A DNA stretch of 64,000 nucleotides from positions 96,001-160,000 of the forward strand of contig JBIJDH010000010.1 of the NCBI GenBank assembly GCA_044344255.1, read 5' to 3'. The position numbers and the translations under genes were made by a program. The notes beneath the pieces were generated by a model that was given only the letters and a program-made list of their open reading frames with translations, did not search any database and was not told the origin of the DNA. This DNA is from Myxococcota bacterium. GTDB lineage: Bacteria > Myxococcota_A > UBA796 > UBA2385. Within the stretch, counting starts at the first letter, position 1. Each line of letters opens with the position of its first letter. This document shows, piece by piece, positions 1 through 64,000 of this stretch.

Positions 1-2
1 CG

Positions 3-998
3 GTCCGCAGCATCCTCACCAACGTCACCTGGGCCCCCGACGGGGAGACCGTGCTGGCCGCGATGGAGGGCTCCCGGGTGGCGGCGGCCCTCGACGTCGA
101 TCCCGCCCACTTCGCCCCCTTCCTGAGCGGCCTGCTCACCGCCCCGCTCACCTTCATCGGCACCGGGCAGCAGGGCGTCTCCGGCATCGCCTTCCTGGGG
201 GGACAGCGGGCCTTCGCGCTGCACTGGCTCGACCGCTCCCTCTCCGAGCTCGACTACCCGAGCGCCCGCGCCGAGCTCGACCTCCAGCGCGAGGGCGCCG
301 AGCCCATGCCCCTCTTCGTCGACGCCGCGGTCTCGCTCGGCGCCTCCACCCTCGACCCCGTCGTCGAGGAGGGCCGCCTCCTCTTCCACGCGGCGGTCAA
401 CCCCGTGATGTCGACCTCGCTGTCGGGCGTGTCCTGCTCCACCTGCCACGCGGGCGGGCGCACGAGCGGCATCAACACGATGGAGCGGGACCTCATCCCC
501 CGGCAGGTGCCCTCCTTCGCCGGCCCCGTCTCCGGCACCGCACCCTTCACCTGGAACAACGACATCGCCTCGATCTCCGACGAGATCATGATCACGAGCC
601 AGATCCGGCTCGGCGGCCGCGGCATCACCGAGGCGCAGCTCGCGGCCCTCGAGGCCTACATCGACTTCATCCCCGACGCCGACACGCCGGAGAAGGGCTC
701 GCGCTCCCCCGCGGCGCTGCGCGGCGAGGCGCTCTTCAACCGCCAGGACGTCGGCTGCGCCGGCTGCCACAGCGGCCCCCGCTTCACCGACAACCAGAGC
801 TACGACCTCTACCAGCTCGACGGCGTCAACACGCCCACCCTGGTCGGCCTCGTGGCCACCGCGCCCTACCTGCACGACGGCCGCGCCCTCACGCTGCGCG
901 CCGTGCTCGAGACCACCCGCGGGGCGCAGATGGGCGACACCTCGATGCTCTCAACGGACGAGCTCGACGACCTCGAGGCCTATCTGCGCTCGCTCTGA
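3..998 (+). CDS. Di-heme cytochrome c peroxidase/MauG-like protein (5' truncated by window)
   Basis: Two CxxCH motifs (CSTCH, CAGCH) and TPTL...TAPYLHDG; frame open to the window edge. Confidence 0.85.
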   Translation, partial: VRSILTNVTWAPDGETVLAAMEGSRVAAALDVDPAHFAPFLSGLLTAPLTFIGTGQQGVSGIAFLGGQRAFALHWLDRSLSELDYPSARAELDLQREGAEPMPLFVDAAVSLGASTLDPVVEEGRLLFHAAVNPVMSTSLSGVSCSTCHAGGRTSGINTMERDLIPRQVPSFAGPVSGTAPFTWNNDIASISDEIMITSQIRLGGRGITEAQLAALEAYIDFIPDADTPEKGSRSPAALRGEALFNRQDVGCAGCHSGPRFTDNQSYDLYQLDGVNTPTLVGLVATAPYLHDGRALTLRAVLETTRGAQMGDTSMLSTDELDDLEAYLRSL

Positions 999-1081
999 AG
1001 CAGACGGGAGCCTGACGGTGGAAGTCCGCGAAAGTGTCGGTCGGGACGGGCACCGATAGGAGAGCTCCGTCTGGAGCCCCG

Positions 1082-2467
1082 ATGTCCCTCCCGCCGCTCA
1101 CCGCCCCCCTGCGCACCATCACGCTCGTGCTCACGCTGCTCGGCGCGGGGCTCTTCGCCGCCGGCTGGGGCGGCCCCGCCTCGGCCCAGGCCACGGCCGC
1201 GACCACGCCTACGGTCACGGCCACGACCACGGTCGAAGCCACCGCCCAGGCCAGCGCCGCGCCCGAGGACGCGGTCCTGCGGCAGGCCGCGCTGTGGAAG
1301 ATCGCGCTCGGTGCGGGTGGCTTCCTCCTGGTGAGCGCCTCGCTCGGCCGGCTGCTCCAGCTCGGCGGCCTCCGGCAGCGGCTGCTCTCCCGCGCGGCCG
1401 AGTGGGAGGAGCGCCTCGCCGACCTCGAGGCGCCCCTCGACCGCCTCGGCCTCGACCGGGACAGCCTCCGCGCGCAGCTCGGGGCACCCCGCCAAACCGG
1501 CGCCCTGGCCGCCGAGGTCGCGGCCGACCTCGATCGGATCGTGGGCGAGCTCGCCGCCATGCGCACCCACATCGCCCGCTGCCGCGCGCCGGCGCTCGGG
1601 GGCTTCGCCCTACGCGCAGGGCCGCTCCAGGGCGCCCTCCTCGCGCTCGAGAGCCCCTTCGAGTTCGACACGGGCACTCTCCCCGCGGCGCTGCGCCTGC
1701 GGTCGAAGGGCGAGGTGCTCCGCCTCGCGGGCGCCACGCGGGTGGACTCGCTGCCCGGCGCCGTGGTCGAGCTCTCCCTCAAGATCAACCGCCTGCGGCT
1801 GGCCGCCGCGGCGTCCCACCGGAGGACCCGCGCCGAGCTCCCCTTCGACCGACTCCAGCGCTGGACCGAGCGCCTCGCCGCCCTCGGCCTCGCCCCCGCC
1901 TGGCTCCAGCACCACCCCCTCTGCGAGGCTGAGGCGATCGAGGCGGAGCTGGAGGCCGTCCGGCGGACCGATCCTGCGCGATGGATCGACGAGCTCCCCC
2001 GCACCCAGCACGCGGTCCGGGCCGCCGAAGAGCGGCTCCACGCCCTGACGGACAGCCTCGACGCGATCGCGGTCGTCCGCTTCACCCTGCCGGAGCTGCC
2101 CGACTGCGGGATCTCCCCCGAAGATGACCCTGCGCGCACGCTCGGCGACGCCGCCCGGGGCGAGGCACACCTCCGCCGCTCCCTCGAGGCGATCGAGCTC
2201 GAGCCGAGCATCCAGGGAGCGATGGCGCTCCTCAACCTCTACCGCCGCGCGCAAGCGCAGGTGCAGGCCATCGACGCGGCGGTCGCGCCCGCGCCTCCTC
2301 GAGAGGGCGGCGGTCTCTCGAACGTGCGCCGCTCAGTAGTGGGGCGGCGGCTCGTGGCCGGGGACACCCTCGGTGAGGCCGCCGGACTGCCCGTCCTGGC
2401 GGAGACCCTCCACCTCGCGGCGGAGCCGGAGCACCTCGTCGTAGAGCTCGCGCACCACGCCGTCTAG
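1082..2467 (+). CDS. Hypothetical membrane-anchored helical protein
   Basis: Signal-like N-terminus, Ala/Thr linker, one TM, long helical region; 3' end overlaps slyX. Confidence 0.6.
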   Translation: MSLPPLTAPLRTITLVLTLLGAGLFAAGWGGPASAQATAATTPTVTATTTVEATAQASAAPEDAVLRQAALWKIALGAGGFLLVSASLGRLLQLGGLRQRLLSRAAEWEERLADLEAPLDRLGLDRDSLRAQLGAPRQTGALAAEVAADLDRIVGELAAMRTHIARCRAPALGGFALRAGPLQGALLALESPFEFDTGTLPAALRLRSKGEVLRLAGATRVDSLPGAVVELSLKINRLRLAAAASHRRTRAELPFDRLQRWTERLAALGLAPAWLQHHPLCEAEAIEAELEAVRRTDPARWIDELPRTQHAVRAAEERLHALTDSLDAIAVVRFTLPELPDCGISPEDDPARTLGDAARGEAHLRRSLEAIELEPSIQGAMALLNLYRRAQAQVQAIDAAVAPAPPREGGGLSNVRRSVVGRRLVAGDTLGEAAGLPVLAETLHLAAEPEHLVVELAHHAV

Positions 2468-2545
2468 CTCGGAGAGCTGGCGCTCCGTCCAGGCGAGGCG
2501 GGCTTCGAGGTCGGTGGTGCGGTCGTCGGGGGTAGGGTCGTTCAT
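2333..2545 (-). CDS. slyX: SlyX family protein
   Basis: 70 aa, LEARLAW..RQLSELD coiled coil and C-terminal EPPPHY. Confidence 0.9.
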   Translation of the reverse strand: MNDPTPDDRTTDLEARLAWTERQLSELDGVVRELYDEVLRLRREVEGLRQDGQSGGLTEGVPGHEPPPHY

Positions 2546-3492
2546 CGGGGAGGGCTATCCCCGGGGTCGACCGGTCGGCCACGCCGGGCGACCGCCGAAC
2601 CGCCTGGGCGCGGGCCGGTGGGGACGAAGCGGAAGCCGAGGCGGAGCTCGAGGCCGTGGTCGTCGAGCACGTCCACGCCGCGCCCATCGCTGTGGCCGAG
2701 CCCCCCGTAGAGCTGCGCCGTCCAGCCGCTGTCGCTCAAGAGCTCGAGGCCGAGCTCGGCCTGTCGGGTGTAGGCCCAGGGCCGCGCGAGGTCGGGCCGG
2801 GCGCCGAAGTCTTCAGGGTGCAGGTCCTGGGCCACCGCCTCGACGAAGCCGGCGAGGTAGGGGGCCGCCACCCGCCCGACCGGCGCCCGCAGACCGACGT
2901 CGAGGGAGGCCCCCCACGTCTGGCCGCGCAGGCCGTGGGCGACCGAGGGGGTAAAGAACCGCACCGCCGGCACGAGCTGGAGGTCGAGGTGGTCGCCCGC
3001 GAGGGCGCGGCGGTGGCCGAGGCGGGCCCGCAGGTACTCGTAGGAGCTGAAGGTCTCGTTCACGAAGTACCGGCTCGTGACCGCCTCGCCGCCGTAGGCC
3101 CAGATCCAGGCGTCCCAGTCGGCGACGTGGTCGCTCTCGTGGACGTAGCCGAGCTCGGCCCAGCTCCGGTCGCGGCCGGGGGTGCGGGCGTCGAGGCCGT
3201 CGAGGCCGGCGAGCAGCCGCCAGCCGAAGCTCGCGCGGAAGCTCTGCCAGGGCACGGGCATGCTGTCATCGAAGTTGATGAGCTCGACGAAGCCGTCGAA
3301 GCTCAGGCCGAGGCGGACGCGGGGGCCCACCCGGCCCACGAGCAGGTTCGAGGTGCCCCCCATCGCCTCCCAGCGACCGCCGCTCACCGTGTAGCGGAGC
3401 TCGGGGTCGTCGGGGTCGAGGAGGGGCGCTGCGTCGAGCCAGTCGACCACCGGGTCGAGGGCGTCCCAGTCCCCCGCGTGGTCGAGGTCCAT
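2542..3492 (-). CDS. Putative outer-membrane beta-barrel protein (DUF1207/OMPLA-like)
   Basis: Alternating beta-strand pattern, HESDH motif, LRLGFRF near C-terminus; no obvious signal peptide. Confidence 0.5.
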
Positions 3493-3498
3493 CCCGGA

Positions 3499-5814
<2,316 letters not shown>

Positions 5815-5855
5815 TCAGGCTATCTTGAGGCCCCCTCACCCCCGACGAAGGTCCC

Positions 5856-6137
5856 ATGGCTGATCCCCACCGACCCGCACCCGACCTCGAGGCCCGCAGG
5901 CGGGCCCTGCGCGCCGATCTCAGCGATATGTTCATCGTGCCGCGCCGGATCGGCCTCGTCGGCTGTGCGCTGTCGGCCGTGGGCCTCATCACCTCGGGCG
6001 CGCAGCTCGGCCCTCAGGTGGTCGGCTCCTGGCTGCTCCTGCTCGCGAGCTGGACCCTGCTCGGCTGGGTGATCTACCACCGCAGCCGATACGCGAAGCA
6101 GGTCATGGCGACCTGGCCACCCGAACAAGAGAGCTGA
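5856..6137 (+). CDS. Small 2-TM membrane protein
   Basis: 93 aa with two hydrophobic helices; fills gap between opposite-strand genes. Confidence 0.7.
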   Translation: MADPHRPAPDLEARRRALRADLSDMFIVPRRIGLVGCALSAVGLITSGAQLGPQVVGSWLLLLASWTLLGWVIYHRSRYAKQVMATWPPEQES

Positions 6138-6176
6138 GCGCCGCGGCCCCCGCGCCGCGGCCCATCGCGACCCGGC

Positions 6177-7226
6177 TCAGGGCGCGTCCGCGGGGCAGAG
6201 GGAGGCCACGTCGAGGTGGGTCTCCGAGCCCCACCCGGCCTCCACGGTGTCGGCCACGAGGGCGCCAGAGAAGGCGCCGAGCAGCCGCACCTGCCCGTCC
6301 GGCGCGTAGACGAGGGCGTTGATGAGCGAGCCGTCGTTGAGGCTGACCGTGCCGCCGCCGATCAGGTAGACGCGGAGCTGCTCGGGCGCGCCGCCGGGGT
6401 TCATCGAGGCGCCCCAGCTCAGCGTGAGGTCACCGGTGACATAGAGCTCGAGCGAGAGGCCGCTCGGGATCTCGAGGGCGCCGCCCTCGTTGGCGAAGTC
6501 GGTCACGAGCAGGCGGCTGTCGGCGGTGAGCGCGGCGGTGGAGCCGTAGCCGATACGCAGGCTGTCGAATTGGGCGTCCCCATCGAAGTCGTGGTGCTCC
6601 TCCCAGCCGAGGTAGAGGTCACCCGAGGAGGCGGGGAGGTCGGTGGGCGCGGCCACGGTCGGGAGGGTGGCGGGGGCCGGGAGCTGCACCACCCCGCCGC
6701 TGACCGATACCCCCCAGACCTCACAGTAGGCGGTGGCAGGGTCCAGGCCGACATAGACGGTGCCGCTCACCGTCGCCCCGTTGCTGAGCGCGCACTCCCC
6801 GGACCCGTTCACGGCGAGGGTGGCGTCGCTGCCGATGTTGCCGCCGCCGTAGTCCCCGATCGCGGCGTCGTAGCTGTCGAAGGCGGCCCCGTACGCGAGG
6901 GTGGCCGAGCTGCCCGCGATGAGGCCGTATTCGAAACAAAAGGCGGGGTCGTCGGGGGGATCCCCCCCGGTGTCGCCGGTGTCGGCGCCGCCGTCCGCCC
7001 CGTCCGCCCCGTCTGTGCCGTCGGTCCCGTCTGCGCCGTCGGCCCCATCGGTCCCGTCGGTCCCGTCGGTCCCGTCGGTCCCGTCGGTCCCGTCGGTGTC
7101 GATACCGCCGTCGCCTCCCCCTGCGATGTCCTCCCCGGCGCTACCCTCGATCGACGCCTTGGAGGCCCCGCAGGCGGAGAGGCCGAGCAGGAGGGGGAGG
7201 AGACAGGAGAGGTGCGGGGCTCTCAT
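6177..7226 (-). CDS. Lipoprotein with GTD-repeat linker and C-terminal beta-helix-like domain
   Basis: Lipobox LSAC; (DGT/DGA)n; LELYVTGDL...VYAP.G.V...GALVA pattern. Confidence 0.75.
   Translation of the reverse strand: MRAPHLSCLLPLLLGLSACGASKASIEGSAGEDIAGGGDGGIDTDGTDGTDGTDGTDGTDGADGADGTDGTDGADGADGGADTGDTGGDPPDDPAFCFEYGLIAGSSATLAYGAAFDSYDAAIGDYGGGNIGSDATLAVNGSGECALSNGATVSGTVYVGLDPATAYCEVWGVSVSGGVVQLPAPATLPTVAAPTDLPASSGDLYLGWEEHHDFDGDAQFDSLRIGYGSTAALTADSRLLVTDFANEGGALEIPSGLSLELYVTGDLTLSWGASMNPGGAPEQLRVYLIGGGTVSLNDGSLINALVYAPDGQVRLLGAFSGALVADTVEAGWGSETHLDVASLCPADAP
6990..7100. repeat. 9-bp tandem repeat (CCGTCGGTC-like) encoding DGT/DGA
   Basis: Directly visible tandem units inside the lipoprotein gene. 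Confidence 0.9.
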
Positions 7227-7275
7227 GAGGGCCAGTGTACACCCGCGCGAGCGCCCCTCGGCCCCAGGGCGCCCC

Positions 7276-8472
7276 TCAGGCCCAGGCCACGAGCAAGAAG
7301 GTGGCGGCGGCCCCGAAGGCCAGCGCCGGCACCGCCCCGCAGAGGAACCAGTAGAGCTGCTCCTGGACGTACTTCCCGAACCAGCGCTCCACCAGCTTGT
7401 ACTGGAACATCCCGATGTTGATGACCATCGCGATCGCCAGCGCCGCGTAGTTGAGCGCGAAGAGGCGGGTGACCGTGTTGTCACCCGAGGCCAGCGAGGA
7501 GTACTCGGAGTTCACCGTGAAGTTGAGGGCGATGACCGCGAAGAGCCCGCCGATGACGATGTTGGCGAGCTCGAAGGCGTCCACCTCGAAGTCTCCCTCG
7601 TCGCTCACCTTTTGGAGCCAGATGGCGATCATCGGGATGAGGAGCGACGAGAAGAGCGGGATGAACAGCGTGGGGACCACGCTCATCCACAGCCGCTGGG
7701 CGTTCAGGCTGGCGATCACGCGGGCGTGCTCGCGCTCGTGCCACCCGAGGAGGGGGGCCGCGCTCAGATCGACGGTGCCGACGCTCCAGCCCCCGAGGGA
7801 GACGCCCTCCTGGGCGTGGCTGAAGGCGACGTCTTCTCCATGAAACTCGAGGCCGACCTCCTCGGTGGAGGCCTCGCGGACCACGACGGCCACCTCGAGG
7901 GCCTGCCGGTCGAAGGGGAAGCTCTGCTCGTCCAGCGTGGTCGCGAAGGTGCCGCGGGTGCGCTCGAGGAGCTCGATCTGGCCACCCTTGGTGACGAAGA
8001 GGCCCCGCTCTCGAAAGGCGGGATCGCCGACGAGGTTGTCGATCTCGACCCGCGGCGCGCCGAGCTCGGCGAGGGCCGCCTCTACCGCTTCGCCGTGGCG
8101 CTCCATCGGGGGCGCGCCGCGCCGCGTCCAGACGAGGCGGGTGTCAACCGTGGCGTCGAAGGTCTGCTCATTCTCGTCGATCCCGTCGAGCGCCACAAAC
8201 TGAACACCGACTCGAACCGGCAAGGCCTGCCCGTTCGCGCCGAGGGCGCCCGCAGGGGGCGGCGCCACCCGCGCGGCGACCGGGGCGACCGGGGCGACCT
8301 CCGGAGGCGCCGCCTCCGCCTCGACCAGCGGGGCCGCGATCTGGGCCGCCTTCGCTCCCTTCGCGGCCTTCGCCCCCTTCGCCCCCTTGGCGGCGTCCGC
8401 CCCCGGGCCGAGGGCGAAGAGGCAGACGAGGCCGATCGGGACCAGGGCGGCGAGGCGCCAGGCCCGCCTCAC
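7276..8472 (-). CDS. Prokaryotic pentameric ligand-gated ion channel (Pro-loop/Cys-loop family, GLIC/ELIC-like)
   Basis: Signal peptide, VRVGV..IDE..QTF...LVW beta1-2, FPFDRQ Pro-loop, pre-M1 Arg, M1 Pro (LFIP), four C-terminal TM helices. Confidence 0.9.
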   Translation of the reverse strand: MRRAWRLAALVPIGLVCLFALGPGADAAKGAKGAKAAKGAKAAQIAAPLVEAEAAPPEVAPVAPVAARVAPPPAGALGANGQALPVRVGVQFVALDGIDENEQTFDATVDTRLVWTRRGAPPMERHGEAVEAALAELGAPRVEIDNLVGDPAFRERGLFVTKGGQIELLERTRGTFATTLDEQSFPFDRQALEVAVVVREASTEEVGLEFHGEDVAFSHAQEGVSLGGWSVGTVDLSAAPLLGWHEREHARVIASLNAQRLWMSVVPTLFIPLFSSLLIPMIAIWLQKVSDEGDFEVDAFELANIVIGGLFAVIALNFTVNSEYSSLASGDNTVTRLFALNYAALAIAMVINIGMFQYKLVERWFGKYVQEQLYWFLCGAVPALAFGAAATFLLVAWA

Positions 8473-9590
8473 TTCTCACCGCCCGGCTCGCGGAGCGCCT
8501 CATACGCGCGGCCCATCTGCTGGAGCTCCTCGGGGAGTCCGGCGCTGTCGAAGGGCTGGCTGCGGTCGCCGCCGGCCAGGGCCTCGAGCCGCCGGGCGAG
8601 GAGCTCGGCCGGGCGGGTGAGCAGCCCCCGCACGCTGACGAGGATGACGCCCGCGCAGAGCACGGAGCCCACGAGCACCATGAAGCCCTGCCAGACCACC
8701 ATCCGGGAGGCGGTGGCCCGCGAGCTCGTGAAGTCACCCGAGACGGCGAACATGCCGATGGTGGTGCCCGCGTGGTCCTTCACGGGGAGGAGCACCACGC
8801 CGTAGGGCACGCCGAAGGCCTCGCGGACATAGTCCTGGCTCGCCGTGCTCGCGAGGTCGCGGTCGCTCACCAGGGCGGCCATCCGCTCGCGGTGGGTGGT
8901 GTAGAAGCGCACGTAGGGGCCCACCCGGTTGGCCTCGGTGAGCACGTCGCCGGCGAGGTGGGTCGAGATCTCGCGCAGCAGCGCCTCGTTGAAGAAGATG
9001 GCCGCGTCGAGGCCATAGGCCGACTTGATGCCGTCGATGATCGGGCCGTAGTCGAGGCCGAACTCGATGGTGCCGAGGTGGGCGCCCTCGCTGTCGGTGA
9101 TCGGGGCCACACCCACGATCGAGGCGCCGGAGCGGGAGATCGAGACGCCCTTGATCGGCTGGCGTCGCTCGTTGGCCTCGACGATCATCGGCCGGTAGGC
9201 GCTGAGGTCCTCGCCGATGCCGTCCTTCGGAGAGTGGAGGCGCAAGAACATGGTGGCGGGGGGCACGGCGATGGCGGCCTGGCGCACGCCGAAGCGCTCT
9301 TTCTGCACGCGGAAGGAGTCGCCCACGTCGGCGTAGAGCGCCTCGCGGTCGCCGCTCTTCATGGCCCGCCGCACGCCCTCGAGGCGGGCGTAGATCTCCG
9401 CGTCGGCCAGCGCCTTGTCCTCGGCGTCGGCGAGGGTCTTGGTGGCGACGGAGCGCATGAGGCCGAGGCGGTCGGCCTCGGTCTGGGCGATGAGGCCCGA
9501 GAAGAGGCGCTGCGTGGCCACCGCCGTCAGCACGAGGACGAGGACCACCGCCGCGATCGACACGGTCGGTGCGCTCTTCTTGAAGGTCAT
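8469..9590 (-). CDS. dCache_3-type sensor with HAMP domain and no output domain
   Basis: TM, FLRLHSP..GEDLS.YRP..EAN Cache motif, second TM, HAMP (RP..LL...LAGGD...EELQQMGRAYEAL), then stop; GTGA overlap with the channel gene. Confidence 0.85.
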   Translation of the reverse strand: MTFKKSAPTVSIAAVVLVLVLTAVATQRLFSGLIAQTEADRLGLMRSVATKTLADAEDKALADAEIYARLEGVRRAMKSGDREALYADVGDSFRVQKERFGVRQAAIAVPPATMFLRLHSPKDGIGEDLSAYRPMIVEANERRQPIKGVSISRSGASIVGVAPITDSEGAHLGTIEFGLDYGPIIDGIKSAYGLDAAIFFNEALLREISTHLAGDVLTEANRVGPYVRFYTTHRERMAALVSDRDLASTASQDYVREAFGVPYGVVLLPVKDHAGTTIGMFAVSGDFTSSRATASRMVVWQGFMVLVGSVLCAGVILVSVRGLLTRPAELLARRLEALAGGDRSQPFDSAGLPEELQQMGRAYEALREPGGEK

Positions 9591-9773
9591 CCCACTCCCG
9601 AGGGCCGCGCGTGATCCGGGGCACCGCGGCAGCTATCCAACCCGGCCGGGGCGGGCCTCTCAGACCAGGACATGACTCAAGGCAGGCCTTGGGCCCTCGA
9701 CAGCGGGCCGACCGCGCGTTTGGGGTCGAGATCGCCCTGCCCGCACCGCCGGGCTCGGTTAGCCGCCGACCCC

Positions 9774-10889
9774 ATGGACGTTGACGCCTTCTCGAATGAG
9801 CTCCAGGCCCTCGGCGCGGCCCTGCGCAAGCAGAGCCCGGAGCGCGACGTGGCCCACCTTCGGCGGGTCTCCGCCGTCGGTCGGCTGTTCACCCTGATCG
9901 GCTGGGCCACGGCCTGGATCGCGCCCAACCCGGTGTCGATGCTCGGGCTGTCGCTCGGCCGCTTCGCGCGCTGGGTGATGATCGCCCACCACGTCGCCCA
10001 CCGCGGCTACGACCGGGTGGGCGGGCCGCTGGGCAAGCCCTTCGGGGAGGGCTGGCGGCGCTACATCGACTGGTTCGACTGGATCTACCCCGCGGCCTGG
10101 AAGCACGAGCACAACACGCTCCACCACTACCGCTTGAACGAGGCGCGCGACCCCGACCTCGTCGAAGAGAACCTCCAGTGGCTCCGCGACAGCAGCGCCC
10201 CGCGCTTCGTGAAGTACATCGTCACCGTCGTGGCCGCGCTGACCTGGAAGTGGGTCTACTACGCCCCCAACACCCTCGGTGAGCTGCACCGCATCGACGA
10301 CAATCGCGAGGGGCTCGACCGCAACGTCCGCACCTGGAATCCCCTCAAGCCGGCCGGGCGAGACCTCTACTTGAAGAGCCTCTTCCCGTACCTCCTGCTC
10401 AATTTCGTGGTCCCCACGGCGCTCGGCTACCTCATCTCCCCCTGGGCGGCCCTCTCGGTGCTGATCAACAGCGTCGTCGGCGAGCTCCTCACGAGCGTGC
10501 ACACCTTCGCGGTGATCGTGCCCAACCACGCCGGTCGCGACCTCTATCGGTTCACCGATCCCCCCCAGGGCAAGGCGGACTTCTTCCTCCGCCAGGTGCT
10601 GGGCTCGGTGAACTTCCGCACCGGCGGGCAGGTCAACGACTTCCTGCACGGCTACTTGAACTACCAGATCGAGCACCACCTCTGGCCCGATATGCCGATG
10701 ATGGCCTACGCCCGCGCCGCGCCGCAGGTCAAGGCGCTCTGCCAACGGTACGGTGTCCCCTATGTCCAAGAGTCTGTCTTCGCTCGGATCTGGAAGACCG
10801 TCCGGATCTACTCGGGTGAAGACTCGATGAAGGTGGCGAGCAGCGGCCTCTCCTGGGCGCAGGCCGACACGACCCCTCAGCGGGCGTAG
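9774..10889 (+). CDS. Membrane fatty acid desaturase
   Basis: His boxes [18 protein letters not shown]. Confidence 0.93.
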
Positions 10890-11998
10890 GGCTCGACCAC
10901 GCAGCGAAAGCCGATGGTGCCGTCGAAGTCGGGCAGATGCACGAGGGAGCCCTCGTCGAGCCCGCAGCCGCCGCCGGTGCCCGTGTACCAGGCACAGCCC
11001 CGCTTGTCCGGGACAGTGGAGCCGTCGTACTCCCGGGCGAGGGCCACCCTCCAGAGCGTGTCCGGATCGGCGAGGTCGACCGGGAGGAGCGCGACCGGGA
11101 TGAGCGTGTCGGTGCTGTGGTCTCGCTCGAGGTAACCGCGCGCGAAGAAGCTCTCGTGCGAGGGCTCGACCTGCGCCGAGGTGACGTAGAGGGTCCCGTC
11201 GGCCTCCGCGTAGACCGTGGAGGGGTGGAGCCCGGCGGCCTCGATTGACAGCGTCGAGAGCGACTCGAGCGCTTCGAGGCGGAGGAGCTCGTCGGTCGCG
11301 CCGGAGGGCACGATCTCGAGCGTCACCCCCTCCGCGGCCAAGGCGGCGAGGGCACCGTCGATGTCGAGGCGCTGCCCGGAGTCTGTCCACTCCCAGGCGT
11401 TGCCGATCTGATCGTAGACCCCGCCCTCTGTCCGGCACTCGGGCATCGAGCCGGTGGGCTGGAGCCCGTCGAACTGGAGCTCCCCCTCGTCGCTGAGCGT
11501 GACGCAGAGCGACTCATCGAAGGTCTCCCCCCACGGGAAGGCCGCGCCGCCGGCGCCGAGGACGCCGTCGCCAGCGTCCTCCCACTCGCTCGCCGTGGCG
11601 AGGTGCGGCGTGGCGTAGGCCCCCCCAGCGTCGTCGAGCACCACCCGCGCCTCACAGGCGGCCACCGCGTCGTCGTAGGTGATGCCTGTGATGGGCAGGG
11701 CCCCCGCCACCGAGGCGACGCTGGCGCCGGCCTCCGAGAGCTCGTAGGCGTCGATGCAGTAGGAGGGGCTGTCGCTGGGCACCGGCGCCATCCCGACGGG
11801 GCAGCCGTACTCAGCCGGAGGCTCGCCGCTGTCCCCCGGCGCCCCCGTGTCACCCCGGCCAGTGTCGCCACGACCGGTGTCACCCCTGCCCGAGTCGGCG
11901 TGGGCGGAGCCCTCCGCGTCGCTGGGCTTCGCCTGCATGGCCGGGCGCGCGCAGCCGAGGGGCAGCAGGACGAGGGGCCAGAGTCGGAGGGTGAGCAC
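10877..11998 (-). CDS. FGE-sulfatase (SUMF1) domain lipoprotein
   Basis: Lipobox [36 protein letters not shown] start with AGGA RBS. Confidence 0.85.
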
Positions 11999-12050
11999 GG
12001 CCCATCCTACACCCCGGCACGGCCGCCGCGGGCGCACCCCGACGCGCGGG

Positions 12051-12923
12051 CTACTTTCCCTTGAACTCGATGAAGACCGCGTACCCGTCGATGCTCCCGA
12101 GGGTGCGCGCGTCGAACTCGAAGCCCCCACCCTCGCAGGTGTAGGTGGAGATCGAGGCCTTGGGGACGAAGAAGAAGCCGTCGGCCGCCGCCGACGTCGA
12201 GGCGTTGGCCGTGCCGCCGGTGGCGAACATGCCGTCGGCGCTGTCGGCGTCGGAGTAGTGAACCGGGTACTCGCAGGCCGGACAGGTGACCATGCCGCCG
12301 TCCATCGGCAGACCGCCGTCGTCCAGCACGCGGCCGGCCATGAAGCGGAAGGTCTCGTCGGTGGGGCCGTCGTAGCCGACGAGGTCTGCGATGTAAGCGG
12401 CGCGCAGCTCTTGAGAGACGACCCGCGCGGAGACGTCGGTGAGGGCGTCACCCGCGCCGAGGCCGGAGAGCATCTCGGCGCTGATGCCGGTGGCGGAGGT
12501 CATCAGGAGGTCTTCACCGCTGTCGGGGCAGTCATCGACCACGATGAAGGCGCCGATCGAGGGGACCTCCTGGATGCCCGCCACCACGAAGACGCCGTCT
12601 GCGCAGAGCTTGGAGGAGGCGAGGATGGTGGGCTCTTGCCCGGCGAGGGCCGGGGAAGGGTCAATCGCCGTGACGCAGGCGCCCTCTGGGACGGGGGTGC
12701 CGGAGTCCTGGTAGAAGGCCACGCCCTCGATCCGCACGCCGGAGGCGTACAGGCTCTCGTCGCCACAGGCCTGCACGATCTCGGGGCCGGTGTCCTCGGG
12801 GATGAAGTCCCAGACATAGGCGATGTCTCGACCCCAACAACCGCTGAGCAGCGCGAGCGCGAGGCCGAGGCTGGACAGGCGGCGGGAAGGGCGGCTGGGC
12901 AGGCTGGGGTCGGATGTGGTCAC
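12051..12923 (-). CDS. Hypothetical lipoprotein (carboxypeptidase-regulatory-like beta sandwiches)
   Basis: Lipobox LSGC; GRV.D..G.P..G..V and ADG.F motifs, twice. Confidence 0.7.
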   Translation of the reverse strand: MTTSDPSLPSRPSRRLSSLGLALALLSGCWGRDIAYVWDFIPEDTGPEIVQACGDESLYASGVRIEGVAFYQDSGTPVPEGACVTAIDPSPALAGQEPTILASSKLCADGVFVVAGIQEVPSIGAFIVVDDCPDSGEDLLMTSATGISAEMLSGLGAGDALTDVSARVVSQELRAAYIADLVGYDGPTDETFRFMAGRVLDDGGLPMDGGMVTCPACEYPVHYSDADSADGMFATGGTANASTSAAADGFFFVPKASISTYTCEGGGFEFDARTLGSIDGYAVFIEFKGK

Positions 12924-13066
12924 GTTAGCTCCCCTCGAACCGGCCCCCTATTCCAGGATTCGGTCCCCCGCGAGTGACGCTCGGGTGAATCGTCACACTT
13001 TCCGCGCCCCTCCTGCCTGCGGGGCGCACCGCGGGTTAACGGGCGCGCTCCGGAACGGGGGATCTC

Positions 13067-14614
13067 ATGACTTCGCAGCACACGCTTCCGCACGCACACG
13101 AGGGCGGCCAGCGCGCCCAGCAGGCCTCATCCGCAGAGGCCCGAGGCGCTCGGATCCTGCGCTCCACCACCCTGCTGGTGCCCCTCTTCGCGGCGGCGGG
13201 CCTCGCCCACGCCGGCTCGATCTCCGCCCCGGGCACGCTCGCCGGCCCCGACTCCGGCGCCGCCACCCCCGATCCCGCGGCCGCCTACTTCAACCCTGCG
13301 GCCCTCGGCGGCACGGAGGGCGTGAAGCTGATGATGGACACCCAGGTGGCCTTCATCCGCGTCGACGTCACCTCCACCCGCTACTCCCCCATCGGCGAGG
13401 CCGCCTGCGGGGACAGCTACGAGGCCGGCATCGACCCCAACACCTGCGCCCCCTACAAGGGCTCGAAGGCGCGGGTCCAGGTGCCGGTGGCCATGCTCGG
13501 CGTGAGCTGGAAGGTCATCCCCGACCGCCTCGCCCTCGGCCTCGCCATCTCCGACGCCTTCGTGGGCGGCGGCGACTACCGCGCCGGAGAGCCCGACAAC
13601 GAGGCCCCCTTCGAGGGCTCCCAGCGCTACGCCGGCGTCATGACCAAGATCATCACGCTCCACGCCAACCCGGCCGTGGCCGTCACCATCGTCGATGGTG
13701 TGCACGTCGGCGGCGGCGGCAAGATCATCTACGACAGCATCGAGGCCATCCAGGCGGCTGACCTCACGGGCACCGAAGGTTGGGACCCCGACCACCCCGA
13801 GGAGCCCTACTCCCGCGACTCCTACCTCGAGGGCAAGGCCTCCGGCCTCCACTTCGGCTGGGAGGCCGGCGTCTTCGTCAACCGCTGGAAGTACGCCCAG
13901 GTGGGCCTCTCCTACCACCACAACGGCGCCTTCTCCGCCGAGGGCGACGGCTCGCTCAACCTGCCGGACTCCATCGGCGCCGATCAGGACGCCAACGTCT
14001 CCTTCGACCTGCCTTTGCCCGACGTCATGATGTTCTGGGCCAACTCCCAGGTCACCGACAAGCTCATGGTGGGGGCCGGCGCCGACTGGCAGCTCTGGAA
14101 CAACTGCTGCGGCGGCGAGGACGGTGACATCATCATCGGCCTCACCAGCACCGACGACGGCGACGCCATCGGCACCGACGAGGCCGACGGGCTCGGCGGC
14201 ATCGTGGTCGACGACAAGCAGTATTCCCCTCGCCGCCTCTGGAACTCGGTCAACTACGGGGCCAACGCCGGCTGGCAGGTGACCGACCCCGTCTGGATCG
14301 GCGGCCGCGTCGGCTACAACCAGAACGCGGTGCCCGACTACGCCGTCTCCGCGACCAACCTCGACTTCCAGTCGATCGGCGTCCAGGCCGCCGGCCGCTA
14401 CAAGATCGGCAAGAAGCTCACCCTGGGCCTGTCCTACTCGAAGTTCTTCACCTTCGAGCGGACCATCACCGACTCCGCCTGGAACGATCAGCAGGGAGAC
14501 CGCGCAGGCTGGGACCCCCGCTTCACCCCCCAGGTGCCCTACAAGGCCGGCACCAACGGCACCTACAAGAGCAAGGTCGATGTGGTCGGCCTGCGGGTCG
14601 GCGCCGACTTCTGA
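13067..14614 (+). CDS. OmpP1/FadL family outer-membrane transporter
   Basis: AAYFNPAAL hatch motif, beta-barrel pattern, C-terminal Phe; true start may be downstream. Confidence 0.85.
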   Translation: MTSQHTLPHAHEGGQRAQQASSAEARGARILRSTTLLVPLFAAAGLAHAGSISAPGTLAGPDSGAATPDPAAAYFNPAALGGTEGVKLMMDTQVAFIRVDVTSTRYSPIGEAACGDSYEAGIDPNTCAPYKGSKARVQVPVAMLGVSWKVIPDRLALGLAISDAFVGGGDYRAGEPDNEAPFEGSQRYAGVMTKIITLHANPAVAVTIVDGVHVGGGGKIIYDSIEAIQAADLTGTEGWDPDHPEEPYSRDSYLEGKASGLHFGWEAGVFVNRWKYAQVGLSYHHNGAFSAEGDGSLNLPDSIGADQDANVSFDLPLPDVMMFWANSQVTDKLMVGAGADWQLWNNCCGGEDGDIIIGLTSTDDGDAIGTDEADGLGGIVVDDKQYSPRRLWNSVNYGANAGWQVTDPVWIGGRVGYNQNAVPDYAVSATNLDFQSIGVQAAGRYKIGKKLTLGLSYSKFFTFERTITDSAWNDQQGDRAGWDPRFTPQVPYKAGTNGTYKSKVDVVGLRVGADF

Positions 14615-14620
14615 GGCCCC

Positions 14621-15787
14621 ATGCGCGCCGTCCTCCTGCTCTGGCTCCCCCTCTTCGGCTGCGGCTCGGACGTCTTCGTCACCGAGAAGGGCCGCTGTGA
14701 CGGCCAGCTCCAGGAGACCGAGGGCGGGGTTGACGAGCCCTTCGACTCCGACGGCGACGGCTTCTTCGACGGGGCCAACCCCGACTGCGGAGAGACCTAC
14801 CCCGCCGACCGCCTCGACTGTGACGACGGCGACCCCGCCATCCACCCCGGCGCCGCCGAGCTCGGGTGTAACGGCATCGACGACGACTGCGACGAGGCCA
14901 CCGAGGACGACGCGGACGGCGACGGCGACGGCGTGGGGGTCTGCGCCGACTGCGCCGACGGCGACCCCACCCGCCGGCCCGGCGCCGCTGAGCTCGGCTG
15001 CAACGGCATCGACGACGACTGCGACGAGGCCACGCCAGACGAGGATGACGCCGATGGGGACGGCGCGAGCTCCTGCGAGGACTGCGACGACGGGGACAGC
15101 AACCGCGCGCCGGGGCGCGTCGAGATCCTGTGCAACGACATCGACGACGACTGCGACGCGGCCACGGTCGACGCCCTCGACGCCGACCTCGACGGGGCCA
15201 GCTCCTGTGAGGACTGCGACGATGACGCCCCGGACGTGCACCCGGGCGCCCTCGAGGTCCCCTGCACCGGCATCGACGAGGACTGCGAGGCCGCCACACC
15301 CGACGCGCCCGACCTCGACGCCGACGGCTGGAGCGCCTGTGAGGACTGCGACGAGGGGGACACCGCCGTCTCCCCCGGCGCCGAAGAGCTCTGCGACAAC
15401 GGCATAGACGACGACTGCGACGACGAGATCGACGAGCTCTGCGACGTCTCCTACTCAGACTCCTGGACCCTCGACGACACGATCCAGTATTCTTGCGTCT
15501 GGGGCCTCGTGTCGGTCAACTTCTCGAAGCTCAACATCCTCGACGCCCGCCCCGACATCACGGTGGCGCCGCCTTCGGGCTCGCAGCCCGGTACGATGAG
15601 CGGCAGCTTCACCGGCACCACGACGTTTACGGCCGAGAACATCCTCACCGGGAGCTGCGACGAGATCTATACGATCGAGGGCGAGTTCCCGACGGCCACC
15701 ACGCTGAGCGGCACCCTCTCGATCAGCTTCGTGGGCACCTGCTTCGACTGCACCGCCCAGTCTTTCCCCTTCACGGGCAGCCGCTGA
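14621..15787 (+). CDS. Lipoprotein with putative metal-binding (MopE-like) Cys/Asp repeats
   Basis: Lipobox LFGC; five DCDD....PGA.E.CNGIDDDCD units. Confidence 0.88.
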   Translation: MRAVLLLWLPLFGCGSDVFVTEKGRCDGQLQETEGGVDEPFDSDGDGFFDGANPDCGETYPADRLDCDDGDPAIHPGAAELGCNGIDDDCDEATEDDADGDGDGVGVCADCADGDPTRRPGAAELGCNGIDDDCDEATPDEDDADGDGASSCEDCDDGDSNRAPGRVEILCNDIDDDCDAATVDALDADLDGASSCEDCDDDAPDVHPGALEVPCTGIDEDCEAATPDAPDLDADGWSACEDCDEGDTAVSPGAEELCDNGIDDDCDDEIDELCDVSYSDSWTLDDTIQYSCVWGLVSVNFSKLNILDARPDITVAPPSGSQPGTMSGSFTGTTTFTAENILTGSCDEIYTIEGEFPTATTLSGTLSISFVGTCFDCTAQSFPFTGSR

Positions 15788-15829
15788 GCTCGGCCGTGGG
15801 GGCCCTCACCGGGGTCGTCGCGGGGGCCC

Positions 15830-16939
15830 TCACAGGTCGTCGCGGGTGATCTCCTCGTCGCCGCTGCCCACGCTCTCCGGCAGGCCGCTGCGCTCGACCA
15901 CCGTGTCGAAGCGGTCCCCTGTCCACGCCTCGAGCTCCACGAGGGCGCCCTCCTCGATCGTGAAGCGGAGCAGGCTGCGGGCGGAGGTGGGGCTGGTGCC
16001 GATGAGCTGGCGCGCCCCGTCGCCGAGGCAGGCGGTGGCGACGAGGCGGAGGTCCCCGCGGCGGCCGGGGTAGTAGGCGTGGTGGTGGCCGGCGATGAAG
16101 GCGGTGACCGCGTGGGCGTTCAGGAGGTCCTCGAGGTCGGTGTCGAAGAGGGCCTCGCTCTCTCTCCCGATCGCCACCGGATAGAGCGGAACGTGGCCAT
16201 AGACCACGCGCGCGCTGGCGGGGGTGGAGAGCATCCGATCGAGCCAGCTCAATTGTTCGCTTTCGAGCGGGCCGACGAGGGTGTCGTCGAGGGAGACGAA
16301 GAGCACGTCGCCCTGGAGGAAGGCGTAGCGGAATGGAAAATCAGCGCTGTCGACAAAATCGACCGCCGGCAGACGGTCGGCCCAGGCGAGGGCGAAGGCA
16401 TCGCGCTCCTCTGAGTAGCCGGAGTAGCCGCTGGCGTCGTGGTTGCCAGGGGTGACGGCGAAGGGGAGCCCGGCGAGCGCGAGGGGGTCAGAGACCGTCT
16501 CGTGGAAGGACGCCCACATCGCCGCGTAGTCGAGGCCGCTCTTCTGTCCGGCCACCATGTCGCCGGTGGTGAGCACGAGGTCGGGGGGATCGGCGATCAG
16601 GGCCTCCACCGCCCCGCTCACCTCGGCCCGATAGGCCGTGGAGCCATAGCTGCCGTTGAGGTCGGAGAGGACCGCCACCCGCAGCGGCGCGGGCGGCGGG
16701 GGAGGCTCCGCGGTGTCGTCGGGGCCGCCCGAGTCGGGCCGCGGGCTCGTGTCGCCGCCACCGTCCCCGGCGCCGCCGTCCTCCCCGGCGCCGCCGTCGC
16801 CCTCGCCTCCCCCTCCCTCACCTCCCCCGCTGGAGCCGCCCGGCAGGGCCCCCACGGGCTCGGGATCGGCGGTGCGCAGCTCGGCCACCCGCTCGGAGCA
16901 GGCGAGGAGGAGGGGCAGGCAGAGGCGGGCGGCGCGCAT
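15830..16939 (-). CDS. Calcineurin-like metallophosphoesterase lipoprotein
   Basis: Lipobox LLAC; SDLN, GDMV, GNHD, GHHH motifs. Confidence 0.9.
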   Translation of the reverse strand: MRAARLCLPLLLACSERVAELRTADPEPVGALPGGSSGGGEGGGGEGDGGAGEDGGAGDGGGDTSPRPDSGGPDDTAEPPPPPAPLRVAVLSDLNGSYGSTAYRAEVSGAVEALIADPPDLVLTTGDMVAGQKSGLDYAAMWASFHETVSDPLALAGLPFAVTPGNHDASGYSGYSEERDAFALAWADRLPAVDFVDSADFPFRYAFLQGDVLFVSLDDTLVGPLESEQLSWLDRMLSTPASARVVYGHVPLYPVAIGRESEALFDTDLEDLLNAHAVTAFIAGHHHAYYPGRRGDLRLVATACLGDGARQLIGTSPTSARSLLRFTIEEGALVELEAWTGDRFDTVVERSGLPESVGSGDEEITRDDL

Positions 16940-16992
16940 CGTCCGAGTGTAGCCGAAGGTCGCCCCGCGGTGTCGCCCGGTGGGGGCACCGT

Positions 16993-18561
16993 TCAGGCGA
17001 CGTGGGCGAGGTCGCGCTCCAGGGCCACCCGCACCGCGCCGATGCCATAGCCGCGGCACACCACGAACCGCACGGACTCGGCGGTCGCTCGGCAGCGGTC
17101 GAAGACGTCGTGGCCCGCGAAGCGCTTGAGGAAGAGCACGAGGTCGAAGCGTCCGCTCTTGATCTGCGCGACGGCCGAGGTGACCGCACGAGGCGCCTTG
17201 TCGGGGATCGCTGGCCAGGCCACGGAGGCGAAGCCGAAGGCCGCCTGCAAGGCGTCGCGGGCGTAAGGGCGGGGGTCTCCGCCGACAAGGATGACCCGCA
17301 TGCCCTGGGTCTGTCCTCGCAGCGGCCAGTCGGCGGGGAGGGGCTGCTCATCGTCGGCCTCCGCGGGCGCCTCCCGGTCCCGCGCCGCCTCCGCCTGCTC
17401 CCGGTGCAGGGCCTTCCGCAGCGCCTTCCAAGGGCCCTCACCCGCCTGCCCATCGAGCAGGTCGGCGTGGCCGCGCAGCGCGCCGAGCAGGCGGGGCTCC
17501 TTGGCGGAGACGCCTCGCTCGACCAGGACCCTCAGGCAAGCCAGCGCCTCGGCGCGGCGGCCCTGGGCGAGGTGCTCGCGGAGGCAGCGGAGGAGGTCGT
17601 CGACGCTCCGCGGGGCCGGGGTCTTGACGGGCGCATCGCCGAGGAGGGCGTCCAGCGCGGCCTCGGCGGCGAGGGCGTCCTCGGCCCAGCCACCGCGACG
17701 GGGCCGGTGGTCCTTGGCGAGCCCATGGGCGGGCTGGGGCATGGCGCCCTTGGCCAGGGGGCGGAGCGCGCGCATCGTTCGGTCGGCGACCGCCCGATCG
17801 GCGACCGAGAGGGCAGGGAGATCGAGGACCACCCGGACGCGCGCGGAGAGCCACTCGAGCAGGGCGTGGCGGAGGTCGGGAGAGACCTGCGGGTCCGCCC
17901 ACTCCGAGGCGTCCACCGCCGCCCGAAGCGCCGTCACCTCGAGGTGCAGCGCGCCCCCGTCGGCGGTCTGTGCGCAGAGCGGACCGACCTTTCGGCGGAT
18001 GGCGCTGGCCGAGCGCGGGCCGGTGGGGACCATGGTGACGAAGTCTTCGCGCCGCGAGCCGTTCAGGCTCGCCGCCAACGCCGCACAGAGAGAGGCCCCG
18101 ACCGGCACGACCGCGGCGGCCGACGGGGGCTCCACGAGCCGCTCGGCCGCGGGGACCGGCGCCACGACCGGCTCCGCGACCGGAGCCATGACCGGAGCCA
18201 TGACTGGCTCAACAACGAGCGCCACGATGGGCGCAACGACCGCCCCGACGTCTGCCTCGACGACTGCCCCGACGACTGCCTCGACGACTGCCTCGACGAC
18301 CGGCTCCGGCTGAGCGGCGCGGAGGAGGGCGCCGAGGTGGGCGGCGCCGAGGGCCCGCAGGGCGTGGTCGAGCGCGTCCTGCTCTGCGGCGATGGCCCCA
18401 CGGAGCCGGAGCGAGGCCTCCGGGTCCAGGGCAGCGGCCCGAAGCGAGGTCGAGAGACGCGACCAGGCCTGTCTGGCCCGCGCCTCCGGAGTGGCCTCGT
18501 TCGTGGAGAGAGGGGATGGAGCATCACTCTGAAGAGGTTCGAGACACATTGCGACACACAT
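16993..18561 (-). CDS. Hypothetical protein with C-terminal DUF2325-like domain
   Basis: RVILVGG...DLVLFLKRFAGH...GYG C-terminal pattern; PVV/AVV low-complexity linker; start uncertain. Confidence 0.6.
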   Translation of the reverse strand: MCVAMCLEPLQSDAPSPLSTNEATPEARARQAWSRLSTSLRAAALDPEASLRLRGAIAAEQDALDHALRALGAAHLGALLRAAQPEPVVEAVVEAVVGAVVEADVGAVVAPIVALVVEPVMAPVMAPVAEPVVAPVPAAERLVEPPSAAAVVPVGASLCAALAASLNGSRREDFVTMVPTGPRSASAIRRKVGPLCAQTADGGALHLEVTALRAAVDASEWADPQVSPDLRHALLEWLSARVRVVLDLPALSVADRAVADRTMRALRPLAKGAMPQPAHGLAKDHRPRRGGWAEDALAAEAALDALLGDAPVKTPAPRSVDDLLRCLREHLAQGRRAEALACLRVLVERGVSAKEPRLLGALRGHADLLDGQAGEGPWKALRKALHREQAEAARDREAPAEADDEQPLPADWPLRGQTQGMRVILVGGDPRPYARDALQAAFGFASVAWPAIPDKAPRAVTSAVAQIKSGRFDLVLFLKRFAGHDVFDRCRATAESVRFVVCRGYGIGAVRVALERDLAHVA

Positions 18562-18653
18562 GGAGCCTCCGGGCTGTCCCGGTAGAGACACCTCCGCCCG
18601 GCCCCTCCGGACAGGCACTCTGCTGTTTTGTCGGCCGCTCCCCCCGACGCCGC

Positions 18654-19328
18654 TCAGCCCCGACGCGCCGCCTCCTCTGTGCGCAGCCGCTCCAGCCCTG
18701 CGAGGAGGAGCTCGAGGCCGAATTCGAGCGCGTGGAGGCCGTCGTGCTCCCCCGCCGCCACGAGCGCGGTGAGACGACGCAGCCCCGGGTGCTCGGCCTC
18801 TCGCAGTGTGGGCAGATAGGCCGCGGCCATCGCCTGGTACTCACCCGCCTGGAAGGGGAAGTTCAGCCGCTGCAACGTGAAGCCGTAGAGGTGGCTGTCG
18901 AGGGCGTTCCAGGCATGATCGGCGAGGGCAGGTGAAAATCCAGCCTCGAACAGGCAGCGGAGGGTCGCGTCGACGTAACGGAGCATCGCCGGGCCGACGT
19001 TGACCCTGGACATCAAGAGGCCGCAGGCCCAGGGGTGCCGTAGCAGGACCGCGTGCGCAGAGTGAGCGCGGCGACGCATGGCCTCGGCCCAGGGCAAGGC
19101 CACGCTCGGGACCTCGATCTCGGCCACGACGAGGTCGACGATGCCATCGAGCAGGTCGTCCTTGTGGGCGACGTGGTTGTAGAGCGACATCGCCTGGACG
19201 CCGAGCGCGGCGGCCAGGGCCCGCATGCTCAGCGCGGCGAGGCCCTGCTCGTCGGCCATCTGCACCGCCGCGCGCAGCACCCGCTCGCGGCTCAGCGGCG
19301 CGCGGGCGGCTCGGTCGATCGTCTCCAT
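18654..19328 (-). CDS. TetR/AcrR family regulator (TetR_C type)
   Basis: LSRERVLRAA..ADEQGL..LSMRALA..LGV.AMSLYNHV HTH; EFGLELLL.GL C-terminus; alternative start 19358 overlaps the upstream stop. Confidence 0.95.
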   Translation of the reverse strand: METIDRAARAPLSRERVLRAAVQMADEQGLAALSMRALAAALGVQAMSLYNHVAHKDDLLDGIVDLVVAEIEVPSVALPWAEAMRRRAHSAHAVLLRHPWACGLLMSRVNVGPAMLRYVDATLRCLFEAGFSPALADHAWNALDSHLYGFTLQRLNFPFQAGEYQAMAAAYLPTLREAEHPGLRRLTALVAAGEHDGLHALEFGLELLLAGLERLRTEEAARRG

Positions 19329-19357
19329 CGGCGCTGCTCCTCGTGTCCCCGCCTTCA

Positions 19358-20389
19358 TCAGAGGAGGACGACGCTCTTCCCGCGGCTGTGGCCCTGACCG
19401 AGGGCGCGCATCGCCTCGGGGAGCTCGTCGAGCCGGTAACGTCGCTCGATGACCGGGCGCACGCTCCCTGCGCAGCAGAGCTCGGCCACCGCGAGGAGAT
19501 CGGCCGGGTTGGGCTTGGCGATCAGCGGGACGAAGCGCTCCTTGTTCCAAATGTTGCTGAGCAGGCCGCCGATCGTGTCGAACATCGGCCCGACCCAGGT
19601 GTGCTCGGCCCCGCCCGCGCCGGCGACGAGGCGGCCCCCCGGGCGCAAAACCCCGCGCAAGGCGGCGTGGCGGTGGTTGCCGACGAGGTCGAGGATGAGG
19701 TCATAGCGGGGGCCGCCGCCAGTAAAGTCCTCCCGACCGTAGTCGATGACGTGGTGGGCCCCGAGCGAGCGCACGAGCTCGACGTTACGCCCACTGCAGA
19801 CCCCAGTGACCTCAGCGCCGAGCTGCGCCGCGAGCTGCACCGCGAAGGTGCCCACCCCGCCCGCCGCCCCGTTGATCAGCACGGACTGCCCGGCCTGGAG
19901 GCCGCCCGCGTCGCGCAGGCCCTGAAGGGCGGTGGTGGCCGAGACCGGCAGGCAGGCCGCGTCTTCGAGGCTGAGCCCCGCGGGGACCCGCGCGAGCTCG
20001 GCCTCGGTGGCCACGACGACCTCGGCGAAGCCGCCGCCCGAGAGCTCGCCCATCACCGCGTCACCGGGGCGGAGCGAGGCCACCGCGGGCCCGACGGCGA
20101 TCACCCGGCCGGCGACCGCCATCCCCGGGATGGGCCGCTTGGGGCGCATGAGGCCGAAGCCCGCGAGCCGCAAAAGGTACGGCGTGCCGGTGAGCAGGTG
20201 CCAGTCGCCCTTGTGCAAGGAGACCGCCACCACCTGCACGGCCACGCCGGCCGCACCGAGGGCCGGCCGCTCCACCATTTGGAGCCGTAGCCCCTCCGGC
20301 GGCCCATACGCGGACTGGACCATCGCGCGCATGGGAGCTGGCACCAAGGGGAAAGAAGACTCGGGGAGGGAGGGCAAGGGAGCCTGCAT
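19358..20389 (-). CDS. Zn-independent MDR-family NAD(P)-dependent oxidoreductase
   Basis: YGPPE.L, VLINGAAGGVGTFAVQLA, GAHHVIDY, GKSV. Confidence 0.92.
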   Translation of the reverse strand: MQAPLPSLPESSFPLVPAPMRAMVQSAYGPPEGLRLQMVERPALGAAGVAVQVVAVSLHKGDWHLLTGTPYLLRLAGFGLMRPKRPIPGMAVAGRVIAVGPAVASLRPGDAVMGELSGGGFAEVVVATEAELARVPAGLSLEDAACLPVSATTALQGLRDAGGLQAGQSVLINGAAGGVGTFAVQLAAQLGAEVTGVCSGRNVELVRSLGAHHVIDYGREDFTGGGPRYDLILDLVGNHRHAALRGVLRPGGRLVAGAGGAEHTWVGPMFDTIGGLLSNIWNKERFVPLIAKPNPADLLAVAELCCAGSVRPVIERRYRLDELPEAMRALGQGHSRGKSVVLL

Positions 20390-20450
20390 GGTCACTCTCG
20401 AACGAAGGGGGCGAGGAGGCGGACCCGAGGGTCGGCGGGCCGGAGAGCAC

Positions 20451-20498
20451 ACTTACAGCGTACACCTACGTTGTATACTTACAACGTATACCCGTCAA
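20451..20498 (-). promoter_or_regulatory. Putative TetR operator array overlapping a sigma70-like promoter
   Basis: Three TAC-N3-GTA boxes at 13-bp period; TTGACG-N17-TACAAC on the minus strand. Confidence 0.7.
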
Positions 20499-20578
20499 GG
20501 CCCCGGAGGCGACCCGCCTGCGGACCCGCTCGATCGCCCGCCGCGCCGGCCGCGTTAGCCCCGCCCCTCGGAGCTCCC

Positions 20579-21376
20579 ATGCGCGTCGTTTCCCTCACCT
20601 GCTCCAACACCGAGATCGTCTGCGCGCTCGGCTGCGCCCACCTCCTCGTCGGCGTGGACGAGCACTCCGACTTCCCGGCGGACGTGGTGGCGGCCCTCCC
20701 CCGCGTCGGCAAGGACCTCTCGGTAGACCCCGAGAAGGTCGCCGCGCTGCGCCCTGACCTCGTGCTCGCCTCGCTGACGGTCCCCGGCCACGAGCGGGTG
20801 GTGGCCGCCCTCCAGGCCCGTGGCCTCCCCCTGCTCACCCTCGCGCCCCGGTCGGTCGCCGACACCGCCGAGGACATCCTCACGATCGGCGCCGCCCTGG
20901 GCGTGCCCGAGCGGGCCCGCGCGCTCGCCCAGGCGCTGCTCGCGGCCATCGGCCCCATCCCCAGCGCCGCCGCCCCCGGGGCCCCGCGCATCCTCGTCGA
21001 GTGGTGGCCGAAGCCGGTCATCGCCGCCGGGCGCCGAAGCTGGGTGAATGACCTCCTGCTCGCCGCTGGCGCCGAGAACGCGCTCGGCGACCGCGACGTC
21101 GAGAGCGCGCCGCTGCACGACGAAGACGTGGTGGCCCTCGCCCCAGACGCCGTGGTCATCGCCTGGTGCGGCGTGCCCCTGTCCCACTACCGGCCGGAGG
21201 TGGTGCTCCGGCGGCCGAGCTGGCAGGGCCTGCGGCTCGTCCGAGAGGGGCGGGTGGTGCCCATCTCGGAGGCGCTCCTCGGCCGGCCGGGGCCGCGGCT
21301 CATCGAGGGGCTCGCCGCGCTGCGCAGCCTCACCGCGGAATTACGCGGCCGAGCCCCCGCCGTCTGCAGAGCCTGA
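20579..21376 (+). CDS. Helical-backbone metal/cobalamin-binding protein (BtuF-like)
   Basis: RVVSL..SNTEIV.ALG...LVGV, PDLVL, RPGPRL; no signal peptide. Confidence 0.88.
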   Translation: MRVVSLTCSNTEIVCALGCAHLLVGVDEHSDFPADVVAALPRVGKDLSVDPEKVAALRPDLVLASLTVPGHERVVAALQARGLPLLTLAPRSVADTAEDILTIGAALGVPERARALAQALLAAIGPIPSAAAPGAPRILVEWWPKPVIAAGRRSWVNDLLLAAGAENALGDRDVESAPLHDEDVVALAPDAVVIAWCGVPLSHYRPEVVLRRPSWQGLRLVREGRVVPISEALLGRPGPRLIEGLAALRSLTAELRGRAPAVCRA

Positions 21377-21500
21377 GCAAGGCCAACAACGAGCTGGAGG
21401 CGACGGTCATTTATCTCATCGACGGGGCCTCGCTTCTCGAGGGGGCGGCCCTCGTCGCCACCGGCCGGGCGAGGGCAGCCGAGCACCCTCGCGCCGTCGC

Positions 21501-21911
21501 TCACCGCGCCACGTACTCCACCCCTTCGAAGGTCAGGGTGCAGCGCTCCGGCGCCCACTGGAGGTCCAGGACGGCGCCGCCCGCGGTCACGACGAGGCCG
21601 TCCTCCCCGCAGCTCCAGTCGCCGGACCGGCCGTAGTCGCTGCCGCTCCAATGCCAGGTGCCGTCGGCCTCGAAGCCCAGCACCCAGGTGCAGAGGACGA
21701 CGCCGTCGGGCCCGAGGCCGCACTCGCCCTCCTCGACGGAGTCGAAGGTGGCGCCGCCCTCCGCGGGGCAGGTCGAATCGGCGACGCCGGGGCAGGTGCC
21801 GTCGCCGCCCGGGCAGGTGGTGTCGCCCTCGGGGCAGGTCGTGTCGCCGCCGCCAGGGTGGGCGGCGGGGTCGTCACAGGCGGTGAGCACCAGCAGGAGG
21901 GGGAGGAACAT
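21501..21911 (-). CDS. Small lipoprotein with 7-aa TCP repeats
   Basis: Lipobox LTAC; GDTTCPE/GDTTCPG/GDGTCPG/ADSTCPA. Confidence 0.7.
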   Translation of the reverse strand: MFLPLLLVLTACDDPAAHPGGGDTTCPEGDTTCPGGDGTCPGVADSTCPAEGGATFDSVEEGECGLGPDGVVLCTWVLGFEADGTWHWSGSDYGRSGDWSCGEDGLVVTAGGAVLDLQWAPERCTLTFEGVEYVAR

Positions 21912-22017
21912 CGGACACCTCTGCCGAGGACATAGACACCGGCAGAGGGTGCACCAAACGGGGTAGGCGCCTCACCCTGTCGTGGATGGGCGGCATCCCG
22001 TGTCGGGCACTGCTCGC

Positions 22018-23499
22018 CTATCGCCAGAGGCTGAACCAGCGCCGCGTCCAGCCGGACAGGGCGGGGGTCAATCGGCCCCGGCTCCAGGCCGAGGCCAGCT
22101 TGAAGACGAGCTCGGAGCGGGTCGGGTAGGCGTGCACGGTGCGCGCCAGCTCGGCGAGGCCGAGGCCCTGGGTCATCGCGAAGGTGAGCGGGGCCAGGAG
22201 CTCGCCGGCCTGCTCGGAGACGATGAGGGCCCCGCGCAGGCGGCCCCGCCGGTCGACCACCACCCGGCCAAAGCCCTCCGCCTCCCCGTCCGTGCGGCCC
22301 CGGTCGGTCTCACCCACGGTCACGGTAAAGACCTGGAGCCGGGGATCGCGGGCGGCCTCGGCGGCGGAGAGGCCGACGGCGGCGACCTCGGGCTGTGTGT
22401 AGGTGACACGCGGCAGCACGAGGCGGCTCCGGCGGGCCCGCCCGAAGGGGAAGAGGGCGTTGCGGAGCACGAGGCGCGCCTGGTGATCGGCGGCGTGGGT
22501 GGTGGAGCCCGGGCCGAGCACGTCGCCGGCGCCGTAGACGCGGCGGTTGGTGGTGCGGAGGTGGTCGTCGACCCGGAGCCCCGCCGGCCCCGCCTCCACC
22601 CCAGCCCGCGCGAGGTCGAGGTCGAGGTTGGGGGCGCGGCCGACCGCGACCAGCAGGGCGTCCCCGGCGAGGATCCGCCCGCCCGCGAGGTGGAGGTGGC
22701 GCTCCTCGCCCCGCCGCTCGACCCGAGTGACGGTGGCGCCGAGGCAGAGCTCTACGCCGTCCTCGGTGAGGCGCGCGGCGAGCAGGGCGCTGGCGTCGGG
22801 GTCCTCGCGGGAGAGCACCCGATCCTGCGCCTCGATGAGGCTCACCCGGCTCCCGAGCCGCGCGAAGGCCTGGGCCATCTCACAGCCGATGACCCCGCCG
22901 CCCAGCACCAGCAGGCGGGCCGGCCGCTCCCGGAGGGTGAAGAGGGCCTCGTGGCCGAGCGCGCCGGCCTCCGCGAGGCCGGGGATCGGCGGCAGCACCG
23001 ACCGGGCCCCGGTGGCGATGAGGCAGCGGTGGAAGCGGAGCGCCTGCCCCTCGACGGAGACCCGGTCGGGGCCGACGAAGCGCGCGGCGCCGAAGAAGAC
23101 GTCGACGCCGGCCCTCCGGAGGCGCTCGGCCGAGTCATGCGGGGCGAGCTCCGCCCGCACCCTTCGCAGCCGCTCCATCACCGCCGGGAAGTCGACCTCG
23201 ACCGCCGCCGACAGGCCGAGCGGGCCCGCCCGCCGCGCCGCCTCCGCCGCGTGGGCCGAGCGCAGCAGGGCCTTGCTCGGGACGCAGCCGGTCACGAGGC
23301 AGTCGCCGCCCAGCAGGTCGCGCTCGACCAGGGCCACCTTCGCCCCGAGCGCCGCCGCGCCGAAGGCCGCCACGAGGCCGGCCGGGCCCCCGCCCAGCAC
23401 GACGAGGGTATACCGGCCGGCCGGCGACAGGCGGGGCCAGCCCGGGGGGCGGCAGTGGGCGAGGAGGGCCTGGTCGTGCGGATCGTCGGCGAGGATCAA
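22018..23499 (-). CDS. Class I pyridine nucleotide-disulfide oxidoreductase (mercuric-reductase-like family)
   Basis: GGGPAG, GGDCLVTGCVPSK, GGGVIGCE, HAYPT; lacks MerA C-terminal CC. Confidence 0.92.
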   Translation of the reverse strand: MILADDPHDQALLAHCRPPGWPRLSPAGRYTLVVLGGGPAGLVAAFGAAALGAKVALVERDLLGGDCLVTGCVPSKALLRSAHAAEAARRAGPLGLSAAVEVDFPAVMERLRRVRAELAPHDSAERLRRAGVDVFFGAARFVGPDRVSVEGQALRFHRCLIATGARSVLPPIPGLAEAGALGHEALFTLRERPARLLVLGGGVIGCEMAQAFARLGSRVSLIEAQDRVLSREDPDASALLAARLTEDGVELCLGATVTRVERRGEERHLHLAGGRILAGDALLVAVGRAPNLDLDLARAGVEAGPAGLRVDDHLRTTNRRVYGAGDVLGPGSTTHAADHQARLVLRNALFPFGRARRSRLVLPRVTYTQPEVAAVGLSAAEAARDPRLQVFTVTVGETDRGRTDGEAEGFGRVVVDRRGRLRGALIVSEQAGELLAPLTFAMTQGLGLAELARTVHAYPTRSELVFKLASAWSRGRLTPALSGWTRRWFSLWR

Positions 23500-23537
23500 G
23501 GGGGAGCCGCGGTCAGAGGGTCACCACACTGTGCAGG

Positions 23538-24155
23538 TCACCACTTTCGGTGTTTCCAGCAATCGACATGAAAGCGGGTGCCCCCATAGAGGCCGAGGCC
23601 GAGCTTCAAGGCCGGCCCCTCGAGGGTCCACAGCCGCAGCAGGGCCTCGTGCAGGCGGGCCCGGCTCCAGAGGCGCTTCGGCACCACATCGACGGCGTCG
23701 AAGTTCTTGTGACGGCTGCCGGGCGCGCCGCCCGCCCGCTCATTGAAGCGCGGAGTGCGAAAGGCGCTCACCACCACCACCGGCCCCACCTCGGGCACCA
23801 CCCTCTCCCGAAGCAGGCGCAGCGTGGGCGTGATGGCCGGCCAGTCCCCGCGGGGCGGCGCCGCCCAGGCCGGCTCGCCGACCTCCCGCCAGTCTGTCCC
23901 CTGCCGCCAGAGGTGCCAGGGCGGCACCACATCCGCGAGGCCCTGCTCCCCCAGGAAGGCCACGAAGTCTGCATAGTCGCGCTCGGCCCCCGCCTCGTGG
24001 GCCCAGGCCTCGAAGGCCGCCTCGGGCGGCAGGTCGAGCTCGGAGACGCGGGTGCGGTGCAGGCAGCCCGCGAGCAGGACCGAGAGCAGGACCGAGAGCG
24101 GGGGCCGCCCATGACCGAGGGTCGAGCGGGGAGCAGGGAATGGAGCAGCGCCCAT
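23538..24155 (-). CDS. Peptidase M15 (D-Ala-D-Ala carboxypeptidase-type) lipoprotein
   Basis: Lipobox LAGC; SAFR...N...GGA..SRH....AVD, GLGLY, FHVD. Confidence 0.85.
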   Translation of the reverse strand: MGAAPFPAPRSTLGHGRPPLSVLLSVLLAGCLHRTRVSELDLPPEAAFEAWAHEAGAERDYADFVAFLGEQGLADVVPPWHLWRQGTDWREVGEPAWAAPPRGDWPAITPTLRLLRERVVPEVGPVVVVSAFRTPRFNERAGGAPGSRHKNFDAVDVVPKRLWSRARLHEALLRLWTLEGPALKLGLGLYGGTRFHVDCWKHRKW

Positions 24156-24194
24156 CGATGGTATCGTCCCGGTCGCCCAAGGGAGGCCACGCCC

Positions 24195-25172
24195 ATCTCC
24201 TGTACCACCCTGTACCTCTGGCGCCGAGCGCAGGGCGACTGGAGGGTCAGCGTCGAGCGGTACGGAGGGCTGCCCACCGCCTCCCCCGAGGCGGCGCGCG
24301 ACCACCTGCTGCACCCCGCGCGGCGCTGGATCGCCGACGGTGAGGCGGTCGAGGCGGTCGGCCCCCACCACTGTCGGGGCCTGCTGCTCGATGAGCCAGC
24401 GCGGCGCTTCCGGGTCTATCGCTGTCCCGGCGACACGCTCGTGCACCTGCGGGCGGAGGCCCTGCGGCGGCAGCTCTCGACAGCGGCAGCCTGGGCGGGC
24501 TGGGACGCCGACCACGACCGCGGCGGACACGCCTCGCTCGCGGCCCTCGCAGGGCTCTCCCGCTCGCCACCGCCGCCGCTCCGGGCCCTCGAGGCCGCGG
24601 CCCTCGACGCGCTCCGACTGCGGCCCGTCCACGGCCCCGGGGCCCTCGACCGCGCGGCCTGGCGCCTCCAGTACCCCGACGCCGAGCGGTGGGAGGGCGG
24701 CGGGTGGCAGGCGAGCGCGGCCTTGAGCCTCGTCCACCCCGACGGGCGCTCCGAGACGCACGCGCTCTCCGCGGACGCGCCCTGGGCCTGCCTCCTCGCC
24801 GGTCCGTCCCTGCTCTCCGCCCTCGACCCTCGCGAGGCCTGCGACCCTCCCTTCGAGCACGCCCTCCACTGGGGGGCCCTCTTCGACCTGCAGGCGCGCG
24901 CCCTCCGCTGGTGGAGCGCCGACCCCACGCCAATAGGTTGGGCCGCCGCGATGGCGGAGGCCTGGCCCGGCTGGGCGATCTCCCCCGAGGCCGACCTCTA
25001 TCCGGGGCAGCTCGCCGCCGCGGGCGTCGATCCTGGCCCCCTCCGCATTGACCGAGCGCCCGCCGGTGACGCGCTCCGCGCCTGCCTCAGCCCGGAGGAG
25101 TGGGCCCTCCTCGACCGCGACCGCCTCTGTCCGGCCCCGGGTCGGCGCGCCCTGTCCGTCCACTTCGCCTGA
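24195..25172 (+). CDS. Hypothetical protein with internal duplication (start codon uncertain)
   Basis: Two related G.L.D...R.....W.GW modules; GGGAGG RBS precedes an in-frame ATC. Confidence 0.55.
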   Translation: MSCTTLYLWRRAQGDWRVSVERYGGLPTASPEAARDHLLHPARRWIADGEAVEAVGPHHCRGLLLDEPARRFRVYRCPGDTLVHLRAEALRRQLSTAAAWAGWDADHDRGGHASLAALAGLSRSPPPPLRALEAAALDALRLRPVHGPGALDRAAWRLQYPDAERWEGGGWQASAALSLVHPDGRSETHALSADAPWACLLAGPSLLSALDPREACDPPFEHALHWGALFDLQARALRWWSADPTPIGWAAAMAEAWPGWAISPEADLYPGQLAAAGVDPGPLRIDRAPAGDALRACLSPEEWALLDRDRLCPAPGRRALSVHFA

Positions 25173-25235
25173 GGGCCACCCCGGCCGGCGCCGGCGACCG
25201 GGTTAGTCCGCGCCCCCTCCACCGCGGGAGCGCCG

Positions 25236-26183
25236 ATGGCCGAGCCCTGGGAAGCGACCTTCACCCTCGACCTCGCCGAGCTCGGCCGCCTCATCGCGGC
25301 CGACCGCCCGGGCATGGGCCCCGGCCTGCGTGTCGTCGGCGAGGGCTTCGACAACCTCGCGGTCCTCGATGAAGGCGGCCTCCTCTGGCGTATCCCCCGC
25401 CGCGAGCCAGCCGTGCCGCTCCTCGAGGACGAGCTCCGCTGGGCCCCCGCCTTCACCGCACCCCTCCCCGTCGCGACGAGCGCGCCGCTGCGGGTGATCC
25501 GCCTGCCCGGACCGCCCCACCTCCTGGTCGCGTGCCGCTTCTTCGACGGTCTGTCGGCCGACACGCTCGTCCTGTCCGCGAGCGCCGGCGACCCCGCCGC
25601 CGAGGCTACGCTCGCGGGGCTCGCCCCCGCCCTCGGCCGGGCCCTCGGCCGCCTCCACGCCGCCCCCGCCCCCGAGGGCTGCCCCCTCGACCGCTTCCGC
25701 CGCTCCGACCTCCCCTATCGCCGCGATTTGCTGACCCTGGCCATCCGCGAGCTCGACCGAGCCGGGGGCCTCCCACAGGCCGACGCCCTCTGCGCGTGCC
25801 TCTCCACCCTCGCCGAGGCGTCCCCCTGGGCAGACGGCCCGCGCACCGTGCACGGTGACCTCCACCCCCGCCACGTCCTCCTCGACCGCGCGGGCCAGCT
25901 CCAGGCCCTCATCGACTGGGGAGACCTCCACGGCGGCGACCCCGCGCAGGACCTCTCTCTCCTCTGGACGATGCTCCCCCCGAGCGCGCGAGGCCCCCTC
26001 CTCGCGGCCTACGCCACCGTCCGGGGCGCGCCAATCGTCCTCGAACCGCTCCTCGACCGAGCCCGCTTCCGGGCGCTCCTCTACGGCGTGCTGCTGGAGC
26101 GCTTCGCCAGGGCCACCGGCGACCGCGCGATGGGGGCGGTGGCCGCGCGGACCCGCCGGGCGGTGCTGAGTGACGCGGGCTGA
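25236..26183 (+). CDS. Aminoglycoside phosphotransferase (APH)-family kinase
   Basis: GEGFDN, RIPRR, HGDLH, IDWGD, GDPA.DL. Confidence 0.92.
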   Translation: MAEPWEATFTLDLAELGRLIAADRPGMGPGLRVVGEGFDNLAVLDEGGLLWRIPRREPAVPLLEDELRWAPAFTAPLPVATSAPLRVIRLPGPPHLLVACRFFDGLSADTLVLSASAGDPAAEATLAGLAPALGRALGRLHAAPAPEGCPLDRFRRSDLPYRRDLLTLAIRELDRAGGLPQADALCACLSTLAEASPWADGPRTVHGDLHPRHVLLDRAGQLQALIDWGDLHGGDPAQDLSLLWTMLPPSARGPLLAAYATVRGAPIVLEPLLDRARFRALLYGVLLERFARATGDRAMGAVAARTRRAVLSDAG

Positions 26184-26323
26184 GCGGGCGACGGTCCCCG
26201 CTGGGCCCCGCCCCGCCTCCGGCTCCCCGCCTTTGACTCCCCGCCGCTCTCCCACCATCTGGTAGGCTGCTCAAAGCCAACTCCAACCCCACTCGCTCCC
26301 CTTCATCCCGCAGAGCTCCCGGA

Positions 26324-26671
26324 ATGAACTCGCGCCGACCTGCCCGACTCTCGTCGATCCTCCTCTCGCTGGTCATGGGCACCTGCGGCGGCTGCAAGGG
26401 GGACGAAGGGCCAGACTGCGTCGTCCATGTGAGCGGCTACGTGGTCGATAACGGCCTGCTCCAACCCGAGGCCACCGTGACGGCCGTGGACGCCGACGGC
26501 GAGGAGCAGGTCGCGATCGCCGACGACTGGGGAGAGTACGCCCTGGAGCTCCCCTACGGCGACTACACGCTCAAGGCGAGCGCGTCCTGCCGCGACGGCG
26601 AGGTTGATCTCGAGCTCGACGACTGCGACGACCGGGTGCAGGATATTCCTGTCCGTTCAAACTGCAATTGA
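26324..26671 (+). CDS. Small secreted/lipoprotein with carboxypeptidase-regulatory-like domain
   Basis: Signal with Cys; VSG.V.D....ATV...D..GEY.LELP.GDYTL. Confidence 0.7.
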   Translation: MNSRRPARLSSILLSLVMGTCGGCKGDEGPDCVVHVSGYVVDNGLLQPEATVTAVDADGEEQVAIADDWGEYALELPYGDYTLKASASCRDGEVDLELDDCDDRVQDIPVRSNCN

Positions 26672-26777
26672 CACCCGCCCAAGCGGCTGACCCACTCCGA
26701 CCGGGAGGATAGAGCCCACCTCCCGAGTGAGACGCGGCGCGCGCACCGCGCGAGGCGACCGGTGATACGCTCCCCCC

Positions 26778-27236
26778 ATGACCCCGCTCTTCCAAAAGCT
26801 CAACCTGAAACAACAGTCCGCGGTCGTCGTGCTGGGCGCGCCGGCGGCCTTCGAGGCGGCCCTGACCGAGCTCGCGGCCGCAGCGCCGGTGGTGATCCAC
26901 CGCGCGCCCGTGGCCGGCACGGACTTCGCCCTCGGCTTCGCCGTGACGCAGGCGCAGCTCGACAACCTGTCGGCGCAGCTCGTGTCGACAGACGCGCCCG
27001 ACCCGGTCCTGTGGGTGGCCTACCCCAAGGGCTCGTCGAAGGCCTACCGCTGCGAATTCAACCGCGACACGGGCTGGCAGGCGCTGGGCGCGGCGGGCTT
27101 TGAGCCCGTCCGCCAGGTCTCCATCGACGCCGACTGGTCGGCCCTGCGCTTCCGACGTGTCGCCCGCATCGCATCGCTCACCCGACGCCCGGCGATGACG
27201 CTCTCCGAGGAGGGCAAGCGCCGCACGGGCGGCTGA
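26778..27236 (+). CDS. Conserved hypothetical protein (DUF3052-like)
   Basis: WVAYPK.SSK, NRD.GW, VRQVSID.DWSALRFR. Confidence 0.8.
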   Translation: MTPLFQKLNLKQQSAVVVLGAPAAFEAALTELAAAAPVVIHRAPVAGTDFALGFAVTQAQLDNLSAQLVSTDAPDPVLWVAYPKGSSKAYRCEFNRDTGWQALGAAGFEPVRQVSIDADWSALRFRRVARIASLTRRPAMTLSEEGKRRTGG

Positions 27237-27265
27237 GCGGGCGGGCGCGAGGATATGACGACAGG

Positions 27266-27580
27266 ATGCCTCGTCGGATCCTCACCACGCTCCTCGTCGC
27301 CTACGCGCTCGCGGCCGGCGCCGCGGGGTGGGCCTCGGGGAGCATCCTGTGGGGCCTCGTGCTCGTCCCCCTCGCGATGGCGGTCGGCCCTGCGATGGGG
27401 CTCACCTTCCCGTTCCCGCTCGGGACGAAGCTCGCGTACCTGGGCGGGCTCCTGCTCGTCGTCGTGGTCGGCCTCGTCGGGCTGCGCTGGCGCGCACGCC
27501 CGGTGGGGGGAGCGGCCATCGTCACCGCCGTCGTCCTATGGGCGGTCTTGGGCCTCTTCGGCCTCGGGACAGGGACCTAA
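27266..27580 (+). CDS. Small membrane protein
   Basis: 104 aa, 3-4 hydrophobic segments. Confidence 0.6.
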   Translation: MPRRILTTLLVAYALAAGAAGWASGSILWGLVLVPLAMAVGPAMGLTFPFPLGTKLAYLGGLLLVVVVGLVGLRWRARPVGGAAIVTAVVLWAVLGLFGLGTGT

Positions 27581-28037
27581 GCGCACCGCCGATCGCCATC
27601 CGCCGAGGGAGCGCGGGTGCGCATGGGCGCTCCGCCGGTGAGGTGACCGTTCCGCGCCAGGGCACTCGGGTGAACGCCGGGGCACTCCCGAGGAGACTTG
27701 TCGTCGTACGCAGGGTTCACCGCGCGGCGGGCCTTGAGCCCCTCCGCCAGGCCTGCATCGCCGCCGATGGGTCCGCACCGCCGCGGCCGTGCGCACGCCT
27801 CTGTTTAAAACTGTTCCTCCGCCTGTGTGCCGGCGTCGACGACTCGCCAGGGAGACGGGGCCGCTGGACCTCCGTCCGCGGGCCCTCGCCGGGCGCCCGC
27901 GCGAATCGCATAGCTTCTCCCTATGCAATGTCACACCCTGTCGAGGAAGGGGGGCTCGGCACGAGCCTTGCAGAGGTGGGCGACGCGTCGCGAGCCCCGC
28001 TCGGCGGCGCGCCCCCTCCCACCCTGGATATCTCATC

Positions 28038-28835
28038 ATGCGCACGTCGATGCTCACCGTCCTCGTCCTCCTGTCCGCCGCCTGCACGCCCACGAAGGGA
28101 AGCGAGGGCGTTGAAGACACGGGCGCACCTTTGGACCCCGCAGACACTGGGGCGGCCGAAGAGGGAGGCGCCGAGTGGACCGTGACCGAGCAGGGCAACA
28201 GCATCGCCGATGTCCTCGGGGAGGAGCTCCGGAGCGACCACGACATCCGCCTCCGAGACGTCCAGCTCGACTGCACAGACGACGTTTGGAGCTTCGCGAT
28301 TGACACCAACGGCAGCAACGAGGAGAAGCCGGCCGATGGGGTGATCGTGTTTGCGTGGGACCTCGCGACGAATGACTTCAGCGGCGGCTGGTACGGCGAA
28401 GAGGTCGGGCAGGACCTCTGGTCGGCTCAGGTGGCAGGGGTCACCGATTGTGATGACCCTGGGTCTGTCAGCTTTATCGTTGTGCCCACCTACCTCGGCG
28501 CGATCGGCTCGCCAGAGGGCGTCGGTGCCCTTGGGCGAGTGAGCGGGTACTCCCTCTCCTCCACCGGGAGCCTCCCCGACGAGGTCATGTACCAGGTGGA
28601 GGTCCAAACCTCCGCCACCGCGGCTTCGTCGGGCACCTGGCTCCAGAGCCCCATTCTCGGCGCCGACAGCGCGAAGACCGCATTTCTCACGCCCGCCTGG
28701 GGATCGGGCAGCGTGGACACGGTATGGTCGGCGGAGGTCCCCTACGAGGGATACGCCAACGACGCGGACCTGAATCCTGTCCTGGGCGTCCTGCTGCTCA
28801 AGGACGGCAGGGCGGTCGGCACCGTCACGTTCTGA
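28038..28835 (+). CDS. Hypothetical lipoprotein
   Basis: Signal with LSAAC lipobox, DTG linker, acidic beta-rich body. Confidence 0.7.
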   Translation: MRTSMLTVLVLLSAACTPTKGSEGVEDTGAPLDPADTGAAEEGGAEWTVTEQGNSIADVLGEELRSDHDIRLRDVQLDCTDDVWSFAIDTNGSNEEKPADGVIVFAWDLATNDFSGGWYGEEVGQDLWSAQVAGVTDCDDPGSVSFIVVPTYLGAIGSPEGVGALGRVSGYSLSSTGSLPDEVMYQVEVQTSATAASSGTWLQSPILGADSAKTAFLTPAWGSGSVDTVWSAEVPYEGYANDADLNPVLGVLLLKDGRAVGTVTF

Positions 28836-29000
28836 CCGGCCGCCGAGCTCGCCCCCTCCGAACCGTGGCCCGAGACCAGACCCTGCGGCTCCTCGACGGC
28901 AGGCGATGCCGCGCCACAGCCTATCCGCCAGGGCTTCCTCCCGGCCGAGGCGGGGAAGGGCTGACGGGGCGGAAGACCGGCCTGCGCGCCCCTCCCGATG

Positions 29001-30077
29001 TCACCGGGGACGTCTGGCTCCCTCGGCGGCCGACCCCAGGGCGCCTGACCCCTCGGCGGGCTCATGCGGCTCCACCCAGCCGGCGAAGGTCGCCACGAGG
29101 ACCCCCGCTACCTTGGTGGTGAAGCCAAGGTCAAGGGTGTCGAGGCGATCGGTGCTCTGGTGGTAATGCGCCAGCTCCTCGTCGCTCGTGCTGATGTTGT
29201 GGGCCTCCACACAGTCCATCGGGGCCAGAGAGGGCATCCCCGCCTCCTGGTAATTCGAGTGGTCGTCGCCGTAACAGTGTCGGTGATTGACCCAGTCCTT
29301 GTGGCTCACGCCGAGGGTATCCGCCACGCCGGCCATCTCCTCCACGAGGTGCTCGCTGTCTTCATCGCCGAGGATGTCGAAGGCGTCAGCCTCTCCGAGG
29401 GGCCAGTAGCCGATCATGTCGGGCGCGATGACCGCCTCGGCCACCAGCCCCTCATCGGCCATCTGCTCGACCAGCACGGCCGAGCCCAGGCTCCCCTGCT
29501 CCTCGGCCCCCGTAAAGACGATCCACCAGCTCGAGGCCGTGGGCAGCGGGCCCAGCAGGCGCCCGATCTCCAGGCCCACCGCGACGGCGCTCGCGTTGTC
29601 ATCGGCCCCGGGTGCCAAAGTCTCGGCCTGCTCCGAGGTGGAGTCGTAGTGGGCCGAGTAGAGGAAGAGCTCATCGGGCCGCTCCAACCCCGCCCTGCGG
29701 GCGATGATGTTGATCGCGGCGCCTCCCCCCGCGCCCATGAACGGCGCCTCCTCCACCTCGAAGCCGAGCGCGCGGAGCCGGTCGGCGAGGAAGACGGCGG
29801 CCTCGGCGTTGCCGGGGGTGCCGGTGTACCGCGTGCCGAAGCCCTCGAGCGTCTCGATGTCGGCGCGGAGGGCCTCCTCAGAGACCATGGGCGCGAGGGA
29901 GAGCGGGTCGACCGCGAGGCCGAGCCCGCCCACCTCCTCTCCGCCTGCGCCGGAGTCCGCCGCTCCCTCCCCCCCGGTCTCCGAGAGGCCAGACGGGCTG
30001 GACGCCTTGGAGGGGGCGCCTCCACACGCGACGAGGTGGGACAGGAGGAGGGAGGCGAGGAGGGGGCGGCGGCTCAT
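29001..30077 (-). CDS. M28 family aminopeptidase lipoprotein
   Basis: Lipobox LVAC; SAHYDS, GADDNAS, AEEQG.LGS, DMIG, YH..TD. Confidence 0.93.
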   Translation of the reverse strand: MSRRPLLASLLLSHLVACGGAPSKASSPSGLSETGGEGAADSGAGGEEVGGLGLAVDPLSLAPMVSEEALRADIETLEGFGTRYTGTPGNAEAAVFLADRLRALGFEVEEAPFMGAGGGAAINIIARRAGLERPDELFLYSAHYDSTSEQAETLAPGADDNASAVAVGLEIGRLLGPLPTASSWWIVFTGAEEQGSLGSAVLVEQMADEGLVAEAVIAPDMIGYWPLGEADAFDILGDEDSEHLVEEMAGVADTLGVSHKDWVNHRHCYGDDHSNYQEAGMPSLAPMDCVEAHNISTSDEELAHYHQSTDRLDTLDLGFTTKVAGVLVATFAGWVEPHEPAEGSGALGSAAEGARRPR

Positions 30078-30197
30078 AAGAGGAGCTTAGCAGGAAGGGT
30101 GCGCGGCGGTGGCGGACCGTGCCTCTATACGCCCAAGAGCGATATTCCGAGCATATTCTTCCCCCCGCGGGACGGTGGGAGGGAGGGAGACACCGCG

Positions 30198-31616
30198 TCA
30201 CACCAACCCGTCCAGGTCGATGTACCGCTCCGCCACCTCCGCGAGCGCCGCGAACGTAGCGGCCTCGGTCGCCTCGACGGGAACCCCTTCGTCGAGCCCC
30301 CGACGCGCGCGCAGCACCCCGACGAGGGCCGCGCGGACCTCCGCGCCGTCGAGCGCCCCGTGAACGTAAGTGCCGGCGACCAGGCCCACGATCGCGCCCT
30401 CCGGATCGTCCAACGCCAGGAATGGCGCCCCGCCCTCCACTCGCGTGCGCCCCTCGTGGATCTCGTAGCCCTCCACCGGCAGCCCCGCCGGGAGCAGCCA
30501 GCCGCCCGTCGTGACGCCGCGCACCGGCCGCACCCGCTTCTCCGAGGCGTACACCGTCGTGACCGGCAGCAACGAGAGCCCCGCCTCCGCGCCAAGGTGC
30601 GCGCCGAGCATCTGGTAGCCGCCGCAGAGCCCGAGCACGGGGATACCACGAGCGGCCGCGGCCACCACCACGCGGTCGAGCCCGCGGGCGCGCATCCACC
30701 GGAGATCGGCCACCGTGTCGCGACTGCCCGGGAGCACGAGGAGGTCGGGGTTGCCCACCGCACCTGCGTCCTGGACGTACCGCACCCCCACCCCTGCCGT
30801 GCGCGCCAGCGCGTCGAGGTCGGTCGTGTTGGCGACGGTGGGGAGTCGAAGCACACACACGTCGAGCGTCCCCACGTGGGAGCGTAGGGTGGCGGCGTCT
30901 TCTTCTTCGACGAGGAGGTCTCCCCGGTGGGGCACGACGCCGCGGACGCGCACCCCGGCGAGGGCCTCGAAGGGCGCGAGGCCGGGCCGCAGGGAGTCGG
31001 GATCTCCACGGAAGCGGTTCACGACGAGCCCGGCGACCCGCGCGCGGTCCTCCGGCGCCAGGAGCATCAGCGTGCCATAGAGGCTGGCGAAGACCCCGCC
31101 GAGGTCGATGTCACCCACCAGCAACACGGAGGCGTCCGCGTGGCGCGCCATCTCCATGTTGGCCATGTCGCCGCGCAGGTTGATCTCTGCGGGTGACCCC
31201 GCTCCCTCGATCACCACGATGTCCGCGGTGTGCGCGAGGCGCGCGTAGGCGGCGGTGACCTCCCCCCAGAGCTCGGCGCGGGCGGCCTGATAGGCGTCCG
31301 CGCGCATGGGGCCGCGCGAGCGCCCACACACCACCACGTCGGCGCCGGAGAGCCCCATCGGCTTGAGCAGGAGCGGGTTCATGTCGACCGTCGGCGCCCG
31401 GCCGGCCGCCCGGGCCTGCACCGCCTGCGCGCGCCCGATCTCGCCCCAGCCGTGCGGCCCCAGCGCGGGCGCCGCGTTGTTGCTCATGTTCCACGCCTTG
31501 AACGGCGCGACGGCCATGCCCCGACGCGCGAGCGCGGCGCAGAGGGCGGTCGCGACCCAGGACTTGCCGACGCCGCTGGCGGTGCCTTGGATCATGATCG
31601 CGGGGGGCAGGTGCAT
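30198..31616 (-). CDS. cobQ: Cobyric acid synthase
   Basis: MIQGT.S.VGKS, PFKA.NMSNN, MNPLLLKP, EGAGSPAEINL, GLCGGYQML, GTYVHG. Confidence 0.95.
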   Translation of the reverse strand: MHLPPAIMIQGTASGVGKSWVATALCAALARRGMAVAPFKAWNMSNNAAPALGPHGWGEIGRAQAVQARAAGRAPTVDMNPLLLKPMGLSGADVVVCGRSRGPMRADAYQAARAELWGEVTAAYARLAHTADIVVIEGAGSPAEINLRGDMANMEMARHADASVLLVGDIDLGGVFASLYGTLMLLAPEDRARVAGLVVNRFRGDPDSLRPGLAPFEALAGVRVRGVVPHRGDLLVEEEDAATLRSHVGTLDVCVLRLPTVANTTDLDALARTAGVGVRYVQDAGAVGNPDLLVLPGSRDTVADLRWMRARGLDRVVVAAAARGIPVLGLCGGYQMLGAHLGAEAGLSLLPVTTVYASEKRVRPVRGVTTGGWLLPAGLPVEGYEIHEGRTRVEGGAPFLALDDPEGAIVGLVAGTYVHGALDGAEVRAALVGVLRARRGLDEGVPVEATEAATFAALAEVAERYIDLDGLV

Positions 31617-31624
31617 GGCGGCGG

Positions 31625-32900
31625 TCAGGTAGGCCGGCTCCGATGAGACGGCAAACGCGCGCAGGCCCCCACAAACGCGTCCGCCATCCCCCCGTTCGAC
31701 CCGAAGTGCGCGTGTACGTACGTCCCGAGCACCCGCCCCTTCGCCCAGCCCTCCACCCCGGCGCCGCCCCACCCCCTGGTCTCGAACACGGGCGCGAGCG
31801 CGGTCGCTGCGAGCTCGGAGTGGTGAAATTCGTGCCCCTTCCAGCGAGTCCCCACCGGCCCGAAGAGGGTCTCCGCCGTCGTGACCACCTCGCGGTAGCC
31901 AAATGAGCGGAGCGCCGAAGTCATTCGCGTCGTGAGCGGCAGGACGCCGCACATGGGGTGCAGGCCGGCGGCGTCCTCGAGGGAGTCACCCAGGTACATC
32001 AGACCCCCGCACTCGGCGTAGATCGCGCCGCCCGACGCCGCGAACGCCCGGATGGCCGCCCGCATCGACACGTTCGCCGTCAGCGCCGCCGCGTGCTCCT
32101 CCGGGTACCCGCCGCCGAGGTAGAGGCCGTCCACGGGCGGGGGCCGCGCGTCCGTCACCGGCGAGAAGGAGACCAGCTCGGCGCCGGCCTCCTCCAAAAG
32201 GTCGAGGTTGTCCGCGTAGTAAAAATGGAAGGCGGCGTCCTGTGCGACGCCGATCCGGACCCGCCGGCCGGCAGACACAACCGCCACGGCCGGGGTGGGC
32301 GCCGGGGTGCCGCTCGGGTACGGCGAGGTCGGGCCGGGCGGGCAGGCCACCGAGCACCAGGACCCCTGGCAACGCCGCCGCCATCGCCTCGCGCAAGATG
32401 CGCGTGTGCCCTTCGCCGCCCACGCGGTTGAAGATCACCCCGGTCACCCGCACCCTCGGGTCGAAGGTCGCGAGCCCGTGTACGACCGCCGCCGCCGTCC
32501 GCGCCATCCCTCCGGCGTCCACCACGAGCAACACCGGCGCGTCCAGCAGCACCGCGAGCTCGGCGCCCGAGCCGGTCAGCTCCGTCGGCGACCACCCGTC
32601 GAACAGCCCCATCACGCCCTCCACCAGCGCGAGGTCACCCCCCGACGATCCGCGCCGGAACGAGGCGATCACGCCCTCGGGGCTCGTCATCCACGCATCG
32701 AGGTTGCGCGACGGGTGGCCGCTCACCTTGGTGTGCCAGGTGGGGTCGAGGTAGTCGGGGCCGGCCTTGAACAAGCGCACCTCGCGGCCGGAGGCGCCCG
32801 GCGGGCGGGCGCGCAGCGCGGCGGTGAGGCCGCAGACCACGGTGGTCTTTCCGGAGCCGGTTGCGGGGGCGGCGACGATGAGGGCGGGCGTGCGGGGCAT
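31625..32900 (-). pseudogene. cobB: Cobyrinate a,c-diamide synthase (CobB/CbiA), frameshifted with internal deletion near 32300
   Basis: N-half GSGKTT, FK.GPDYLDP, EGVMGLFDG, PERH in one frame; C-half D.AF.FYY..N, GGGYPE, ECGGLMY, GHEFH in another; could be an assembly error. Confidence 0.88.
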
Positions 32901-32954
32901 CCGCCCTGGTACCCTGTCGGCCCGCCCTCGTGGAGACGCCGTCGCCCCTCCGCG

Positions 32955-33235
32955 ACGGCAAGCGCTTCGTCTGGACGCCGACCTTCCGCGAGGTCTCCCG
33001 CTTGATGAGGTGGAGGGCGATGTGCCGAATGGTGGCGAAATTCTCGGCGGAGTGACCGAGGCGGGGCCCGGGCGTCGTCTTCGTGAACGGCGACGTCGAA
33101 GACCCAGCGCATCTGGTCTTCGATGCCCCAATGGCTTCGGACGATGTGAGCGGCCTGTCGCGCCGGAGGACTCGACAAGCTGCTGATGGTGTATCGCCGG
33201 TCGACCGACTCTTGCTTGTCGAGCACCTCTCTTGT
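32955..33235 (-). mobile_element. ISAs1-family transposase C-terminal remnant
   Basis: RY.ISSL...VRSHWGIE....W..DV...ED..R then frameshift to AENFA.IRHIAL.LIK.E; ends approximate. Confidence 0.85.
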
Positions 33236-33397
33236 CCCCTCCAGATATGAATGCCCTGGGAAATGAGGAGCGGGACGAACGGTGGGTCTTCGCGCCGATC
33301 CATGTGTTAGTTGGAGAGGCCTGACCTCTCGGCTGACCCGCCGGCCTCGCACCGACAGCGCGCGATCGTAAGATCTCGCGGACTTCCCCGGTGGAAC

Positions 33398-34015
33398 ATG
33401 TCGATCTTCGCGCTGCTCCTCTCCGTCGCCGCCGCGGGTGAACCAGCCCCGGCCGCCCCTTACACGCTCTCGAACACCACGCCGTGGGGCGTGCTCACGA
33501 TCGGCATCGCCGCCGAGGGCGCGCTCACGAACCCGGCGGTCGCCGCTGGCGTCCAGGGGGTCGACGACGCCCTCGCCGCCTGCTTCCCCGACGCGACGAC
33601 CGTTCCCCCCATGAGCGTGCGCTATGGGGTGAACGCCGGCGGCCGGCCGGGCGCGATCGACGCCACCCCCACCCCGGCGGCGCCGGCGGTGGAGGTCTGC
33701 GTAGAGCGGGCGCTCGGCGCGGTGGGCTACGCTGGCGCAGCGGCCGAGACCCGCGTGGCGCTGACCCTCAAGGCGGGCGAGAAGCTCGAGCTCCGCGGCC
33801 TCATCGGCATGAAGGGTACCCAGCTCGGGTCGGTGGTCGTGAAGAGCACGACGGTCGGTGACGCCACCTTGGACGCGTGCGTGGTCCGCGCAGCGGAGGG
33901 GTGGACCTTCCCCGTGGTGCCCGGCGGCGGCATCGTGATCGCGACCTACCCTTTCCGCTTCGGGCCGCCCTCGTCCACCGTCACTCCGCCGGCGCCCGCC
34001 CCACCTTCACCGTGA
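33398..34015 (+). CDS. AgmX/PglI C-terminal (TonB-C-like) domain protein
   Basis: Signal peptide; V..ST..D..L..CV......W.FP...GGG.V..TYPF.F. Confidence 0.75.
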   Translation: MSIFALLLSVAAAGEPAPAAPYTLSNTTPWGVLTIGIAAEGALTNPAVAAGVQGVDDALAACFPDATTVPPMSVRYGVNAGGRPGAIDATPTPAAPAVEVCVERALGAVGYAGAAAETRVALTLKAGEKLELRGLIGMKGTQLGSVVVKSTTVGDATLDACVVRAAEGWTFPVVPGGGIVIATYPFRFGPPSSTVTPPAPAPPSP

Positions 34016-34025
34016 CCGACAAGAG

Positions 34026-34235
34026 CGTACTGGCCCAGCGTGAATCGGCCTCTCGGATGGGTGGCGTAGCGAACTCACGGGGTCAGTCGAGGGGGGCGGG
34101 TGACGAAGGAAGGAACGGGGCGGCCCCCCGAGCCGCCTCGCGCCACTGGGCGCGCCGCTCGGAGTTGTAGGGGTGGAGGAAGGCGTTGACGGCGTGTCTG
34201 GTCTCGTCGGCGGCGACGGGGCTGGAGTCCTCCGG
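34026..34235 (-). mobile_element. IS3-family right-end remnant
   Basis: CGTACTGGCCCAGC matches the reverse complement of the IS end at 39738; SP...DE.R..V..F...YN..R resembles the transposase C-terminus at ~39430. Confidence 0.65.
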
Positions 34236-34244
34236 CCGACATCT

Positions 34245-34480
34245 TAGCGCCGCAAACCCAAAGCCCATCGCCACCGCGGCCTGCTGCATTCCCACATCGT
34301 GGGTGGCGATGTCCACCAAAAACCTCTGGACCGGAGCCAGTCGGCTGTGGCCAGGTGAAGGGCGTCGAGGGTGCGCACCGGCACCGGAAAGGGCGCGGGT
34401 CCGCGCACAGACGTCCTCGTCGAGGGCGACCAGATCGAGGCGGCTGAGGAGCGCGGCCAGGGTACCTCCGTGGGTAACAG
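34245..34480 (-). pseudogene. PIN-domain (VapC-like) toxin C-terminal remnant
   Basis: PFPVPVRTLDALHLATA and ATHD..M..AA.AMGF in alternating frames. Confidence 0.75.
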
Positions 34481-34512
34481 CGCGTTCGTATACATGAAGG
34501 CGCACTTGCTGT

Positions 34513-34620
34513 TGCCGGAGTCGTGGGCCAGGACCGGCGTGGTGAACGGGTCCCATCGGGCGATGCGGGTCTTGGCGGAGACGCGCTCCCCGTCCTTGAC
34601 CTGCAGGTCAGCGCCGTAGG
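34513..34620 (-). repeat. 108-bp diverged copy of internal rpoC segment 41017..41124
   Basis: Ungapped manual alignment, 98/108 identical, same orientation. Confidence 0.95.
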
Positions 34621-35060
34621 CGGTCAACCCGGTCCCGAAGGGGTGGCCGCGCCCTGGGACGGCGGGGAGCCTGGGGGCCCGGCTGGGCGGCCCGGCCGGG
34701 GAGGGCCCGCGGAGGCTTGGGAGGGCCGCCGGGGGCCTTCTGAAGGCGATGGCTGTCTACCGGTGGAGGCCCTTCGGGCTCCATCTGGTTGAAGCGCAGC
34801 GGATCGGTCTCGATCACCTCGATGGCGACTTCACGGGCGGAGAGGGCCCCGTCGCCATCCTTGTCGGCGCTCTGGAATCGGGGTTCTCCCTGCCACACCC
34901 GGCTGTACTCCGACTCGACCACCCGCCCGTCCCGGTCGAGGTCGAGGGGGACGAGCACGGAGACAAAGGGCTCTGCCTCGGCCTCGGTGACCTGCGGCCC
35001 CGTCGAAGCGCAGCCCAGGAGCAGGATGGGCGACCAGCGGGCTACACGGTTTCTCATCAT
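34608..35060 (-). CDS. EF-hand-like lipoprotein
   Basis: Lipobox LLGC; DLDRDGRV..SE and DKDGDGALS..E loops. Confidence 0.75.
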   Translation of the reverse strand: MMRNRVARWSPILLLGCASTGPQVTEAEAEPFVSVLVPLDLDRDGRVVESEYSRVWQGEPRFQSADKDGDGALSAREVAIEVIETDPLRFNQMEPEGPPPVDSHRLQKAPGGPPKPPRALPGRAAQPGPQAPRRPRARPPLRDRVDRLRR

Positions 35061-36535
35061 GGCGCCCAATACCCCTGCTTTCGCATCTCTTCGACGAGGC
35101 GGGGATCGGCCTTCTTCCCGCCCTGCACCTTCGACAGGCTGGCCGACCACTTGACCAGGGCCCCTCGAAGCGCCTCCTGCTCCTCCGCGGCGGCGGTGCT
35201 GTAGAGGCGGAAGGCGGGCCCCCCGAGCTCTGTGCTGGCCAGCAGCTCGGGCAGAATGATCGAGCCAGCGCGGATGCCCGTGAAGCTGAGCCGACCAGTG
35301 GGGCTGCGCACCGAGACGCCGCGGTCATTGCTCTCGGAGAAGACGAGGCGGCCCATCACCAGCCTCTCTCCGCGAAGGGCGGGGACCAGCGAGCGCCCGC
35401 CGGCCTCTGCGAGGGGAGCGGCGCCGGCCAGCTCCAACAGGGTGGGCAGGACATCGAGGAGGGCGACCGGCTCGGCCACAGAATGGGGGGCCACTCCCGG
35501 CGCCTTCACAATCAGGGGAACATGGAGTTCGCTGTCCCACAGGGAATCCCCGTGACCAAAACGGCCATCCTCTCCCAGCGCCTCGCCGTGGTCTCCCAGC
35601 ACCACGATGACGGTGGAGTCGAGGAGGTGGCGCTCCTCGAGCTGGAGCATCAGTCGGCCGAACCACGCATCGGCATAGGCGACCCCGCCGTCATAGACCG
35701 CCGCGACCGCCGCGAGATCGGTCGCCGAAAAGGGAACCGCCTGAGTCTCTGGGCTGTGGGCCAACGATCCGACCCGGGTCCGGCCTGCAGCATCCCAGCT
35801 TCGGGGTCGTTCCTTGTCGAGCAGCTCCACCATCACCGCCTCATCCTTGAATTGGTAACCGTCGAGGATGAGCTCGGCGCCGATGGGCAGCATCATCGCT
35901 TTTTGCCAGGGCCCCTCTGTCTCAGGCTCAGTCCAGGCGAGGCCATAGGGTGGGGGGGCGAGATAGGGAGCATGCACATCATAACTGTGCAGAAAGACGA
36001 AGAAGGGCCGACTCTCGGTGTCTCGGATCTCGGTGCGAGCCGCCAGCCAATGGAGGGCTTCGGGGACGGTGTGAAAGAAGGAGCCCATGGGCGGGGAGGA
36101 CCACCAGGAATCAAATCCCCGGTCGAAGCCCCAGCCCGCCTGAAGGTGCCCGCCTGCCGTGAAGGCAGCGGTCTGGTAGCGATAGACCTGGAGGACCTCG
36201 GCGAGGGTGCGGCTGTGGTCGTCCATCCGAAACGTGGGTCCGACCTCACCGAGCTCAGAGGGGTAACGGCTCGTGAACAGGCTCCCGTGGGACATCGAGG
36301 TCAGGTTCGCCTGAGCCCAGGCCTGCTCGAAGACCACGGCCCCGGCGGCAAACCGATCGAGGTTGGGCGTGAGGCCCCGCTTGCTCCCGAGGCAGCCGAG
36401 GCGGTCGGCCCGGAGGGTGTCGATGGAGATGAGCAGGATGTTCGGGGGAGCCCCCACGGGGCTCGCGGCCGGTCCGGCGACGGCCTTGTCCACCGCCAGG
36501 TCGACGAACAGGAGGGCGGCCAGCGAGAGGACCAA
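35057..36535 (-). CDS. Sulfatase-like alkaline-phosphatase-superfamily protein (possibly 5' truncated)
   Basis: PNILLISIDTLRAD, TPNLD, T..SH.SLFT, H.YD.H.PY, GDHGE, HVPLI. Confidence 0.88.
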   Translation of the reverse strand: MVLSLAALLFVDLAVDKAVAGPAASPVGAPPNILLISIDTLRADRLGCLGSKRGLTPNLDRFAAGAVVFEQAWAQANLTSMSHGSLFTSRYPSELGEVGPTFRMDDHSRTLAEVLQVYRYQTAAFTAGGHLQAGWGFDRGFDSWWSSPPMGSFFHTVPEALHWLAARTEIRDTESRPFFVFLHSYDVHAPYLAPPPYGLAWTEPETEGPWQKAMMLPIGAELILDGYQFKDEAVMVELLDKERPRSWDAAGRTRVGSLAHSPETQAVPFSATDLAAVAAVYDGGVAYADAWFGRLMLQLEERHLLDSTVIVVLGDHGEALGEDGRFGHGDSLWDSELHVPLIVKAPGVAPHSVAEPVALLDVLPTLLELAGAAPLAEAGGRSLVPALRGERLVMGRLVFSESNDRGVSVRSPTGRLSFTGIRAGSIILPELLASTELGGPAFRLYSTAAAEEQEALRGALVKWSASLSKVQGGKKADPRLVEEMRKQGYWAP

Positions 36536-36846
36536 AGGATGGACCCGCGATGCGCGCAGGCGCGGCCCGCGGTCCGCCTGATGTGCGGGGCCCGTTGAGC
36601 GGCAAAAGACGGGTCAGAGCTGCCCCAGGCCGGTCTTCGGGGCTTTCGGTCTCTCCACGGTCATCGGGCATTCCCACGGGCTCGTCGTCAAGCCCACCTA
36701 TACCATGGTCGCCTGTCGTCGAGAGCGTGGCCCCTCGGGCCGGGCCTCTCTGTTCGGCTCAGGGGATGAGCCTGCTCCTGCTGCTCTGCGGGCGGATAGT
36801 AGAGATGAACGCTCTCGGACGGCCCCCGAGCACGGGCTCCGGGGCG

Positions 36847-37015
36847 GCGCCCCTCGAAGATCGCGTCGTCGCCGCCCTCACCACCCGCCCCATGACCCGC
36901 ACCGCCCTCCAAGAGCACCTCGGCGTCCGCAACAAGACGCTCCGGACCGCCATCGATCGGCTCCTCTCCGCCGGTCGGCTCGTCCGTGCCCAGAATGGGC
37001 TCGCCGTACACACTC
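36847..37015 (+). pseudogene. Winged-HTH gene fragment
   Basis: LEDRVV.AL...PMTRT.LQEHLGVRN.TL...IDRL..GRL with no convincing N-terminus. Confidence 0.45.
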
Positions 37016-37080
37016 CCGCACCCGTTCCCGTCTCCCTCCTCCCGGAGGTCGAGGCCGACCGAGCTCCATTCAGGCGGAGC

Positions 37081-38226
37081 TCAGGGTGAGGCGTTCCGGC
37101 TCGGGATGGGGGAGGGGAGCTGACGGTCCAGCAGCTCGGCGAGGAGGGCCGCTCCCTGCGCGTTCGGATGAACCACATCGAGGAAGAGGTCTTCCCCGCG
37201 GTGCATCAGCCGGAACCACTCCGCGGCGTCAATGAGGCGGAGGCTCTCGGTAGCGGCGAGCTCCCGCAGGGTGTCTTTGTACGCGAGCAGGTTGCTGCCC
37301 GATGACCTCGGTTGGTCGCTCACATCGGCCAGGTCGGGGAGCACCAGCAGCACAGGGATGGCGCCGCTCTCTCGGATGAGGGTGATCATCTCCATCAGGT
37401 TCTGTCGGTATTCGTCCAGAGGGACCCGGACGATGGTGCCCGTGGGCCCACCCACCTGTGCGATCTGGGTACCCCCCTCCGGACCCGCATCGGTGTTGGA
37501 CTTCAGAGGCGCATCGTCTTTAGCCCGCACCAATATCGTCCCCAGCGCTCGATAAAGGTAGGAGCGGTCCAGCAGATCGTAGAGGCCCGGGTAACGGTTG
37601 GGGGGGAAGCGGTCGCGGTCGGCCGCCACATCGAAGGCGGAGTCACTGTTCTGATTCCCGATGACCACCAGATCAGGCTCGAAGGCGAGGCAGTGTCTTT
37701 TCAGCTTGATCTTCGACTGCCAGGTGGAGTGCCCAGGGGCCGCACAGTTACCAACCTGTATTTTTTCCTCCGTCTTCCCCTGGGCCCGGAGCTCAACAAA
37801 CTGGGCGGAGAAGGTCTCCTCCCATTGGAGCTTGGCGCCGAAAATCGAAGAATCGCCCACCATGAGCACCCTCGACACATCCGAGGGATGGACCGCTTCG
37901 TAATCGGGGCCGCGCATCCGCCAACGGTTGGTCGTATAGGCGATGTGGGCGACCTCTCCTCCGTCTGGCCGCAGGTCCCATCCAGGGACATCGTTGTTTG
38001 CGATGAGGTTGTCGTTCATCGTCTGGGCGCGGATTCGTAGGGATCGGGTGTCCAGGCGCTCCTTGGGGAGGAATGAGCAGCCGAGCTCCGCGATCCCCAC
38101 TGCTCCCAGGAGCACGAGCGCCGAAAAGAGGAGACGACGACTGAGCGACAGCCGAGGGGCAACACGAGGAGGAAGCGGCGGCGGCGCCGGGATACTCGAG
38201 GGGGTCGGGGAGGGCGGAGGGGCCAT
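37081..38226 (-). CDS. SGNH/GDSL hydrolase family protein, membrane anchored
   Basis: N-terminal TM, GDSS block I, N.A.PG block II, PDLVV, DVVHPN block V. Confidence 0.88.
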   Translation of the reverse strand: MAPPPSPTPSSIPAPPPLPPRVAPRLSLSRRLLFSALVLLGAVGIAELGCSFLPKERLDTRSLRIRAQTMNDNLIANNDVPGWDLRPDGGEVAHIAYTTNRWRMRGPDYEAVHPSDVSRVLMVGDSSIFGAKLQWEETFSAQFVELRAQGKTEEKIQVGNCAAPGHSTWQSKIKLKRHCLAFEPDLVVIGNQNSDSAFDVAADRDRFPPNRYPGLYDLLDRSYLYRALGTILVRAKDDAPLKSNTDAGPEGGTQIAQVGGPTGTIVRVPLDEYRQNLMEMITLIRESGAIPVLLVLPDLADVSDQPRSSGSNLLAYKDTLRELAATESLRLIDAAEWFRLMHRGEDLFLDVVHPNAQGAALLAELLDRQLPSPIPSRNASP

Positions 38227-38262
38227 GGCGCCTACTATCCCGGGAGCGTCGGGGAGGGCCAC

Positions 38263-39738
38263 TGTTCTGCAGCAGCCGGATCTTGACTCTCCCTACAGCC
38301 GCGTAAAGAGCGGCAACCAGGAGAGCCCTTGCCCGTGTCCCGCAAGCCCCGTCGCAACTTCACGATCGACCAGAAGGGCGCCATCCTCCGCCGTCACTTC
38401 GTCGATAGGGTCGCAATTTTGCAATCTTAGCACCGAGTACGAGCAGCAGCCAGGCGTCTTCTACTACTGGCAGAAGCAGGCCTTCGAGAACCTCGCCGGC
38501 GCCTTCCAGCCGGCCGTCACCACCAGCTCGCGGGAGAAGGACCTGGAGCGCGAGGTGGAAGCGCTCAAGGCGCGGGTCGCCAAGAAGGATGCCGTCATCG
38601 CCTCCATCAGCGAGGAGTACGTCACCTTTAAAATAGGCGCGTGGGGAGCCTTGAACGAGCGTTGGGTTCCCCCCGACACGCGTGACTCCGTCATCGACTT
38701 CGTGCGCCTTGGTCCGAGCGGACCGAGATCGCCGCCGCCCGCTTCATCACCTGGATCGGCGTCCAGCGCGGGAAATTCTACGACTGGCAGAGGCGGTACG
38801 GCAAGGCCAACGAGCACAACGCGCTCGTCCAGCGTGACCAATCGCTGGAGCCCTGGGAGTGCGAGGCGATTCTCGCTTTCCACGCGAAGAACCCGCTGGA
38901 GGGCTACCGCCGGCTCACGTTCATGATGCTCGATGCCAACGTTGTCGCCGCGTCGCCCACGACGGTGTGGAGGGTGTTGAGCCAGGCCGGCGTCCTGGAC
39001 CGGTGGAACAAGCGGCCCTCGAAGAAGGGCACCGGCTTCGTCCAGCCCCTTAAGCCGCACGAGCACTGGCATACGACCCGGTCTGGAGGACATCTCGTAC
39101 ATCAGCATCTCCGGCACGTTCTACCGCCTCATCACCGTCCTCGACGGGTGCAGCCGCGCGGTGATCCACTGGGACCTCCGCGAGTCCATGACAGAGCAGC
39201 AGGTCGAGTGCATCCTGCAGCGCACCCGCGAACTCTACCCGGCAGCCTCCCCACGCATCATCAGCGACAACGGGGCCGCAGTTCATCGCCCACGACTTCA
39301 AGGAATTCATCAAGGTCACCGGGGTGAGCCACGTACGGACCTCGCCCTACTACCCACAGTCCAACTCCTCCAGAGCGGCGGAAGATCGAGCGCTACCACA
39401 AGACGATCAAGGGCGACGTAATCCGCGTGTCCCCGCCCGCCACCCTGGAGGAGGCCCGACGCCTCGTCACCCGCTTCATCGAGCACTACAACACCCGTCG
39501 CCTCCACAGCGCCATCGGCTACGTCACTCCCCACGACCACCCGGAAGGCTGTCAGAAGGCAATCCACGATGCGCGCGACCACAAGCTCGAGGGCCGCGCG
39601 CGAGACCCGCGCCGAGCGCCGGCAAGCCGCCCCACGGCCCGGGCCGGCGCTGCCACCTTGCTCGCTCACCCCTCGCCAGCCGATACCCGATTCGTTACAC
39701 CCCAGACCCGGGAGTCCTGATCAGGCTGGGCCAGTACA
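38263..39738 (+). mobile_element. IS3-family insertion sequence, decayed
   Basis: TG...CA ends with imperfect ~30-bp IRs; OrfA HTH and OrfB (GYRRL, HEHW, ISDNG, RTSPYYPQSN, YN..RLHSAIGYVTP) broken by several frameshifts. Confidence 0.92.
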
Positions 39739-39858
39739 CCCCGAGCTGAGGAGGCGACGAAGACCTTCCTCAAACAGGGCCGTCTTCGGCGTTCCCGGCG
39801 GAAACATCGCCTGTACTCGCGCCAAGAGGGAATCTTCGATGTCGAGCGTGGTTCGCTT
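39739..39858 (-). pseudogene. VapB-like RHH antitoxin, start codon lost and truncated by IS3
   Basis: (AAG)RTTLDIEDSLLARVQAMFPPGTPKTALFEEGLRRLL; not in the ORF track. Confidence 0.7.
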
Positions 39859-39905
39859 ACAAGTATGAACACCTGCCATCACTATATGCGTCAACTATGT
39901 CTGAG

Positions 39906-39937
39906 AAACAAAGAAGCCCCGCTCTCTCGAGCGGGGC
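39906..39937 (-). terminator. Intrinsic terminator after rpoC
   Basis: 9-bp GC stem GCCCCGCTC/GAGCGGGGC followed by TTCTTTGTTT on the minus strand. Confidence 0.85.
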
Positions 39938-39958
39938 CCCTCTCCTCAGCCGCGAGGA

Positions 39959-44725
<4,767 letters not shown>

Positions 44726-44832
44726 CGGGGACTCCTTCAATCCGTAGGATTCATTCGAGGAGGATCGAGCGCGCGAGTGCGCTCAAACACGAAGAGGCGG
44801 CGAGCCCGAGAGGGCCCGCCGCCGCGAAGGGA

Positions 44833-47800
44833 TCACTGACGAAGCGCTTCTTTGTCTTCGACGAGCTCGACGTCCAGCGCGAGAGCCTGAAGCTCCTTCA
44901 CCAGCACGTTGAAGCTCTCGGGCAGACCGGCTTCGAGGACGTTCTCGCCCTTGACGATCGACTCGTACATCCGGGTACGCCCCGCCACGTCGTCGGACTT
45001 GACGGTGAGGAACTCCTGGAGCGTGTACGCCGCGCCGTAGGCCTCGAGCGCCCAGACTTCCATTTCGCCCAGTCGCTGACCGCCGAACTGCGCCTTACCA
45101 CCCAGCGGCTGCTGCGTGACGAGGCTGTAGGGGCCGATGCTTCGAGCGTGGATCTTCTCGTCGACCAAGTGGTGGAGCTTGAGCATGTACATCACGCCCA
45201 CCGTCACCTGGTTCTCGAAGGGGTCCCCCGTGCGCCCGTCGTAGAGCGTGGACTGACCGTCGGCGTCGAGGCCGGCGATGCCGAGGCTGCGCTTGATCTC
45301 GCCCTCGCTGGCCCCCGCGAAGACCGGCGTGGCCGTGGTGAGGCCATCCTTGTACTTCTTCGCGAAGACGACCAGCTGATCGTAGGTAGCCGTCGCCAGG
45401 AAGTCGGTGACCTCCGGGAGCCCGCGGTAGGCTTCCGTGAAGGTGGTCCGCATGTCCTCGGTGATGGTGCTCTGCGCCTCTTCGATCATGCGCCCGACCA
45501 TCTTGCCGATGCCGCGCGCGGCCCAGCCGAGGTGGGTCTCCAGGATCTGACCGACGTTCATTCGAGAGGGCACGCCGAGGGGGTTCAGGACGAGGTCCAC
45601 GGTAGTCCCATCCTCGAGGTACGGCATGTCCTCGACAGGCAACACCTTGGAGACGACACCCTTGTTCCCGTGCCGACCGGCCATCTTGTCGCCGACCTGC
45701 AGCTTGCGCTTGATCGCGACGTACACCTTGACCAGCTTGATCACGCCCGGGGAGAGCTCATCGCCCTTCTTGTGGCGCTCGATCTTAGCGGCGAAGCGCT
45801 CCTTGATCTGGTCTTCCTTCTCGCGGACGCGGTCCACGAGGTTCCAGACCTTCTCTTCGACCTGCTCACCATTCTCGACCGTGATCTTCTCGTACTGCTC
45901 GAAGGGCAGCCGCCGCAGGTTCTCGGCCGTGAAGGCCTCGCTGCGGGCGATGAGCTCCTCGCCGCTCTCGTCGTCGAGGATGCGGGCGCCCGAGACCTGC
46001 CCGTCGAGCAGCCGGAAGAGCTGCCGGAAGGCGGAGTCGCGGACCGTTCGCACCTTCTCGTCGCGGTCGCGGTTGATGCGAGAGACGGCCTGAGCCTCGA
46101 TCTCGAGGGCGCGAGCGTCCTTCTCCACACCTTCGCGGGAGAAGACCTGGGCGCCCATGACCACGCCTTCCACGCCCGGAGGGACGCGGAGCGAGGTGTC
46201 CTTGACGTCACCGGCCTTCTCACCGAAGATCGCCCGCAGGAGCTTCTCTTCGGGGGAGAGCTGGGTCTCTCCCTTCGGCGTGATCTTCCCGACGAGGATG
46301 TCGCCGGACTTCACATAGGCGCCGATGCGCACGATGCCCGAGTCATCGAGGTTCTTGAGGGCCTCCTCGCCGACATTCGGGATGTCGCGGGTGATCTCCT
46401 CCTTGCCGAGCTTGGTGTCGCGGGCCGCGATCTCGAACTCTTCGATGTGGATGGACGTGAAGAAGTCGTCCATCACCACGCGCTCAGAGACGAGGATCGA
46501 GTCTTCGAAGTTGTACCCCTGCCAGGGCATGAACGCGACGACCACGTTCTGACCCAGGGCCAGCTCACCCATCTCTGTGGCGGGACCGTCGGCGATGATG
46601 TCGCCTGCGTTCACGCGGTCCCCGGGGCGCACGACCGGCTTCTGGTTCATGCAGGTGTTCTGGTTGGAACGCATGAACTTGGTGAGGTTGTAGATATCGA
46701 CGTCTCCGCCGATCTCATCGTCCCCCGCCACTTCATCCGTCTTCAGCACGATCCGGGTGCCATCCACGCTCTCCACCACGCCGCCGCGGCGGGCGATGGA
46801 GGTCACACCGGAGTCCCGGGCCACCACGAACTCCATGCCGGTGCCGACGAGCGGCGCCTGGGTTCGGATCAGCGGAACGGCCTGACGCTGCATGTTGGCG
46901 CCCATCAGCGCGCGGTTTGCGTCGTCGTTCTCGAGGAAGGGCACGAGCGAGGCCGCCACGGAGACGAGCTGGTTCGGGCTCACGTCCATGAGCGTGATCT
47001 CTTCACGGGTGACGAGCGCGAACTCGCCCTGTCGGCGCGCGGTCATCGTATCTTCGACGAGACGATTCCCCTCACCGAGCTCTGCGTTTGCCTGCGCGAT
47101 GACATGCACCTCTTCCTCAAGGGCGGTGAAGTACCGCACCTCTTTGGTGACGATGCCGTCCTTCACGATCCGGTACGGAGCTTCAATGAAGCCGTACTCG
47201 TTCACGCGGGCGTAGGTGGACAGAGAGGCAATAAGACCGATGTTCGGGCCTTCCGGCGTCTCGATCGGGCAGATTCGGCCATAGTGCGTGGGGTGCACGT
47301 CGCGGACATCGAAGCCGGCGCGCTCGCGGGTGAGACCACCAGGACCGAGCGCGGAGAGGCGCCGCTTGTGGGTGACCTCGGAGAGGGGGTTCGTCTGGTC
47401 CATGAACTGGCTGAGCTGGCTGGACCCGAAGAACTCCTTGATGACCGCGCTCACCGGCTTCGCGTTGATCAGATCGTGCGGCATGAGAGCCTCGATCTCG
47501 GAGAGGCTCATGCGCTCCTTGATCGCCTTCTCCATGCGAACCAAGCCGATGCGGTACTGGTTCTCGAGCAGCTCGCCCACCGCGCGGACGCGACGGTTGC
47601 CGAGGTGATCGATGTCGTCGACCTGACCCTTGTTGTTCTTCAGATCGATCAGGTACTGGACGACGCGGAGGATATCCTCGCGGGTCAGCGTGGTCTGCTC
47701 GAGCGGCAGATCCAGGCCCAGCTTGTGGTTGATCTTGAGGCGGCCGACCTTGGAGAGGTCGTAACGCTCGGCGTTGAAGAACAGGTTCTCGAAGTGGTTC

Positions 47801-49017
47801 AACGCCGCGTCGTAGGTCGGCGGCTCGCCCGGCCGCAGCCGTCGGTAGATCTCGATCACCGCCTCTTCGGTCGAGTTGATCTTGTCCACGAGGAGCGTGT
47901 CGCGGAGGAAGGAGCCGACGATGACGTTGTCGATGTACAGCGTCTCGACGTCATTGATGCCCTTGTCGAGCAACAGCTCGAGGTTCTCCTTGGTGAGCTC
48001 CTCGTTGCACTCGACCAGGATCTCTCCGGTCTCCATGTCGACCACGTCGTAGGCGCTGACGCGGCGGAGGACGGCGTCGGGCGCGACGGGGATGATTCCG
48101 ACCAGCACCTCGATCTCGCGCCCCTCGACCTCTCGGGTCTGCGGCGTGAGCATGCCGACCTTCTGCATCTTCTTGATGGCCGGCTTCAGGAACTTGCGCC
48201 CGGCCTTACAGATGATGTCGCCCTTGGGGTCCACCACGTCCACAGACGCCTGCTGGATCTTGAGGAGATCCTCGGTGGTCTCCTTGGACCAGCCGTTGCC
48301 CCCCCAGATGAAGCGCTCACGCTGGTAGAAGTAGTTGAGCAGCTCTTCCGAGGAGTATCCCAAAGCCCGCAAGAGGACGGTGGCCGGCAGCTTCCGGCGA
48401 CGGTCGATGCGGACGTAGAGGATGTCCTTCGTGTCGAACTCGAAGTCGATCCAAGAGCCGCGATTCGGGATGATGCGGGCCGAGAAGATCGTCTTGCCGG
48501 AGCCGCCGGTCTTGCTCTTACCGGCATCGAAGAAGATGCCCGGCGAGCGATGCAGCTGGCTCACGACGACACGTTCGGTGCCGTTTACAATGAAGGTCCC
48601 GTGCTCGGTCATGAGCGGGATCTCACCGAAGTAGACCTCCTGCTCCTTGATGTTCGACACGGTCCGCGTGTCCGTCTCGGTGTCGATGTCCCACACGACG
48701 AGGCGGACCGTCACCTTGAGCGGCGCGGAGAAGGTCATGCCGCGCTCGCGGCACTCATCCACGTCGTACTTCGGCACCTCGAGGTCGTAGCAGACGAACT
48801 GCAACGAGGCCCGATGGCTGAAGTCCTGGATGGGGAAGACGCTCTTGAACACGCCCTGTAGGCCCGTGTTGTCGCGCTCCATCCTCGGGACCTTCATCTG
48901 CAGGAACTTTTCGTAGCTCTCCCGCTGAATCTGGATGAGGTTGTCCACGCTCACGGCAGGGAGCGTCTTCGCGAAGGAGCGCCGGTAGCGGAAATTGTTC
49001 GCCAGCAGGTCGGACAT
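44833..49017 (-). CDS. rpoB: RNA polymerase beta subunit
   Basis: [49 protein letters not shown]. Confidence 0.99.
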
Positions 49018-49377
49018 CACGAGCTCCTGGAGCTGCAGACCCGGTCATGGACCGGGAAGAGGTGTGCAGCGTTCGACAAGGCCGAGGAAAAACGCTGTTC
49101 GGAGCACTCGGTAAACGGGCGGCGCGACAAGGGCACCGACACATCTCCCCAAAACGTGCGACCAACCATCGGGCACGTCCGCAGGGATGTTTCCGTAACG
49201 AGGTCCGTCATGTAGATCGAGTCACTCCTGGCGCAGCTCAAGCAGAGTCCTACACCATGCCGGCTGAGCCGGAGAGGCGAAGACGGGCCCCATCTGAGGG
49301 CTGCGACATCCGCCGCAGCACCCCAGGGAGCCCGCCCGCTGAAGGGCCAAGGGCGCGGGCCGGGGGCCCGCATCCCA

Positions 49378-49761
<384 letters not shown>

Positions 49762-49842
49762 GAAAGTCTTCCTCCGATAGGGAATTCTGATGTTCGGGAA
49801 TGGGAGCACCCGGTAGGACGACCCGGGGCCTGGGGAGGTGGC

Positions 49843-50397
49843 CTAGGCGGCCCCGGACTCGGTGGGTTCGCTCTCGGCGAGCTTCGTCTCGAGGTTCTTG
49901 AGCAGATACAGGAGGTCGCGTGCCGGACCCTGGATGACGCCCAGGACCTGACGGGGTCCCTCCTGGATGGCGCGGAGCAGCATGGTCTGCAGCTCAGCCT
50001 TGCCCGGGAGGTCAGCGACCTTCTGAATGGCTTCGGCGTTGTAGGCCTCACCATCGAAGAAGCCGCCCTTGACGACGAACCGGTTCTTATTCTTGATGCC
50101 CTTAACGATCTCCCGGATCGCCTTCGCGCTCTCGATGGGATCGGGGCCGGAGATGATCCAGCCGGTCATCCCGGTGAGGTAGGGCTCGAGCTTCGCCTTC
50201 GAAGTCCCAGACACCGCCCGCAGCGCGAGGGTGTTCTTCAGGACCTGGTAGGTGATGCCCTTTTCGCCAAGCGCACGCCGAAGCGCGGTGATCTCGGCGA
50301 CCGTGATGCCACGGTAATCCGCCACCACGACAAACGGCGCATTCTCAAGGCGACCGGAGAGGGAGTCGATGAACTCCGCCTTCTGGGTACGATTCAT
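49843..50397 (-). CDS. rplJ: 50S ribosomal protein L10
   Basis: DYRG.TV....LR, KNTL, LP; position in operon. Confidence 0.97.
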   Translation of the reverse strand: MNRTQKAEFIDSLSGRLENAPFVVVADYRGITVAEITALRRALGEKGITYQVLKNTLALRAVSGTSKAKLEPYLTGMTGWIISGPDPIESAKAIREIVKGIKNKNRFVVKGGFFDGEAYNAEAIQKVADLPGKAELQTMLLRAIQEGPRQVLGVIQGPARDLLYLLKNLETKLAESEPTESGAA

Positions 50398-50406
50398 CGG
50401 GACCTC

Positions 50407-51129
50407 CTACTGCTGCTCTTCCGCCACGCGCTGCGCCTCGACGGTGTCGATACGCACCCCGGGGCCCATGGTGGAGGAGATGGCGATGCTCTTGAAGTAG
50501 GTGCCCTTGGCCGTGCTGGGCTTCAGCCGGACGAGGGTGCCGATCAAGGCGTTGAAGTTATCGGAGAGCTGAGCGGCCTCCATAGAGGCCCTCCCGATGG
50601 AGACGTGCACGATGCCCGCCTTTTCCACGCGGAAGTCAACCTTTCCACCCTTGAGCTCGCGCACCGTGGTGGCGACCTCTTCCGGGCCCACCACCGTCCC
50701 GATCTTCGGGTTCGGCATGAGTCCGCGGGGGCCGAGGACTCGACCGAGGCGGCCGACCTTGCCCATCATGTCGCGGGTGGCGACGGCCTTGTCAAAGTCA
50801 GTCCAGTTCTCGGTGAGGATCTTCTGGACGAGCTCGTCGCCGCCCACGAAGTCCGCGCCCGCATCCTGAGCCTGCCGGGCGGCTTCACCGACGGCGAAGA
50901 CCAGGACCCGAACCTTCTTCCCGGTGCCGTGCGGCAGCGAGCAAGCGCCACGGACCATCTGGTCTGCGTGCTTGGGGTTTACGCCCAGCTTGACGGCCAC
51001 GTCGACGCTCTCGTCGAACTTGGTCGTGGCGAGTGACTTTACGAGGTTCACTCCCGCCAGCGGTGGGTACTTCTGCGCGGGGTCGACTTGCGCCCGCGCG
51101 GCGGCGTACCGCCTTCCCTGATTGGCCAT
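50407..51129 (-). CDS. rplA: 50S ribosomal protein L1
   Basis: KFDESV, LPHGTGK, LGPRGLMPNPK, SSTMGPG. Confidence 0.98.
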   Translation of the reverse strand: MANQGRRYAAARAQVDPAQKYPPLAGVNLVKSLATTKFDESVDVAVKLGVNPKHADQMVRGACSLPHGTGKKVRVLVFAVGEAARQAQDAGADFVGGDELVQKILTENWTDFDKAVATRDMMGKVGRLGRVLGPRGLMPNPKIGTVVGPEEVATTVRELKGGKVDFRVEKAGIVHVSIGRASMEAAQLSDNFNALIGTLVRLKPSTAKGTYFKSIAISSTMGPGVRIDTVEAQRVAEEQQ

Positions 51130-51173
51130 GTGTTGACTGCTCCTCGAAGACCAGAGGGGGTCTTCTGCCTGAC

Positions 51174-51200
51174 GGGGTCCGCGAGAGTGTTCTCTCCCCC
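51174..51200 (-). promoter_or_regulatory. Putative L1-binding autoregulatory RNA site between rplK and rplA
   Basis: GGGGGA-GAGA-ACAC-UCUC-GCGGA-CCCC, same architecture as the L1 rRNA/mRNA target. Confidence 0.65.
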
Positions 51201-51265
51201 GACCAGACGATGAGGGTGAATGGGGCCCGCACGGAGACCAGGGGTCTCCGACGGGCGTGGGGGAC

Positions 51266-51694
51266 TCAGACGATGACGATGCCCATCGAGTGGGCGGTTC
51301 CGGAGATGGACCGGATCGCCGCGTCGATGTTCTGGGTGTTCAGGTCGGGCAACTTCTGGGCCGCGATCTCGGCGATCTGGGCCTTCGTCACAGTGCCGAC
51401 CTTGACCTTGTTGGGCGTTCCGGAGCCCTTCTCCGCCTTGGCGGCCTTCTTGATCAAGATCGCCGCGGGCGGGGTCTTGATCTCGAAGCTGAAGGTCTTG
51501 TCGGAGTAGACCGTGATGACCGTAGGGAAGATCAGGCCTTCACCGGCTTGCGCCATGGTGCGGGCGTTGAACTCCTTGCAGAACATCGGGATGTTCACAC
51601 CGGCGCCGCCGAGGGCGGGGCCGATCGGGGGCGACGGATTCGCCTTTCCCGCCGTGATCTGCAGCTTGATCTGATTGATGATCTTCTTTGCCAT
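51266..51694 (-). CDS. rplK: 50S ribosomal protein L11
   Basis: [35 protein letters not shown]. Confidence 0.98.
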
Positions 51695-51730
51695 CGATGG
51701 CTCCCGCCGCCTTCCGCGGCCGAATCAGGT

Positions 51731-52264
51731 CTACCCGGGTCGTTCGACCTGGGTGAAGTCGAGCTCGACAGAGGTGGGGCGTCCGAAGATGGTCACCATC
51801 ACGCGCAGCTTGGCACGCGGCTGATTAACCTCCTCCACCTTGCCGGTCATGCTGGAGAAGGGCCCGTCGATGATACGGATCTCCTCTCCACGTTCAAAGT
51901 GCATCACAGGCTTCGGCTGGTTCTGCTCTTCCGTCATCTGGTGGGTGATGCGCTTGACTTCATCCTCCGGCACCGGAGGAGGATTGCGGCTGCCACCGAT
52001 GAAGCCCGTCACCTTCGGCGTGCTCTTCACCAGATGCCAGGTCTCATTGTCGACCTCCATCTGCACGAACATGTAGCCAGGAAAGACCTTCCGAGTGGTG
52101 GTCTTCTTCTGGCCGTCCTTGACTTCAACCACCTTCTCGGTGGGGACAAGGACCTCGCCGAAGCGCTGTGCGAACCCGGAGCGCCGAATCCCGTCTTCGA
52201 GCGCGGCCTTAGCCTTGTTCTCGAAGCCCGCGTAGGTGTGAACCACGTACCAATGCTTAACCAT
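51731..52264 (-). CDS. nusG: Transcription termination/antitermination factor NusG
   Basis: WYVVHTY.G.E, FPGY, TP.VTGF, KOW GPF, IFGR.T.VEL. Confidence 0.98.
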   Translation of the reverse strand: MVKHWYVVHTYAGFENKAKAALEDGIRRSGFAQRFGEVLVPTEKVVEVKDGQKKTTTRKVFPGYMFVQMEVDNETWHLVKSTPKVTGFIGGSRNPPPVPEDEVKRITHQMTEEQNQPKPVMHFERGEEIRIIDGPFSSMTGKVEEVNQPRAKLRVMVTIFGRPTSVELDFTQVERPG

Positions 52265-52317
52265 GGAAGAAGAACCTCTGCGGTGTTGCCCTACGAGGAG
52301 ACCCGCTGGAGGCAGCT

Positions 52318-52701
52318 CTAGCTGCCCGTCGCGAGGAGGACCCGGGTGAGCCGCAGCCAGATGAAGTCGTAGCTGGCCAGCGACACCGCCAGCGCAATCG
52401 AGAACCCGATGACCACCGCGGTGGAACGGAGGGTCTCCTCCTTGTCGGGCCAGGAGACCTTTCGCAGCTCACTGATCACCTCGTCCGTGAAGTTGACCGC
52501 CACCAGGTGGCGGTTCAGCACGACAAAGGCGATCGTGGCAGCCAGAAGTCCAACCAGAGAGGTGGTGTCGATCACCCCGGCGATCTGCGGATCACCGACA
52601 TCCAATCGAGCCAGCAGGGGAACCGCCAGCCCGCGAAGCGCGATCCCAAGAGCCGCAGAGGCCCCCAGAAACGACATCACGATGTACTTGCGGTTGTCCA
52701 T
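52318..52701 (-). CDS. secE: Preprotein translocase subunit SecE
   Basis: F..EV.SELRKVSWP...E motif plus TM helices; upstream of nusG. Confidence 0.95.
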   Translation of the reverse strand: MDNRKYIVMSFLGASAALGIALRGLAVPLLARLDVGDPQIAGVIDTTSLVGLLAATIAFVVLNRHLVAVNFTDEVISELRKVSWPDKEETLRSTAVVIGFSIALAVSLASYDFIWLRLTRVLLATGS

Positions 52702-52800
52702 CGTCTCTCCGCGGCAGGGGGCGAGCGCCCCTCTTCAGGTCATGCCTGCCGAGACAGGGGGACCCACACTCAATCATGCTGGCCGTGCCGGCTAGCATGT

Positions 52801-52836
52801 CTCAGTATCTCGTGCAAGCTCAGTGTCTCGTGCAAG
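52801..52836. repeat. 18-bp tandem duplication upstream of secE
   Basis: CTCAGTATCTCGTGCAAG / CTCAGTGTCTCGTGCAAG. Confidence 0.9.
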
Positions 52837-52872
52837 GACTCGTTGGAGCCATCGCGCGGACCCCTTCGTGAA

Positions 52873-52899
52873 CACGCCTTCCGAGGACCGGAAGGCGTG
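52873..52899 (-). terminator. Hairpin after tuf (probable terminator)
   Basis: 11-bp perfect stem CACGCCTTCCG/CGGAAGGCGTG; weak U-tract. Confidence 0.6.
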
Positions 52900-52920
52900 C
52901 ACGGCGGACCGCGATGTAGC

Positions 52921-54111
52921 TCAGGCGATGATCTGAGACACCACCCCGGCGCCGACGGTCCGTCCGCCTTCGCGGATGGCGAAGCGGAGCTGGTTCTCGA
53001 TGGCGATGGGGGTGATGAGCGTGATCTCGATCTGGAGGTTGTCGCCCGGCATCACCATCTCGGTACCGGCGGGGAGCTTGATGGAGCCCGTCACGTCGGT
53101 GGTCCGGAAGTAGAACTGGGGGCGGTACCCGTCGAAGAAGGGCTTGTGACGGCCGCCTTCTTCCTTCTTGAGGATGTAGACCTCACCCATGAACTGGGTG
53201 TGCGCCTTGATCGACTTGGGCTTGGCGAGCACCTGGCCGCGCTCGACGTCCTCACGCTTGAGGCCGCGGAGCAGGATGCCGGCGTTGTCGCCCGCCTCAC
53301 CCTGGTCGAGGAGCTTCTTGAACATCTCGACGCCGGTGACCGTAGTGGTGCTGGTGTCGTGGATGCCGACAAGCTCAACCGACTCACCGACCTTGACGAT
53401 GCCGCGCTCAATACGGCCGGTGGCGACGGTGCCGCGGCCGGTGATCGTGAACACGTCTTCGACGGGCATCAGGAAGGGCAGCGTGGTGGCGCGAACGGGG
53501 GTGGGGATGCTCTCATCCACCGCCGCCATCAGCTTCATGATCGCCTGCTCACCGAGCTCACCCACGTCACCCTGGCTGGCCTTGAGGGCGCTGCCGCGGA
53601 TGATGGGGATGTCGTCGCCGGGGAAGTTGTAGAGGTTCAGCAGCTCGCGAACCTCCATCTCGACGAGCTCGAGGAGCTCGGGGTCGTCGAGCATGTCCAC
53701 CTTGTTGAGGAAGACCACGATGGCCGGCACGTTGACCTGGCGGGCCAAGAGCACATGCTCGCGGGTCTGCGGCATCGGGCCGTCGGCAGCGCTGACCACC
53801 AGGATCGCGCCGTCCATCTGGGCGGCGCCGGTGATCATGTTCTTGATGTAGTCTGCGTGTCCCGGGCAGTCCACGTGGGCGTAGTGACGGTTGGCCGTCT
53901 CGTACTCGACGTGCGCGGTGTTGATCGTGATGCCGCGGGCCTTCTCTTCGGGGGCCTTGTCGATGTCGGCGTACTTCATCTCCTTGGCGCCGCCGCGCTT
54001 GGCGAGCGTCATGGTGATGGCGGCCGTCAAGGTGGTCTTGCCGTGATCGACGTGACCGATGGTGCCGATGTTGACGTGCGGCTTCGAGCGCTCGAACTTT
54101 TCCTTGGCCAT
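52921..54111 (-). CDS. tuf: Elongation factor Tu
   Basis: [35 protein letters not shown]. Confidence 0.99.
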
Positions 54112-54234
54112 GTGCGCCACCTTGTTGCGGAGATCCCGCTTCAGGTTGTTGCGGGATTCCCCGCTTCAGTGTTCAACGGCGAAGAGCGAGGGCTCCCGCC
54201 TGGAAGCTGATGAGGCAGATGCCTCGCAGAAAAG

Positions 54235-54310
54235 TGGAGCCCATGACCGGATTTGAACCGGTGACCTCCTCCTTACCAAGGAGGTGCTCTGCCAACTGAG
54301 CTACATGGGC
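54235..54310 (-). tRNA. tRNA-Thr(GGT)
   Basis: Cloverleaf GCCCATG...CATGGGC-TCCA, anticodon GGT, encoded CCA. Confidence 0.97.
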
Positions 54311-54314
54311 TGAA

Positions 54315-54390
54315 TGGAGCGGGAAACGGGGTTCGAACCCGCGACCCTCAGCTTGGAAGGCTGATGCTCTACCAACTGAGCTATTCCCGC
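54315..54390 (-). tRNA. tRNA-Gly(TCC)
   Basis: GCGGGAA...TTCCCGC-TCCA, anticodon TCC. Confidence 0.97.
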
Positions 54391-54413
54391 ATCAGGAATC
54401 AACAAGTATAAGT

Positions 54414-54496
54414 TGGGAAGTGGTGGATTTGAACCACCGTAGGCTTGCGCCGGCAGGTTTACAGCCTGCTCCCTTTGGCCACTCGGGCAACTTCCC
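54414..54496 (-). tRNA. tRNA-Tyr(GTA)
   Basis: GGGAAGT...ACTTCCC-A, anticodon GTA, long variable arm; CCA not encoded. Confidence 0.96.
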
Positions 54497-54571
54497 GGGA
54501 TTACTCCTACGACGCTTGGCGCTTCGTGAGGGAGTGTTGGTCTGCTGAGATACCAGAGAACGCTCGGGAGG

Positions 54572-54644
54572 AGCTGGCGGTGGGACTTGAACCCGCAACC
54601 TGCGGTTTACAAAACCGCTGCTCTGCCAGTTGAGCTACGCCAGC
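54572..54644 (-). tRNA. tRNA-Thr(TGT)
   Basis: GCTGGCG...CGCCAGC-T, anticodon TGT; CCA not encoded. Confidence 0.96.
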
Positions 54645-54698
54645 CCGCGAAGGGAGCGGAGTACCGCAGCGCTCGTTGCTGAGCGCCACCCGAAGTGA

Positions 54699-54732
54699 TG
54701 GCGCGCTTATTGGAGGCCGAGCGGCCTGTCAA
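54699..54732 (-). promoter_or_regulatory. Putative sigma70 promoter of the tRNA-tuf operon
   Basis: TTGACA-N17-TAAGCG followed by a GC-rich discriminator. Confidence 0.6.
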
Positions 54733-55769
54733 GGCGCCCCCGAGGTCCGCGGAGGGGAGTCATCGACGATCACCTGATCGCCGATCCTCAGCCGGACGAT
54801 CCGACGGTCCTCCAGGAGGGCTCCACCGCGCTCCACCCGCTGGTGCAGCGGCACCAATCCTTGCCCTGCCACGTCTCGGTAGTCGTCGAACTTCCAAGTA
54901 GTAACACCCGTATCATCCAACCAGGAGAGGCTGGAGAGGAGGGGGACGACCTTGGAGAAGGCGACCTCCACGAGGCCACCCACGGGGTCGGGACCGGCAC
55001 ACAGGCTTCGCTTTCCGGCCTCGGGCTGGGTGGCGCAGGGGCGGAGCCGGGACCAGTCGGCCCCGTGATCCACCGCCACTCCCAGCGTGAGGATCGGCCC
55101 GAAGATCACTTCGGGCTCCATGCTCTCGAAGAGGTCCCCTCCCCAATCCGCGGACTCTCCCGAGGCCAACTGTACGGGGCCGCCCAGCCGACGGAGAGCG
55201 ATGGGGCCCCCAGCGCCGGACACCTCAAGGAGGGTCTCGGGGCCAGAACGCAGAAGGCACCAGCGGCTGAGCTCCTCCCTCGCCCCGCGCTGCACTCGGC
55301 GATCCACGCAGAGCTCCAACTGCTTCGCCGCTGCAGTCACCCTCTCCCAACCCTCGGCGTCGAGCTGCCGTTCGACCGCAGCGCGCATCATGCGCCAGGC
55401 CTCTGCCTTACCGGCACGGCGCTGCCGCCGACTCAGTCCATCCCCGACCTTCGCGGGGGCGGTCGCCGGCAGGGAGTGGGGGCTCCGGACCCACCCTCGC
55501 TGGTCGGCGAAGAGGGTCGCCGTTCTCACACCGACGGAGAGGCGTCGGGCCATGGCCTGGGCCTCGCCCTCCGTTCCGAGCCCCTCGACGCGCACCACCC
55601 ACCGCCAGCCGACGCCAGGCCGCAGGTGGCGAACCACGAAGACCCTGGTTCCAGGGGCACCGAGGCCCGTGGCCATGGTCTCCGCTTCCGCCCGGGTCGC
55701 GAAGGTGGGTGACTCTACGAGGAAGTCGGCCCGCGCGACGGACAACCAGAGCAGCAGCAGCACGATCAC
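54729..55769 (-). CDS. Secreted hypothetical protein (SPOR-like N-terminus, possible LolA-like C-terminus)
   Basis: Signal ARA; F.TR.EA...W.VRV......EA...ARRL; FDDYRDV.G..LVP. Confidence 0.6.
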   Translation of the reverse strand: MIVLLLLWLSVARADFLVESPTFATRAEAETMATGLGAPGTRVFVVRHLRPGVGWRWVVRVEGLGTEGEAQAMARRLSVGVRTATLFADQRGWVRSPHSLPATAPAKVGDGLSRRQRRAGKAEAWRMMRAAVERQLDAEGWERVTAAAKQLELCVDRRVQRGAREELSRWCLLRSGPETLLEVSGAGGPIALRRLGGPVQLASGESADWGGDLFESMEPEVIFGPILTLGVAVDHGADWSRLRPCATQPEAGKRSLCAGPDPVGGLVEVAFSKVVPLLSSLSWLDDTGVTTWKFDDYRDVAGQGLVPLHQRVERGGALLEDRRIVRLRIGDQVIVDDSPPRTSGAP

Positions 55770-56905
55770 GGCGTCGCCTCCGGGGTCTCTTCGCCGCGGA
55801 GCCAGCGCTGGTACGCGAGCGGGTCGATCACCACGCCGGCCTCGGTCCGAACATCAATCTCGGAGAAGGTCAGGGTGTCGATCACGATCGGTCGCACCAT
55901 GAACGAGAGCGCGAAGGCGACCACACAGACGGCGAAGGACAGGCGGGCCCTCGAGCTCACAGCGCCCCCCTCCGTCATCGGTATGCCTCGAGTCGCCCCG
56001 AATTGCCAAAGAAGAAAGCCCCACACCGCCCATCCCGTCCACAGCACCCCTCCCGCGATCACCACCACCGTCCCGATCTTCGAGACTGTGGGCGCGATGC
56101 GGGGCCAGAGGGCGTTGAGGATGTGGCCCCCGTCAAGCTGCCCGATGGGGATGAGGTTCATTCCCGTGAGGAAGCAGCCGGCCCACCCCGCCATCGCCAG
56201 CGGGCTCAGCTGGGCGTATCGACCGGGGGCGTGGCCGAGCATGAGCTCGCCGATGAGGTCCATCAGCAGAGGGTTCGCGAGGATGGTGAGCTGAATGGAC
56301 TCGGTGGGATCGGACGCCCCGAGCAGGCGGAGCAAAGGATCCCACAGCGAGGGCTCCGCCGCAGCCATCGGCGGGAGGGCCGGGAGAGGCCAGGCCTCCA
56401 GCACCAGCTCTGGCCGGGCGTGCTCCACCGTACCGCTGAGGCCGAGGGCCATCACCGCGATCGCCACCACGAAGCCGGCGATCGGGCCCGCGGCGCCCAT
56501 CTCCAAGAGGCCGTTCCGATCGCGGGGCAGCGACCGCAGCCGGATCACCGCGCCCAGCGTACCGAGCGCCATGGGGAATGGGATGAAGTACGGGAGGGAG
56601 CGCTCAATCTGGTGTCGGCGCGCCACGACGTAATGACCCATCTCGTGGGCGAGCAGGATCGACATCAAGCCCGCCGCGTAGAGGGCGCAATCTCGCGCCG
56701 CAGCGGCGTCCGACCAGGGCATCCGGCCGAGCCACTGCCAGCCGTAGGACAGGAACACCGTCCCCGCGGTCGCCAGGAACAGGCCCAAGGCGATGCCCCG
56801 CTCTCGCCACGTGGTGCCCTCTTGGGGCGCGGTCTCCTGCACCTTCTCGTCTCCCGCTCCGCCCGTACACCCGTCCTGCACCTTCGCCCGGACCCCCGAG
56901 GGCAC
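55766..56905 (-). CDS. Site-2 protease (M50) intramembrane metalloprotease
   Basis: HEMGH, GTLGAVI, AGP.AG, NLIPIGQLDGGH. Confidence 0.95.
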   Translation of the reverse strand: MPSGVRAKVQDGCTGGAGDEKVQETAPQEGTTWRERGIALGLFLATAGTVFLSYGWQWLGRMPWSDAAAARDCALYAAGLMSILLAHEMGHYVVARRHQIERSLPYFIPFPMALGTLGAVIRLRSLPRDRNGLLEMGAAGPIAGFVVAIAVMALGLSGTVEHARPELVLEAWPLPALPPMAAAEPSLWDPLLRLLGASDPTESIQLTILANPLLMDLIGELMLGHAPGRYAQLSPLAMAGWAGCFLTGMNLIPIGQLDGGHILNALWPRIAPTVSKIGTVVVIAGGVLWTGWAVWGFLLWQFGATRGIPMTEGGAVSSRARLSFAVCVVAFALSFMVRPIVIDTLTFSEIDVRTEAGVVIDPLAYQRWLRGEETPEATP

Positions 56906-56926
56906 CGGGCTTCAACCCGCCGCGGC

Positions 56927-59743
56927 TCAGTTTCGAATCTTCGCCGTGAGCTCGTAGGTGCCGAGGTCTTCTCCGCCGCCCACGATCAGCAGGTAACGCT
57001 GGCCGCCCTGCAGGTTCTTGTCGATGTAGGCCTCTTCGCCTGAAGCGGAGGTGCGTCCACCGAGGTTGTGCGCCCGGTCGTAGTAGGACTCCTCGTCGTC
57101 ATCGCGCTCGTCGTTGTCAAAGACGTTCGAGCCCGCCAACACGAAGGCGCTCAAGTCGCCGCCGGCCAAGGTGCACTGCTCCACCTGCACCTGCTGAAGG
57201 AAGGTGCCGGGTTGAGGCTCGTCTTCATCGAGGACACCATCGCTGTCCCAGTCGGTGGAGCAGTCGGTGGGCTCATCGGAGGCGATGCCACAGGGGTCGA
57301 AGCTGGCGGTCGGGTCGGCGCCGGTGTCTGCCTCGGCTTCCGTGGTGGCGCTGTCGAGAGGCGTGGGCGAGAGGAACACCTGATAGTAGAGATGTTCGAG
57401 GATCGACGAAGGATAAGCGAAGTCATCCCCCCCGCCGCTGCAGGTCGCCCTACGCGTGTCGGAGACGGTCGGCGTGGGGACCCAGGCCTCCGGCACCAGC
57501 GCGAGCCAGGGGTCTTCCAGGCCGACCTCGCCGTCCAGGCCGTCGTAGTGGCGATCGAGGTGGACCGAGACCCGCACCGAGTCCGAGAGGGAGTAGGCGC
57601 TGAGGTCGATCAGCCAGCGGTCGGTGTCGTAGACCTTGCCCACGGTGTCGTCCACATCCTCACCCGCGGTGACGATCGTGGTGCTCGCCGGGGACTTGAT
57701 CTCTCCGATGCCAAAGACGGCGGAGCCGTCAGCCGGCAGCTCGGGCAGGGCCGTGGACTCCGCGGCCGCCGAGGAGAAGCTGGCCTCCTTCACCCAGTCG
57801 ACCGTCGTCGGGTCACTCCACCGAACCACGGCGACCTTGTAGCCGAAGTTCGAGGCCTGCACCTCGAGGGCGCCCACGTCGTAGGGGATGCCCGTCAGCC
57901 GCACCACCTGTGCCCCGTAGCCGCCAGCGACCGCCCCGAAGAAGGGGAAGCCCGCGACCATGGTGAGGGGATCGGTGTGCTGCAAGAGGACGCGGTTCGC
58001 CTCGAGCTCGGAGGGCTCGCTGGTGGTGCCGCCCTGCATGTAGTAGTTGTAGCCACCCACATCGACGCCGGTCTGGTACCCATTGGCGCCGTAGAGGTCT
58101 CCGGGGCTCGGCGCGCTCGTGGGCGCGGTGATGAAGGTGGAGTCCCCGTAAGGGGGGTAGAGGTCGGTGGCGACGAGGGGGTCCCCATCGGTGTTGGTGA
58201 TCCCCGTGGTCAGCAGCGCGATCTGCCAGTTCAGGACCGCGGAGTCGAAGTCCATGTCGGGGTTGAAGGCCTTGAGGCCGGCCGCGACGTTGTCCTTGCC
58301 CGTGTTCCCCGAGGGCGCGAGGTAGCTCTGCACGATCTCGAGGCCGTAGACGTCGGCAAGGTAGCGGACGAAGAGGTACTGGGCGCCCCAGGACTTGGTG
58401 TTGATGTCGTCCACCTCCTCCTCGTCGACGAGGGTGACGAGGTGGGAGGCGTCCATGTAGTCCCAGACGTCGTCGTAGTAGGCGGCGCCGAAGCCGCAGA
58501 GGTCAGCGGCGAGCGCGCCGAGGCCCTCGCGGAGCCACACCGACTCGTCCTCCTCACCCTCCCAATACAGCACGTGGATGTTGTAGGAGATCAAGCGCTG
58601 GAAGGAGCGGGCGATCTGCGCCGAGAGCTCCATGCTGGCGTACTCATCGACCGTGGCGGTGCCGAGGCCGTTGTAGAAGCCGTAGGGATCGGGCGCGAAG
58701 ACGTAGATGACCTCTTGCTCGTCGCTGCCGGGGTTCTCCTCGGCGTCGTACTCGGTGAGGTCCACTGCAGGCTCGACGTAGGACTTCACGATCAGACCGC
58801 GGTCGTCTTCATCTTCGGCGGAGAGCGCCATCGCGTTCAGCACGGGGGTGATGACCACGCTCACCCGCCCGTCGGCGTTGATGTCAGACTCGTAGACCGG
58901 ATCCTCGGAGTCCTGGATGCCGAAGTAGGTGCGCACGTTGGGGACGATGTTGGTGTCGACCACCTCGGCGACGGTAGCCAGGTCACAGTTGTCAAAGCCG
59001 TAGGCATCCTGGACAGCCGGCACGTCGATGATGCCGTCGCACTCGTAGTCCCAGTCGATCGGCACATCCACGTCCACCCAGATCGCCACGGAGTCGCCGA
59101 GCCCCCAGAGCTGCGCGAAGACGCGGTCGTACTGGGAGTCGTCGGTGAGCGAGTTGCGGACGCGGAACTCCGTGCGGGCCGAGCCGATGTCACTCTCGGA
59201 GAGCGTGGGCGGCGGCGGCGGCCCAGCAGGGCGGGCGAGCTCGTGGCTCCGGACCCGATCTTCGAGCATCAGCCGCGACTCGCTCCGCTCTCCCTTCGGC
59301 TTGGAGACCGCGGGGCGCGGCCGCCCGGCGGCGAAGGGGGGCGCGGCGCCCGTGTCCTCCGGGAGAGAGGAGCCTCGATAGTAGAGCTCGTACCCGAGGG
59401 ACTCCTCCCCCGTGTTCACCATGATGTAGTAGAACTCCTGGCCTTGGTTGGAGTCGCCGCTGGAGTCGCCGAGCTCGACGGTGACGAGGCCCTCTTCGTC
59501 GGCGGTGGTGGCGATATCACCCGGCTCATCGAAGTAGCCGACCGCCCCGCCGCCGGTGTCGCCGGGGGCGACGCCGGTGTCATCGGTGGGATCGGAGGTG
59601 TCGTCGCCGCTGCCGTCTCCGCCGCCGCCGCCCCCGTTCCCGATGCCGAACTTCGGATCGCCCTCGCCGTTCCCGCAGCCCGCGGCGAGCGTGAGGAGCA
59701 CCAACTGGAGCGCCAGATGCGGGTTCAGCAGCGGTCGGGTCAT
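56927..59743 (-). CDS. Large acidic lipoprotein with M30/M6-like metallopeptidase fold lacking HEXXH
   Basis: Lipobox AAGC; FG...DIN.DG.V.V, S...EVIY, RSFQR...W.REGL..LA, SWG..YLF..YL. Confidence 0.75.
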   Translation of the reverse strand: MTRPLLNPHLALQLVLLTLAAGCGNGEGDPKFGIGNGGGGGGDGSGDDTSDPTDDTGVAPGDTGGGAVGYFDEPGDIATTADEEGLVTVELGDSSGDSNQGQEFYYIMVNTGEESLGYELYYRGSSLPEDTGAAPPFAAGRPRPAVSKPKGERSESRLMLEDRVRSHELARPAGPPPPPTLSESDIGSARTEFRVRNSLTDDSQYDRVFAQLWGLGDSVAIWVDVDVPIDWDYECDGIIDVPAVQDAYGFDNCDLATVAEVVDTNIVPNVRTYFGIQDSEDPVYESDINADGRVSVVITPVLNAMALSAEDEDDRGLIVKSYVEPAVDLTEYDAEENPGSDEQEVIYVFAPDPYGFYNGLGTATVDEYASMELSAQIARSFQRLISYNIHVLYWEGEEDESVWLREGLGALAADLCGFGAAYYDDVWDYMDASHLVTLVDEEEVDDINTKSWGAQYLFVRYLADVYGLEIVQSYLAPSGNTGKDNVAAGLKAFNPDMDFDSAVLNWQIALLTTGITNTDGDPLVATDLYPPYGDSTFITAPTSAPSPGDLYGANGYQTGVDVGGYNYYMQGGTTSEPSELEANRVLLQHTDPLTMVAGFPFFGAVAGGYGAQVVRLTGIPYDVGALEVQASNFGYKVAVVRWSDPTTVDWVKEASFSSAAAESTALPELPADGSAVFGIGEIKSPASTTIVTAGEDVDDTVGKVYDTDRWLIDLSAYSLSDSVRVSVHLDRHYDGLDGEVGLEDPWLALVPEAWVPTPTVSDTRRATCSGGGDDFAYPSSILEHLYYQVFLSPTPLDSATTEAEADTGADPTASFDPCGIASDEPTDCSTDWDSDGVLDEDEPQPGTFLQQVQVEQCTLAGGDLSAFVLAGSNVFDNDERDDDEESYYDRAHNLGGRTSASGEEAYIDKNLQGGQRYLLIVGGGEDLGTYELTAKIRN

Positions 59744-59986
59744 GATCTCTCCTGGCACGGGCGCGTCTCGAGCCCCACCAAGCGACCCGCCTCGCGGTCG
59801 ATCGGATCAGGGCAGAGCACAGGTATACCAACGCAGCGTACACCATCGCGGAGACCGTCGCCCGGCGGGTGGGCACCCTCCACCCGGCGAAAGGAGGCTG
59901 GCCGATCCCTCTCCGTGGCGCGTCCCCGCCCAGGGCTCGGCGCGTTCCCCGATCGGAAGCTGCCGATCACCGCGCCGGCACCCAAG

Positions 59987-60002
59987 TGTTCGACGTGGAA
60001 CA
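59987..60002. promoter_or_regulatory. parS-like centromere site
   Basis: TGTTCGACGTGGAACA, one mismatch from the palindrome TGTTCCACGTGGAACA; intergenic. Confidence 0.7.
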
Positions 60003-60022
60003 TCCTCCTCGGGCGGACCCGA

Positions 60023-61996
60023 TCAGGGGGTGGCGCAGGCGGCGGCGCAGTCCACCGCCAGGCCCTGTGCGGCCTGAAGCTCGCAAGCCTCACAGGCCGA
60101 TCCTTCGGGACCGCCGGGATCGAGGGCGGAGCGGGAGCGCTGGAGCTCGAGGCGCAGCAGGCCGGAGAGCTCGGCCTGCTCTTCGCTCTTCCGACCGGTG
60201 AGGTCGCGACGCTCGAGGGGATCGAGACTGCGGTCGTAGAGCTCCACGGCGCGCAGCCCCCGGGGGTTAGCCTCGCCGGCTTGGATGTAGGTCCAGCCGA
60301 GGCGCCGGATGGAGGCCAGGGCCTGCCCCTCGGCGCCCTGCTCGGCCACCGCGGTGCGGGAGAGGAGGTCGAGATCGAGGGTCGTGGAGAGCTCTCCACG
60401 TGAGGCCGCGTTCCAGGCCTCGATCGCCTGGAGCTGCTCCTCGCTCAAGAGTGACTCTCCCTGCCAGGAGGGGGGCGCGGGCGCACCGGCGACGCCCACG
60501 AGGGTGGGGGCGAGGTCGATCAAGCGCACCGACCAGGGGACGCCGACGCCGCCAAAGCGCTGGCCGGGCAGCTTCAAGAGCAGGGGGACGTGGACCTGCT
60601 CGTCGTAGAGCGTGTCTCCGTGCCCCCAGCCGCCGTGATCGCCGAGCTCTTCGCCGTGATCGGCGGTGAGGACGAGCAGCGTGTCTTCATAGGCGCCCTC
60701 CGCCTGGAGCCATCCGACGAAGGCGCCGACCTCGCGATCCACGACGCGGACCTCGGCGGCGTAACGGGCGCGCCCCGCCGCCGCGGCGTCGGAGTCTGGG
60801 AGCGGCGCCCAGGCCGGCGGCGCCGACGGCCCGGCCCCCTCGGCCCCCTCAGCCCCCAGGTTGGGCGCGTGGGGCTCCATCAGGTGGACCACCAGCAGGT
60901 AGCGGTTCCCCGCCGCGCGGTTCGCGCTCACATAGCCCCGGGCCCGTTCGAGCACGACGTCAGCCGGCTGATAGTGCTCGTTCACCCGACCTTCATCGTC
61001 TCCGATCCACCGTCGGAACGGGCCTGACCAGCGGGCGTAGAGGCTGAGCTGCGCCGCGCTCTCGGTGGCCCAGAGCGGGTAATCCGGGTTCTGAAAAGAG
61101 AAGTAGTCGAAGCCCTGCTGGAGGTTGAAGGCGCGCGTGAGATCGGCGTGGTTGGGCAGACCCCCGGTGGCGTAGCCGGCCTCCCGGAGGACCTCCGCCA
61201 GGGTGTCGACGCTGTCGGGGAGCCCCGCCTCGGTGGACATGCAGCCGTGCCCCGAGGGCAGGAGGCTCGTGAACAGCGAGGCGAAGGCAGCGCGGGTCGA
61301 GGTCGCCGGGCTGTACGCGGCCTCGAAGCGCAGCGCGTCCTGGGCGAGGCGGTCGATGTTCGGGCTCAGGCTGCCGTCGGGCCCACCCTGCCCCACATGA
61401 TCGGCCCGCAGCGAGTCGACCACGATGAGCACCACGTCGGGGCCCTGAAGCTCTGCACGCGGCCGGTCGGGAACCATCACCCCGTCCCCCGGGCCCTCCT
61501 TGGGCGCGAAGGAGAAGAGCGCGGCGAGCCCCACCATGGAGGCCCAGGCCGCGGCGGTGCCCTTTGGCCGCAGCATCACCTTGAGCGGCGTCCGGGTGAG
61601 GAAGATCGGACCGAGCCAGAGCCCGAGGAGGGAGAGGGCGGCGAAGACCCCAATCATCACGAGGTGACCGCCGAGCGGTACACCGCCGCCGAGGTAGACG
61701 AGGCGGTCGGCCACCCGGTCGGTCACCCAGAGGCCCAGCATCAGGGCCACCCCGAGGGCGCTGAGGGTCCACGCGAGGGCGTCGGGGAGGGTTCGCCAGA
61801 CGAGGCCGATCAGCGCGAGGCCGAAGCCCAAGCAGGCGCCGAGCGCGGCCCCGAACCCGCCGTAGAGCACAGCCCCATAGAGGAGAGCTTGGTACTCGCC
61901 GGTGTTGGCGGCGGTGAGCACGAAGAGCGCCTCACCGAGCCCCACGAAGGAGCCCGCGATCAGGCCCCCGGCGAGGCCGAACCAGGGCCGCGTCAA
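60023..61996 (-). CDS. Membrane-anchored sulfatase-like/alkaline-phosphatase-superfamily protein
   Basis: About 5 N-terminal TMs; VLIVVDSLRAD, SPNID, STRAAFASLFT, H.MEPH.P, TADHGE, HVPL. Confidence 0.88.
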   Translation of the reverse strand: MTRPWFGLAGGLIAGSFVGLGEALFVLTAANTGEYQALLYGAVLYGGFGAALGACLGFGLALIGLVWRTLPDALAWTLSALGVALMLGLWVTDRVADRLVYLGGGVPLGGHLVMIGVFAALSLLGLWLGPIFLTRTPLKVMLRPKGTAAAWASMVGLAALFSFAPKEGPGDGVMVPDRPRAELQGPDVVLIVVDSLRADHVGQGGPDGSLSPNIDRLAQDALRFEAAYSPATSTRAAFASLFTSLLPSGHGCMSTEAGLPDSVDTLAEVLREAGYATGGLPNHADLTRAFNLQQGFDYFSFQNPDYPLWATESAAQLSLYARWSGPFRRWIGDDEGRVNEHYQPADVVLERARGYVSANRAAGNRYLLVVHLMEPHAPNLGAEGAEGAGPSAPPAWAPLPDSDAAAAGRARYAAEVRVVDREVGAFVGWLQAEGAYEDTLLVLTADHGEELGDHGGWGHGDTLYDEQVHVPLLLKLPGQRFGGVGVPWSVRLIDLAPTLVGVAGAPAPPSWQGESLLSEEQLQAIEAWNAASRGELSTTLDLDLLSRTAVAEQGAEGQALASIRRLGWTYIQAGEANPRGLRAVELYDRSLDPLERRDLTGRKSEEQAELSGLLRLELQRSRSALDPGGPEGSACEACELQAAQGLAVDCAAACATP

Positions 61997-62883
61997 CGTG
62001 CGCCGTAGACGAGCTGATCGAACATCGCCAACGACTCACCACCCGTGAAGTCGATGACCGCCCCATTGAACCAGCGGCCGTGCGGGCCCGCCAGGAAGCC
62101 CACGAGCTCGGCCACCTCCTCGATGGTGCAGAGGCGGCGGGCCGGCGTCATCGACCGCACCACCGCATCGAGGCGGTCGACCGCCTCGCCCGGGAAGGTG
62201 CGACGAACCGCCTCGGTGACGACCAGCCCGAACTTGACGAGGTTGACTCGATGCCCGAGGGGTCCGAGCTCGACGGCGAGGTGCCGGACGTAACACTCGA
62301 GGGCGGCCTTGCTGGCCGAGACGAGCGCGGCGTTGCGCACCACCGCCTCGGTCATCGGGTTGGTGAGGCCGATCAGGCGTGCACCGGGGGCGAGGAGGTC
62401 GAGCCGCACGAGCTCCGCCGCCCAGTAGACGAAGGAGTGCGCCATCCGGTCGAAGGTCTTCTCGAACTGTCGCGGGTGCAGGGGCGCCGCGCCGACCGCG
62501 AGGGGGCCCACCGCCGCGCTCGCGATGGAGTGCACGAAGAGGCCGACCGACCGCGGGCCAGCGAGCTCGAGGAGGCGCTGGGCCCCGAGCGCCGCGGCCT
62601 CCGCGCTGCCGGCGTCGGCCTCCCACAGGGCGACCTCACGTCCGCCGCCGCGAAGGTCCGCCACCAGGCCCGCGGCGAGCTCGGGCCAGGAGCCCCGATG
62701 GACGCCAAAGACGTTGAAGCCATGACGCAAGGCCACGACGCGGGCGATCCCCGCGCCCGTCCCCGAAGACGCGCCGAGGATGACCGCCCAGGGCGCGCCC
62801 ACTGCAGGCGCCTCGGCCGCCGCTGCAGGCGCCTCGGCCGAAGGGGTCGAGGGGGTCGAGGGGGTCGAGGGGGTGAGAGTCAT
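61993..62883 (-). CDS. Enoyl-ACP reductase-like SDR (FabI/FabL-like)
   Basis: ILGASSGTG, FVHSIA, SKAALE..VR.LAVELG..G.RVN, D.GE. Confidence 0.85.
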   Translation of the reverse strand: MTLTPSTPSTPSTPSAEAPAAAAEAPAVGAPWAVILGASSGTGAGIARVVALRHGFNVFGVHRGSWPELAAGLVADLRGGGREVALWEADAGSAEAAALGAQRLLELAGPRSVGLFVHSIASAAVGPLAVGAAPLHPRQFEKTFDRMAHSFVYWAAELVRLDLLAPGARLIGLTNPMTEAVVRNAALVSASKAALECYVRHLAVELGPLGHRVNLVKFGLVVTEAVRRTFPGEAVDRLDAVVRSMTPARRLCTIEEVAELVGFLAGPHGRWFNGAVIDFTGGESLAMFDQLVYGAR

Positions 62884-62897
62884 GGATTCGGGCGCGC

Positions 62898-63647
62898 TTA
62901 TCTGCCCCTTCGCAGAGAGTCCAGCAGCGACTGTACCCGCCCGACGACGAGGGCGTGGGCCCTCTGGAGGCCCTCTCGATCGGCGGGATCCGAGACCGGC
63001 AGGTCGGCGAGGCGGATCGGCGCGCCGATGCGACAGCGCACCCGCACCGGGAGGGGCAGCGCCAGCGGCCAGAGCCCGGTGAGCCCGAGGCCGAACCACA
63101 CCGGGACACCCTCCTTCACGCCGAGGCGCTTCCCGAGCCTGTATCCGTCATTGAGGCCGATGAAGGCGTCGTCGGCGCCGTCGGAGGCGACCGGGAAGAT
63201 GTCCAGGCCGTAGCGGAGCGCGAGGCGAATATATCCGGTTCTACGCCCCCAGTTCACCTCGTAGCGGTGCCGGTGGCTGCGACAGCCCTCCGCCGTTCCG
63301 CCCGGTGTCACGATCACATGCTCCCTCCGCGCCAGGAGCGCCGCCAGCGCAGGGCCATCCCCCGAGACAAAGCCGAGGTCGCTCATGACCCGCCGGCTGC
63401 GCGCGTCGCCCTCGAAGGCCGCGTGAACGATGGGGTGCGGCAGATAGCCGAGCCGCTCCGCCAGCACGTTCTGCATCATGCAGAGGTCGTGGGCGATGGG
63501 GCGGCCATGGTAGCCGACCAGCAGCACCGCCCGATCCCGAGGCAGCGCTTCGTCCCCCTCGAGGGTGAAGCGGTGCCAGCGCCGCATGAGCTCCCACCAG
63601 CCGAGCCAGGCCCGCGCCTCTGGGCAGACGCCCTCGGGGATCTTCAC
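62898..63647 (-). CDS. Lysophospholipid/DGAT2-like acyltransferase
   Basis: LLVGYH.....D, PGG..E, R.G.IRLAL..G..I.PV. Confidence 0.88.
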   Translation of the reverse strand: MKIPEGVCPEARAWLGWWELMRRWHRFTLEGDEALPRDRAVLLVGYHGRPIAHDLCMMQNVLAERLGYLPHPIVHAAFEGDARSRRVMSDLGFVSGDGPALAALLARREHVIVTPGGTAEGCRSHRHRYEVNWGRRTGYIRLALRYGLDIFPVASDGADDAFIGLNDGYRLGKRLGVKEGVPVWFGLGLTGLWPLALPLPVRVRCRIGAPIRLADLPVSDPADREGLQRAHALVVGRVQSLLDSLRRGR

Positions 63648-64000
63648 GGGGAGCCCTCCCCCGCTGCGCCAGGCGCGGTCCGGTAGAGGACCGCCCCCCG
63701 CGAGGTGCCCGCTCCGACGGCGACGAAGAGCAGCCGCGCACCCGGCCCGACCGCGCCGCTGCGCCAGAGCTGATCGAGGGCGAGGGGCACGCTGGCCGCG
63801 CCCGTGCTGCCGACCCCATCCACCACCGCCGTGGCCCGCTCGGGCGAGAGCCCCACCGCCTCGCAGAAGGCCAGCAGCAGGGGCCCGTTCGGCTGATGCG
63901 GGAGGAAGAAGTCCACGTCGGAGGCCGTGAAGCCGGAGGCGCCAAACACCGCGGCCACCGAGCGCTGGACGTCTCCGATCGCGTACTCGGCGATGGTGCC
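63644..64000 (-). CDS. 3-oxoacyl-ACP synthase III (FabH-like) C-terminus, truncated by window
   Basis: DVD.FLPHQPN, G.T.AASVPLALD, G..LL..AVGAG. Confidence 0.85.
   Translation of the reverse strand, partial: GTIAEYAIGDVQRSVAAVFGASGFTASDVDFFLPHQPNGPLLLAFCEAVGLSPERATAVVDGVGSTGAASVPLALDQLWRSGAVGPGARLLFVAVGAGTSRGAVLYRTAPGAAGEGSP

Follow-up and report, generated by a model that had tools for sequence, protein, structure and literature searches.

An output-less, membrane-anchored double Cache sensor apparently near-obligately paired with a lineage of bacterial pentameric ligand-gated ion channels

In the window analyzed here, a stretch of 64,000 nucleotides from a Myxococcota bacterium (contig JBIJDH010000010.1), a membrane-anchored double Cache protein without an output domain is encoded directly upstream of a gene for a Pro-loop pentameric ligand-gated ion channel (pLGIC) related to the neurotransmitter-gated channels of animals, and comparison with related loci suggests that this pairing is near-obligate for the whole channel lineage. 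The Cache protein, hereafter the sensor, is probably a dedicated ligand-sensing auxiliary subunit that passes ligand-driven movement to the channel. In such a mechanism, the membrane-anchored dCache_3 protein would bind the pentameric channel directly, a small periplasmic ligand would bind its Cache domain, and the ligand-bound sensor would switch the channel between its closed and open states, making ion flux the output of the two-protein cassette.

Two minus-strand open reading frames occupy positions 7276 to 9590 of the window, the sensor running from 9590 to 8469 and the channel from 8472 to 7276. The sensor is a protein of 373 amino acids comprising a short, cytoplasmic N-terminus, a first transmembrane segment (TM1), a periplasmic double Cache domain (8730 to 9449, minus strand; about residues 48 to 287), a second transmembrane segment (TM2; 8631 to 8687, minus strand; residues 302 to 320, from hydropathy), and a degenerate HAMP domain (8487 to 8627, minus strand; residues 322 to 368), with the stop five residues farther on. 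Pfam identified dCache_3 (PF14827) at residues 48 to 220 (E = 5.7e-19; 69.1 bits versus a gathering cutoff of 25.7), flanked by two hydrophobic transmembrane segments in both the hydropathy profile and the AlphaFold model. In the model (pLDDT 89.7), TM1 and the stalk form one long helix, after which come the two halves of the Cache domain, TM2, and a tail folded as helix-loop-helix. The HAMP (PF00672) match reached 17.9 bits, under the 25-bit cutoff, and in a PDB sequence search the sensor family profile matched the Af1503 HAMP domain weakly (E = 0.0074); by position, modeled fold, and this weak match, the tail appears HAMP-like. No further Pfam domain was found on the sensor, and the Pfam search for a cytoplasmic MCPsignal, kinase, or cyclase domain was negative. 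The initial annotation, which described a TM-dCache-TM-HAMP protein with no output domain, is borne out by this architecture.

The membrane-distal Cache half is structurally closest to the citrate-binding sensor domain of CitA (2j80; Z = 19.4, rmsd 1.9 over 129 residues by VIA-align). In the alignment of sensor relatives, R117 and R133 are 98% conserved and H119 is 73% conserved, and because these Arg and His residues lie in a CitA-like pocket, an anionic or carboxylate-type ligand is suggested. A CXXCH heme motif is absent from the sensor, which contains a single Cys in the whole protein. Close dCache_3 relatives yielded no recorded ligand; a search of PDB sequences gave only weak matches, to CitA-type and HAMP domains. 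A Trp-Gln pair just ahead of TM2 is conserved (W300, 82%; Q301, 93%). The HAMP region ranks among the least conserved parts of the sensor in subclade 1, the subclade of the window's pair: its mean top-residue frequency is 0.51, whereas the two Cache halves reach 0.63 and 0.60.

The channel gene (7276 to 8472, minus strand) encodes a pLGIC subunit of 398 amino acids with a signal-like N-terminus, an Ala/Pro/Lys-rich linker, a β-sandwich extracellular domain (ECD), and four transmembrane helices. Its model (pLDDT 94.6) matches sTeLIC, GLIC, ELIC, and DeCLIC at E values of about 1e-19 to 1e-20 and 16 to 18% identity, and the β-sandwich followed by four transmembrane helices, seen in the model and in the hydropathy profile, is the arrangement that defines a pLGIC. 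Hydropathy resolves the signal-like N-terminal segment and four further hydrophobic segments, in keeping with the earlier description of a Pro-loop channel gene with its own signal peptide. The Pro-loop motif F185-P-F-D188 (7909 to 7920, minus strand), the pre-M1 Arg (R260), and the M1 Pro (P272) are 97 to 100% conserved. The window's copy scores under the NCBIfam LGIC_1 cutoff and matches Neur_chan_LBD weakly in Pfam (E = 0.017); PF02931 is present on most listed channel homologs.

The pore helix M2 (7504 to 7572, minus strand) carries E-1' (E301), N2', G6', F9', A13', and F16', which are 99 to 100% conserved; the register was set by aligning the channel with unlinked pLGICs, guided by their D-1'/R0' and by the M2-M3 Pro, and the usual prime numbering for M2 is followed. 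Phe9' and Phe16' presumably form a hydrophobic gate. M2 is preceded by an extended acidic M1-M2 linker (7573 to 7617, minus strand; residues 286 to 300), which is specific to subclade 1 and, in the window's channel, 7 to 8 residues longer than in unlinked bacterial pLGICs. Subclade-1 channels show no conserved aromatic in what we take to be the loop-B region, where unlinked pLGICs show Phe, Tyr, or Trp; this absence fits sensing done elsewhere than in the channel. Position -1' is Glu in 99% of subclade 1, and 0' is Leu, not Arg or Lys. An E-[R/K] rule before M2 is given for cation-selective pLGICs in the available text of PMC549065, and from the Glu at -1' it is plausible that subclade-1 channels are cation selective. 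The initial annotation had reached cation selectivity from the acidic linker; the prediction stands as plausible, but E301 is better evidence for it than the linker.

The window's channel copy is itself somewhat divergent. The Trp of the loop-A WxP motif is present in 97% of relatives, whereas the window's copy has Gly138, as do P0003, P0004, and P0008. In all, 8 of the 68 columns with at least 90% conservation depart from the consensus, for example G138 and G379 replacing Trp, and a departure that large was seen in only 3 of 134 channels. Relaxed selection on this copy is possible. A second pair in the same genome (C36:107379-109669), 37% identical in the sensor and 41% in the channel, has a canonical channel and an ATGA 4-base overlap.

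In the window, the minus strand at positions 8469 to 8472 reads GTGA, as had been noted earlier, with GTG starting the channel and TGA ending the sensor. Of 77 scorable loci, 61 showed the 4-base stop/start overlap and 7 others overlapped by a single base, and we read the GTGA overlap as translational coupling of sensor and channel. The pair is flanked by a divergent fatty acid desaturase gene and, downstream, a gene for a secreted-looking protein, neither of which is common to related loci; beyond generic families or close kin, no third neighbor family common to the pair loci was found. The pair had no match in a plasmid collection. RNA data came from one run, with a small share, which yielded two 151-base contigs on the 5' part of the sensor and nothing useful on the channel.

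A single sensor sequence as the genome-scan query returned nothing, and loci were found with the channel alignment instead. Among GTDB genomes, a sensor match lay directly upstream of the channel in 78 of 80 loci (the best 80 of 115), and among metagenomes 71 of 80 loci (the best 80 of 128) were paired. All 11 unpaired loci (2 GTDB, 9 metagenome) sit at a contig edge, where the contig extends no more than 413 bases upstream of the match. Eight phyla are named in the labels of the GTDB loci: Pseudomonadota (35), Myxococcota (17), Verrucomicrobiota (14), Acidobacteriota (5), Bacillota (2), and Planctomycetota, Spirochaetota, and Chloroflexota (1 each), with 4 unranked. Loci of the GTDB set with broken sensor frames (L050 and L074), split channel frames (L059 and L074), or partial sensors at contig ends (L043 and L044), and separately L159 with its split sensor, were counted as sensor matches and left out of the statement on sensor length below. 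We also scanned genomes sampled regardless of the pair, 301 from the window's own phylum and 350 from the class of genome G004. Of the 49 channel loci recovered, all 4 scoring at least 140 bits had a sensor, as opposed to 0 of 45 at or below 115 bits, where the flanks spanned about 1.5 kb only, so that a sensor farther off would have escaped detection. Starting from the sensor instead, we found a channel directly downstream of 21 of the 25 short-frame sensor matches whose context was known, and a sensor search of 251 genomes of the family of G001 revealed a distant group that likewise overlaps a channel gene. The initial annotation had proposed a neighborhood survey for the same pair across genomes; the two genes proved to be co-conserved and translationally coupled.

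A quick IQ-TREE phylogeny was built from 32 sensor-linked and 42 unlinked channels, including 23 of the 134 subclade-1 channels; L206, L233, and L234 (broken or split frames) and L192 and L222 (duplicates of L001 and L039) were left out. One long branch (SH-aLRT 100) divides sensor-linked from unlinked channels, and the sensor-linked side comprises three subclades, the same three that appear in the sensor tree. For subclade 1, 43 splits are supported in the sensor tree and 40 in the channel tree; 30 of these are common to both, compared with a maximum of 2 in 500 shuffles. These common splits show joint inheritance, as would be expected of any cassette moving as a block, and do not imply contact.

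The subclades differ in the parts that could connect the two proteins. Subclade 1 has HAMP and the extended acidic M1-M2 linker, and its channels carry Glu (-1'), Leu (0'), and Phe (9' and 16'). In subclade 2, whose channels are about 23% identical to that of the window, HAMP is absent from 10 of 10 loci, with 10 to 13 residues left after TM2; the gene overlap is kept and the aligned channels have Asp at -1'. Subclade 3 (L223, L224, and P0252) retains HAMP, has a short M1-M2 linker, and has no acid at -1', so its channels may differ in selectivity. One member, P0252, is a 790-amino-acid protein fusing sensor and channel, known as a single sequence on one contig; it retains a signal-like stretch at the sensor/channel junction and may be a read-through or assembly error.

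Docking of HAMP on the acidic M1-M2 linker, which the initial annotation had offered as the link between the two proteins, is rejected as a general mechanism, given that subclade 2 lacks HAMP and subclade 3 combines a short linker with no acid at -1'. In subclade 1 alone, HAMP could contact the linker. Because only the TM-dCache_3-TM core is common to all three subclades, general coupling would take place in the periplasm or the membrane and not via HAMP.

To model the contact, two channel chains and one sensor were submitted to ESMFold2, the 2:1 stoichiometry being our choice; the prediction returned a score and no interface. The complex scored 0.49 in three runs, with a contact agreement of at least 87% and a partner pLDDT of at least 79, versus 0.00 for the best of three controls. 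In calibration, 116 of 157 solved pairs and 2 of 215 mismatched pairs attained the mark; only 18 of the 157 solved pairs, but both of the mismatches, did so with a score of 0.60 or less, and passes in that range are more often wrong than right without a good prior. Since the sensor-channel score falls in this range, it weakly supports a predicted contact. No close PDB relative of the sensor or channel was found, which makes it unlikely that the prediction reproduces a solved complex. In inter-protein covariation (APC-corrected mutual information; 134 pairs, effective number about 80), phylogenetic noise prevailed and no contacts of use emerged.

The close 1:1 translational coupling, the dispensable HAMP, and the weak pass in complex prediction would be explained equally well if the sensor bound the channel as an assembly, stability, or trafficking subunit or a tonic modulator, while the channel's own ECD sensed the agonist. 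Alpha2-delta largely acts on calcium channels in this manner, as an assembly/trafficking-type subunit or tonic modulator. Moreover, the channel ECD has invariant polar residues on its β-strands (D110, R112, E167, and R171) and an invariant W244, which could together form a site of its own. The near-invariant Arg and His residues and the CitA-like pocket fold of the distal Cache half, on the other hand, suggest that ligand binding has been retained, and we consider this alternative, the foremost of those discussed here, unlikely.

There is a slender chance that the Cache protein captures and concentrates a ligand and hands it over to a site on the channel, with no stable gating complex. This role was put forward by Tasneem et al. 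for operonic binding domains, according to the available text of PMC549065, and it fits both the loss of HAMP in subclade 2 and the additional sensory domains that a few sensors carry (4HB_MCP_1 in P0151 and P0178; tandem dCache_3 in P0159). Nonetheless, two transmembrane anchors and conserved juxtamembrane residues exceed the needs of a ligand sponge, and the weakly predicted contact also speaks for a complex.

Signaling in trans through HAMP to a separate cytoplasmic partner, for example a Ser/Thr kinase, with the channel merely coexpressed, seems very improbable. It has a precedent in the Cache_heme-HAMP (CHH) receptors described in the accessible part of bioRxiv 10.64898/2026.05.25.727664, and short dCache_3-HAMP proteins can exist without a channel: four such genes with no channel nearby (two in G395, one each in G400 and G801) encode a HAMP of canonical type and lie outside all three subclades, three as a sister group and one as a long-branch outlier, and they also count against the auxiliary-subunit reading. 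However, no kinase gene conserved beside the pair was found among related loci, and subclade 1 has a degenerate HAMP, whereas subclade 2 keeps the pairing without any HAMP.

Some databases label sensor homologs as methyl-accepting chemotaxis proteins, as would suit a recently truncated chemoreceptor or kinase lying beside a channel by chance. Intact sensors in the GTDB loci, however, stop 1 to 36 residues past the end of the profile's HAMP; longer relatives amounted to two proteins at 25 to 28% identity, weak evidence by the search's own rating; and the best full-length matches in a 50%-cluster library are mostly 364 to 395 amino acids, MCP, GAF, and kinase forms beginning only at 207 bits versus up to 505 bits for members of the sensor family. 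Close homologs do not continue into MCP or kinase domains, and the two genes are co-conserved, so that neither of the outcomes that the initial annotation had named as counting against it was seen; short sensors separate from output-bearing dCache_3 proteins in the sensor tree (SH-aLRT 97). With such a constant length and stop across phyla, recent truncation is ruled out.

The reading of the sensor as a ligand-sensing auxiliary subunit can be extended, tentatively, to the history of the lineage: an ancient channel lineage may have handed agonist recognition to an obligate, separately encoded dCache_3 subunit, anchored in the membrane, that controls pore gating from outside the pentamer. This would be a two-protein ionotropic receptor, the bacterial equivalent of alpha2-delta, in cation-selective and possibly also anion-selective forms. 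A dimeric Cache/HAMP receptor is an awkward fit to a five-fold channel. To our knowledge, the natural agonists and roles of nearly all prokaryotic pLGICs are unknown. If this lineage needs its partner, channels expressed alone could look silent, and the ligand could be found by screening the soluble Cache domain. If the auxiliary-subunit reading is true, the sensor would be an auxiliary subunit that gates a Pro-loop channel, and a chemoreceptor front end would lead to ion flux without phosphorylation or second messengers.

Among known systems, GLIC, ELIC, sTeLIC, and DeCLIC share the fold and Pro-loop motifs of the window's channel, with the low identity given above. We know of no separately encoded partner subunit for these four channels, and none was found in the literature searched. 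The accessory domain of DeCLIC is fused to the channel, according to the accessible text of PMC12664993. Fused MCP-N/Cache pLGICs of Methanosarcina, Cytophaga, and Microbulbifer, as presented in the available text of PMC549065, resemble the window's pair in that a Cache sensor and a pLGIC make one functional unit; the fusions are N-terminal and covalent, whereas the window's pair has two genes, a Cache domain of the dCache_3 type, two transmembrane anchors, and a cytoplasmic HAMP. CHH receptors have the same TM-Cache-TM-HAMP layout without an output domain and act through the protein of a neighboring gene. In the part of that preprint available, their Cache domain binds heme and partner binding, of a Ser/Thr kinase through HAMP, is demonstrated experimentally; the window's sensor differs in having no CXXCH, a channel as its partner, a dispensable HAMP, and no conserved adjacent kinase gene.

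Alpha2-delta functions on an ion channel in animals. As described in the available portions of PMC549065 and PMC4822843, this subunit of voltage-gated calcium channels is also a separate membrane-anchored Cache protein next to an ion channel, but it belongs to another Cache family, serves another channel superfamily, and has a VWA domain, so the likeness is one of analogy only.

The closest precedent is the report of Tasneem et al. (Genome Biol 2004, PMC549065), whose available text describes a Rhodopseudomonas pLGIC gene in a predicted operon that also includes a gene encoding a "stand-alone Cache domain" and suggests that the two may cooperate. The initial annotation did not mention this operon. 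In the literature searched, with subscription papers mostly outside coverage, only PMC549065 describes a Cache gene beside a pLGIC, and no later treatment was found; neither "cache" nor "operon" occurs in PMC4795631, and in Table 1 of PMC4822843 the row for dCache_3 lists no ion channel output. The Cache-pLGIC pairing is thus in print once, as a conjecture; no published account was found of how broad and how nearly obligate it is, of the membrane anchoring, of the dispensable HAMP, or of the predicted contact. Proteins of subclade 2 are filed as a "cache domain-containing protein" and a "neurotransmitter-gated ion-channel" of R. palustris under consecutive accessions (ABD07455/ABD07456 and ABD88052/ABD88051), and these channels group with the window's channel in the channel tree. 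Judging from the genus, the R. palustris subclade-2 pair is most likely the operon of Tasneem et al., and because of these filings the window's pair very likely belongs, as a distant member, to the same case. The 20-year-old conjecture becomes directly testable in harmless bacteria already in culture, for example Rhodopseudomonas palustris and Azorhizobium oxalatiphilum. Like the window's pair, the Rhodopseudomonas operon joins a stand-alone Cache gene to a channel gene; whereas the available text of PMC549065 concerns one bacterium, contains no occurrence of HAMP, and proposes a ligand-concentrating role, the partner in the window's lineage is anchored by transmembrane segments, appears near-obligate, and carries HAMP in two of three subclades.

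The genome that contains the window (G000) harbors a second sensor-channel pair, located at 107379-109669 on contig C36 (G000:C36:107379-109669; L001:6380-8673 in the corresponding locus). The C36 pair is more canonical than the window pair, and putative mixed pentamers could arise from the two channel paralogues. Several relatives displayed variant architectures. The singleton protein P0252 (790 aa) combines TM-dCache_3-TM-HAMP and a complete pLGIC in one chain, a fusion that may result from read-through or an assembly error. Within the output-less family, P0151 and P0178 carry one or two additional sensory domains of the 4HB_MCP_1 type at the front, and P0159 has a tandem TM-dCache_3-TM repeat there. 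Moreover, at locus L138 (L138:3-2611) one channel is preceded by two tandem sensor genes, the first of which ends in a repeated tail of ~17 residues. The disrupted sensor or channel frames in loci L050, L059, L074, and L159 are pseudogenes or assembly errors.

Output-less dCache_3-HAMP genes with a canonical HAMP were also identified in tandem at L295:2841-5381 (genome G395) and as one gene each at L296:6583-7881 (G400) and L297:4383-5525 (G801); no channel gene was found near them.

Divergent from the window sensor lies a fatty-acid desaturase gene (9672-10889, plus strand; PF00487, E 3.6e-21), which is not conserved beside the cassette at other loci. ABC-transporter genes precede the sensor in six related Rhizobiaceae-type loci (L008, L011, L020, L022, L033, and L074), and this arrangement is lineage-specific synteny. 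Elsewhere in the window, a gene at 13067-14614, whose product is probably an outer-membrane protein, is followed by one for an acidic, Cys-rich protein (14621-15787, plus strand) with repeated 'DCDD..DP..HPGA.E.C.GIDDDCD'-type units.

The gene directly downstream of the channel (6177-7226, minus strand) lies outside the cassette; its product looks secreted and carries a low-complexity DGT/DGA repeat. Acidic repeats of a similar kind are present in further exported proteins encoded by the same genome (L001:3795-4544). Located 1.5 kb downstream of the cassette is a 744-aa enzyme (3499-5733), which resembles a monomeric isocitrate dehydrogenase. In 6 of 161 loci (L009, L014, L026, L028, L089, and L095), the cassette is immediately followed by a gene for a homologue of this enzyme with 64-67% identity, a proximity probably due to chance. 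This isocitrate dehydrogenase-like neighbor is nonetheless worth recording because the sensor has a CitA-like pocket in its distal Cache half, which resembles the citrate-binding domain of CitA.
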